DNA of 64,000 nucleotides from Thalia democratica (lineage: Eukaryota): NCBI GenBank assembly GCA_965202585.1, contig OZ241830.1:59892001-59956000 (forward strand). The letters are read 5' to 3'. This document shows positions 1 to 64,000 of this stretch, one piece after another; positions within the stretch are counted from its first letter, which is position 1, and the number at the start of each line of letters is the position of its first letter. Below the pieces are notes generated by a model. It ran no database searches. It saw only the letters and a list, made by a program, of their open reading frames with translations, and was not told the origin of the DNA. The position numbers were made by a program, and so were the translations under genes.

Positions 1-90
1 TTTTAAAAACAACAGTTTTTTTACAAGACCATATGCATGTTTCACAAAAAATGGTAGTAACTAAAAACAAACGTTGTTTTACAGACACAG

Positions 91-3000
91 TTGGGCAATT
101 AATTTTGTGAAACCGGCTGGAAAGTACGACAACCTCATCATTGAGACGTCCAAACTGACCGGAATCGATGTCAAGCACACTGTGTGGAAGCACAAGCCCG
201 GACACTTGAAAATGAGACCCATCGGAGGGGACTTTTTGCGCAGAGCTAATCCGCAACCGCAGGTATGGTTTTACTAGTTTAAAAAATGCTCTAAAATTTT
301 TTTTTTTAATTTTATAAAACAAGTTATGCTGGTGTTTTAATGATGTTAGTAAGCTCAAAAGTAGTTTGTTCTTAAGTAGAAAAAATATCACAATCTATGT
401 TTTTGCAAGTTATTAAAAAAAAATACAGGTGCAAGTATTTATAAACAACATACCGTCTGTTTGTTCCGCCGATAACGATTATGACGTCACAACTTCGTGC
501 ACGTTCGATTGGTCGGAAGACGAAACTCCCGTCGTGGAAACTTTTTCCGTATCAGTTGTTTCTTACACGGATGAACTAATCATATCTGGTTTATTAGATT
601 TTTATTTGACATGCAATTTTTAAAAAATAACAAATATTGTATACAACTTTTATTTAATTAATGAAAAGCAGTAAAGTAGAACAACTAAAGTATAAAACCA
701 TTTAAAGTATTAATACTCCCTACTATTTTTTTTCTTTTATCGGACTACGCGATAAAAATACATTTATATTTTGTATTTAGATTCTTTGAAACCACTGTTA
801 CTTATGAAATTGAAAGTTTTCAACCTAATATTTAAATTTAGGATCTGGGTTCGGTAACGCTGATGAAGTAAAGGTCTTGATAGGCGGTATCGAGTGTGAA
901 GTTACCAGTTCATCAGAAACAGAAGTCACCTGTACCGTTGGTAAAGTGGCTCTCGGTGAAAAACTACACGTTTCTTTAACAGTAATCGGCAAAGGTACTA
1001 AAATTATTTTTAAACTCTAGTATCTAGTTTTAAATATTATAACACTAAAAATGTTGACATCAAACGATATTTCGATTTTACAGATATGCAACTTTTAAAA
1101 ACAATTTAAAAATCATGTTCATACTTTTAAGTATATACTAGGATAGGGGTCGGCAGCCTTTAGTGACTTGCGGGCCAATTTTCATAGAAAAAATTGCTCA
1201 CGGGCCGTACTATTTAGAAAAAAGTCTTCGAGGGCCGCACTTATTTTGAAACAATTGTAATAATCACTATAAAAATACTGTTATGAACCAAAAAAAAAAG
1301 ATTAAATAAGCAATAATAAAGCACTAGTAAAGAGTATTTATTGAACTAACAGCCTAATTCTAAGTTTTTTATTACAAAAACTTTTATTTTTATTGTTTTA
1401 AAAAAGTATGCTTTTAACTAAAAAGTACCTTGCGGTCCGCAGATTTTTGCTTTGAGGGCCGAATTTGGGTTGCGGGCCGCAGTTTTCCGACCTTTGTACT
1501 AGGGCAAACGTTTACTCTAACGAGCTTTTAAGATATTTTTTTACGATAAATTTTTGTTTGAATAGTTTATAAAGTTTTATAATGATAGAAAAATGATCCC
1601 ATGATAATAGAAAAGTATGAGTAGTTTACCTACTGTTTGTATATGCACACGAAGTTTTGTATATTTGTTAAAATTTTGACTAAAAAAAAAACCTTTTTGT
1701 TGCACAATTTTTCATAAATTTTTAAGTCAAGTTTTGTGTTATATAAGCTAATGTACAATATTTGTCGCAGGAAAAGCAATGTTCAAAAACGAATCATTGC
1801 AAGAAATCAAAGTGGTTGGTGGAATAGACTCAATAACGCCAGATAGCGGTAGTCAAAACTCATGCGACAATGTTGTGAAAATAACCGGAAAAGGTTTAAA
1901 GATATAATTTTAAGCTAAACAAGATTTATATTATATATAAACAAAAACCCGATTTAAAAGCATTGCTTATACGGGGGCATAAAATCAAATTTAACATAAT
2001 TAGAGCTTTGTACACCAGTAAAAAATGTTGATTTTTTTACAATAAAAGTAACCTAAAAGAAACTAAAAATGTTGCAGGTTTGAACCAAACACTTGAAAAT
2101 TTGTCGGTTTCCGTCGGAAGCACCGCTTGTGACGTTACCGAGTCGTCATACACGGAAATCACCTGCCATCTCGAGCGAAGCGCGGTCACCGGAACTTATG
2201 ACGTCACAATAATGTCGGGTGATGACGTGCACATGACGTCATCGGACGCTTTCACTTTCGTCGAAGGTGACGCAACCGGAAACGTGGATTCGGTGGTACC
2301 AACTGTTGGTAACAGACTGGGAGGTTGATAAATTTTTGATCTTTTATGCAACATAGCTGCTGTAGAATTAACTTATTAAAAAGATTAAATACTAAAAAGT
2401 GAACATTTAAATAAAAATGATCTACTGTGAAACATTTCAAAGCAAAAAGTATGTAAAAAACTAGGTTTAAAGGACTAAGTTGTGAATAAAGTAAAGTTGC
2501 TATAATTACTGCTGTGAGTTAGCTTTAAAGTGTTTGGTTTTTTAGCAAAATAAAATCAGTTAGTTACAAGCTTTCTCGACTTAATTCTTATATAAAACAA
2601 TAAACAGTGTAACCTTTTGCATAAAAAGTTATTAAAATTATGTTTAAGTCAATCAAAAGCATTAAACAATTACAAAATTATTAGAAAAAAGTTATAGTAT
2701 CGAAAACGTTTTTATAAAACAGGAGAAGTTTTAAAAATTACTGGAACGAACCTCGGTGTCAATGGAACAGTTACTCTGGGTGGTGTGAGCGTAATTACGA
2801 CTTCGTGGTCTGAAAATTTGATCGAAGGTACAACTCCGTCTCTGCTTCCAGGAAATCACAGAGTCGTCGTCAATGTTGAAGGACAAAGCTGCCCAGTCAT
2901 AGCTACGTTAGCTAAACTCATTAATCATTAAAATATAACAAAAATCTAAAAACATATTTTTAAGTGTTAAGATCATCATCTGAGATCGTTAAACTTTAAA

Positions 3001-6000
3001 CAGTTTATTCAAAAGCACTTTACAAATAAATAACAAGTAAACCTTTAAATTTTTAATAAAATAAAAATATTATTGTTTTTATAGGCAAAAGGTCGAATAC
3101 CGATTCAAAGTGACCTCCGTGTCCCCGAGACAAGGTTCGGTAATGGGTGGTCAGGACCTCCGGGTGAACGGGGAGGGTTTGTACGACGACACAAAAGTGA
3201 AAATTGGGGATTCCCCATGCGAAGTTTACAAGACCAAGGGTAACTTCGCCATGTGTCGCACCACTCCCATCACGAAAACTCACCGCATCGACAATCAGGG
3301 AACTCACAAACGTTAGAATTATCAGCATATAGTATTTAAGCATTTTAACTGTTACACTTTTGTTTTTAAAACTAGGTTTCGTTATAAGTATTTAATAGTT
3401 TACTGTTTATAAAAAGAAAACAAAAAAAAACATATTTATTTTTATTTCAAAATTTCAAGTTTTTTCTGACTACATAGCAATGAAAATTGTTGACAGAAAG
3501 AAATTTAATGGCTAGACTCATGACAAAAAAAGAATTTTCGTTGTTAGTACCACCAAACTATTTGTATAAATCAAATAAAAACAAAAATATAAAACTTGAA
3601 GCAAATAACTTTGATGGCTACTTGCAGCTAAAAGTTTTTTTTCAATGCAGACTACGGTGTCGGGTTCGGTTGGAATCCTCCGATAACCTACGCTCAGGTA
3701 GGTGACGAGATCAACATCCAATGGGAGCTGCCGAAAGGAATTCAGTACGTTGTGATTGGACCGTTCACCACGGCGGACGCAGTTTCTCAGGAGTACGACG
3801 AAGACGGGTTCAACATCGAGCCTACTAAAAGAGGTTTTTGAAAAATTTATAATCAAACATTTAAAGCTGGTTAGAGCGCATATACATTTTGTGTTTAGCT
3901 TGAACTAAAACTAAATTTGATTTTTATTTAAAAATAACTACTAAAATTTATTTTCACAATTTCTTATAAATAACTTATAACAAAATAAGGATCATTCAAT
4001 TACCGCGTCACCACTCCCGGAACAATCTACTTCAAGTCCCTCATATGGGACTGGAGTGAGATGGTGGGGAGAATTGTCGTTTCCGAGCGACCAGCACAAG
4101 AACACAACATCACTGTTTATGTGGACTCTGATACGGAAAAAGTTGAACAACAGGTAAAACTGTTTTAAGGTTTTTATTAAATGCAACATTTTAAAAAGCT
4201 GATAACCTTGAGAGTTCTTAATAAAGTTCTAACTCTATATTCGAAGTATGTAATTTTTTATTAGGAACATTAGTTAGTTTTATCTTAGTTCTAAAAAATG
4301 TGTATCATTTAAAAGTTAATCAATTGTTCAGATTTTTATAAATTATTCATGTATAATTTAATTAAAATGTACATTTAATAATTTAATATATGTATAAAAA
4401 CTATATAATTTTTTAAACAGAATGGTAAACCTTTCAAATCAAGTATGGACCGAACTGGAATTTTAGAATCAATTGAACCTCTGATAGCCACTGTAAAGAC
4501 CCACATTATAGTCAAAGGTGGGAAAACTAGAGCACAAGCAATGAAACATTTGTTTGATGCCACCTAATTTATACGTAAAACATTTTTTCTCATGCCAATA
4601 AAAAATATAGGTAAATTTTGGGCAAGACCTGAAATAAGATTCGGCGGAAAGCTGTGCACTTATTTGTATGGCGGAAAGGATCACTTTGGATGCAGAGTTG
4701 AGGCTACAGAAGAAATATCTGTCGGTCAGTAGACTTTTTTGTTCAGAAGAACATACATGTTAAGCTAATAAACCAATCATTTTAAAACAAAACTTTATGC
4801 TAAATGAATGTACCTGAGATAAGAATTGACTTTATCACAAACAAGTTTAAACTTATTTATTTATCTAGGTCGACATGCAGTCGAAGGTACAATTGAAACA
4901 TCGGGGTATGGCAACGTGCTGGTTGACATCAGGAATTTCGAAAGCAGGAGCATCGTCTTCCACCCTACTATCGATCTCGTTCATCCCAGAGCCGGATCTA
5001 AAAACGGAGGAACTGTTCTTACTGTTACGGTTCGTGTTATAAACGTATTTTCTAAGCTCGAAATTGCTAAAAAAATAAGTATTGAATAATAAGATATTAC
5101 AGCTGAAATTAGAAAACGGCTGTTAGTTTTAACATAAAGTTTCATGATATTTAAACATATATGTACTACTTATTTTTACAAAAAGTAAAATTTGTGAGTT
5201 TTTATGCATTTTATCCTTCGTAGGGTTCTGGTTTTACTAATGCGACCCAAGTACTGATTGGAAGTTTTCTTTCTTGTAAAGTCTTGGAAGCTCAGTACAA
5301 CCAGATCAAATGTGAAACTCCACCGTTTGAGAGTGACAAAGTTTTTGATGTTTCCGTTGTTGAAAGGTTGTTGTTTAAATAAGATATACTTAATAAGAGT
5401 TTTAGATTACGAAAAAAAAAGTATCTAAAAATAAAACTTTGTAAAATATTTTCAAAAGACATGATAAACCGTTAAAAAATTAATATTCAATTGATAAAAC
5501 TTAAGATTTAACAAAACATACAATAATATACGACAGAAACGTAAAAATTACTAAGTATTTATCAAATAAAACAAATAAAAATTTAGTTTTTTTGTATATT
5601 TTTTTAAACAATCTCATAAAACTTTAAAACTATTAAATATTGAAATATTTCAGCGGCGTTCAGGTGAATTTTACAAACGGGTTCACATACTCCTCCGGGT
5701 TCACGCCCCTGGTTACCAAGGTTGACGTCACCGATGACTTTGTTAGTTACAAGGTTGAAATCACTGGTGCAGGTAACTTTATTAGCTTTACATGCAGTGA
5801 AGTTATAAATACTAAACAATACTGAAAACAAGTACTTAAACCACTTTTTAGATTTAAAAATTTATCGTTGATAAAAGTTGTTATCTTAATAGATAACAGA
5901 AGAAAAATATTTTTCTATACATTCTAAACTAAATAACAATAAAATATAAGGATTTCTCTGGACGGCTGCTAATGTCAGGCTCAACATCGGTCCTGAAGTG

Positions 6001-8590
6001 TGCGTGCCTTCCCAAGTTGGTTACACCGCTGTGAAATTTTCATGCACTCTCAATAAATTACTACCTGTAGGACACAACAAGCTCTCAGTTCATATTGCAG
6101 GAAGAGGTTATAAACTGGTTTTCATATTTTATTCATGCTACTAGCTTAAGACTAACTTTCGAACTTTTGTTTTAGGGTACGCGTTGTTCGCGGACGGTGT
6201 AGGCGAATATGTAAACAGCAGACCTCTACTTTTTTCTGTTGAGCCAGAACAAGGCAGCTTGGCCGGTGGCTCAGAAATTACAGTTAAAGGCAAGTTTAAC
6301 AGAAAAATATACGCTTAAGAGCTGGTTTATAAAACAAATTTTGTACAGGAAATGGATTTGTGCAGGATGACAAGTTTTGGGTGAGAGTTGGCGGAATCAA
6401 CTGCTATGTGAAATCAGTAACTTTGGACACAATTGTTTGCATGACTGGTCCTTCCGAGAAGGAAAGAAATTCAAACGTACAAGTTATGTCTAGAAGGGTA
6501 CGGTACGCTGAAAAACCAAAGTTCAGGTACACCGAATCCCTGACGCCTGTTGTTCATGATATACAGCCCGAATTAGGTAAGTATTATAGTTGTTATTTAG
6601 ATTTGAAAATTAACTCGCTGAGCTGCTTATTTTAACAGAGTGTATATACATGAAGTTGGTTATATTACTTGTCAAACTATTTGTGTATACAAATACAAAC
6701 TTCTAGTAACTGTAATCCGGATGCGAAATATTTAAACATCTTTAAGCAAAGCTTACATTTAAAAAACAGTTTACTATAAGCCTATTAGTTTTATACGACA
6801 TAAATAATTCAAAAAAGTATACAAAATGAAAAACATTATTTGTAAACAGCAAGCGAAGGTGACGAGTTAACATTGTTTGGAGAAAACTTTGGAAACAAAA
6901 CTGCAAACATCAGTATAACTTCAAAACTGAACAACCAAACTTTAGGAGAAGTTGTATCAGTTAACGATACACAACTGGTGTTTAGATTGTTCGCTCATGA
7001 AGGTGGAAAAGTTGATTTGCAGGTAAAAGGCAAAATGCTGTCTTAATTTTATAATTATGAATTCTGTTTGAATTAAAATTTTTATCAAATAAAAAACATT
7101 TTTTAATAAAGTACTTTGGTTTTAAGCCAAAAAAAAAGTTTTCAAAGTCATAAACGTCAACTAGCTGTTGTATAATAAGTTATGTTTCAGAAGTTTTATT
7201 TAAAAAACAAGCACTTGTGATAATTGTTATCAAACTTTTAGATGAATATACCAGATAGAGGGTTTGCTGTTTTTAATGCTACTTTCAACTACACCTTGAG
7301 TATTGATTCAATCGAACCGATAAAAGGTGAAAAGAACTGTTTAATGTTTTTTTAAAATCTTAAGTTTGACTTAACTTTTTATTTAAGCTCTTTAAACTTT
7401 TTTATCTTAATTGGATTTTATAAATTTAATAATTCTTTAAAATTTGACTATGTTGATCGCACATAAAATACCTTGTCTAATCAAATCAGGTAGCTTTGGT
7501 GGAAAACAACTCGTTTCAATATCTGGTCAGGGATTTTCATCAAAGAGTGTCGTGATGATCAACGGTAACGTGTGTGACGTCACTAAAGTTACGTCAAAAG
7601 TAATCAAATGTTTCACTCCCGCGCAAGATGGCGATGACTCGATACGTTAGTTAAAATAAAAATATCAGATGTTTTACATAATTTTATAGCAGTTATACAA
7701 AATAGTTAGTTATAACCAGTTTTCACCATATAGTATTTTTCTATCCGTATTTTATTTTAACTTTAAACTGTTTACAGATAAATTAAATTTAAATATATTC
7801 TTTAGAAAAAATAGAATGATCATATCAAACACATTTTCGTTTGTATTTGTAATAAAGTATTTAATATTTTTTCAAACAAACGAAAATATTGTTTTAATTT
7901 CAGCATCGTTCGTCGCTGACGTCATTGTTCATAATCCGGACGTGGAGTCGACTGGTGACGTCACCTTCGAGTATTCGTTGGAAGAAACAGCCGTTATCAC
8001 GAGCGTTTCTCCTTCCAGGGGAGGAACCGGAGGTGGTACTGAAGTCACCATAAGCGGAAGAAACTTCGAGTTTGTTTATTTCAAATGTTCTGAGAAATAT
8101 TCTTACGAGAAACGATACTGTATTAAACTACAAAAGGTAAAAATTAAAATATTAAACAGTGAGTTAATAAATATAAGTGTACAAAAAAGCATACCAGTGA
8201 GTTGTGTTTCCTTTTAATAATATAAATGATAAAAAACAGTCTTGCCGGTGATGATCGCGAAGTTGTGATAGGAGGAATTAAATGTCCAATTAAATCAAGT
8301 TCAGCAACTGAAATTGTTTGTGTAACTGAAGCAAGACCAGAAGGAACTATTGAAACACAAGTAGCTAATTACTTTTGATACTGCAGTTATCACATATTTT
8401 TCAATTTAAGATGTTTCAAGCACATGTTAATAAATTTATACTATAGCTACCTTAGTCAGGGACAAGAGCCTTTTTTGAATATAAGAAACATAGATAATTT
8501 AAACTTTGTAACAATTTAAAAGGTCGAGGTAAAAATTGGCGATAAAGGAATAGCCAGACAAGATTCAGCTTATTTCTACTACATCGACAG
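91..8590 (+). other. IPT/TIG repeat region of fibrocystin-L (exons 1-23 in the window)
   Basis: Recurrent TIG signatures: VTSVSPRQGSVMGG, VHPRAGSKNGGTVLTVTGSGF, VEPEQGSLAGGSEITVKGNGF, ITSVSPSRGGTGGGTEVTISGRNF, and V.IGG..C.V...S.TEI.C patterns. Confidence 0.85.
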
Positions 8591-11500
8591 ATGGTCTTCA
8601 ATCTTCACGTGGGGAGGAAATCCCATACCTACTACTAAAGATTTCGTAATTATTCCCAAGGTATGTAGTGGTTTTTAGTACTTAAAGTCGCATTGGTAAA
8701 AAATTGGTTGGTAATAAATTACAAATAATTAAAATTATATCAAGCTAAAACTAAATACAGTCTTAATTTTGTATATAAACTCGTAGCAGTTCTTGAAATA
8801 AAGTTTATTTTTTCACATAATTTTTTCAACTAAATAAAAGCAATTAAAAAACAATTCAAATAAACAGAACAAGACAGTGTTGCTTGATACTCACACCAAA
8901 GTGTTGGTCATGCTGCTCATTGACGGAGGTAAACTCATTTTCGATGACGAAAACGACGTATCACTTCACGCTGAAAATATTCTCCTCACAAATGGAGGAG
9001 TTCTACAGGTTTGAAATGCATGTTATTTATATCATTTCTGCTTTAAAAACTTTTAGAATTGAATGTACTGCAATTTAATTACTAAATTCTATTACCTTTT
9101 ATTTCATAAAATTTTATTATTTAGCTTTATCGTTACTTTTTTAATGATATTAACGAATATGTTGATAAAATAGTTAAAGAACTAATTTTCCGTTAAAGCT
9201 TTTATAAAGTTAAATCTAAATAAATATAAAAAAAAATATTTTTTACAATTGTTGAGAACTAAATGTAAACTAAGCAAACAAAACTTCCAAACCAGGTCGG
9301 TACAGAAGAGGAGCCGTATGAACGAAACACCGAAATCGTGCTGTATGGTCAGCTCAGGTCGCCTGAGCTTCCGATTTACGGTGCCAAGACGCTGGCAGTC
9401 AGGGACGGAACACTAGACCTTCACGGGAGACACGTTCCGTACACTTGGACCAAGCTGAGTCAGACTGCTGCTAAGGGAAGCACAAAGGTCAGTTTCAGTT
9501 TATCTTGTATCCGTATACTAAATTAAGACTTGACGCGTATTAACTTGAAAGTAAACATAACCACTTTTTGTATAAAAGGTTGATTTTTATAAGACTTTTC
9601 TATTAGTCATTAATTTATTTTATTAATTAGTAACCTAAAAGCTTTCTTAAGTTTATCGACTTCTAAAACTTTTAGAGCAAAGTTCTAAGTTATTAAAATT
9701 CAGATTCACCTTCAACACTCAGTAAACTGGAGAGTTGGGGATGAAATTGCAATAGCCACAACGGGACACAGACATTCGCAAAAAGAAAACGAAAAAAGAA
9801 AAATCACTGCCATATCATCAAGTACAATTTTGATAAAAAAAATTTATACAAAAAATTGTATTTTGGTAAACAATTTTTAATTAAATGTTTACAGACGGAA
9901 AGAAACTGACATTAGACGAGCCGCTTGATTACGAGCATCTCGGAATTGACGAGACCTTCGGGACTCACACGGTAGAACTTAGAGGTTTGTTGTTGATATT
10001 AAATATAAGTTTGTAAACCATATTACACATAAAATAAATAGATTACTTGAGACTATTTATTTATGTTAATAACTAAAACAAATTTTTAAGCAATACACAA
10101 CACTTAATAAATCAATTTCTCTTTAGCCGAAGTCGGTTTACTGTCGAGGAACATTGTAGTGCGCGGTTCGAACGACCCTGCTTGGCAAGATGAAATTCCC
10201 GCGTGTGAGGAAGGTTTCGATACTGGGGAATTTGCCACTCAAACTTGCTTCCAGGTGTTTAAAAACACTTACTTAGAAATAAATGATACAAAAACTGAAA
10301 AAATAAACAAATAAATTTATTTACATATTAATAGTAAACAAGTAGAAATGAGACAAACAGCAATACTGTTTTGTAGCTTAAGATAATAAATGTTTTACAA
10401 ATATTAGATAAAAAAATTAAATAATAAAAAATATAGCTGTTAGGTAAACACTTGTTGTTATTTCAGGGAAGGTTCGGTGAAGAAATAGGTTCCGACCAGT
10501 TCGGAGCTTCAATCATGATCCACTCCAAAGAACCGTCAACTTTTGCAGCTGTGGCGAGAATAGAATACGTTGAACTCACATATGTGGGCCAGGCATTCAG
10601 ACTCGGAAGGTAGTGATTTAATTCAATTAGTTTTTTAATTGTTACTTGCCTTTTGTTTTTTACATAACCAACAGAAGATAAAGGTCTAATTTAATTTTAT
10701 TAAACTTAAGTATTACCTGTAGTTAACTAGTACATATTTTTAGTTTTTGCTATTAAAAGTATTAATTGTGTTTTATTTTCACACTAACAACAGATACCCT
10801 ATCCACTGGCATTTGATGGGAGACGTAACAGGAATGTACGTGCGAGGCTGTTCCATTCACAAAACTTTCAATCGAGCCGTTGCTATCCACGGTTCGTTTG
10901 GGTGCACGACTATTCAAATTCGGACAATTCAAATTCCAACAATTCAAATTCTTAATAAAAGATTCAAAGGACTAAAAGTAAAAAAGTAATGTATATTAGT
11001 CTAAAATAAAAAATACATATGTAAATTATATTAATATCTACAGGCCATTTTTTTCTTTTTGTAAAACATTAAATATTTTTTGAGATATGGTTTATATAAA
11101 GTAAAAAACATAGTTATTTTTATTAATTTTAAAATATCTTAAAAAGTATTTTAGATTTTGAAAAATAGAAAAAGGTGGCATTAGATATTATTAAGATCTA
11201 CATATGTATTTTATATTTTTTTCAAATTCATATTACTTATTGAGATATAATCCTTTTATTATTTTTTTAAGAATTTGAATTGTCGGAATTTGAGTTGTCC
11301 GAATTTGAATAGTCATGTAACCGTTCGTTTTTGAAAACTCGTTTTTTTTATTGAACAGTTTTACGTTAAAAATTGGAAGTTAATTAACAATAGTAATTCA
11401 TTCAAAGTTATTTGAGCTGCAATTTTCTTAATTGTTATTTTTTCTTGTTTGTCTTAATCTATTGATAATTTACTTTGAGTATCTTTATTTAAACATTATA

Positions 11501-14500
11501 AGCTCCAAAACTAAAGGTGCAAATAAAAGAAGCACTAACAGTAAAGTATAAAAACCAACAGCAACTGACAACCTTCTGATCGATCGCACTGTCATATATG
11601 ACGTAATGGGAGGAGCGTTTTTCATAGAAGACGGGATCGAAACAGGTATTGTGATGCAGTACAATCTGGCCATATTTGTCCGTCAGAGCACTTCCTTGTT
11701 GAATGACGACGTTACTCCAGGTGAATATTTGTTTGTAAAAATCTACCTACTGAAAACTTCTTTTTAGTTTACACAAAAATTAAAAAATTAGAAATATAGT
11801 CTCATAGTTTATTTATTTTAAACTTAAAGAATAGTCTTAGTTTTATTTTTACGTTTAAAAACTTATAAATACATACAATTTTTTAATAAACTTTGTTTAC
11901 GAAACAGTCTTACTTTTTAAAGAGTACTTAAGTAAAATGAAATAACTAAACAAAAAAACCCTTAACATCAAAACTCCTTACAGCCGCGTACTGGGTAACG
12001 AACCCCAACAACACGCTGATTGGCAACGTGGCGGCGGGAGGCACCCACTTTGGGTTCTGGTACCGGATGCACAAGAACCCGGACGGTCCATCGTTCACAC
12101 CCGACGTGTGCCAGCAGAAGGTGGAGCTGGGTGTGTTCAGGAACAACACGGTGCACAGTCACGGGTGGTTCGGACTTTGGATATTCCAGAGTTACTTCCC
12201 GGTGGTCGGCAGCAGGTGAGAACTGTTGTGGTGGTTGTATAGAAAGATAAAAGCTTTATTGTTTAAAAAAAAGACCAAAGCTGTTTTAAAGAACTTTATA
12301 ATTGAAAAATATCATAGATATTAGAAAAATAAATACCAGTGTAACCCGAACTTTGATTAATTAATCGTTAAAAAAATGATTGCTTTAATTTTTCTTTAAT
12401 GCAGTTTAACCAAGAAAAAGAGCATAACCGAGGTCTACTATCATTTATATATTATACTAAAGAGTATGAAAACATTCGAAAAATATATACTTTTTTCTTT
12501 CAGCTGTTCAGGAACGGTTCCCTCGCCTGCCAGGTTCCACACCCTGACAACGTGGAACAGCGAGAAGGGCGCGGAGTGGGTGGACACGGGCGCCATCCAG
12601 TTCCACCACTTCGTCATGGTCAACAACGAGAAGGCCTCCATCGACATGAAGTTCATCAAGGGCACCGGGTACGGTTACGAGAGAGGGGCCATGGTCAGGG
12701 GCGGGCTGATGGTCGGTCACACGCAGTCGATATCGCCTGCAGGGTTCGAAACCGAAGTCGGAATGGTTGGTGTATTGGTTGAATTTTAAATTGACATAAA
12801 AAAGTTGAACTTATTTTATTGGATTATTTTATTTGTAAAAATTTCAACTTAAGATATTTTTATTTGAATCCTTTAGAGTTTAGAGTGCCATGATACAAAA
12901 TTGCTAGCATTATCTTTTTGAGATTAACTTAAAGTTAAAATTTGTTTTCAAACATCTTTTTATTTTAAGATGTTTTTAGAAAAGTTTTCTGAATAATTGT
13001 TAACAATGTTTTAAATCTTTTTTAGAGATTACCTCTGTCCCCGGGACTGACAGTCGAAGATGTTGAGTTCCACAATTTTAACCGGGGAGGAGTTGCACTC
13101 AAAATGACGACAATTGACGGAACTTGTAAGAAGTACTGCGGTGGATTCTACTACAAGCTTAAAGGTAGTTTATTGATATGATTTCTATTTATTAATTTGT
13201 TTTACCATTAATTCAGACAATAAAACGTATGATGTGTATTTATACAAACATCAAAACAAGGATATTTTCTAAAAAAGATAAAGTCAAAACTATTTTTTTA
13301 ACTTAGTTTAACAATAACTGCGTTATAACTTTAGTTGTTTTTTTTGAAACAACTTTAAATAATAGGATTATCGTGGACCAACGTGAACAAGAAGGTTCAT
13401 TGGAAGTACGAGCATGAGGGAGTGTTGGAAGATGAGGACGGATCGCTGACGGGAGAAGAACCGGGAAGCAAGATCGTTCCGTTGAGCGGAATCGTCAACT
13501 CTCCTGATTGCAATGTTCGTGTATTAGCCTTATTTACGAGATTAAAACTTACGTCTTTTTTTTGGTAGTAAACGACCAAAAATAAGTTATTATATATTTT
13601 TTATCTTTAATTTATTAAGATATTATGTTTTAATAGCACGGATTGTTACAAAAAAAACAATGTTTTACTCTTATATCAAACTAGTTTAGTAACTGATGTT
13701 CTCTTATAATTTGATATAAGAGTGAAACATTGTTTTGTTTGTAATAATCTGTAAGAATAAAATCTAACCCGGCTCCTTAAAAATACTTAATTTTAGAACT
13801 TTCTATTCTTTAATTTAAAGCAAACTACAATTTAATTTATTAATATACAAGAAACAAAAATGTACAGTAAATTACAAAAAAAATATTCCATTTAAAATTG
13901 TCAAAGCATACATTAATTATATACTAGCTAACAACTTCTGAAAGTTTTAGCCAAACTTATATAAAAACACAACAGATAATCGAAGGACATGAATTTTCAA
14001 ACGGTTCGCTTCCCTCTTTGCTGTGTCCACCTTCATCCCGATTTCACAGGCTCGCACTGAAGGAGACCGTCCCCACATCTCTGCTGACCAAAGACCTCAT
14101 TCTCAGCAACGATTTCGGTAACACTTCGGTGCCTTACGCGACCAAAAGGATGACTCATAAACCCGGTATGAAGTGGTTTTTAGCTTTTAAATCTGCAAAG
14201 TAATTGCTTGTGTTAAAGAAATTTATTTTAAAAATACGATTGTACTAAAGTAGCACTAAAAGTATAAAACGAATATAATAGCGACTAATATGTGTTAAAA
14301 TATAAAGTTAATCTATAGCATAGATAAACTTCTTAAACCTAACTACTTTTACATTATAAGGCTGGATGGCACTTTTGTACGGTAAAGAAACTCACGAGAT
14401 TAACTGGAGAAGTGCTGAAGGTTTTACAAATATTTCCTACACTTCAAAATTCTACGATCTTATGCCTGGTGACTACGTCATAATGAGACACCAACTTGAA

Positions 14501-17500
14501 AGTGCTCCGGATAGGTGATACTGAATTTATGCATAACACTAAAAATATTTTTCAAACTTAATCACTTTTCTTAAAGTTAAAACTTTCACCCTTAAAGCAC
14601 AATTTACTTATAAAATTTTCCAACCTAAATATAATGCTAAGTAAACTTGAATGAATAGAACGATAATTGATTCAGAACAAGAAAGTTTAATAGTTAAACT
14701 TGAATAAAGTTAAAAACTAAACTTATAAAGTATATAAAGAATGCCTTGAAAAACTTTACAGTACTTTACAATATTTATTGGACTATTTAAAATTTAATAG
14801 GAATAACAGTTTACTTTTTATCTAAACGTGTTGTTCGTATACTAGAATTTACTACTATCATAATACTATGCAATTATTGTAGAAACAAATTATTGTATAC
14901 CTATAAATATTTCTGTATTTTATAGTTTGTTTTAATTAAAAGATATTGTTGTTAAATTACACTTGTCGAACTAACTTAATTTAACTTGGCAGTTTTGATT
15001 GCCTAAATGTCATAACTAAATATGAAACTATAAATTTGTTTTATGGATTATGACTTTAAACACTGGTCGACAAAGTTGTAAGAGAAAAATAACAAAACAG
15101 AGTTGATTTGGGAGGCGTTGCGAGAGAAATAGGAGAATCTGACATATTCACAGCTGACAGCAAAAACTTCGACTTCTACTTCAACGCGATCGGAAAACAG
15201 CTGGATTATAAAATCGGAAATGATGACGTCATGAGCAGGAAACGTAGAGCGACGCTCGAAGTTATCGATGACGACATAAAGCACGTCGCCGTCACGCCAA
15301 AAATATACCGGTGATTTTAATTATTAATACATTAACAATGTTATAATTTAGATATTATTTAAGTAGTTTTATTCATTTTACTGAATTATAAATATGTCTT
15401 ACAGAATCTAAATCTTTCAACTCTAACATTTCAAAGTTTAGTTTCAGTTTCAGATTAACGTTGAACTTTTTAAAACGCTTTTTAGAGTTTGTAACCAGTT
15501 CTAGTTCAATTAATTGTAATAAATAAAACTTAATTTGTTTAACTTTAGTTTTTAAAGTCTCTTACAAAAGCTTTGCAAATTTTTTACTGCATCGCTTGTT
15601 TTTTCTTTAAGAAAAGCTTTTTGCTCAATTGGCATATTGTATTGTATTTAATCTTTTAACCTTGCGTATAATGTTTTATAAGTTTAAAACTGTTACTTAG
15701 ATTCTGGTACTAAATGAAAGTTTAAATATTTCAAAATACATTTTACATCAAAAATAAATACTAGTTTGTTTATAACTAAGGTGCACTCATGTAATTTACC
15801 GACCAAAATGCTTCTCTGTAAAGCTTTAAACGTATAAACTACGTCAAAATATTTTAAACCTTTTATCTTTATTTCTAGCTGCAAGAACGTCGGTTGCACT
15901 CCGGACGTCGGAGGGGATTCGGTGCCCCCTGGAAGGGAAACCCCCGAAAACGCGTTCCTGTGGAGCGAAATTGACTTTTCAGGATCAGAAGAAGATGAGA
16001 GCTCTAGAAAGAAGAGGAGTGCAGGGCATCCGTGCGTCGAAATAACTGTTTGTTGATTATTTTGTTGATAATAGTTGAACTCAAACATTTTATTAGTTTT
16101 TTTTTAATTCAAATGTAGTTAACGATGAAAGGACAAAATTAAGATTTCTAGTATTAATGCTTTTATGTAAAAAATGGTTTTACTTAAACTTACACAAGTT
16201 TTATACTATTTTTTTTCAGACCATTGGAAGCTCAACAACAGTTGAGGTACTGAGGTCAGCTGAGGGAATTGAGTTGTGTTGGTGCCTTGTTGACGTTTCA
16301 ACTGTTAACGTGACACATTTGATTGTGAAGGGTGTCGTCCAATTCAGCCCGAATGTCGACTTTGAACAGTTTACAGTGAATGCTAACACTATACAAGTTA
16401 TTGTAAGTCATTATTTTTATTGTATTTTTTGTCATTTTCTAGTTTATGCTACTTGTATAGTATAGATGTAATGTTTTGTTACTCAAAAAACAAAAAGTTA
16501 AACACCATAAACAAGATCTTTCTAAATCAACTTAATGTTTTTATCTAATAAATTTCAACTAGCTTTATGTAAAAACGCGCTAACTATATTTTAAAACATT
16601 ATTCTACTAGGGTGGTCGCCTAATAGCCGGTATTGTTCCCGAAGAACCGTTTTACAAGAGACTGACAATAAATTTGGTGGGTGAAAGAACTGATAAGAGT
16701 GAAGAAGTAGAGTTTACAGGTAAATACTTTTTTTTAACCAAGACAGATTTTTAAAAATGGAAAGCAGAAAAATAATCAAATTAAAGCTAAGCTTAAAGCA
16801 CGAGCTTATTTTATGATTTTTAGACTGAAAATTAATGTAAAATTAACAGGAATCACACTGGGAAGAAAGGCGATCGGTTGCTTTGGAGGATGTGACTTCC
16901 ACGGTATAAACCACAACGTCTACTGGACGAGCCTGGCGAGGACAGTGGAGGCGGGAGGTAGCAGTATCGAGTTGATGGAGGAAGTGGACTGGAACGTCGG
17001 TGACGAAATTGTCATCACCACTACCAGTTATGCGTTAGTCTTATAAGAAACTTGGATTTTTTAAATAAAGGATCCTAATTTTATTTTTGCACTTTTTTGT
17101 CTTTTGAAAACTTAATCTAAAACAGTGAATCTTAATCTGGGGTAAATTTACCCCTCGGGGTAAATTCCCTTGTTTTAGGAAGAAAAGTTTCTTTATTACA
17201 AGTTATGGAAACTAATGTTTATTAGTTGTCTTTTAGATTTTTAATTTAGTATTTAACTGTAATTTTTTTTGTAAATAAACTTTTCTAAAATTTACGAATT
17301 TTTATATTTGTTAAGCTTATATTAAAAAAACTAGGTTTTTTTCTTCAAAATTAAAAACTATTTTGTACATTGGGGGTACTTTCGTAATTATTTTCTTAAA
17401 GGGGGTAAATTTCGTAATAACCTTTCAAAAAGGGTATAATATGAAAAAAAGGTTAACAAACCGCTGATCTAAAACGTATGAATCGCTTAACATTTGAATG

Positions 17501-20500
17501 CTTTCTACGGATAATTATGTAATTATGTTAGTCCGATAAGGTTAAAATGTTTGAAGAGGTTTAATTTCTATTGAGATATAAGGAACTATAGCTAAATAAA
17601 GTTAGAAGTAAGTAGAAATGTCTAGCTCATAAAGCTCTAGCTAAAAAAATGCACTGTTAAAGCTGTTTAATAAACATTTGTTGTTCGTTCAGCTCAAATC
17701 AAACCGAAAAACGAGTCATCAAGTCAAAAACTGGCAAAACATTGGTGCTCAACTCTCCATTAGAGCACAGACACATGGGAAAAACTTACACAATTCAAGA
17801 CACAAGGTTTAATATGCGAGCAGAGGTTGGCCTTATCACAAGAAACATAAAAATTCAAGGTAAAATTGTAAAAACATAAACTGTTTTTTTAAATATCCGA
17901 ATGAAAATTACAACAATTTTTTATTCTCAATCGTTATAATATCATTGACTAAAATACAGTTTTCTATTTTTTTCTCCTGAAATATTTACGACATGAACTT
18001 AAAACAAACAAGTTGTTATATATCTTTTTCAGAACTAGTAGCTAAAATACTCCAAGACGGTTCATTATGTTAAGTATGTTTTGTAACGTAGAAACAAATA
18101 TATATGTTTTTTTCAATTAGGTGATGTGTATGATTCAATCGAAAAAGATGCATTTGGAGGTCGAGTTTTAGTCGGATTCATTCCTGATGCTGAAGACATA
18201 TATGGTATTTATTGGTTGATTTTAATAAAGTTAATGGTTTTAAAGTGAATGAAAAAAACTAGTTCTTACTGAAATTTCAAAACACGTTTTTGTGACTTTA
18301 TATAAATCAAAAACCAATTTTAAATTTAATTGTAAAAGTTATCCATTTACTTACACATTTAAGTTTTTTGCAAACAAAGTGCTTATAAACTTATAATTTT
18401 AATCATTATGTAAGTAGACTGAAAATAAAAGTTATCAACTTGAACTTAAATCACGTAACGAGAAAAGAAGACTTTAGAGTATAAAAAAAATTGTGTAAAC
18501 TTAAACAACAAACTTTCGTCGGTACGTGGGTATATGCCTTATAAAGTAGGCTATTTACAAACAACATAAAATAAAACTAAGTTACGAGACAGTGTCAAAT
18601 AACAACCCAGTTTGTAGAAATGTATAAACTGAAACTATGAAATTCAGGATGGGGTCGGTTCACCAACGTGGAGTTCGTCAGGTGCGGTCAGGAGGGGTTC
18701 ACCGAGGCGTACGACCCGAGGTACGCGGTTTCTTACGTCAACACCGGACCCGTCGTTCCCGCCCGCCCCTCGTTCATCGAAGCGTGCAGCTTCCACCACA
18801 CCTACTCAAGTGGTATCGGCGTGTTCGGGGCCTCGGGTGTCGTGGTGAAGGATAACGTGGTCCACAGACCGATTCACGATGGTTAGTGTTTTGTAGGTGA
18901 AAAACGTAGTTTTATGTAGATACTTGACTTATAAAATTTGATGTTATTTTTAAAAGTTTTGATTGGTTATTTTACAACGAAATGTTTGTCTTTCTACACA
19001 GTTTTCAAAAAATACGAATACTTTTTAATAATTTATTATAAACAGTTTAGTTTAGTTTTTTTTGAACAGTTATGCTTGAAAACTTTGTTTTATTTGTAAG
19101 GGCAAAATTAAGTATACTTACTTATAAGATTTTACATATTATTGTTTATTGAACGAAAAAAAAAGCGCTCAAATATTTGGTCCAAAGACCTGGTGTACGA
19201 AAAAACCTTTCGGTTATCGAGTCATACACCAGGATACAGTTTAAAGTCATGTCCAGGACATATACGATATTATCTAGCAACAACTTTATATAAAATCTAT
19301 TTGAAAATTGTATTTTAATAAAAGAACCACAAAAAATTATCAGGAATCAGAATAGCAGGAAGCAATATAGTAGTGGATCACAATCTTGTCGCGCAAGCCA
19401 TGATGAGAGGAGCTTACTGGGATCGATTTGAAACTCGCAACAACTTGGTTTGTTTTATTAAAAATTTTGTTTTACCATTTCAAAGTTACACTTTATTATT
19501 GCCTGAAAAGTTTTCAAAAAAATTATTAAATTACCATCACTTTTAGTTTTGTTAAGTTTAGAAAGTGTGTTTTTAGACTTCAGTTCTTCATTAATTATAT
19601 TTAACAAACGTACTTGATGGTTTCATCCTTTTAAAATGCTTCTTCCTTAGGATTGGCATGCCTGTTTCAAGCTGAATGAAGGTAGAAATATTACTTTGAT
19701 CAACAATGTGGCTGCCGGATCAGAAAGGCTTGGGTTTCATACAAATGGACAAAACTGTAACACTGACAATAAGTGGACAGGTTATTTGTTTTTTTTTTCG
19801 TTATTTATTTATTTGTTTGTTTTTTTTTTCTTTTATTTTAATATTTATTAAGGGAAAACATATAAAAATTCAGACAGAGCTAAAACTATATTTAGTTAAT
19901 AACTTGTAATATTAAGAATTTAAAAGCTTAACATATCTTAAATGCAGTTTTATGCAAACACAAAAATACAAATATAAACTACGAAAAAAATCAATCAATT
20001 CATTCTTAAACTTTTTACAGGAAATGTTGCCCACGGTTGCCTGCATGGAGTTCATCTTTTCCCGGGTGACCCCAACATGAAGTGCTCCCTGTTGAACGAT
20101 TTCACTGTTTACAAGTCGTGGGACTTCGGAGTCTACCACCAGACTGCTTCCAGCGTCGTCCTGAAGGATTCCATAATATCTGACTCATGGGTAAGTGTAG
20201 AAATATAAACTTATAACTTAAAATTTTTGTTTTCTTTTAATTGCAAACGTAATTCAACGTAATGAAGAAGTAAGTCTATAAAGGTATAGTTAAGATGCAT
20301 GTCTTAAAACTTAAAACTTTGGATTACTTTTGATTTCGCAGAACGCCAAGATTTAAACCTAACTAAATACAGTGACTTTACATCAAATTCGTTATAAAAA
20401 CAATACTAAAAGTTTAATAAAAAAAAACATTTTGACGTTATTTTGATGGAACCCATTAAAATATTCATATCAGCACATGGACTACACCCCCATCGTGTAC

Positions 20501-23500
20501 GGACCGCCTTCGCTCTCCCACGAATACGAGGACAAGTACGCGAGAGCGGAGAACTTGCTGGTGGTGGGAAGAAGCGACGACTTCGATCCTGCGGTCGACA
20601 CGTTGGACGAATCCACCGACAGAAGCCTGATAATCAGGAGCGTTTCTCCGTTAGTTTGAAAACTATGATGAAACAAATTCATCACATTTTGATGACGTTT
20701 ATGTCTACTTCTAACACTTAGTTGTTGCGTATTTCTCAAGCTTAGACAACTAGAAAAATTCTAATCTAATTAAACAAAGCTGTGTGTTAACTGAAAAATA
20801 AATAAAATGAACCTAGATAAACTTTTTTCGTAGTTTTAAAGTTCAACTTTTTTAAACTCCCGAAACAAACAGCTTTGTGTTATTAAGATAAAAACCTGAA
20901 CAACAGAACGGCTAGCAAGAGACCACCGAGGTCGCAGACGGGAGGAAAAGTGGGAATCCTGCTGCCGCTGTTCCAAAGTGGAATGAACGGAGCTCCTGAC
21001 AAGTCGTGGCTCGGCAACAAGAACTACCCTGCCATAAGAGGAAAACTAGAAATTACTAGTTAGTTGTTAACACCGTGTTGCTTAATTTATCTGCACTACC
21101 TTAAAGTTGTCACTATTTAATTGTTTTCATTTCAATTTCAAACTATTTATACTTCAAAAAAAAACTTTTTCAATTTACTTCTATCGTCCAGACTCCACGT
21201 TTTACGGTTTCAAGAGGATTTCGCCGACTTCAAGAGATCTGGTTTTCCAAACAAGCAAGGAGAATGAAGACGCATACGCTCCCACTTACCTCTCAGGAAT
21301 AACACTTCAGAAAGTAGAAAAGGATTCCATCGTGCATTTCACCAGGCCTAGTGTAGGGTAAGTGTTTGCTGCTTATTTATTCAGTGGAAAGTTACAATAG
21401 TTTAAAATTGGAAAGCAATAAGTTAAAAGGGGAAAGTGAAAACATGAAAACTCAAACATATTTTAACAACAGTTTAACTTAATTAAAAGATTGCTTTCAT
21501 TTTCCTAACTTTATTGTACTACTAATCACTTGTATCATAAGTTTCAAGTAAACTTAAAACGACCTTTAGGAAGATAAATCCTTCCGACTGCGTGGACATG
21601 GAGTGCGACGCGATGAAGAACGTTCTGGTCAAAGACACGGACGGATCCCTGCTCGGATCTCCCGGGTCAATTGTTCCCGATGTGAGTTGGCTTGTATAGT
21701 TTTTATAAAAATGAGTGAAAATAAAAAGTATATACAACTTTAAAATGTTGTTTATATACTTTAATTCATTTGTTACAATGTTTGCATGTACTGTATAATC
21801 TTGTGGCTAAAAGAGTTCCTACTTAAAGACTCATACACTAGCAGTATTTTATTTCATTAAGTAGTGTATTAGTGTCATCTCTCTATTAAAACACTGCTTA
21901 TTAAAAAATAAGCATACAGAAATTTTTTAGTTTTTTTTTGTTTTTTAAAGGATGCTTACGGCTCTTACTTATAGATTTACTTAGAAATTGAACATACAGA
22001 AATCTTATTTTTTTAATAACAGGCCGCCTATGGCTGGGACAATCCTTCGATGAGGAACAGGGGTCTTGGAGATTACAGGATCCCCAAGACAATGTTGACA
22101 AGGAGCGACGGAAGCCGGATCCCCGTCAACGATATCATCGATCGTAGAGGTTTTTTATATAAGCTTTTTTTTGAGTATTTTAAAGTTTTATGGAAAATCA
22201 AAATATACCTTTGGAAGTATTTATAATTATTACAAAACAATATAATTATGTGATATACGTCATGATGTATATATAGCGGTGTTACAAAGATTATCGGAAA
22301 ACAGTAATTTTCTGTAAAAAAATCAAGTTTCAGAAAAAAAAAAACTTTGCAAAAAAGTGTTTGACGTTTTGATAACAGTCTTTCCATTTTTCTTCACTTT
22401 AGAGTTTTTAAAACTTAACGACAAATTGTATCCCTGCTAACACTTTACATCACAAGTTTATAAAAAGCTATCTTAATCTATTTACTTTCAGGTATTGTTA
22501 ACAACGGAAATTGCACGTACGTGGCGAGCTGGCAGGCTTTCGACTGCAGCGGCGGCAACACCAAGGATTACACGATGCTGGTCATCGAGAGTCTGGACGA
22601 AGACACGGAGCTGAGGAGACTTTCTCCCGTCGCTCTGTTGGGAGACCGCTACGTTGATCTTCATAACGGTACTTTGAAAAAGTTGTTAAATTTGATAGTT
22701 AAAACTATGAATATCTTCTTACTTTATATTTTCTAATTGAACTTGCATAGATGTTTCAAACATAATTGTTTAAAATAACATCTGATCCAAGTATGATTGG
22801 TTTCAACAGCAATGAATGCAAGATAAGTTTAAGCATATTCAGTTATTTGACTTTCAAGTGTTTATTTAATTAATATAATTTTAAAACCATTAGGTATTAG
22901 TTATACTTTAAAGCATTAGAGTAGATAAAGCTTAAACATTTATATCTTGAAAACTTAAGTTTATGTCTAAGCGATAAAACTATTTATGAAAAATCTATTA
23001 AGGTTTACATGTTAAGATGTACTCTACAAGTTCCGATAAATAGTATAAACTTAACTTAGTATAAACTTAGTGTAAAGTTAATTTCTTCAAAGGTCCACAG
23101 GATCACGGGTGGTGCGCGGGTTACACGTGTCAGAAGCGACTTTCAACATTCTTCACGCTGATAGCCACCGACACCAACTACGACTTGTACTTCAGCGGGT
23201 ATCCGCCACGCGACCTCAGGTTCCATCTGATCAACGCCGACGAAAATCAAGCCGTCCGATTGGCTATTTAGTTAGTGATACCGACTTGATAAATCCTTAT
23301 ACTAAACTGGATACAAGCTTACTGATAAATTTTCTTACAAATTTTTGGTTTAAATAAAAACAAAAAGTAAATTATAAGTTTTAACAAACTTTTAGCTAAG
23401 TAATTCATAGACTTCAGTCTATTTAATTTTGTTTGAGTTTAAACTTAAGTTCCAAAATGTTCATTGTTGAATAATTTTAGCTACCCGAAACCAGAGAAAC

Positions 23501-26500
23501 TTGATGTATACAAAGGGAATTTTTACTTCCAGCCAAATCCTACTGGATTGCCTAATTACGAAACAAGTTTGTTTTTTTAAACTTTGCAGTAATTTAAGCG
23601 TAATGTATACTTTTGTTGATTCATATGATACAAGTTCCTATCTTAAACACAACGATATAAAATAAAAAAGAACGCCAAGACTTTAAAGTTTATATCAAAC
23701 ATTTTTGTTACAAGTTAGTTTTCACAGGCAACTCGGGTGCGAACTTCATGGATCGCGCGAACGACATGCTGTACGTAGTCCTAAGGGGTTCGGACGCAAT
23801 CGACATAAAAACTTCGGCGCTCATCCTCTTGAAGTTCGGATTTCCCGCCATTTCCGTTGACGAGTTCTTCGAAAACAATCTCGTCAGCAACCTGGCTACG
23901 TTAGTTAGATTTTTTTTTGAAAATCATGACGTGAAATACCAGTTTTTGTTTAAAATGTTTAACATTAGGTTTTAGAATAACATGACAATAAGTTTAAACA
24001 GGTTCATCAAAAGTATTAAATAATTTTTCTAAGATTAAACTTTACAAACTTAGTGTTTGGTTTAGATAACCGTGTTTTTTAATTTATTTACTTTTGCACA
24101 ATAGTTTTGAACAAAAGACTTAGAGTTCGACAAAACAATAGATAATTAATAAATTATTTAATTATAAATTTTTAAGCTTAGAATAGTAAGTTGTGCGTAA
24201 ATAGTCCTGATAATTTTTTTCTAACGTAAAAGTTTACACAGTTTTTAAAAACTTTATTATTTTTTCAGATACTTGAACGTTCCTCCCAGTAAAATCAAAA
24301 TCGTTGATATCGTTCGTGAAAATAGTAGAAGACGAAGGTTTGTTAAAAGTATTTTGAGTTTTAAATTCTAAAAATAATTTTCGTTTCTAAAAACCTACAA
24401 AACTTGTTTTTACTTAAGAAATAAATAATATTTATCCGTTTTAACTATAAAAGTCTTTTTTTTAATTTTACTGACTATACAAAAAACGCTCGTATAAACA
24501 GATCAACAGATGATGATCAACAAAATGACAATGATGAAGGAATTGTTGAATTTACCTTTGAGTTGGATGAATCAGTTGTTTCGGAAGAAATAATTGTAGA
24601 CGAGAAAACTAATTCATCCAAAGAATACCGCCGTCTAGTTGCTGAAAAACTTAACAACAAGACAAGCCAAGTTTGTAGAAATATTTTTAGTAGAAATTTA
24701 CAACTAATAAACTCTATCTATGATCGTATCTAAATATCAAGTTTTATTAACGTTTTAAGCTATACATTTTAAACTAAATTAATTAGCAGTTTTTAAAGCA
24801 AATAAAACATAAATGTATCAAAACACCCAGCAATAAACATTTTTAAGATGATTCAAGACTTCCAAACTGGCAAACTGAACGAAGCTCTAAATGTTTCCTC
24901 TTTAATATTCGAAGCGACAGAATCCACAGCTGATGTGTTGCCTCCGAAAAATGGTTTGTTTCTACTTAATATACAAAATTAACATAACTATTTGTTGCTA
25001 GTATAGTTTATGCTTTGCCTATTTAATAAAAAAAATACTGAAAATGTACAACAAACAAAAAACAGCCAGCGAAGTAGTTGAAGTACAAACAGTGATTCTA
25101 TTGCCGAGCAAACTAGTAGTTGAACTGGAATCCAGTACAATCCAAGAGTTGAACAACGACCTTCAAGCTAAAGTCGGCTTAGTAGACAATGAGGTCATAA
25201 CTAGTTCAAACTATAACTTTTTCGTATGATTTTAAATCCATAAAATTTCGTATAAAATTCATAAAAGTATCCTTCCAAGTTGTTAGTTGTTGATTCATAT
25301 TTACATTTTAAATCTAAACGCAATCTTACTCAGGGATCACCTGTTACAAGGCTGGGTGGAGAATGGATCGCTAAAATTAGTTTAGATTCTCAACAACAAC
25401 AGCAACAACAACAAACAGAAGCAAAGTTACTTGGACCTACAAATGTTACCTTCATAGATGTAAGTATATTTTTATTATAATATAGTTTAATTTTTACATA
25501 AATTTTTCTATAATAAAAAATAAAACTTATAATATTTAAGATTAGCTTGAAAACTAAAAAAAAGTTTTATTTTTTTAATTATAACTTATTTAAACAGGGT
25601 TTCGCAAACTTTAAACTCGCCATTGATAAAGCTGGAAGCCACACTTTGAGATTCAATGTAAGTTTGTCATTGTAAATTTAAATTTTTAGCAAGATTATTT
25701 AAACAATTAAGTGCAGTTAAGTTTATAACTTTAAATATACTTTATCGTTTATTACTTTACTGGACTTATTTTAAAGTTTATAAAACAATTACATTTAAAA
25801 CAGTAAATATAATTAAGTTTTAAAGTGCAGAAAAAGTAATTGTATTTATAAAAGTGCTTTAGAATGTTTTTATTCTAAAACTAAACTATCTTTTGCTCTA
25901 ACAATTACAAAATAACAAACAACTACTACAGATTATAGAACCAACAACTATATCTATTCCTGAAGTTATTGTACAAGTAGAAGTTACTACAAGAGAAGTG
26001 AATGCAAAAATAAACAATTTAGAAAGCTTTAAGCAAAACATTAGTCTTATTGAGAAAAATGAAAATATTACTTTGGATATTCAACTTATAGACAACAGTG
26101 GTCAAAATCTTAGTAACATTGGTTACAAGGTTAATTTTACTTGTTTGTTTAGTTTGTGAACCTTAAAGCTCAACTTCAAATGTTTGAAGTAGTTTATAAC
26201 GCAAACTTAACACAAAACTATAAATAGTAGTAAAAATATTTTTCAATATTTTGACTATAAACTTAATGGTAATTAGATTAAAAACTTTGCAGTGAAATCT
26301 TTAGATGAGTTATACTATAATAGCCAATTCTACAAGTAATCAACCTACACTACATAGTTATTGCCACTATATATTCTAAAACAGTTGAAAATAAAACAGC
26401 AGTAATATTGCAAAGTGGTTTTTAAGTAATTTTAAAAACAAAACAAATTTTACAGGGAAATAGTTGGAAAGCAAAAGTTGAACTTGCTGACCCACAAAGT

Positions 26501-29500
26501 GGAGCTTCAATAAACGGTCAATCTTACGATTTCGACGAAGAAACTGGAATTTCTGTAACAGAGGGAATGAAGTTGACAGGAACAACTGATTATTACAGTT
26601 ACATTTTCAAAGTTACTGTTTACACACAACCTGAAGTTTACCAACCAATCATTATTTACACGCCCAGCGTCAGAGTATGTTTAAGACTTTTCAAAGAACT
26701 TGTCATATGATATTTGTTTAGTTTCTATAACTAGATTGCTTTTTTAACAATAGAATCATTATTTTTTACCATGCTTCAAATAGTCTCTTTACTTAAAAAT
26801 ACCTTTTAAAACTAAACATATTTGTATAAAGGAATAAAGCGTTGACTTACTAAGTTGAAAAATAGTATCATTTGTAAGTACATACTGCAAACTTTTATAG
26901 TTTTTAAAAGTAAATGTTATGTTATTCTCAAATTATTACAAGTCTTACTTCAATACATTAATTAGTAAATATTTTTTTCTTAGGTTTATTCAATGGACAC
27001 CCAAGTCCATGAAAACACGACTACACAAACAAACTACAAGTATGTTTTTTTTTTGATTTATATTTATAGTTAGTGCTATTTTAAGTAGGTTCACTAACGT
27101 ACGAATGCAACAAGATTTTATCAAATATTTAATTGCTTTTATAAACTAACAACGAGTTTTTTTAATAAAAATTGTATTTAAAAGAATGAAGCTAGCATCT
27201 AAGGAACAAAATAGTCAGCAGCAAAATAGTCAGCAACAAAATAGTCAGCAGCAAAATAGTCAGCAGCAACAAAACGAAATGATGTTGAGTGAAAACATTG
27301 TTGACGAAATGATCGCTTCATCTTTCAACAATTTCTTAGTTGATTTGATATCAGGAAATGTTTCAAAACATACTTATGTAGAAAAAGTAATTGCAACTAC
27401 AACTGGTTTGTTATGCTTATGTTTTTCGCAATAAGTTAACTTTTAGATATTTAGTTTTAAATTTTACTAAAGTTTTTGTTGTAGGATTTGCTTTTTTTTT
27501 TGATGATAACTTTTGTTTTTTATTAAGTGCTCAAATAAAAAAAATATGGATTTGTTATTATATTAACTATAAATTTTTGATTATAATTTTGTTTGCGTTT
27601 CAGATGGGAAAACAGAAGTTGAGTTTTCTTTAGCTTCAACAAACATGGATAATGCGTTAATTGCTCAGAAACTATTGGAAAGTAAACTTAAAGATAGCAC
27701 ATTCACTCACATGGGAGAATCATTTGCATCAGTTGACCCTGATTGCTATTTGGAAATTGAAGGAGAATGTAGTTCTCCATCAACAACTACAACAACACCA
27801 GAACCAACTACAACAACAACTCAAAAACCAACTACAACAACCACTCAAGAACAAACTACAACAACAACTCCAGAACCAACAACAACAACTCAAAAACCAA
27901 CTACAACAACAACTCAAAAACCAACTACAACAACAACTCCAGAACCAACTACAACATCAACTCAAAAACCAACTACAACAACAACAACTCAAAAACCAAC
28001 TACAACAACGACTCCAGAACCAACTACAAAAACTCAAAAACAAACTACAACAACAACTCAAAAACCAACTACATCAACAACTCCAGAACCAACTACAACA
28101 ACAACTCCAGAACCAACTACAACAACAACTCCAGAACCAACTACAACAACAACTCCAGAACCAACTACAACAACAACTCAAAAACCAACTACAACAACAA
28201 CTCAAAAACAAACTACAACAACAACTCCAGAACCAACTACAACAACAACTCCAGAACCAACTACAACAACAACTACAGAACCAACTACAACAACAACAAC
28301 TCAAAAACAAACTACAACAACAACTCAAAAACCAACTACAACAACAACACCAGAACCAACTACAACAACAACTCAAAAACAAACTACAACAACAACTCCA
28401 GAACCAACTACAACAACTCAAAAACAAACTACAACANNNNNNNNNNNNNNNNNNNNNNNNNNNNNNNNNNNNNNNNNNNNNNNNNNNNNNNNNNNNNNNN
28501 NNNNNNNNNNNNNNNNNNNNNNNNNNNNNNNNNNNNAAGCATTAAATTTAATTTTTAAACTTTGAAAACAAAAAAAAAATAATATTTTTAGAATGGTTTA
28601 AACATACATGTGTTAATAAAAGTAAAGCCTATATCATGTAGACTAGCCTAGAAAATTAGACATTAAAAAAATAGTTTCAATTGTAAATAACTCATTTAAA
28701 CAGGGTTTTGCAAACTTTAAACTTGCCGTTGATAAAGCTGGAAGCCAAACTTTAAGATTTAAAGTAAGTTTTTTAATGTATAATTTCTCGTTTAAATATT
28801 TTTGATAAACTAAATATACTAAACAAACTAAATTTTTATAAAGTTTTTGAAATAATTAAAGTTTAAGCTTAAAAAAGTATGTTTTTTTTTGATCCATTAA
28901 CAAAACATATTTACTTTTTTGTATAATAAAATTATAATAACTTAGAACATGTTTTTAAAATTCAAAGAATATTATTTACATGTTTTTTAAAGAAGTAATT
29001 TATTGTTATTAGTTTAATATTTAAAAATTAAAATCGATTGCTTCATTAATTATTTATAACAAAAACGACTTATTTAGATTATAAAACCAACAAGTGCATC
29101 TATTGCTGAAGTTACTGTGCCAATAGAAGTAACCAAAAGAGAAGTTAATGCGAAGATAAACAATTTAGAAAGCTTTAAGCAAAGCAACAGTTTTATTGAG
29201 AAAAATGAAAATATTACTTTGGAATTTTTACTTACAGACAAAAATGGTCAAAGTCTTAGTAATATTGGTTACAACGTAAGTTTTACGTGTTTTAGTTGAC
29301 AAATACTAAACTTATTGTTTTGAAAAATGCTTTAAAGCAAAATTTTAACTTTTAAGTTTAATAATTTTTATTACTAAACCAACGCGAGTTTCAAAATAAA
29401 CTATCAACGCTAATTTTTTTAAAAGTTTTTCAATTAAAGACGTTAAAGTGACCGAACACTTTTGTAAAAGAAAAACTATTTAGTTTATAAGTATTTCTAA

Positions 29501-32500
29501 CTGTACATAACATACAAAATGGTTGTCAGTATGGTTTTTTGTATTGAAATAAATAGAGAAATTTTTAGCAGTATTATGTGCACATTATTCTTGAACTTAG
29601 TTCATCTAAACTTAACACTAAGTACGTATAAAATACATACAGGGAAATAGTTGGAAAGCAAAAGTTGAGCTTGCTGACCCACAAAGTCGAGCTTCAATAA
29701 ACGGTCAATCTTACGATTTCGATGAAGAAACTGGAATTTCAGTAACAGAGGGAATGAAGTTGACAGGAACAACTGATTATTACAGTTACATTTTCAAAGT
29801 TACTGTTTACACACAACCTGAAGTTTACCAACCAATCATTATTTACACACCCAGCGTTAGAGTATGTTTAACACTTTTAGAACATCATTAGCGTAAATTT
29901 TAACTTTAAAGTTAAAAAGTCATTATCGTTCTTTTTTACTTAGAACAGTGGTCGGCAGCCTTATGTAACTCGCAGGCAAATTTTTTCTAGGAATAAATGC
30001 TTGCGGGCCGCACTATTTAGAAAAAACTTTTCAGGGCCGAATTTATTTAAAAAAAGTTCTACTAATCAGTAGAAAAATACTATTTAAGATTTAACATATG
30101 TTAAATTAAGCTATACTAGAACACTAATAAAGTGTATTTATTGAATTAAGAGCCTAACTGCAATTTTTATTACAAAACCTCTAATTTTCATTATTTTTTA
30201 AATGTATACTTTTGGCTAAAAAGGAGTTCGCGGGCCGCCTTTTGGCCTGCGGGCCGCAGTTTACCGACCCCTGACTTAGAACGGTAATTTGACAAAAAAA
30301 TTGAAAAATAAATAAAACGTTTACTCACTACATTTAAAATTAATATATCTCAAGTGTAACTTATATAGTTGGATTGATTTTTTAAGAACAGAGCTATGCA
30401 ACTTTACCATGTTTTAATTAGTCTCTTTACTTAAAACAACTTTTTAAAATTAAATATATTGGTATAAAGGAATAAAATATTGACTCACTGAGTTAAACAA
30501 TAATATCACATGAAAGTACACACTGTAAACATTTTTAGTTTCAAAAGTAAATTTCATTTTATTCCTAAATTATTACTAGTCATACTTAAAAACATTAATT
30601 AATATATTACTTTAGGTTTATTCAATGAACAATCAAGTGCATGAAAACACGACAACACAAACAAACTACAAGTATGTTTTTTAATTTTAATGAATTTCAT
30701 GAAAGTTAGTTTATGTAAATACAATAAGTTTTTGAATCAAAAAATGTTTTCTTAACTTAATTTTTTTTTTTAATTACCAGTGGGTTGTTTTAATTTAATT
30801 AATTTTTTTCTACAAAAGAATGAAGCTAGCATCTAAGGAACAAAATAGTCAGCAACAAAATAGTCAGCAGCAAAATAGTCAGCAGCAAAACAGTCAGCAG
30901 CAATCGAACGAAATGATGTTGAGTGAAAACATTGTTGACGAAATGATTGCTTCATCTTTTAACAATTTCTTAGTTGATTTGATATCAGGAAATGTTTCAA
31001 AACATACTTATGTAGAAAATGTACTTGCAACTACATCTGGTTAGTTGTGCTTAAATATAACTTCAATAAGCTCACAAGAAGTTGTTTAACTTCTAAAGTT
31101 TTAAATATAGGTTTTAAGAAATTGTTTTGGATATATATATATTCGTATAAAACAAAGTTTAACAAAAGTTTTAGTTTTTAAATATCAAACGTTATTTCTA
31201 AAAGTTTTCCTTATTGTAAACTTTTGACTATAAAAACATTTCCAACAAAAAGATTTGTACTAAGTTAGTTGCAATATGTAATACTTCGAAGATTTTTATA
31301 TTTTAACATGTTTCTTTTAATTTAAAACAGTATACTAAAACAAGTCGTAATTAGATAGAAATAAGGTTAAGCATTTAAAACAATATATATATATGAATAC
31401 AGTAAACGCAACTTTTTAGATCTTAAGTCAGCATTTTAGGACATATTGCTTTATTTATAATTTATGTTTTTTTTTTTATTGCGTGCTAAAAAGTTTACTA
31501 ATAGTCATAGTTTTCAACATTTAAAACTAAAACATAATACCTATAACTCTATTAACATTTCAGATGGAAACACAGAAATTGAGTTTTCTTTAGCTTCAAC
31601 AAACAATAAAAATGCGTTAGTTGCTCAGAAATTACTCGAAAGAAAACTAAAAAATAGCACATTCACTTACATTGGAAAATCATTTGCATCAGTTGATCCA
31701 GATTGCTATTTGGAAATTGAAGGAAAATGCAGGTCTGCAACTTCATCAAAACCTGAGGTTTGTAAGAGTTTCTTACATAATCTTATTCCCTTAATTTTGA
31801 AATGAGTTTTATTTTTGAGGTTTTAAAGTAATTAGCGATTACTTTATGATTTATTGTGTTTAAATAAAGGCAGCAGTTAATTTTCCCGATGAAGATCCAA
31901 AAGCATCTACGCATTGAAAAATGTTTTTATGACCATAAAAAGTAGTTTTATTTCTTATAAATACCTTATTCACAGTGGGGGAAATGGCAAACGGGACTCG
32001 TAGCAAGCGGGTGCGCATTCGCAGTGGTGGCAGTATTCGGTGGTTCGATGTACAAAAATAACCACAAAAACTATATAAACAGTAAGTTTACTTTGCTAAT
32101 CTTTAATAAAGTTGTTACAATGAAGGAGATAAACAGTTGACACTTCCTATGTAAAAAGTTATAAGTATCATTTTCATGCAAATTAAAAGCTAAAACAATT
32201 GTTATCCGAAACTTTAAACGAGTTTAGAAAATTGAACTTTCAGTAAAACTTTTGTTTTACTTTTCAATTGAATTTATCAAAATTATTTTCTGGTAATCAT
32301 AAATTTTAGTTATAAGTTTATAGAAAAATAAGTATAATTAAAGTGTTTAAAACTTTAGGTACACTTACATGTGGATTAACTCTTTTTCGTAAGATTTAAA
32401 ACTAAATTGTTTAAAACTAAACTTATAGACTAAACATAATTGAAAACTTGAGCTCGCAGTTCGTGTACTTTTTATAAACATAATTTAACTCATACAGGTT

Positions 32501-33132
32501 TAGATGACGATTGTTCTACTCTATCTTCATCAAAAGCTTGGTCAAGGTAAGCAATTTTTTGCTTTGTCATTTCGAAATAATCAGTTAGAAAATAATTAAT
32601 AGACCAAGTTTAGTTAAAAATAATGTTTATATAGTTTTATTAAGTAATAAACTTATATTAAAATTTTTCAGCATGGAAAGCGTCAAAAAAGGTAAGTAGG
32701 TTTAAACAGTTTTATAAGTTTCAATATTTTTTATACTGTTTGTACTTTAAGTTAGAAGATTTGCGTCAAAAAAAATTTAAATTATAATGTTTTACACATT
32801 TGTACTTTAATTTTAGTACATACTATATTATGATATAAATTTTAAGTAGTATCAACTTTATGAACATTAATTCTAGTTTAATAAAAAAAGTTCCCATAAA
32901 AGATGTTTGTATACAAGTTCAAATAATTTTAACTTAGTAATTTTATTTAAATATTATTTTCAATGTTTGGTATTTTTGCAAAAAGCTTGTTGAAATCTAT
33001 TAGAAAATTATAAGTAAGTACTTAGTTTTTATTAAAAAAGTACTATTGTTTATTTTGTTTAGAAAAACTTATTTTTTAACAGGTTCACCTAGGTATAAAA
33101 CGGATTCTAGTTATGAAGTTATTGTAAACTAA
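91..33132 (+). CDS. PKHD1L1: Fibrocystin-L / PKHD1L1-like giant single-pass membrane protein (5' part lies upstream of the window; 78 exons traced)
   Basis: Phase-consistent exon chain: 91-262,429-588,842-994,1771-1893,2078-2323,2723-2906,3085-3311,3651-3833,3990-4153,4421-4517,4611-4724,4869-5029,5224-5366,5654-5772,5951-6106,6176-6289,6349-6576,6850-7022,7242-7326,7490-7645,7904-8069,8240-8360,8523-8660,8868-9008,9296-9487,9704-9821,9895-9984,10127-10254,10467-10609,10794-10891,11562-11720,11984-12215,12504-12765,13026-13164,13366-13514,13976-14165,14361-14514,15101-15310,15879-16047,16220-16402,16611-16719,16850-17033,17693-17859,18121-18204,18648-18881,19344-19447,19651-19780,20021-20190,20474-20649,20907-21058,21192-21357,21570-21681,22023-22149,22492-22668,23093-23270,23481-23566,23728-23899,24269-24337,24502-24670,24848-24953,25066-25193,25334-25459,25598-25657,25932-26129,26456-26674,26984-27039,27185-27405,27604-(gap),28704-28763,29078-29275,29643-29861,30616-30671,30819-31039,31564-31757,31976-32081,32498-32546,32672-32691,33083-33132 (TAA). 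Peptides recognised as PKHD1L1-like: QPQVQVFINNIPSVC, DRWSSIFTWGG, QAFRLGRYPIHWH, STSLLNDDVTPAAYWVTNPNN, AAGGTHFGFWYRM, INPSDCVDMECDA, RRLSPVAL, GPQDHGWCAGYTCQKRLS. Continuity across the N gap is assumed. Confidence 0.93.
1144..1496. mobile_element. hAT (Buster/Charlie-like) MITE in an intron
   Basis: TIRs TAGGGGTCGGCAGCC / CCGACCTTTG, subterminal GCGGGCCGC motifs, 8-bp TSD TACTAGGA/TACTAGGG (7/8, nnnTAnnn). Same family as 29946-30273. Confidence 0.8.
8580..14514 (+). other. First G8 domain plus parallel beta-helix (TMEM2/CEMIP-like) block
   Basis: DRWSSIFTWGG...VLLDTHTKVLVMLLIDGGKLIFD...GAKTLAVRDGTLDLHG (G8), followed by AEVGLLSRNIVVRG, RYPIHWH, FFIEDGIE and GWFGLWIF, collinear with the PKHD1L1 family as I recall it. 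Confidence 0.85.
10900..11322. mobile_element. MITE with about 55-bp internally repetitive TIRs (MULE/foldback-like)
   Basis: Left GGTGCACGACTATTCAAATTCGGACAATTCAAATTCCAACAATTCAAATTCTTAA; the right end is its reverse complement with 4 mismatches. Flanking direct repeat GTTCGTTT at 10892-10899 and 11323-11330. Partial solo TIR at about 37361-37386. Confidence 0.8.
17123..17466. mobile_element. hAT (Buster/Charlie-like) MITE in an intron
   Basis: Ends CAGTGAATCTTAATCT / GGTTAACAAACCGCTG, perfect 8-bp TSD ATCTAAAA (17115-17122, 17467-17474). Internal perfect palindrome GGGGTAAATTTACCCC at 17139-17154 and repeated GGGGTAAAT motifs. Confidence 0.8.
19140..19261 (+). repeat. Dispersed repeat family A, copy 1
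   Basis: Core ACGAAAAAACCTTTCGGTTAT and 3' GTCCAGGACA are shared with 39727-39817 (+), 41766-41892 (-, one A fewer) and 53344-53420 (+, partial). Confidence 0.8.
25598..27779 (+). repeat. C-terminal module copy 1 (6 exons: Ig-like strands, QQQNS repeat, putative SEA-like domain)
   Basis: Exons of 60, 198, 219, 56 and 221 nt plus the 5' part of the exon at 27604. Each has a same-length counterpart at 28704-31757, and the introns are also alignable (e.g. 26760-26980 vs 30400-30615). Confidence 0.85.
27780..28436 (+). repeat. Mucin-like Thr-rich coding repeat, (PEPTTTTT)/(QKPTTTTT) units of about 21-27 nt, at least about 219 codons
   Basis: In frame with the exon starting at 27604 (DGKTEVEF...EGECSSPSTTTTTPEPTTTTTQKP...). 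Open until the gap; no donor site is visible before it. Confidence 0.88.
28437..28536. other. Assembly gap (100 N, true size unknown)
   Basis: Run of exactly 100 N, starting inside the mucin repeat. Confidence 0.99.
28704..31757 (+). repeat. C-terminal module copy 2 (6 exons, no mucin extension)
   Basis: Exons 28704-28763, 29078-29275, 29643-29861, 30616-30671, 30819-31039 and 31564-31757 are all open, with intact GT-AG sites and the same phases as copy 1. Confidence 0.85.
29946..30273. mobile_element. hAT (Buster/Charlie-like) MITE, present only in module copy 2
   Basis: TIRs CAGTGGTCGGCAGCC / CCGACCCCTG, perfect TSD ACTTAGAA (29938-29945, 30274-30281). Alignable along its length to 1144-1496; absent from the homologous intron 26675-26983. 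Confidence 0.88.
31976..33132 (+). other. Transmembrane exon and 48-aa cytoplasmic tail of fibrocystin-L, including a 20-nt micro-exon at 32672-32691
   Basis: WGKWQ-TGLVASGCAFAVVAVFGGSMY-KNNHKNYINSLDDDCSTLSSSKAWSSMESVKKGSPRYKTDSSYEVIVN*. Four exons; three of the donors are GTAAG and all phases are consistent. Confidence 0.8.
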
Positions 33133-34167
33133 GTTTGCAATCAAAATCCCGTGTTTATTTGTTTATTTCTTTTCTACAACTTTCATATAACAGTTTTTTT
33201 TCTAAAACTCTGACAAGTAATACTTTTTTTAGTTTATTTATACCTTTTTTTATTACATTAAAAGACTTGCATTTTTTATTCGTTAAATAAACTATTTTTC
33301 ATAAAAAGTGTTTCTTTAATTAAATTAATTTTTTTTAAAACATATCGTTAATCTAGATTATATATTTTTTTACAATCTTTTGTGCTTGTCAGGTGTTCAT
33401 CAAACAGTTTTGTTTTTACTTTTAACCATTAGTTTGTACAAAAAGAAAATATGTAAACTCATGTAGTCTTCAACTACTTTATCTTTGTTAAAAAGGCTTA
33501 GTAGCTTCGGTTCCGTAGAAGTAATAATGACTGTATTAAAAACTGTAATAGTCAAACATTGTAAAACCGAAACTGACTATTCGACAAATAAAGAAAAAAT
33601 TACATCAAAACTTTAAATCTAAAAGGTCTACTAAAAAGCTCAATAATTGTCTAAAGTAAAAAAGCTCAAAAAAATTATCACTTAAACATACATGCTTTGT
33701 CTATAATATAAGAAAATAATTTTAAAGCTTAAGTTTTATACTAAAAGCGTATAATTCTATAAGTAAAACTATAACTTATGAAGTAGCATTATTCTTAAAA
33801 AAAAGAGAGCAATAAAAGTTAAACTTACGGAATTCTAGTTTGTGTATAAATAAAGCTATATATGTAAAATTTTGACTAATTGAAAACTGCTTACTATTAA
33901 TTGCAACTTAACAACAAACTATTTTATAAAGCAGACAATTTTTAACGTGTTGTACAAACGTCAAACATTACTAATTTAAGTACTTAGTAAACAAAACAAA
34001 AGCTTAAAATTTTACGTTTATAAGCAAGCACACAACAGTTCAAGCAATTAATTTTGTCATTGATCACACTGTCTACTTTGCGGTTCTCATAGTATTTCCA
34101 AAAAACTGCCTCATCTTTTATACCATGATCTACTAGAAGTAGCATAGTTACTTTCATCTTTCAAGTA

Positions 34168-35083
34168 CAGTAACCTCTCGCATCTTTACGCACTCGTGAC
34201 GTTACGTACTCTCGTTTAGTTACGCATTTTAGAATTCTAAAAAGTATAAACAATGAAAATGTTTTTTTTTAAATGCACAAATTAGGTTTATTGTAGAATT
34301 TTAATGTAAAATATGTTGTTAAATACTAACTCACCTCTCTATATCTTTATACTTTGTAAACTTATGTACTTTATTAGTATTACTTGACTAATTAATAAAC
34401 ATTTAGTTATACCTCAGTATATTAAAAATTTTGTTAGCATAAGAGATTAATCTAAACTTCTGAAAGAAATATGACTGTGTTAAATAATGAGAGTATAATG
34501 AAATAATGAGAGTTTGTAACACAAATAAATAATATAGTACTCTTGCCCTATATATGAATAAACATCTAAAAAAGAAATTTAATGAAACTTCCTAGCAAAA
34601 AGTAGCAGTGATATTTAATATATATAAAGCTCACACTTAAAACAAATCTCAATCGTTATTTTAGTAAACATATCACTAATTTTCATTTGAAGTTTTTTTT
34701 TAGCTTAAGTTCTTCTGTAACACTTGCTATGCACAGCAATTAGCTAAGTGGAATAGAACACAAATGTTAGGTATCAAATAAGTCAGAAATAAGTAAAGAT
34801 AAAGATAAAATCTACTTATTATTAAAATCAGTAAAGTTTTTCTACAAGTTTTATTATTTTATATAAAATTAAATTTTCTTTTTATAAGTATTGTTTTGTC
34901 TTTTGTTTTCATAATTATAAATTAAGTAAACAGTTTATTAAAAGTGGGAAAGTCCTCAGTCCTCAGTCCGTACATTATAAGCAATATCAAAAAACAGCCA
35001 TTATAGTAGTATATTTGGTACCTCTCGTATCTTTAGGCACTTTTCTGTGGACACAATGTGCGTAAATAAACGAGAGGTTACTG
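34168..35083. mobile_element. Non-autonomous Tc1/mariner (pogo/Tigger-like) element, 916 bp
   Basis: TIRs CAGTAACCTCTCG(CATC/TTTA)TTTACGCAC at both ends, each flanked by TA. AT-rich interior with no transposase ORF. Confidence 0.75.
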
Positions 35084-35784
35084 TACCTCTGATAAAGACA
35101 ACCAATCAGATGAACTTGTCAGCCATTTTGTCTAAAGACGTTGTTTACATTCTCTCTTTTAAGCCCCAAAAACAGTTTACCTGGTTAGCATCAAGTTTGA
35201 CCTTGACGTCTACCGTGATTTCGAAGAGCAAGCATTCGGTCATAACCTTTCAAACTTTGTGCTACCAGTCGATCCGACTCTCCTTGTCAAGGTTCTCGTT
35301 AAAACTTTACAGTTTTCCTCAATCTCTTCGAGAACCAGCCCTCAGAATACTTTTCATCATCACTTTCTGACCAAAAATTTTCTCGACACAGTCGCCCCAC
35401 TTATACGGGTGATCCCTTAGAACCATTGTGCTGCTGTTGTTTTAATGAATCTACTTATCTTTTTTAAGAATCTAAGAAACGTTTACTTTTTTCATGTAAA
35501 GTTCTGGGTGGCATTAAAAGTCTTACGTTATTGTTGTTTTTTTTTAAATAAGACACAGGTAGCAACTTTTGTTTTGTTCCACGCCAAATTCTGAGCTACT
35601 TCCAGAGTTATCCATGCAGAACACTTACAAATTTACAATAAAAAACTAAATCTTACTGCTTCGAGAATAAAACATTTCTTTTCTAAGCTTGTGTGTAAAT
35701 ATTTTAAACACAAACAACTTTTTAAGATTTATAGCTCAAAACTATTAAACAGCGTTGAATTGCTTTAATAGTTTTATATAGTCC

Positions 35785-35950
35785 AAGGTTTCCCATAGTG
35801 GCAATATTTGCCACTTTTGACGTTAATTAGTATGGCGGCAAAAATTAAATTGGCAACTAATTAGTAAAGGAGCGATAGAATGGGGTCAATTTGTTTTCAA
35901 ATTTGTACCAAGGAAGCTTTTATGAGTTTGGGAGACTCTGATCTAGTAGA
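35785..35950 (+). repeat. Degenerate dispersed repeat B, related to 45720-46350
   Basis: Collinear shared blocks TAGTAAA..AGCGATA.AAT and CCAAGGAAG.T.TTATGA.GTTT. GC-richer than the background; ends not defined. Confidence 0.4.
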
Positions 35951-38689
35951 TACGTCAAAAAAAAGCTAGCAAATAAAAATTGTTTAAATAATAGCTTAGG
36001 TTGTTACCGAATAAGTAAATGTAAAAGCAAATATTTTAAATTTTTTAATATACTTTGATTTAGAAAATATTTATATAACTTTTAAAACGACTTTTTTTTT
36101 CAATTGTAGAATGGTTTTAAAGATTGCCAGCAAATAAACTCTGCGATTGTGTATAAGAATAATAGTTACAAATTAAAACTATAAGATTAAAATATTTTTT
36201 TGAATAGGATTTATTTGTATTAAAACAACGGCTTTTTTTATGCACAACCTTCATTCTATTTACTAAAATTTTATTTCAAAATTTTATTTTTTTATTAAAA
36301 CTCATCAGTTTCTACAAAAAGTAAAGATCTTTCGTATTCTAACTTAAGTATAAACATGTTGAAAACGCTAAAGTATTACTATACTTTTAAATAATTATTT
36401 TAGATGCAACTATTTAAACTTATTTTGTTACTACCAATTAATTTATGCAAAAAGTATACACAGAAGTTTAAATAACCTTCATTATGTTCAAGAATATTCT
36501 GCTCGCTGTATAAAAACAGTTAATTTTTTATGTTTCATTTCAGGTTTGAACACTTTTTAGGTAATTATTAGAACACCAAAATTTATTAAACAACTGATTA
36601 CAAAAATTACAAGAAGTAATATTTAGATTTTAATCGAATTTTAAACTGTAAAAAATGAATAAGTACATTAGTATCAATTAAAACTTAATTGAAAAATACA
36701 AGCATGCTCTTACGTTAGACGTAATAGCGTGCAATTAATTTTTTACAATTTCTAGAAAACAACCAGCTACTGTGTTAAATAACAACAATCTTAACTAGAA
36801 CTTTATTACATGTTTTCTTTTACTATAACTTATTCACACTTTCTTTGTCTTACTGAATTTGAGTTAAAAATAAACAAAAGTTTGTACTAAACAATAAAAA
36901 CATTAAGGCTTGTTGTGTTTGACAACCTTCTGTTCAAAATTTTAAACGAAAACACTTATAAAACAATAAAGATTGAAATGCTACAAACATTTAGCTTATA
37001 CCTGAAATCAATTTAAAGACCTTTCGTTTAAAAAACATTTGTTAAAAAACTACTGATGAAATATTTTTTTTTAAATAAAGGCGTCTAACTAACTGTAAAA
37101 ACAATATTTTCCATTTTTATGTACTTAACTTCTGTTTGTTTGAAAATATTTATGCTTGAGTTTTTTTTTTTAATTTGATAAATAAAAACTAAAAATTAAA
37201 AGTCTGGGTGTTGATACTTTTATAAGTAGAAAAATATTTTTATTTTAAACTTTACAGTATATAAATTTTTTCAGCGTCAAAACTTAGTTTATTTAACCGG
37301 GTGTTTTTTTTTTAATAGTTATTTTAGATATGGTCCCTTAAACAACTTATAAATATTTTAGTTGTCGGAATTTGAATTATAGTCATTTGAAATTTAATAT
37401 AACTATACGTTATATTCTTAGTTAGTTATAAACATCAATAGAGCTAGCTTGAGTTAATCAACCAAGTATAAGTAACTTACAAGTACTTCTGCTGATTGTA
37501 TGTGTAAAAGTTCTGGTCAATATCAAAGTAAACTATGTAAAAAAAAATCTTACAAAACTTATATTAGACATTTACAGATGATTAAATCGTTCTGCGGCTT
37601 AATAAACGAAAGTCAAGTTTGCATTACTAATAAGAGGATTAACTTAAGGATTACTTAACTAAATGCTTTATTTAACGTAAATAAACACGAAATGTAGTTC
37701 TGCAAACAAAAAAAATCACAGTACAAAGTATTTTAACAAAGCCTAATAGTAATTTAAGAAAATAGACTGAGTTTTTAGAGTTCAAAAGACAACAAACAAG
37801 TAAAAAACTTGCTTTATTATTTCAGCTAGTGTTTTGTCTTATGAACTAAATTAGTATTTTAAAGCTTACGATTTAAGTTTTCAAACCGTTATTAACAATA
37901 TTTGAAACTTTGTTGTTTTAGTAGATAGTCAATTTGTCAGTAATTTTGTTCTCAAAGTTCATGTTAAAAATTTAAAACAAAGACAGTAACATTATTGTTT
38001 ATTGTGCATTGTACTTTGTTATTAGTTTATTAGTTATTTTTAAAAAATGATTAGTTTTAAGCTTTTCAAAATTAAAAAAAAGGTAATAAAAAAGAAGTAA
38101 CAGAAAAGTAAGTTTGAAAATGTAAGTTCAGTAAACTAAGTTTGAAGTATTAACGACATCATAAATGTAATTAAATAAAGTTTTTAGTACGCTTTAGTTT
38201 TTGTTTCCAAAAGGTAATAACATTAACAACAAATAACAAAGTAGTAGAAGGAATACGAATATTTTCATTTTTTTAAGTCGAAACAGATAGTTTAAGATGT
38301 AGTTTAACAGTACATTAACTTGCTGCATTTGTAAAACAGTATGCTAATTTATGTAAACAATATGAAGTAGCTTAGGTGTAAATTTTTAATTGTTTTATAA
38401 TATGAATTGCAACTAAACTGAATTAAAGAATTAGAAAATAGTTTATTAATAAAAAAACTTTCATAGGTATTTTGTAATGTTACTAAAAATTCTAAACCTT
38501 AAGTTAGCAAACATTTACAAAGACTATCCTAAGCAAACAAAAGTATTGTGTAAGCATTCTTAAAACATTTATCATATGTAAAATAGGACTTCAGTAGTAA
38601 AGTGAGCTTTCTTAAGCAGAACTTTGTAGTTTTTTTACTTAAATGAATTTGTTTTTAATCTTAATTATTTGAAGTTTTTACTTTAATTT

Positions 38690-39310
38690 AGATAGCTTAG
38701 TAACATTATACACAAGCTCACTAGCTAATATGTTTAAAAAATTGTTTTTATGAACAGGTAAAAAGTGTAATTTAGAAACAGGTATATATAAATGTTAACC
38801 TTAAACGTAAACTATACTTTATTAAATTTATAAAACAAAATCCTTTTAAAACTTGGAAAACATTTCTGCTAAACTGTTATTGAATATATTTTTTTCCATA
38901 TAACTTAGTAACACTTTATACAGTTTTAACAATTGGTATTTGTTTAAAATGTAATTTTGATGAACAGAAAATGTGTGAACTTTAGAAACAAGTATGCATA
39001 AATGTTAAGCAATTTAAAACTTAAATGTAAAGCATGCGTTATTGTATTAATTAAAACTATGTTTTTTAGGAACAATTAATTGTTTTTTAACTTTTACATA
39101 ATATTTGGTGTTCAGATAACTTAATAACATTTTAAAGAGTTAAAGTATTTTGTATTTGTTGAAAGTGTTTTTTTTTAATAACATGAAAAAGTGTAAAAAT
39201 TAGAAAAAGTATACACCAATATAAACCTCAAGCGTAAAGCAAGCTTTATATCAAAACACGCTTCAGTAAATATAAAAGAAGAAGAAAATATACTATGCTA
39301 TGGAAAAAAT
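38690..39310 (+). repeat. Three ancient tandem copies of a unit of about 210-220 bp
   Basis: Recurring blocks A(G/A)CTTA(G/A)TAACA, GTGT(A/G)A..TAGAAA(C/A)A(G/A)GTAT and T(T/C)AA(A/G)(C/T)GTAAA at a spacing of about 210 nt (near 38700, 38910 and 39120). Confidence 0.55.
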
Positions 39311-39726
39311 AGAGTGTAAACATTACGTTGTTTTCGTGAAAGACTTTACCAAAATTTTTATTTGTTTTTTTTTTAAGTTTACTCTAGTTTTTTGTTTTTA
39401 ACACTGTGAGTATATACACTTAGATTATTTAGAAAAATTTCTTAAATTTATAAACTTAATGTATGAAAGTTTGAACAAATTTGAATAAGCACAAGACAAA
39501 TGAAAAATTTGAAATTATTTTTTATCATAAGTTTAAGTTTCTATGAACATTAACAACTTTAAAAAAAGTATTATAAATGAAAATATAAAGTTACATAGCA
39601 CAAAAAAAAACAAAAAAATAGATCTTTGCATTTTAAGTATAGTAACAAATTAAAGCCTTAAATGGTAAAATGCTACCAACGCAAGTACTGTTGTTTATTA
39701 AAGGACAAAAATAAAATCTCTGAAAG

Positions 39727-39817
39727 TATTCGGTCCTGGGACATGGTGCACGAAAAAACCTTTCGGTTATCAAGTTACACAATACTCGGATACCTTTTAA
39801 CGTCTTGTCCAGGGCAT
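39727..39817 (+). repeat. Dispersed repeat family A, copy 2
   Basis: GGTCCTGGGACATGGTGCACGAAAAAACCTTTCGGTTATCAAG...CGTCTTGTCCAGGGCAT. Confidence 0.8.
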
Positions 39818-41765
39818 GTATTAAAGATTTATAAAAGTTTTAGTTAAGAAATGACTTAAACTAGATTCAAAGATATGTTAAAGTGCTTTCGTTATTTAAG
39901 AAGTTTAGTATTAGTTTGAAAGTTAATTGATAAAAAATTTAAATCAATACTTTTTACCTAATATAAATTATAGTAAATTTTTCACAGTAATATACAATGA
40001 ATGTTTTAAAAACTAGTTAAACAGTTTAAATATGTTTTAATAAGCTTTACTTCAATTTTTGCTGTTTTAACTTTTATACACTTTGAATTATAAAGACTGT
40101 CTATGTATAGAGTTAAAACTAGTAATTTTGTTTTAAAACAGACTGTTTGGTTAGAAATCTTAATTTTTTATTTATATATTTTAGTAAAAGCAAAATGTTT
40201 AATTAAGTTCATGAAACTATTTTTTATTAAATTTATTTAGTGTATTGCTCTTTTAAAATGCTGCTCTATTTTCAAACAATAAAAAATACCTAATAATACT
40301 TCTACTAATTAAATACATTTACAAACTAAATCTTTCTAAAGGTTTATGTATTTATACATATCTACCTTTTGTGTTTTGCTTGCTATGATTATATTTTATG
40401 TGAAGCATTATAGCTTAAAAAAACTAAATTTAATACTTTTAATTTTAAATGGCTGTTTTGTCATAGTATTAGATAATCAATTTTTTACTTGATATATCTT
40501 TAGTACTTTTTTAGTATAGTTTTTTTTTTTTGATACCGTTTATAACTATTTTTTTAAAGTGTTCTTAAGCGTCTAATGTTTAAAAAAATACTTCTTTTTT
40601 TGTATTAAGCTTTTTAGAGTAACCTTTGTAAACTGTATTATGTGCGTTTAAAGTATTTTTTTAGGTTATTAGTATTAGTCAATAGTTACTAGGTTTTATT
40701 TCATAAACTTACTTTGGCACATCGTCACCTTCTCCTCTACATATTTCTTTGTAATATTTAATAAACTAATATATTTTTACTAATTGTAATCAATTAAGTT
40801 ATTTCTTTAGAAAACAACTTTTAAACACTAGCATTTAAGTTTGATAAAAATTTTCTATCTTATAAAAAGTCAAAACGCTCTTAAGACTTTTCTGATAACA
40901 TTTAAATGATATGTTTTTGTTTGATTTTGAACTTTAATTTTATAATAATAATAAATAAAAAATTTATTAAAAACCATTATTCAACTTGTTTTTTTTTAAC
41001 TTTTTTATCTAAGACTTGATTACAGTGAAAAATATAAACCAAACTGTAGCATTTTTATTTCGAAATCTTATTTTTATGAACAGTATAGTAAACAAAGTAG
41101 CTAATACAGTAAAAAAGCACAAGCAATTCCGTACTCAACATATTTTGCTTTTTCAAACAACCAAAAACACCTATACACTTTTTAAAAGCTTGTCTTAAGT
41201 GTTAATTTTTTACATACTGTTTAAATGCTTACTATACTACAAGATGGTAAGAAATATATTGATATTATTGCTATGTATCAAATTTTATTTACTTTCACAT
41301 TGTAACTGCATAAAAATTGCTATAAGTTTATTTAGTTTCTATGTAATATAACTACGATAGAAACACGTTAAAACTCAATGATTGTGTTATAAGAGATAGT
41401 TGTGACAGATATAGAACGATGCTTAGAAATTATTTATTAATCTCAAGGATATGAAAATAGTAAGGGGCTTTACATTTAAACTAGGATGAGTGCCTTATGG
41501 ACGTCTTACAGACAGTATTTTTCAGTGCAAGTCTAAAAGCATCCTATTTATCATATCAGTTTCTTTTAATCAAAGTATTGTGATATAATGCTTGTATAAA
41601 ATAATGTGCATTAACACTCGTTTTGATAATTTTTTTCAAAACTTAATTTTATAACAGTATATCACTACAGTTTAAATAGTTTAACTTGTATGCTTATAAA
41701 ATATTACATTAAATAATTTCTAATACAGTAAAAAATATAGTTTGTAATTTACAGTTAACTTTTTA

Positions 41766-41892
41766 ATGTCCTGGACAAGACGTTAAAAATTATCCAATTG
41801 GTGTGCGACTTGATAACCGAAAGGTTTTTCGTGCACCACGTCCTTGGACCAAATATTTTGAATTTTTTTTTTCGTCGTTCAATAAACAATAG
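41766..41892 (-). repeat. Dispersed repeat family A, copy 3 (inverted)
   Basis: Its reverse complement aligns over about 125 nt to 19140-19261. Confidence 0.8.
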
Positions 41893-42149
41893 TATTTTTA
41901 ACTCCTAATATTCAAATAAATTTAACTTAAATTAAAATCCAGAGTTTTTTGTTTAAAAGTTTTAAATACAACTAATTTTAATTTAGGCTTTACACAACTT
42001 ACTGCGAATAATTATTTATAATATTTTTTTAAAGATAAAATAACCTTTAAGGGAAGAAGTTTAAATATGTTATTGAGTCTTCTAAAATCTTAATAAAAGT
42101 ACTGTATTTATACTTTTATGATAACTACCATTCACTCTTTTTAACATTT

Positions 42150-42177
42150 ATTCTAACTGCCATCAACCATTCTTCAG
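42150..42177 (+). promoter_or_regulatory. Branch point plus 3' splice acceptor 25 nt upstream of the MARVEL-1 ATG
   Basis: TTATTCTAAC...AACCATTCTTCAG|AAACTATAA; the same arrangement precedes paralog 2. Confidence 0.6.
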
Positions 42178-42202
42178 AAACTATAAATTTGTACCCTCAA
42201 AC

Positions 42203-42990
42203 ATGGAACCAAGCTCACAACCAACAGGTCAATCATCAGCTGCGGCAACAACCACTCGTCACTCGCTCATCACATTCAACATCACTTTCATTAAGTCACT
42301 ATCTTTCCTGCTCTACATAGCCGAGTTTGTGTTTGGTTTGCTGTCTTGGGCGTTAGTCGCAAATCCCATCTTCCATGGAGGCTGGTACGCCTTTCTGATG
42401 TTTGTTGGAGTAGTCGCATGGCTTCTGACAATGTAAGTAACTTACTTATTTTGATAATTTTAAAATACTAAACTCAAGAAATTCTATGCTTTAGCTTAGT
42501 TCATTGTTTCAAAATTTGTCTCTACTTTAGCATTAAAATGCGTGGAAAACTTGTTAGTTTTCAATAAGTTACTGTTTTATTTACTTCTTTAACATTTACA
42601 AAACTTACAGCTCAAAAAGTATGCTGTCAGCTGTTCTAGTTAGATTAAAACGATTAAGAATAAAAGTTTACATTGGTTTAGATACTTTTTAATTTGTTCT
42701 AGTACTGTAAAATTAGCTATAGAAACATTTCCAGCATTTGGTTGGTGCTTCAAGTTTTCGGCTTCACAGTGGAGCAGTTATCATCTGCACCTTGGAATGT
42801 CATTGAATTTGTGTACCATGCCTTCTGGTCTGTAATGTACTTTGTAGCTGCCATTATCATCAGCACAAAAGCAAGCGGTTACTCGAAACACCAGGCAGCA
42901 GCTGCTTTCAGTTGGTTCACAACATTTTGCTACGTAGCTCACACCATTGTCAGCTTGAAAAACTGGAGAGGCAGCTTTCCGTGGCAATAA
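42203..42990 (+). CDS. MARVEL-domain four-TM protein (plasmolipin/MAL/CMTM-like), paralog 1, 161 aa; exons 42203-42432 and 42735-42990
   Basis: ATG start, GTAAGT donor, phase-2 intron, CCAG acceptor. Four hydrophobic segments with MARVEL-like motifs FIKSLSFLLYIAEFVFGLLSWALV, PWNVIEFVYHAFWSVMYFVAA and AAAAFSWFTTFCY. Confidence 0.9.
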
Positions 42991-45719
42991 AAGTTAGATC
43001 GTGTCTATTCATGCTATTTTTTCACTAATCCTTTTGAAGCTTAATACATAAAATCGAAGTAGTATTAGCTTGTATTGAATTTTATCATGGTTGTGTATGT
43101 TCTATAGTTATTAGCTAAACATTTTAAAAACGTTGCTAGTAATTTAAATGATTTTTTTTTAATGTTAATACAAAAAAAAAATTAAAAGTTTTGTTAACAT
43201 TTAATTAGCTTATTACAATGCTTAAATAGTCCAAACTAGCTTGTTGGAACATATTAAACGGTTGCTCAATGCTTACTAATAAAGTCCTGACAATTCAAGT
43301 TCAGAGAACTTAAACTGTAAAAGTTCTTACTTTTTGTAATTTTTTTTCTAATATACATGTTTTTTTTTACTATTTTAATATTGTTAGAACTACATGAACA
43401 TTTTTTTATTTCAAGTGTTTGACTTCTTTTGAAATATGGTTAAATACATTTTTTTAAACTTTTTAACTTAGATGCGGCCCTAAATTTTTATTTATAAAAG
43501 TAGAACTTGTCAGATCTTAAGTTGTCGCTTTTTAAATAGTCATGTAAGTATGTTTAACCATCTCTCATTTTATGCTTTTTTTTGTAGTTTTTGATTTTCT
43601 AGTTTTATATTTTGAGACAAAAAATGTTTTGATGCAGTTTAAAATACATTTAGAAAACTAAAACCGATAAATGTGTACTTTAAGCTTTTGATAATAAGTT
43701 AAACTGTATAAAATGAAACAGGCATTGAAAATTGAATTGTTCGTTTTATAGTAACCTGTACTGATGAAAAAATATATTAAGTTTTACAGCTGTAAAACTA
43801 TTTTGAATTTTCTATAGTACTGAATAATAAAAGTATTTTAAGAACAGTTTACATAAAAACTACTTTTCTTGAAAATCATTAAAAACTATTTAGTTTACAG
43901 TGTGTAGTCTAAAACACAAAATAGTTTTTTGTGCAGCTAAATTGACCGTAAAGTATAAATAAACTGTTAAGAAAACCAAATACAAAGTATAAATCATTCT
44001 AGTATTCGCTTATAGTAATTTTGTTGTTTACTGTAATGTAAGTTTCAAAGTTTTTCACTTGTAATGGGAACACTCAATACTCACCGTACACTATAGAATG
44101 TTTTATGGTATGTGCACTTTTTTTTACTACTTTGCTGTCTTGTTTAAAATATATAAATCAAGTTTTAAAATTGTTAAATTTTAACAAAAGTTTATTTATA
44201 CTCAACTTACGTTCCTTTTTTGTTTTAATTACAAGAATTAACTATGTTTCATTAAAACTATTGGTTTATGTATTTAATCAACTCAAAATCAAATTAAAAA
44301 AAAGTTGCTTTTTATATACAAATACGTTTTTTAAGTTTCTTTTGCTGCAATTATAAAATAAATCTTTTTTTTAGCTAAACTTATGTTTAGTTTTAGTTTG
44401 TATACGTTATTTTTTAAATTGTTTATTACTTTGTAATTTTAATTATTTGTTTTATTTTCTATGCAGCTTTTACACATTCGATTTAAAATCTTTAATTGAA
44501 TTGAATGCTTAACAAAAGTTATTAAGTACAATTTATAAAGTTAAATTGGTTTTTAATATAAAGTGATATGTCAATTTTGAGTTAAAAAACAGCTGTTACA
44601 CTTAACACAGAAATAAAAAACTATATATTTTAGTCTAAAAGCAAAAATATTAGAAGCAAAAAACTAATCTACAAGAAATTAAATTTATAAGTACGCTTTT
44701 TTTTGATAGTGTGATTTTTTATTGCTTTTTTTGATTTATTTTATCACATGTTTCTTACTTTAAAGTAGAGCTTTTCAAAACACTATCTATAGCCTGCGTA
44801 GAGCTTTAAAGCAAGTATGACTTATTCATCATAAAAGGCTGCATGTCAAAACTTTATACTTTAAAACTTTGTATCAATCTGCTGTACGTCAAGATACAAT
44901 ATTTTGAAAGTAAATGAAGCATACACTGTTAAGTTCCTCTTATAGTTTTTTAACTAGCACGCGCTTTACTAAACCAGCATTTTTTTTCAAAAGTTGCTAC
45001 TCGTTAGTTATTGTACGTGTTATTTTTACAGTGTCAAAAACATTAACCAGTAAGCAAAATATGGTTGAAAAATTGTTTACAACAGAAAACAAAAGTTTAA
45101 CTTTGTTTTTTTTTTACGCAAAACGACAAGTATATATACGTTCTAACTTTTAATTAAAATCTAAAAGGCGGCTAATAAAAAGTGCAGTAAATGCAATTAG
45201 TCGCAAACAGATTGTTTTAATTTATAATTCATTTGTTTTATTTGTTGCAGTTCTTTTTATCGAATCAAAAATCAAACTTTTCTTGTAAAAAAAATGACAG
45301 TACAATTGTTTTTCGTTCGAGCATGGCTTAAAACCAGGTGTTATTTTTTTTGTTTTCACAAAAAGTTATTTGTTATAGTTTAGAAACAAAAAATATTTAA
45401 AAGACCTCAGTTATGTAAATTTTGTTTTAAAATTTCATTAAATACTAAAAACAGTTTTATTAATAAGCTACTCATTACTTATAGAATTCAAACAATTTTT
45501 TGAAGAGTTTTTTTTTATATCTTGTAAATTTACATCAGCTAATAATTTGAGCTAAAAGTTTTTGTTTAAAAAACTATGATATCATAGATTACTTGTTACT
45601 TGTTTTAATTGTATTATAAAGTTAATAAATTTGGTAAGTACATTTTATAAATAAACTCATTTGTTAAAATAGTAGGCTGGCTCGTATATTACCTTACTTT
45701 AAAAAAGCTTTAGTTTCAA

Positions 45720-46350
45720 CTAGGTTTCTCCAAAGGAGTCTATATTGCCTATTTCTGGGCAATTTTAAAAGTCGGGGGATCGCTAGTATAGGAGAGAAAG
45801 GGGCTGTTTTAAAATTCTAGGCAGTTAAATAATTTTCCCGATTTCTTTTCTACTTTTTCAATTTTAGTTTCTTTTAAATATTCAACCCTAACGTAAGGTT
45901 TAAATCAGAGTTTTCTTAATTGTTCGCTACCAAGGGGCAACAACTAATAAGGCGGCGATATAGCAGTTTTGTTTTATATTTTTTCCGAAGGGGATGATCG
46001 TGATATTGAGTTTGAAAAGCCTTGTTTAAACTTATTACTAATAATCAGAAAATGTCATCATAAAAAGATAACACCTTCGCCCAAGTTGAATCAAGTTCAA
46101 ATACAAGTACTGATGGTTTGAAAACAGTATTAAATACTAATTTTACCAGAACGATTATGTTCAAACTTAGGCATACAAAAGTAGACAACATCGCTCTTGG
46201 GTGTGATTTTGGTTTTCAAGGGGCAATAATTAGTAAAGCATTGAATAATTAATTGGGTAATTAACTAGTAAACAAGCGATAAATGTTGTTAGGGACGATT
46301 ATTACTTTTCTATTTATGCCAAGGAAGTTATTATGAAGTTTAAGAAACTA
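45720..46350 (+). repeat. Degenerate repeat B, longer copy (probable old DNA-transposon remnant)
   Basis: GC-richer island with internal repeats CAAGGGGCAA(C/T)AA.TA.TAA and similarity to 35785-35950; no ORF. Confidence 0.4.
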
Positions 46351-47129
46351 TAGTTATTTAGTTTCAAATTAGTAAACATTTACGTAGATACTGTTTCATA
46401 ATGTATTTATGAGTTTAGTCTTGGACAATAACTATGTAAACTATTTAGTATATTTAAGAGTACAATGAAACTTTTAAAAAGATGTAAGTAAAAATTAAAA
46501 TTGATTTCGTTTCGTTAAAGTTTTGTATCTTTTGTTATTTGTTAATGTTTTCGTTTTTAAACTGCTATAGTTTTTTCTAAAGTCTCATTTTTAGTTTTGA
46601 ACACTTTTTAGAACAAAATACTTAATTATTAAATTTAAACTAGACTTATTTTAGTTGACATCATTATTTTCATCTTTTTTAGTCAAAACAAAAATGACTT
46701 AAATAGTACTTTTAGGAACATAATTGCCAATATAGTTTTTTTTAAGTATAAATTTGTTTATAATACAAAAACAAATATAAAAGCTTTTTGCTCAGTATCT
46801 ATTTTTGATTTTATTCATAATTAGAATTACTTATTATTTAAGAAACTTGAAAAGCTGTTAAGACAAACATAACATTCAAGATTAATGTCTCATAAATCAA
46901 TTTATTTATTAGTAATCGACAATAAAGTTTGTATAATAGCCTTGAAAACTAAACTTTTATCACTTTTTTGTCTGTTTTACTTTTAATGCTCTTCATTTTA
47001 AAGCACAATTTTTATCCGTCAAGCTTAATGAAAACCTTGAGCTCACTTACACATTGTGGTCGTTTTTTTAAACATTTCTTAGCGTCCGTAACTACTAATT
47101 CAATTACCATCGGTTTCGGTATATTATTT

Positions 47130-47225
47130 CCTGCTTGGCGGCATGAGCTACAACCGTCTGCCATATTCTACAGTTTCTTAACTTAAAACAAAAAGTCTTT
47201 CAAAAAACTACGAGGTGGCTTAAAG
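47130..47225 (+). repeat. Diverged repeat C, copy 1 (copy 2 at 52745-52838)
   Basis: GAGCTACAACCGTCTGCCATATTCTACAGTTTCTTAACTTAAAACAAAAAGTCTTTCAAAAAACTACGAGGTGGC aligns without gaps to GGGCTACTTCAATTTGCCATGTTCTTCAGTTTATCAACTTCAAACAACTAGTCTCTCAAGAAGTATGAGGTGGC. Confidence 0.65.
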
Positions 47226-47810
47226 ATTAAAAACAGTTACAACTGTTTTTTGTTGTTTTGTTTCACGAGTTCATTATTCTAAAATGTGAGAATTAGTTGC
47301 CGTAAAAAAACTGGTAACTTTAATTTAAACCTATGAAGAACATTTAAGTTATTCTTTTTAGTCAGTTTCATACTCTATATAACTGAAGGTTTTTAAAAAA
47401 CATCAAAATCTTATTTAAATTTGCTTATTAAATATAAAGTTTTTTGTTTTCTTGAGTTACCTTTTTACCTGTATAAATTTTAAACATAAATTTTTAGGTG
47501 TGAGCTGGAACACATTTTATTTAGTCTCAATTTTTAGACACTTGTAACAGGATATCAAACTGCATTTGATAACTGTTTAAACTTAATGCAAAGTTTTGGG
47601 TTAAATTGCTTGTTCATCCAAGCATTTAAGATAAAGCCCGCAAGGTAACGTGTTTTACTGATGCAATTTTGCATTTGCATACTACAAAATATTCATCAGT
47701 TGGAGAGGGTATTAATGTTAGCTAACCTTGCTGCTGATAAAATGTAGTTAAAATAGACATTTGTATTATTTGTTTTTTACTGTAATTTAACATTTTATTT
47801 TTTGTAAGCA

Positions 47811-48214
47811 CAGGGTTGCCAAAATCCTGAAATACCGGAAAACCTATAACTTGACAATACAGGCTAAAAAGACCTGTAAAAAACCTAAAACTTTTGAAAT
47901 TTTGAAAAACACCTGGAATTTTGAACAAAAATCACAAAAAAAGTCCTTGAAAAACCTAGAATTATAAACAACTTTTACATGTCAAGTAAGATAAATCTAT
48001 AGTATAGTAAAAATTTTTGTCATCATCAAAAATTATTCTTATTAAAAACACATTTAAAAAGCTTTAAGATACTTTTTAATGTTGTTATACTATTTAACAC
48101 AGTTTTTCAGTTTTTTATCTTAAACTAAATTTAAACTAAAAATAAACCCTAAAACGTGCAATTTTAAAAACCTGGAAGAGATGTTGAAAACCTGGAAAAA
48201 ATTTGGCAACCTTG
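47811..48214. mobile_element. hAT-like (Blackjack/Tip100-type) MITE
   Basis: TIRs CAGGGTTGCCA / TGGCAACCTTG with multiple internal AAACCTGGAA/AAACCT subterminal motifs. Flanking repeat TAAGCA (or TGTAAGCA if the right TIR is clipped), so TSD length is ambiguous. Confidence 0.7.
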
Positions 48215-49899
48215 TAAGCAGTATTTTCATTTAAATTCTAAGTAGTCAAATGTAACATTATTTTACACATTTCTTTAAGTATATTCTCCTAAATTTAGTT
48301 GTATTTAAAGGTTTTAACTCCGTTTATTTTAAATATTCTAAAGTTTTTATATTATTATTGTTGTTTTTTGCATGGTTCTTAAAAACAATATTTTCGTTCA
48401 CGTCATACCTACTTTTATTTAGAGTAGCCCTAAGTACTTTTTAATATAAGTATTAGTTAGGTTGTTGTTATCATTTATATAATTTATAATGTAGATGTAA
48501 TATAAACTATAACCTTACGCATTCATAATTGGACTTTCATTTCCTTTTTTTTCTCATTATTGATAAAAAAATTATTATATCTACCGTTTTAATAAGGAAG
48601 TCTATTGACATATTTTTCGTCGTAATATTTATGACAAAGTATTAACCAATTTTAACTTTATCAGTTCATTATATTGTTTTGAATATTTGAAAACAGATAT
48701 TAGTTTTGATATCTTTTTCCCTTTATGAAAAAAAAAAGAATACTTTTCATTTTTAATTTCAAATTATTTATTAAATAAAGATTTATTCTTATTGGTAAGG
48801 AAAGCGATAATATTTTGTATAGTTTGTAAACAATTTTTTTTTTAAAACTAGTATTTTGTTCTTTTAAGAAAGTAAAAAACTTTTTTTAGTTTGTGAAATT
48901 TGTTTTGATGTACAACAAACATATCAACAAACATACAACAAACATATGTTATAAACAACAATTTAAAGGTTTTACACCTTTTTAAAAACTTTTTATTCAT
49001 TATTAATACTTATTTATGTACTTTAAATTTTGTATTCGCTTAAATGATACCTTGTAAAATAAAAAACAAATTTCTATTTAAAGTAATTATGAACTAGAGT
49101 GTTTAGTAAAAACATGTCGTTAACAAAACTCTTTTCTTTTCTCTTTCTTTTAACTTATTTTTAAGCTGTTTTCATGTTAAGTTCCGTAAAAAGTTATCTT
49201 AGAAGGTTTTTCTTTTTTTGTTTCATTTTCAAGTTTTGAAACAAGTTTTTTTATTAGTTTTAGCTGAATCTAGTCTTCTTTTATAGGTTTTAGTTTTATA
49301 ATTTTTACAAAAAACTATAGTTTATATCTTACTAGTGTTATGATATCTAAAATTTTAGTATGAAGTCTTATTTTATTACTTTGTTTATGTATCATGTTTA
49401 CTTGAGTGTAATCTTTAAAAGCTGTTTTGACTTTTTTTAATGTAGTTATTCTGTGTTTTAGTATTCCAGTTATCTGTTATTAGTATTTTGATTTAATCAA
49501 ACTTAAAATATAGAAATAATATCGTAATTTATTGAGTTTAGAATTTAAATCAATAAAGTTTTGTAAAAAAACAGTTTTAATGAATTTAATCTCTGTATAC
49601 TTATATATAACTATTTTATTCTTTTTGCCTTAAAAAAAAACACTCATAGATAATGCTTAATTAAAACTGTTAATTATTCTAACTGATTGTTGATTTTTAT
49701 CTTGTTTGGTAGATCTTTAGTGAGTATTTATGACGTAGTTGCTAGACTGTATGCTCACGATTTACTTTTATTTGGTTGTTAAAATTTGTAATTGATAAGG
49801 GTTAGCCAAATATATATTACATTATACCTGAATTGACAATTTATTTGCGTCTTGGTCTCAAATTATTTTTATAAAACAAATAAAGACATATCACAGCTT

Positions 49900-50152
49900 C
49901 AAATAGAGTTCGTTTCAACCAGTGTGTCTCGTTGGGTGGAGCATTAGAGCAGATGTTCCACCTAAAAAATGAAAAACTTTTTATAATATTGGAAAACTGT
50001 TAAAACTAGTATTTTGTTGAAAAAAATTGTTATTGTAGTATTTTTATCTTACTAAACTAGTTTAAAATTTTTTTTTTTTTTTTCTTAATACTTGTAAATT
50101 TTCCGCACCCCCTAACAAAAACACCACGCGTCGCCCTTGTTTGAACGACTTT
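49900..50152. mobile_element. Possible degenerate hAT MITE just upstream of MARVEL-2
   Basis: Imperfect ends TAGAGTTCGTTTCAACC / GTTTGAACGACTTTG with GC-rich subterminal blocks; no TSD found. Confidence 0.3.
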
Positions 50153-50210
50153 GTCCAATCAATTATATAAACGTAAAACCTGAAAATCTTACAACAAGCA
50201 ACTTAGCTAT

Positions 50211-50242
50211 TTATTCTAACTCACAATAAACCATTCTTCCAG
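50211..50242 (+). promoter_or_regulatory. Branch point plus 3' splice acceptor 25 nt upstream of the MARVEL-2 ATG
   Basis: TTATTCTAAC...AACCATTCTTCCAG|AAACTATAA. Confidence 0.6.
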
Positions 50243-50267
50243 AAACTATAAGTTTTTAGTACTCAAT

Positions 50268-50883
50268 ATGGAGCCGAGTTCACAACCAACTGCAGCAACA
50301 AGTAGCAGCTCGGGAATCACGTTCAATGTAACTTTCATCAAGTCTCTGTCTTGCGCTCTCTACGTAGCCGAGTTTGTGTTCGGTTTGCTGTTTTGGGCGT
50401 TGATTGCAAATCCTTACGCTTCTGGATCAACTTACTCGTTTCTGATGTTCGTAGGAGTGTTTGCTTGGATCCTGACAATGTAAGTACCTTATTTGTTATT
50501 AGATTAATAAACTCTATTGTTTTTAGCTACTAAACTGCAGGAATTATGTGTTCTTGTTAACCGACTTACAACTTTTCTAAACTTAAATGTATAAATACAT
50601 AAATAAACTGTTCATTAACACTTTCAGAGTTTGGTTGGTGCTTCATGTTTTTGGGTTCACAGTCCAACAATTATCAGGAGCGCCCTGGGCTGTTATTGAA
50701 TTCGTGTTTCACGCCTTCTGGTCTGTAATGTACTTGGTAGCTGCGATAATCACCAGTGTAAATACTCACGGTTTTGGGAAACTCCAGGCTGCTGCTGCTT
50801 TTGGTTGGTTCACAACTTTTTGCTACATAGCTCACACCATTGTCAGCTTGAAAAACTGGAGAGGCAGCTTTCCGTGGGAATAA
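50268..50883 (+). CDS. MARVEL-domain four-TM protein, paralog 2, 155 aa; exons 50268-50479 and 50628-50883
   Basis: Same single phase-2 intron position as paralog 1, roughly 75-80% aa identity, ends KNWRGSFPWE*. Confidence 0.9.
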
Positions 50884-53343
50884 TCTACTCTACAGTCTAC
50901 ACATGCCTTTTTTGTATTATCGTTATGTATGTTTTTTTAAACAATTAACGAACTTTTGGTTTTAGAAACATTATACATTTCAGTATTTACATACATATAA
51001 ATAAATTTTAAATATTTTTTTTACATAATTAAATTTTTATAATCACAAACAACGTTTTAATACCTTTGAAAATTTCTAAAGTCAAAAAAAACATAACTAG
51101 CACTTTTAGAAAGTTATACGAACGAATACTTTTGTACAGCCTAATTAACCGTAAAATTATACTAAATAAAGATAGTTTCTTTTAGAAAGTATTTCTTGTA
51201 ATTTTATAACCATTGTAACATGTGTTTTAAATTTTTTTCGTTGTTGCTTACTGTTAATGAAAGTTTGAATCTTCGGTCACGAACTTATGACGACACTAAT
51301 TGCTCACCATTACAATAAAAAACTTTTCGAAAAACTGATGTACTTTTTCTATTTTTTCTAATTGTTTACTGTCTTTGCTGTCTTATATAAATATAACAGA
51401 ATTTAGAGATTTTAAAGTTTCAACCAAAAGTTTAGTTATACCAAACTTACTTTTAATTTTTATTTTAAAACAATAAATAAGTAATATTGATTTATTAATA
51501 GTTTAAAGCTGTTGTATAACTTACGAGTATTACTAACAAAAAACTTTAACTCTGCTTGAAATATTAATTATCATTTAGTACTGTTCGAAAACACATTAAA
51601 TTTCCATTAAACTTCAATTTTTTCCTTATAATGTTTATAAACATTTTAAATTGCACAAGTTTTTATAAATGTTAGTAAAATTTATATGAGTGTAAGTTAA
51701 ACTTCTTTCTGGTCTTTTTAAAACTTTATCGTTTATCATTTTTGCTTGAACAATTTATACAATTTTTTTATACGTTAACTGTTTGTAGTTTACATTGTAG
51801 CAATTAAAAACAAAAAAAACTTCTTATTTAAAAATCAATGTAAATATTTAAAACTTTATTCTAAAACATTAACTGCTTTAGAACATAAAATTGAGTTACT
51901 TATTTACTCCTAATTCGTATAAAAGTTTTGTTTTAGGTGTGACTAGAAAGAAGATTGTACTTTTTACTTCATTTTACAAAACATTAAGCTACTTACTAGG
52001 CTAAGAGCATAAACTTTTCTCGTTATTTTCAAAACCGAAAGGAACAAAAAACTACGTCATGACTTTTAAACTATCAATCATCTATAGAGAAGCAAGATAA
52101 AAACTAAGACTTGATTTTTTTTTAAACAGTTTATTTATATTAGTTATTTCGACAGTAAAATCTAAAAGTAAATAAGCCTATCTATGAAAAAAGCTGCTTT
52201 GCACTTAAACAAAAAGTGAAGCAATTTATTCTAAAATGTTTAAAATACTGTGATAAACTAAAGTTTCTCAACTATTTATAAGTTAACAAAGATTTAGGTG
52301 AATATGACTTAAAAAGTCATTTTATTACAATTTTTTTAATGATACAAATAGTTCTAAAATATCTTTTAAGAGTTTTATTGAATATATTTGCGATATGCGA
52401 TATGACCTGCAAAAACTCGCACGACTTAAAAAAACATTTTAAAACGTTGTCCTTGTTTAATATTCAAATGCTAAGTTTGAGTACAAAGAAGTACTTTTTG
52501 TAGAACAAGCAAGAATAAGCTACTGATGTGTATTTACAATAAAATAAACTTTCTAAATGAAAATATGTATAATTTTTGTTTAACCGACTCTATAAACAGA
52601 ATTTTAATTATTATTTGCTACAATTTTCATACACTTTTCTAAAACAAGTAGCTTTAAATTTTTAAACTAACTACTTCATAAAGTTAATAAAACTTACAAT
52701 TTATTAGTTGTTATAATAGTCCTATCAATTAAATTAAGTTCTGGCCTGTTTGTTGGCGTGGGCTACTTCAATTTGCCATGTTCTTCAGTTTATCAACTTC
52801 AAACAACTAGTCTCTCAAGAAGTATGAGGTGGCCTTAACATAAGAAGCTTTTTGTTAAGTTTATTTGTTGTGTTTTGTTTTGTTACTTAAATTATTTTAA
52901 CCTGAAAATGTAAGAGCTCTTCAATAAAATACTCTGAGAAAATGTATACTTACATTTTGAGTTTGTTATTTTCGATAAAGGAACTAAACAATTTAAATAC
53001 TTCAATGATATTTGAGTTAGTTTTATTTACTGAGAAACTATAAATATTAAAATCTATGAACCAGAATGCATAACAGTTTTAGTTTATTTTCAGAAATTTA
53101 CATAAAAGTTTATTTTACTTTTTTAATTGTATTTTGAACTAGTTAACTCTCTTTCTTTTCTTTTAACGTTTGGTTTAAACTCTTAAAAACTTAATTTTAC
53201 TTGTTCTACAAATAAGTTTATTTTAATATTAACTTTTTAATTAATCATTAACAAAGTATACTCAACGATTTTACCTAAGCTTTACACAACTTAGTTTTTA
53301 AGTCCTTATAAAAGATTTGTTTTAGTCTCTTCTACCTCTTATA

Positions 53344-53420
53344 TATTGTTTATTAGCTGAAAAAAAAATTCTCGAAAATTTAGTGCAAGGACCTTGTGTA
53401 CGAAAAAACCTTTCGGTTAT
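53344..53420 (+). repeat. Dispersed repeat family A, copy 4 (truncated)
   Basis: TATTGTTTATT...CAAGGACCTTGTGTACGAAAAAACCTTTCGGTTAT. Confidence 0.7.
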
Positions 53421-54070
53421 AAAGAATAAAACATGCCTTACACTTGATTTGTTTTCTTTTTTTTTCAAATCAATTATTCCTTTAAAAACAATTTGACCAA
53501 AGTTTTAAGAAGCATTTTGAAGCAGAATAGAAAATACTATTTTTAATATTTTTTTTTATTCATACAATAACACATACATTTAAAGTTTTAATGTTAGATG
53601 ATGTAGAAGAAATAAAAATATCTTTTGTTTACCGTAAACTTTTAATTTGTTTAAGTTTTTGACAAAATTCCGACCAAATTGTTTACCTTCTTAAAATATA
53701 TTAAAAAATATAGAAAGTTAAATTAAAGTGAAAGTATATTAATTGTAATTTTGTTTTTTAGACTATCAAAATAATTTTGTTAACACATAAATATCTAAAA
53801 AGTAATAAACACTAAACTTAAAATTTTTCTAGCTGGGTGGTAAGATAAAGTATCATAAAACGTGTAATTTGCTATAAAAAGATTTTATAATCAAAAGTAA
53901 TTACTGATTAAAAAGTAATTTGCTTTGGAATTTTTTCTTAATTTTCTTATCGTAATTGCTTTAAAACTATTTTCAACGAACGCTTGTTTTATACTACTGT
54001 AAAATAAATTCAAATACTTTTCTAACAACTATCGAGTCTTTTCTATACGTATCACCGTTATTCTAAAACT

Positions 54071-57000
54071 CTAATTTATTTTCTCCGGATCAACGAATCT
54101 TTCCAACGTGACCTTTATTGCCTTCCACGAGCATCTTACGTTGGGACTCTCTTCGGAAGTGCACACCTTCAACGCTTCCAGTCCCGAATGGCCCTTCATC
54201 ACTGCTTCTGAGAGAATGTTTCTGAACACGAGTTTTGAAAACAGGCAAACGTACAGCTGGGCGTCGATTCCGTGACATCTGTTTAAATGTAACATGTTTG
54301 TTTTAAGTTTGTAGTATTCAAAATAACGCAATAGTTTAGTATTACTTATCAACATGCGAAAGCTAATTGAAGATTATAATGTATTTCTTGTTAAGTTTCC
54401 TGATAATTATGATATGTTTATCGTAAAATGTTTCAGCTTTTCAAATTTTAATGACTGATTTAATTTAAACTAAAGCCTAGTCTAAAGTATTTTTACTTGG
54501 CATTATAAATGACAAGACTTATGTTAATTTAAGTTACTATTTCAAGTAATCTAAATTACTAAACATAAGTTTTTAAGTATTTTTTTATAATAAAATTTAC
54601 TTATTTGAATACGGGTCACACATGCCAATCAGTTCTTCGCAATTTTGTCCGTACTCGTTGAAAAACTTCTCCTTGTGCAAAAGATCGTGGGAGTGACACA
54701 TGGGTGCGAGTAGGCAAATTACGTTGCTCATAAACCTGGAAATATATATTGTAAACTAAAACAAATAAAAAATTTAAAAGCAAAAACAATAAATCGAAAG
54801 AGCACTGAATATAGTATAACACAAAAGTTTTTTTTTGTTCAAATTACTTAATATTTTATGACCTTAAAAATTTATCACCTATTATTGTAAAAGGTTAAAA
54901 GAAGCTTGTAAATTTGTTCTTCGAAATAATATCATGTACGATTTTTTACCTAAAAAATGTTTGAATAAAAATGTAAATGCTTCTAATTAATTAATATAAT
55001 GATAACAGTATTATGAACTACTTTAAACTAAAAAAAAATTTTATAAAATAGTAAATACTTCTGGTAAGTGTTTTGCTGTATACTTCTGATAGGAAGAAAA
55101 TAAAAGTGGTCAACATTAATGAGCTTAACTTCAAAAGCTTTTGTTACAATCATTTGAGTAGGCTCAAAACCAAAAAGTAGAATTCTGTAAAAATGTTTTT
55201 TTAGTATAACAACAAACGTACAATCATATTTGAATACAAAACTTAAACAAATCATTTAAAAAATGTTTTTTTCAGTTAATGATCTTAAACTAGATTAAAA
55301 CTTGGTATGATTTTAACAATTCAAAGTACTTTTAATAAATTTTGTTTTATTACACAGTTAACTTTCAAAAGTTGTTTTATTTATTTTTATAATTTTTTTA
55401 GTTTTTTGACTCATCAGATATTCTGGAAATGTACAAAACCTTACTACAATGTTACGTACTATTCACAACAGAAAAAATAATAATATCAAGTCCAAACAAT
55501 TCGCAGTAATTATAAATTTTAAAACTTATATTCAAAAACTTTTAATTTATAGAAAAGAAAAACTTTACTCTATAAGTATTATGGTTAACAAGATAAATGT
55601 TTTAATCTTATTTAAGTTACAATCACACTTTTTTAAGTTTAATTTTTATTTAACAACTGGAAAACTTAAGTATATATAAAGTATGTTTATTTAAGTTAAC
55701 GTTTGAGCATAAACAAAAATTTTATTGTACATACATAAGATGTTAAACTTTTCTTAAGTCTAACCCCTTTTGGTAAAAGTTGTTAAACACTTCAGCTATA
55801 TTTTTGAGCAAAAACAAAGCTGTTTTTTGAGAATTGTCCTGCTTGCTTATGCGTTTATTTAATGCAGAGAGCTCCTTACAATCATTCTCAACGCTTGGAT
55901 TGCACAAAGATAAATCTTGATCAAATCGTTCCACAATATAACTGCAAAAAAAGTATTGTTAAGATAAAATCTAAGATTTTTGTAACTTTTAGATGATAAA
56001 ATTAAGCATAACCACATAGTAAAGTTAAGGTTAAGTTTATGATTATCAAGTTCACAAAATATGAATTAGGTTTTTTTTGCTGTAAAACTTTTCAATCATG
56101 AATAGGAATTGGCGTAGATTGATTGACTTACAAACTTCTTTTAAGTGTTTTTACATTAAGTAATGCACAAACTACTAAGTATTAGTTTAAATTTTATAAA
56201 CTTTTGTGATATTAAACTTTAAAAATTAACTTTAATTATAAGAAACTTTAAGGTAGGATTGAGCAACAGTCAGCAGGTCAGATTAACCAAAATAAAGTCT
56301 TTGGTAAGCTGCGTTACTTAGAAAATTTTGTTATAAAAGTTAATTAAACTTTTTAAAACAAAACTATGTTTAAATTTTACAAACAATTACTTAAATGATT
56401 AATTCAATTGCAGCAAACGCAGAAAAATTTTATGAGTTTAAACCGATTTTTCGCTAAAATTTAAAGCTTTTCAAAATATCACCTGATGTAGGTTTTTACC
56501 TGATGTAATGACCTGATGTAGGCTGTTAAACTAACTAAAATTACAATATACTTTACTTACATCTAGTGTACAATAAACTATATTGTTTAACGTATATACA
56601 TATTTAATGCATTTTTTAAAGCTTTTTGGTTAGTTGTTTTTACCAATGTGAAGTTTTAAAAAATAGTTCTCTGTTTATAATATAAATTTCAGATAAAAAA
56701 AACTGTCATAAACAAACAAAAAAAGATTAATTTTGCATTTAAATTTACCTAATAAAATGAATTTCTGTGGGCGAACTTGACTTGCAGACGTCCTTCTGAT
56801 TGGCTGAACGCGCGCATGCTGCGTAAACTCGGGGAATACCCGGCCAATTTTGCATTCTAAGCAATCTAGCCAGGGTTTCTTTCTTTTGGAAAAAGCTGTC
56901 GCCGTTCTCGTATTCAAACAACGTCACTCCATTCATGTCCTTTCTATAATGTTTATAAGCGGCTTTATAATTTTAATATTTTTGTTTATAACTACCTTAA

Positions 57001-60000
57001 CAACTGACACATTTAATAATTCACGGATATAATTATATGTCTACAATAAAACATTTTATTTTTTCTATTTTTAAGAAAAAATTCAGCTGCTTCTTTTAAA
57101 TTGAAAATATTAACTAATTTTACTAATTAGAAGACCCAATTTAAAATGTTTAACATGTTGAAATAAGTAGCCTTAATTAAATTAATTTTTAAAGAAAAAA
57201 AGATCTTTAGGTTTTCCTTTCTTAAAAGTCATGTTCTGAACTTAGTATAAACAAAATGTTTTAGTCTAAAACTTTATTTTTATGAACTTTTACTTTATTT
57301 AGATTTAGAGATAATATTACAGGAGCTGTTACTTTTGGCATGTACTGTTTAACTTAAAAAAAACTAAAAAATAACTTGAATTAACTTTAAAAGTATTTAA
57401 ATAATATCTATAATGATTATTTTACGTACTTTAGTTTAATGTCAAGTTATATACAAAAAAATAATTATTTGCTAAACTAACAGTTTGATTAAAAGTCTCA
57501 AGTTTGTTAACTTTTAGTAAATAAACCACAATCTAATAGTTTATAAGTTTTTTTAACGTAATTAATTGATTGAAAAATGAATAAGGTTTTAAGTGTTGAT
57601 AAAGATACAAATAAAAATTTCATAAAAAATTTTAAATGCAACTTGGTGAAAAAAGAAACAGTTTTTCAATTAAAAAGCATCAAAATCAACAAAAAATAAG
57701 TGAAAGTCACAAAAAATTCAGTTTTACTTTTATGATTTAATAAGCATTTCTGTTGAAGGACAAAAGAATATTTCTTATATTAGCTTTTAGTTTTAAGTTT
57801 ATCTTTATCAAGATTACTTAATTGTTGGTAAGTTTTTTTTGTTACAATACCACTATCTATAGTAATCATGATTATGAATCATGCATATAACATAACAACA
57901 AACCTTCCTTCTAATCTCAACATTCCTTTTGCTTTCTCAATATTGGAATGAGCAGTAAACAGCTCAAGCAGCATTGAGTTGGTCCACGTGGATTCCTTTA
58001 ACGATTCCAATCCCTGACACCCGACGAAATGTGAACTTCCTGTTTCATGCACGTCTATAAGCGTGTTTTGGATTTCCTTGTCGATCGTCGGCTCGTCAAT
58101 TACGATCAGCGAATCATCGTTGCTGTTTTGCTCTTCCAATGCTAAACATTTGTTTTGTTAACTAAAATAAATTACACTTTTTTTAAGTTTGGAAAATTAT
58201 AGAAAAGTTTATAGAAAAGTTCATACAATGGGTTGTATCTAATAAAACAAATAATAAACTCTGAAGAAAGTAATTATTGAGTTCGGTGTAAATTTTGTTA
58301 ATCAAACACAAGGAAAACTTAAGAAAAGAAGCATTTGTTTAGTACTGTGGAAAAAAATACTTTTACTTTTTTTAGTCCTTTAAATGCATATTTAAAATTA
58401 ATCTTGATGATTTTTAATAAAAGTAAAAAACAATATTTAGAATTAGTCCGTATTATGCATTTTTGTAATACAAGTTACCGTGTGATAACTACTTTGATTT
58501 TAAAAATAAATTTTGAAATTAAACTTTTAGTTTCTATTTTAGCTAATAAAAATATCGTTTTAAGGTTTTTTTTTCTCAAAAAATTGATATTTAGTTTACA
58601 AAGTTGTGATATTATAGCAACGAAAAAGTTTGCATTAAAAGAAAATACTAAAGAATATATAAAATAAACCATTAAAACTGTTTGTAATAAGTAAAGTTCT
58701 AAATATTTTTTTACAAAGTTTAAAAACAGGGTGGGTGTCAGAATGACACAGCGACAAAATGACACGGTGCGTCACTTTGGCACGGTGCGTCACTTCGACA
58801 CGGAGGGTCACTTTGGCACGGCGACAAAATGACACGGTGCGTCACTTTGGCACAGCGACAAAATGACACGGTGCGTCATTCTGGCACGGTGCGTCACTTT
58901 GGCACAGCGACAAAATGATAGGGTGCGTCACCTTGGCACGGTGTGTCACTTTGGCACGGAGGGTCACTTTGGCACGGCGACTAAATGACATGGTGCGTCA
59001 CTTTGGCACAGCGACAAAATGACATGGTGCGTCACTTTGGCACAGAGGGTCACTTTGGCACAGCGACAAAGCGTCACGGTGCGTCACTTTGGCACGGAGG
59101 GTCACTTTGGCACAGTGACAAAATGACATGGTGCGTCACTTAGGCACGGTGCGTCATTTTGGAACAGCGACAAAATGACACGGTGCGTCACTTTGGCACA
59201 GAGGGTCACTTTGGCACAGCGACAAAACGACACGGTGCGTCACTTTGGCACGGATGGTCACTTTGGCACAGCGACAAAATGACACGGGGCGTCACTTTGG
59301 CACAGCGTCAAAATGACACGATACGTCACTTTGACACAACGACTAAATGACACGGTGCGTCACGATAGCATGGATTAACAAACTTATATGCAAAACTAAA
59401 CTTCTTCAGTAATATAACTTTTAATTGTAAAATTTTGGTAGTAATTAGTTAAACAAAAGATTTATTATACTTTTTCCAAACTATAGTAGCTTGATACATT
59501 TGAAACTATATATGTTACATTGCTTTAAAATTTAAGTCATAGTATAAAACACCGTGTCATCTTTATGTATATATTTTATATATATATGTATATATATATT
59601 CTTTATGTATGATTTTTTTTTAAGTGATAAATATATAAATGCGCATGAATGGTTGCATCAGACTCTTAATTTTCTCTCAACTGTTCATAATACTATTTTT
59701 AACTTTTTCATAAATTTAGGCTTCAGGTCCGTTTATTTTAATTATTTGCTTTCAGACAAGTTTATTATATATTTTCAATACAGAGTTTTAAGTAAACATC
59801 CTAACTTATTAACTTTTGTTAAATATAAATATATAAACATATTTAATATAAATGGCTAGTTACTACAAAAGCAGCTTAACTCTGTATTTTTAAAAACTAC
59901 ACTTAAAACACGCATGACTTATTCTTACTACGAAATAACTCTGTATTAATTTAAATCTTAGTTATTTTTTTAAACAATTCCTGATAATAATTAATTAAAC

Positions 60001-61647
60001 TTAACAACAAAAAATACTAAATTTTATTCATTACATAAATATGAAAAACCGTGAAACGTAAAAAACAAACTTAAGAAATTTATGTTTATATACTATGACT
60101 TAAATTTTAAAGCAATGTAACATATATAGTTTCAAATGTATCAAGCTACTATAGTTTGGAAAAAGTATAATAAATCTTTTGTTTAACTAATTACTATCAA
60201 AATTTTACAATTAAAAGTTATATTACTGAAGAAGTTTAGTTTTGCATATAAGTTTGTTAATCCATGCTATCGTGACGCACCGTGTCATTTAGTCGTTGTG
60301 TCAAAGTGACGTATCGTGTCATTTTGACGCTGTGCCAAAGTGACGCCCCGTGTCATTTTGTCGCTGTGCCAAAGTGACCCTCCGTGCCAAAGTGACGCAC
60401 CGTGTCGTTTTGTCGCTGTGCCAAAGTGACCCTCTGTGCCAAAGTGACGCACCGTGTCATTTTGTCGCTGTTCCAAAATGACGCACCGTGCCTAAGTGAC
60501 GCACCGTGTCATCTTGTCGCCGTGCCAAAGTGACCCTCTGTACCATAGTGACGCACCGTGTTATTTTGTCGCCGTGCCAAAGTGACCCTCCGTGCCAAAC
60601 TGACGCACTGTGCCAAGGTGACGCACCGTGTCATTTTGTCGCTGTGCCAAAGTGACGCACCGTGTCTATTTGACGACCGTGTCATTTTGTCGCTGTGTCA
60701 TTCTGACCCGCTCCCTAAAAACAAACCTTTTTAGAACTTTTACGATAATATGGCTCAAATAGTTAATATTAATAAATAGCAGGAATAAATGTAAACAAAT
60801 GTGATCAAAACCAACCTCTGGTAATATTAAACTTCTCAAACACAGGAATTTGTGTCTTATTGCATGTTTCTGTAAAATAAATTAGTAAAAAAAAGTTAAC
60901 TTAAAAGACCTTTAAAAGATAAAATGCTTAATTATACTACAAAAACAATTTTTTATTATTAACTAAAAACATAACACTTTCTGTATATTAAGTCATGCGT
61001 TCTTTTTTAAATAGCAAAAAAAATCAATGTTTTGTAAAAGAGCTTCGAATCAAACTATTAGTTTAAAAAAAAAATATTAATAAAGTTGTAGTAAACATAA
61101 CAGTTACAAAGTTACTGTTTGAATTTTGAAAGTTTACTAATCAAACAAAGTTAAAGAAAAATTTTAAAAGCAGAAACTATCAAATATATCTTTTTACTCA
61201 TACTTTAAGTGTACAAACCATGTTTTTTCTTAACGTATGTTTTATGTTCTAGTGTTTAAACTTCAAAACATTGTTTCATTTAAAGATTCTGATTAAAATG
61301 AACTTTATTTTTAGTAAATTTATATATCTTAATTTATTAGTTACTAATACACTATTTTTAATTTCGTTGTACAAATTTGTTTTTATTTAATTCAGAAATA
61401 TATTTTTATAACTTATAAAGTAATGCATACAATCTGTTTTGAAACTATTAATTCTTAAAGTCTTTCAATTTAAAAATTTTTTTTAATTAAACACTGTATC
61501 TTAGTTAATAAAAAAAAACTTACTTCTATATTTTATGTTGTTAAAGCTGAGGATGACAACATCATATGCTAACAGTGACAAAAGCAGTACACCATAAAAT
61601 CCAGTTTTATTTCTAACAAATAAACGAAATAAATAGTTACTTTTCAT
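54071..61647 (-). CDS. Type II membrane / secretory-pathway kinase-fold protein of the PKDCC-POMK-DIPK group, probable pseudokinase, 396 aa, 7 exons
   Basis: Exons on the minus strand: 61647-61524, 58141-57904, 56943-56749, 55941-55765, 55184-55059, 54735-54613, 54278-54071 (1191 nt, all GT-AG, phases consistent). N-terminal signal anchor GFYGVLLLSLLAYDVVILSF. Motifs VGCQGLESL, WPGIPRVYAAC, SYIVERFDQDL, LLKNIAEVFNNFYQKG, ILLFGFEPTQMIV..EVKLINVD and Cys-rich C...CHSH...CEELIGMCDPCHGID resemble PKDCC as I recall it ([47 protein letters not shown]). Exon 1 is the least certain join. Confidence 0.78.
58729..60715. mobile_element. Foldback-like element (1987 bp) with long modular inverted arms, in intron 1 of the kinase-like gene
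   Basis: Termini GGGTGGGTGTCAGAATGACAC / reverse-complement GGGAGCGGGTCAGAATGACAC; 8-bp TSD TAAAAACA (58721-58728, 60716-60723). Outer tandem arrays 58729-59362 and 60271-60715; inner AT-rich arms 59363-59546 and 60089-60270 are near-identical; 542-nt non-coding loop. Confidence 0.88.
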
Positions 61648-63071
61648 AACTAACACCTAACTAAATTCATCATTATATAAAAAACCAAAGGTAAATTTTT
61701 TTAAGTATGTAAAGTTAAAATGAAACATAGCTTCCATTGTAAAACTAAAAATGAAACTTATTATCACTGTTGACTTAATAAATACAGTGCGTAAATAAAA
61801 ATTCAATATTAGTAAGTTTGATTTATTTACGTTAGTTAGTGATATTTATATTGCTAGTTAATAATACTAGTTAGAAAAACAATATGTTCTTTTTGTGCTT
61901 AAAAATCAAAACGGTTTCTTTATACCTCCAGGCTAAGTTTTTTCAAATGGTACACTAAGCGGAGAAAAGTATCAAAACTTATTTCATTTTAAGAAAATGT
62001 TTTATAAATTTAGCAAATATTTATAGTTAAGTTATTTTAGGACTTTATTATATAAAACTTATAAAAAACTTTTATTTTGTACATATGTAAATACACAAAG
62101 TAAAACAGTTGTAGTATTTTTTTTTCAAACAAGAAGGATAAATTAATATACTTCTATTTTATATTAAAATATATTCACTAAGCAATACACACAGCGGAAA
62201 AATAGTTTAAAGTTCTTTAAATAAGAATCAATTGGTATTAAGTTTAAATATATAACTTATTTATCAATTTAATATCTTAAATTGCTAAATAACTAGTTTA
62301 TTTAATTCATATCTACTATAATACACAAAATATATTTATAGTTTAAGGTTTTTTTTTTAATAACAACTACAATAACAAATAATAATAAATATTTGCAAAA
62401 ATTATATTTGCTGAAATTATACGTGTATGTATGAGATCAAAAACGTTTTTCTAAACATTATTTTATTAAGGTTGTATTACTTAGTACAATGAAAAGTATT
62501 GATTGAATTTAACAAACAATATCTATTCAATTTTAACACTAACACATAAATAAAAATCAATAAACTAAATAAGTAAGCTACCTACTGAGAATTTTAATAC
62601 AGATTTTTGAAATGTATGGAAAGTATATAAAAATATGAATACAGTATTTTTTCCTATTTTGTTATATACTTTTGTTAACAAACAGTACTTTTTAAATTAT
62701 TAAAATCACGTTTTGATAATTCCGATACTAACAAAACGAATATTAAAAACTCAAAGCACTATTCAAATATCTACAACTGATATATTATGCCTCTTGCCCG
62801 TATTGTTTTTTAAATGTGCAACCGTATACAAACAAACCATGTAATATAAGTTCACAGTTATAAATATAAGTAAATATTTGTGTAAAAACAGAGTACTTTA
62901 AGCTCAATTATGCACATTAGAATGCTCTAATCTATGTTTAAGTAGAGGGTTGATATTTTCAACTGTACATAATTATACAGAGCATCTGGTTTTTTGTTCT
63001 TTCAAGTTTAAATAAATAAACAAAACATGCAAAAAAAAAACTCATAGGCACATTGTATTGTTAATTGTAAA

Positions 63072-63108
63072 ACTAAGTGGTTCTAAAAAAGATTTAGAAC
63101 CACTTAGT
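63072..63108. repeat. Perfect 16-bp inverted repeat with a 5-nt loop
   Basis: ACTAAGTGGTTCTAAA-aaaga-TTTAGAACCACTTAGT. Confidence 0.8.
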
Positions 63109-64000
63109 AAAGAATGTTAATAAAAATAAATCATGACTGTTTTACACTTTATTTGAAAGTATGTTCAGTTTTTAAAGGCTTAAAATAATGTTATAATCGG
63201 CTTTTTTTATAAGTAAAAATGAAACACAAGCTTTATAGAATTTTATTTCTTTTTACCTTTCAAAGGTTTAACAAAAAAAAATAAAATTAGTTAAAAAGGA
63301 ATCGTACAAACGACTTATATGTTGCTGTCGATTAACTTTATGTTTTTCTCTGCCAATAACTCAAGGTAAAAAGCCTATTATCTTACCTAGAACTTCTGTA
63401 TATAACTATTCATGCTCAAGTTTCTGTTTAAAAGTAAATTATCAATTATTTCAAAGTTTTTGTTTTTATAGATATATTATAAGTTTACTACATCACGTGA
63501 TTTATAATATTTTTTTATTTACCATAAAACTAAGGTAAAAATTTATTAAATGAATTAATTTGAAACTTCAAATCAAAACTAGTTTTTTAAATACAAATTA
63601 ATTTTAACCTAAAACGCCTCAAAGTTTGAGAAACGATTATGAGGTATACCTTTGTTTTTGTTTATATCTGTTCATGTTTTTTTAGTAATACTTCATTATC
63701 AGTTTTAAAAGTTTAAATATTTTTTAAACTAAAAATATTTAACTTTTAAACTTTAAAAAGTATTTACTTTTTATGTACATGGTGAAGTTCATATTGTCCG
63801 ATAAACAAGTAATTAAAATATTGATCTAATTTTAATTCAATAATTTGTCGGTCTACAAATACCATATTTTCTATAATAGCTAACTTTGATTTGTTAAATA
63901 TAGAAGAATAATTTCAAGAATCTTCCATAATATTGTGGAAAAGCTAATTAAATTTTGTGCAGTTATGCAGTATTCGTTTCGGTTAGTTTTTCTTTTAAAC

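Follow-up and report, generated by a model that had tools for sequence, protein, structure and literature searches.

A duplicated Ig-like and SEA-like cassette flanking a threonine-rich array at the 3′ end of a fibrocystin-L gene in the tunicate Thalia democratica

The 64,000-nt stretch of Thalia democratica DNA analyzed here (the window) contains, on the + strand, the 3′ end of a fibrocystin-L (PKHD1L1-like) gene in which a six-exon cassette encoding 309 aa is followed by a Thr/Pro-rich array of at least 220 aa, a gap of 100 N, a second copy of the cassette, a transmembrane (TM) exon and a short tail. It is the duplication together with the Thr-rich array that is the unusual part, the cassette itself not being new, and the combination of a cassette duplication with a mucin-type stalk is a rare variant of fibrocystin-L. 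The interpretation that we favor, and hold with moderate confidence, is that at the 3′ end of this gene an ancestral cassette was duplicated, that the linker behind the first copy became a Pro/Thr/Ser-rich (PTS) stalk, and that both cassettes and the TM segment are parts of one long product.

The identity of the gene is given by CEMIP_beta-hel Pfam matches on two upstream exons, by its best full-length relatives, all of which are named fibrocystin-L and the nearest of which is a fibrocystin-L-like protein of Clavelina lepadiformis, and by a C-terminal TM segment with a tail of ~30 aa that is seen in RNA contigs. All RNA evidence comes from contigs of environmental samples of other individuals, and every modelled exon has AG/GT borders. 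The duplicated unit begins with an exon (25598-25657, AG/GT, phase 0/0) that encodes the C-terminal 20 aa (GFANFKLAIDKAGSHTLRFN) of the preceding Ig-like domain, aligns with the GxANFTDL motif of the orthologues and is 88% identical to its counterpart at 28704-28763. The first-pass annotation had correctly recognized a module of ~310 aa and its second copy, but the unit starts at this GFANFKLA exon and not after that Ig-like domain. Exon 2 (25932-26129, AG/GT borders and orthologue alignment) and exon 3 (26456-26674, beginning GNSWKAKV, with an RNA contig over 26456-26670) encode the first and second halves of the second Ig-like domain. A 56-nt exon (26984-27039, AG/GT, VYSMDTQVHENTTTQTNY-) had been missed between the third and fourth of the exons recognized earlier; it encodes a linker and the probable first SEA-like strand, it was recognized through a conserved exon in two paralogues (L003 and L005), and its phase 2 end is compatible with the acceptor at 27185. 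This exon and the corrected start together bring the cassette to 309 aa. Exon 4 (27185-27405) carries an NSQQQ x4 insert (a tandem repeat at 27207-27269), a departure from the standard invertebrate cassette, followed by SEA-like helix 1 and strand 2, and is covered by an RNA contig at 27304-27404 with 1 mismatch. The globular part of exon 5 (27604-27776) encodes SEA-like strand 3, helix 2 and strand 4 and then a C-x6-C hairpin; RNA contigs cover 27603-27796 and so run 20 nt into the array without a mismatch. The same exon continues as the array (27777-28436) until it is interrupted by the assembly gap (28437-28536, 100 N, a length that is only estimated), and an AT-rich, intron-like stretch (28537-28703) then leads to the acceptor of the second copy.

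The exons of copy 2 follow in the same order, namely exon 1 (28704-28763, RNA contig), exon 2 (29078-29275, RNA contigs), exon 3 (29643-29861, 99% identical in protein to copy 1 exon 3), the 56-nt exon (30616-30671, with RNA depth in the bin 30598-30786, which holds no other exon), exon 4 (30819-31039, NSQQQ x4 and the start of the SEA-like domain, with an RNA contig at 30825-30903 and a joint 31035 to 31563), and exon 5 (31564-31757, supported by an RNA joint), which completes the SEA-like domain and adds the C-x6-C pair and a 9-aa Ser/Thr linker (RSATSSKPE). The TM exon (31976-32081, …WQTGLVASGCAFAVVAVFGGSMY…) is supported by its borders and an RNA contig, and the joint 31757/31976 (GT..AG) is present in two RNA runs. 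The last coding exon (32498-32552) provides the short cytoplasmic tail and the stop codon, and the loose end of an RNA contig matches 32500-32529 exactly. The Thr/Pro array, second copy, C-x6-C pair and TM segment are thus all found where the first-pass annotation had placed them.

The module had been taken as a rebuilding of the gene, which is not borne out. The cassette is collinear with Clavelina residues 2771-3056 (phmmer E 1.5e-23, query 1-291), and the same order of parts, a GxANF… end, a W.GH.W Ig-like domain, an alpha-beta domain and a TM segment about 280-300 aa from the start, is found in C. lepadiformis XP_076825620.1 and in amphioxus, hemichordate, bivalve and nemertean proteins. 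It lies 268-298 aa before the TM segment in about 22 invertebrate representatives, and in the T. democratica gene, where the collinear parts from the Ig tail through the second Ig-like domain to the alpha-beta domain also precede the TM segment, the distance from the start of copy 2 to the latter is ~320 aa. In each of seven Clavelina paralogues a single cassette is followed by a Thr-rich linker of 10-20 aa and a TM segment, and three other paralogues in the T. democratica genome have the same exons, in two of them as a single copy directly followed by the TM exon, the TM exon of the third not having been located. From this distribution among representatives and paralogues, the sequence comparison indicates that the cassette is the ancestral, standard C-terminal ectodomain of invertebrate fibrocystin-L. 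A module widespread among invertebrate orthologues is one of the outcomes that the first-pass annotation had itself named as refuting its reading. Whereas these invertebrate proteins have one cassette and a Thr-rich linker of at most 10-20 aa, the T. democratica gene has two cassettes and a first linker of at least 220 aa. The tunicate cassettes (Thalia and Clavelina) have in common a G-N/K-T-E-V strand and the C-x6-C hairpin. The earlier statement that vertebrate PKHD1L1 ends soon after its last Ig-like domain agrees with the Amia protein, whose match to the cassette profile is confined to the first 63 positions and which has neither the second Ig-like domain nor a membrane-proximal SEA-like domain and ends soon after its GxANY… motif.

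The proposal that the module ends in a SEA-like domain is supported indirectly, through the Clavelina orthologue. The AlphaFold model of the Clavelina cassette (pLDDT 84) consists of an Ig sandwich and a beta-alpha-beta-beta-alpha-beta domain, for which (residues 168-285) the best solved match is MUC16 SEA5, with 106/122 residues aligned and a Z of 9.0 that is only about 1 above unrelated ferredoxin-like folds; Foldseek matches of the model include PCDH15 EC-MAD12, CDH23 MAD28 and dystroglycan. The SEA-like part of T. democratica scores 14-15 bits against a profile of the Clavelina SEA region, compared with 7.9 for the best of 500 shuffles, and its match to a profile of non-tunicate orthologues is not significant. 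With a threshold of E 0.1, none of 30 rows matched the Pfam SEA model, and searching PDB sequences with a profile returned chance-level matches only. At the turn between strands 2 and 3, most non-tunicate orthologues have G-S-I-V-V, while the two T. democratica copies read D-G-K-T-E-V and D-G-N-T-E-I and Clavelina reads N-G-N-T-E-V, none with a serine. The G-S-V/I-V-V self-cleavage motif is therefore absent from both T. democratica copies and, since G-K/N-T-E replaces G-S-I-V-V, the tunicate SEA-like domains probably do not cleave themselves. Fibrocystin-L has been described before as carrying SEA/MAD-like domains (PMC11527881, PMC13566292).

The array between the cassettes consists of 26.5 copies of a 24-nt unit (87% matches) encoding 8-residue units of the type PEPTTTTT/QKPTTTTT, a Pro/Thr/Ser-rich tandem repeat of the kind that marks membrane-tethered mucins. 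The 220 aa that are visible are 61% T, 15.5% P and 1.4% S, and all variants of the unit are Thr/Pro-rich. Such arrays are usually O-glycosylated, and dense O-glycosylation of this one is likely, judging by its composition. The frame of exon 5 is kept through the array for 220 codons; as the array is open in all three frames, its openness in this one says nothing about selection. The visible array contains no GT dinucleotide and therefore no canonical donor, and the 167 nt on the 3′ side of the gap are AT-rich and intron-like, include a stop in the array frame and end in a CAG acceptor; hence, if the gene model is right, the donor of the array exon must fall inside the gap. From 28664 on, this segment is firmly homologous to the intron that leads into copy 1 exon 1, with a weaker, gapped alignment back to 28579. 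The phases are compatible with a join, both the copy 2 homologue of the array-exon donor and the acceptor at 28704 being phase 0. Frame and continuity between array and copy 2 cannot be read from the sequence across 28437-28536, and the end of the array that is hidden there could include a stop, a polyadenylation site or extra exons.

The only other protein that we found with both a cassette duplication and a Thr-rich array is XP_069115782.1 of the scallop Argopecten irradians (4976 aa), a gene prediction from a locus without any N, in which a PTTTTTT array of ~226 aa separates two cassettes and a short Thr linker connects the second of them to a TM segment. The architecture had been called undescribed, which holds in that we found no paper describing this layout but not for the databases, where the RefSeq scallop protein already has it. 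Cassettes of the two species are 10-14% identical, and a tree groups the two copies of each species together with 100% support, which shows, at the level of sequence phylogeny, that the scallop and tunicate duplications are independent. The two genes also differ in construction: the duplicated unit starts at the second Ig-like domain in A. irradians and at the tail of the preceding Ig-like domain in T. democratica, the scallop array occupies a distinct exon that is fused with the beginning of copy B whereas the tunicate array continues copy 1 exon 5, and the scallop keeps a G-S-I-I/V-V motif that is absent in T. democratica.

An interpretation that we consider unlikely is that the duplication is real but the cassettes are alternative 3′ ends or exons, or a polymorphic duplication, and not parts of one long protein. 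Under it, an mRNA that skips the array would encode a normal single-cassette membrane protein, and another form might terminate within or beyond the array and so yield a protein with a Thr-rich tail that is secreted or anchored in a different way; in the polymorphic version, unequal crossover would have produced a single-copy hybrid allele. In one metatranscriptome contig that bypasses the array, copy 1 exon 4 is joined directly to copy 2 exon 5, and the TM and last exons follow; its exon 4 part has 1 mismatch in 101 nt to copy 1 in a region where diagnostic differences separate the copies at 5 sites. The array and most of copy 2 are therefore missing from at least some mRNAs or alleles. Donors and acceptors at homologous positions in the two copies have the same phases and are interchangeable, and none of the RNA reads or contigs examined connects the array with copy 2 exon 1. 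Against this, not only are both copies and the start of the array transcribed, but a contig over copy 2 exon 1 has 53 unplaced upstream letters followed, with 0 mismatches, by 28702-28763 and 29078-29183, so this exon is spliced to an exon upstream. That upstream exon ends in AG, as does the homologous donor of copy 2 exon 5, while the exon preceding copy 1 (end at 25459) ends in AT. Moreover, the 5′ exons of copy 2 would be useless if exon 4 were purely skipped to exon 5, yet they are under purifying selection, and the scallop gene model reads straight through.

It is considerably less probable that the arrangement is an assembly artefact, in which divergent haplotypes of one locus were placed side by side across the gap or two loci were misjoined. 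False duplications are frequent beside assembly gaps; copy 2 does begin just past one, and the contig broke within a tandem repeat, leaving a gap of undefined length and content. However, protein identity between the copies is 87% and DNA identity per exon 85-97% (97% for exon 3), with a dS of 0.21, a dN of 0.065, a dN/dS of 0.31, no stops and 12/12 splice-site pairs intact, and this dS, the 13% protein divergence and the largely unalignable introns are far above allelic divergence. In the best DNA run, the copy-specific unitigs of both copies fall in the same higher depth class (63 and 65, vs 32-41), a second organism label also yields both copies, and each of the two types of exon 2 is represented among marine metagenome contigs, whose peptides are 71-74% identical to copy 1 exon 2. 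Searching the whole assembly with exon 3 returned the two copies and three distant paralogous exons, and no further copy. Finally, copy 1 has no TM exon and copy 2 has nothing upstream, so each flank needs the other. The two cassette copies look like genuine paralogues.

Least probable of all is that copy 1 exon 5 and the array are a decaying by-product of duplication, a repeat read-through that rarely enters mRNA and has no function, since the bypass contig and the three open frames, which would suit such decay, stand against a globular part of copy 1 exon 5 that is intact, transcribed and constrained, an array held in the exon frame over 220 codons with units that stay Thr/Pro-rich, and a parallel array in the scallop.

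We therefore return to the single long product and propose the following route to it. The ancestral layout is a fixed juxtamembrane cassette made up of the tail of an Ig-like domain, another complete Ig-like domain and a SEA/MAD-like alpha-beta domain, with a C-x6-C hairpin and a short Thr-rich linker placed, in tunicates, between the alpha-beta domain and the TM helix. The six cassette exons, a unit of about 3 kb with phase 0 at either end, were then duplicated in tandem; the Thr-rich linker of the first copy would thereby have been freed from the membrane, and slippage of a 24-nt unit may have expanded it to the PTS array of at least 220 aa. The longest predicted product would consist of a head (TIG, G8 and beta-helix), cassette 1, the PTS stalk, cassette 2, the TM segment and a tail of ~30 aa. 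An O-glycosylated array could hold the head and cassette 1 away from the membrane as a stiff spacer roughly 50 nm long or longer, with the second cassette serving as the usual membrane-proximal Ig-SEA unit. Besides the bypass contig and the other points raised above, the orphan 20-aa Ig-domain fragment with which copy 2 opens counts against this single long product.

More tentatively, and with less confidence than in the long product itself, we suggest that two distant animal lineages, a pelagic tunicate and a scallop, may independently have made a mucin-stalked fibrocystin-L by the same route and that the interchangeable splice sites of the tunicate may permit a switch between stalked and unstalked forms. 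If so, the shared route would be duplication of the Ig-SEA cassette and then expansion of the short Thr-rich linker between the copies, and cells would obtain the unstalked form by splicing copy 1 exon 4 onto copy 2 exon 5.

The predicted protein resembles the membrane mucins MUC1 and MUC16 in its PTS repeat stalk, putative membrane-adjacent SEA-type alpha-beta domain, one TM segment and short tail. These mucins have no detectable sequence relationship to the T. democratica cassette, which lacks the G-S cleavage motif; the predicted product is mostly a TIG/G8/beta-helix head, where MUC1 and MUC16 are mostly mucin repeats, and its array lies between two cassettes with SEA-like domains and not distal to all of them. 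A beta-sandwich and ferredoxin-like unit before the TM segment is also found in PCDH15 (EC11-MAD12), CDH23 (EC27-MAD28), dystroglycan, the sarcoglycans and SorCS, which recur among the Foldseek matches, a likeness at the level of the fold only (TM-scores of 0.2-0.3 with the two-domain Clavelina model) that carries no functional inference. Vertebrate PKHD1L1, a coat protein of stereocilia, belongs to the same family and has the same head architecture as the T. democratica gene. In mouse PKHD1L1, a MAD/SEA-like domain with a furin site occupies residues 3915-4058 (PMC11527881). This SEA-like domain of vertebrate PKHD1L1 lies upstream of the last Ig-like domain, whereas that of the invertebrate proteins is membrane-proximal.

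The window is AT-rich eukaryotic DNA, with a GC content of ~27% near the structure described here, and carries a single long plus-strand gene that starts before position 1 and ends at 32552. Its upstream exons match the CEMIP beta-helix family in a Pfam scan, and one beta-helix exon, searched against 1.84 billion representative proteins, retrieves fibrocystin-L proteins of many invertebrates, the closest full-length relative being fibrocystin-L of the ascidian Clavelina lepadiformis. The window DNA is also present in marine metagenomes and metatranscriptomes, and the source is accordingly a tunicate, probably a pelagic one. At the 3′ end of the gene lies a membrane-proximal Ig-plus-SEA-like cassette in two tandem copies, both on the plus strand with AG/GT borders, each comprising exons 1 to 3, a small exon, and exons 4 and 5. 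Copy 1 occupies 25598-25657, 25932-26129, 26456-26674, 26984-27039, 27185-27405 and 27604 onward, and copy 2 occupies 28704-28763, 29078-29275, 29643-29861, 30616-30671, 30819-31039 and 31564-31757; these are followed by the TM exon (31976-32081, plus strand, AG/GT borders) and, in the gene model, by the last plus-strand exon with the stop codon (32498-32552). An initial gene model, in which exon 4 began at 27192 and 30826 and the small exon was missing, was dropped because in it the SEA-like domain lacked a first strand and because paralogues on two other chromosomes revealed a conserved 56-nt exon, which restores the phase with a stronger exon 4 acceptor. Most exon borders are matched by RNA contigs from marine metatranscriptomes, which are environmental contigs from other individuals. 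The GT..AG joint between copy 2 exon 5 and the TM exon occurs in two runs; the contigs further connect exons 1 and 2 of copy 2, exons 4 and 5 of copy 2, and the TM and last exons. Queries with copy 2 exons 2 and 5 for spliced peptides returned solely genomic metagenome fragments running into introns.

The cassette is found by an iterated profile in ~30 long representatives, with the TM lying 268-298 aa past the GxANF motif in ~22 of them. Each of seven Clavelina paralogues has one cassette, a C-x6-C hairpin, a Thr-rich linker of 10-20 aa and the TM, and three paralogues in the present genome are complete fibrocystin-L genes that share the exon structure of the window gene, the TM exon coming directly after in two of the three. 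The cassette had been taken in the first-pass annotation as an addition to fibrocystin-L; it is instead the normal invertebrate C-terminus. That annotation was right to end the vertebrate protein after the corresponding Ig-like domain, because PKHD1L1 of the fish Amia aligns to the first 63 positions of the cassette profile and no further. Invertebrate fibrocystin-L carries a fixed, membrane-proximal Ig-SEA cassette that is absent from the one vertebrate protein examined (Amia). In mouse PKHD1L1 a MAD/SEA-like domain is located upstream of the last Ig-like domain (PMC11527881), and PMC13566292 refers to SEA domains in fibrocystin-L. At least four complete genes of the family are present in the genome (G000 C4:714xxxxx, C2:311xxxxx and C2:582xxxxx, plus the window), the upstream exons of the others being 51-92% identical to those of the window; Clavelina has at least seven genes. 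The family is expanded in tunicates.

For the fold of the cassette we modeled the Clavelina sequence with a 30-row alignment that includes the exons of the window. The model (pLDDT 84, pTM 0.77) consists of a beta-sandwich, a strand-helix-strand-strand-helix-strand domain and a terminal hairpin with both cysteines. Among 48,161 solved chains the last domain matches MUC16 SEA5 best (Z 9.0, 106 of 122 residues aligned), followed by Trop2 (8.7) and a murine MUC16-type SEA domain (7.9), although the margin is small as unrelated ferredoxin-like folds score Z 7.2-8.4. With the two-domain model, Foldseek retrieves PCDH15 EC-MAD12, CDH23 MAD28, dystroglycan, sarcoglycan and SorCS, all of them membrane-adjacent units of a beta-sandwich and a SEA-like domain. 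Non-tunicate orthologues have G-S-I-V-V at the turn between strands 2 and 3, the position of the SEA self-cleavage motif, and the tunicate proteins have G-N/K-T-E-V there, lacking the serine. In Pfam scans of single exons and of the 30 cassette rows no SEA or Ig family rose above noise, and a profile of the alpha-beta domain run against PDB sequences gave chance-level matches only, with no solved SEA chains. The SEA-like region of the window is tied to that of Clavelina by 14-15 bits (best of 500 shuffles, 7.9), and against a profile of the non-tunicate orthologues it scores no better than shuffles. The earlier suggestion that the module ends in a SEA-like domain is therefore supported, but indirectly, through the predicted fold of an orthologue.

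Copy 1 exon 5 continues into the proposed mucin-type array (27777-28436), which stands as such: a 24-nt unit is repeated 26.5 times with 87% matches and encodes 220 aa that are 61% T and 15.5% P. At the equivalent position copy 2 has RSATSSKPE alone, followed by the TM exon, and Clavelina has its short Thr-rich linker; the array is best read as an expanded form of this linker. An RNA contig extends from exon 5 over 20 nt of the array with zero mismatches, and since the visible array contains no GT dinucleotide, an mRNA that is inside the array has no canonical exit before the gap. The array exon enters the 100 N of the assembly gap (28437-28536) at 28437, and its frame and continuity across the gap cannot be read from the sequence. 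The 167 nt after the gap are AT-rich, with a stop in the frame of the array and a CAG acceptor, and form the end of an intron; if the gene is continuous, the donor of the array exon lies within the gap. A 799-nt contig from a run under a second organism label aligns to 28570-29214, and its further 154 nt do not resemble 28537-28569 of the window; beside the gap, the two samples differ in sequence.

The presence of the array and copy 2 in one protein is therefore a prediction, the key junction being inside the gap. An in-frame join is possible because the donor of copy 2 exon 5, the homologue of that of the array exon, and the exon 1 acceptor are both phase 0. In addition, an RNA contig splices copy 2 exon 1 to 53 upstream letters located off the examined stretch, and this upstream exon ends in AG because the alignment runs over the final AG of the intron. 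The donor of copy 2 exon 5 likewise ends in AG and the exon preceding copy 1 in AT, which weakly favors an array exon upstream of copy 2, with a 1-in-16 chance of accident. These phases and this splice favor one protein, but the reading is opposed, or at least complicated, by one RNA contig in which copy 1 exon 4 is joined to copy 2 exon 5 and, beyond it, to the TM and last exons. Its exon 4 part has 1 mismatch to copy 1 over 101 sites, 5 of which distinguish the copies, and it reflects either alternative splicing around the array or, in the wild population, a recombinant allele with a single copy. The stretch after the gap shows no similarity above shuffles to the intron after copy 2 exon 5, where a simple tandem junction would predict likeness. 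That the two copies are themselves an assembly artefact is improbable: the copies have diverged beyond the allelic level and both are constrained, as shown by a dS of 0.21 (dN 0.065, dN/dS 0.31, 309 codons) and by intact splice sites and frames free of stops and frameshifts.

The two copies, the Thr-rich stalk and the TM reported in the first-pass annotation are confirmed. Per exon the copies are 85-97% identical, and the bulk of their intron sequence is unalignable. The best DNA run has two depth classes, and its copy-specific unitigs, for copy 1 (27592-27818, depth 63) as for copy 2 (31499-31854, depth 65), fall in the upper one, well above the other at 32-41; although unitigs are few this agrees with two loci, each on both haplotypes. 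The run with the second organism label also contains both copies, each exon-2 type is carried by marine metagenome contigs, and a search of the entire 802-Mb assembly with exon 3 found the two window copies and three distant paralogues, and nothing else. Apparent DNA joints in two genomic runs were discarded because their sides are 21 nt and they originate in a high-copy repeat in the third intron of copy 2. This repeat (~29980-30275) has loose ends with GGGCCGCA-type motifs and a summed unitig depth of 12,000-110,000 in both DNA runs, compared with ~100-300 elsewhere, and is probably a small transposable element that explains part of the longer intron of copy 2.

Among ~55 long relatives, an S/T/P-rich array occurs in only one, Argopecten irradians XP_069115782.1, in which two cassettes flank a PTTTTTT array of ~226 aa and the second is followed by a short Thr linker and the TM; this layout is the same as that of the window gene, and it lies at a locus of 87.8 kb with zero N. 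In a maximum-likelihood tree the scallop copies pair with each other (100/99), as do the window copies (100/100), which adjoin Clavelina, and because the copies pair within each species the two duplications are independent. In the tunicate, the central junction of this rare and convergent hybrid variant falls within the assembly gap, and we found no paper describing the tunicate or the scallop case. The hybrid interpretation is supported in part: the mucin-type array and, on indirect support, the SEA-like fold hold, and the new module does not; the gene is a lineage-specific variant of known parts. The symmetrical exon phases of the cassette allow it to be duplicated as a unit, and a short Thr-rich linker, once freed from the membrane, can turn into a long spacer of mucin type. 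In mammals, the coat of the stereocilia is formed by fibrocystin-L, and to our knowledge little is known of its function elsewhere. A spacer of ~50 nm would alter the reach of the beta-helix head into glycocalyx or mucus, which would be relevant to an animal feeding with mucous nets and ciliated epithelia, and the independent scallop case suggests that the design is selectable rather than accidental.

In exon 3 the copies share 97% identity, compared with 85-91% for the adjoining exons, and at 31035-31039, the end of copy 2 exon 4, a metatranscriptome contig has AAT where the window has TCT (Ser to Asn); these are hints that the copies are subject to gene conversion and population polymorphism. 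Both copies contain NSQQQ x4, from a 15-nt tandem repeat (27207-27269 and 30841-30903), and the exon before copy 1 contains a poly-Gln run (25390-25416); in each case low-complexity sequence is inserted into surface loops of domains that are otherwise conserved. At the place of the NSQQQ insert, the loop right before SEA-like helix 1, the paralogues L003 (G000:C4:71418678-71421896) and L005 (G000:C2:58224304-58227516) have dibasic furin-type sites (RSKR-S and RHRR-S), reminiscent of the furin site in the MAD-like domain of mouse PKHD1L1, and cleavage at these predicted sites would imitate SEA self-cleavage.
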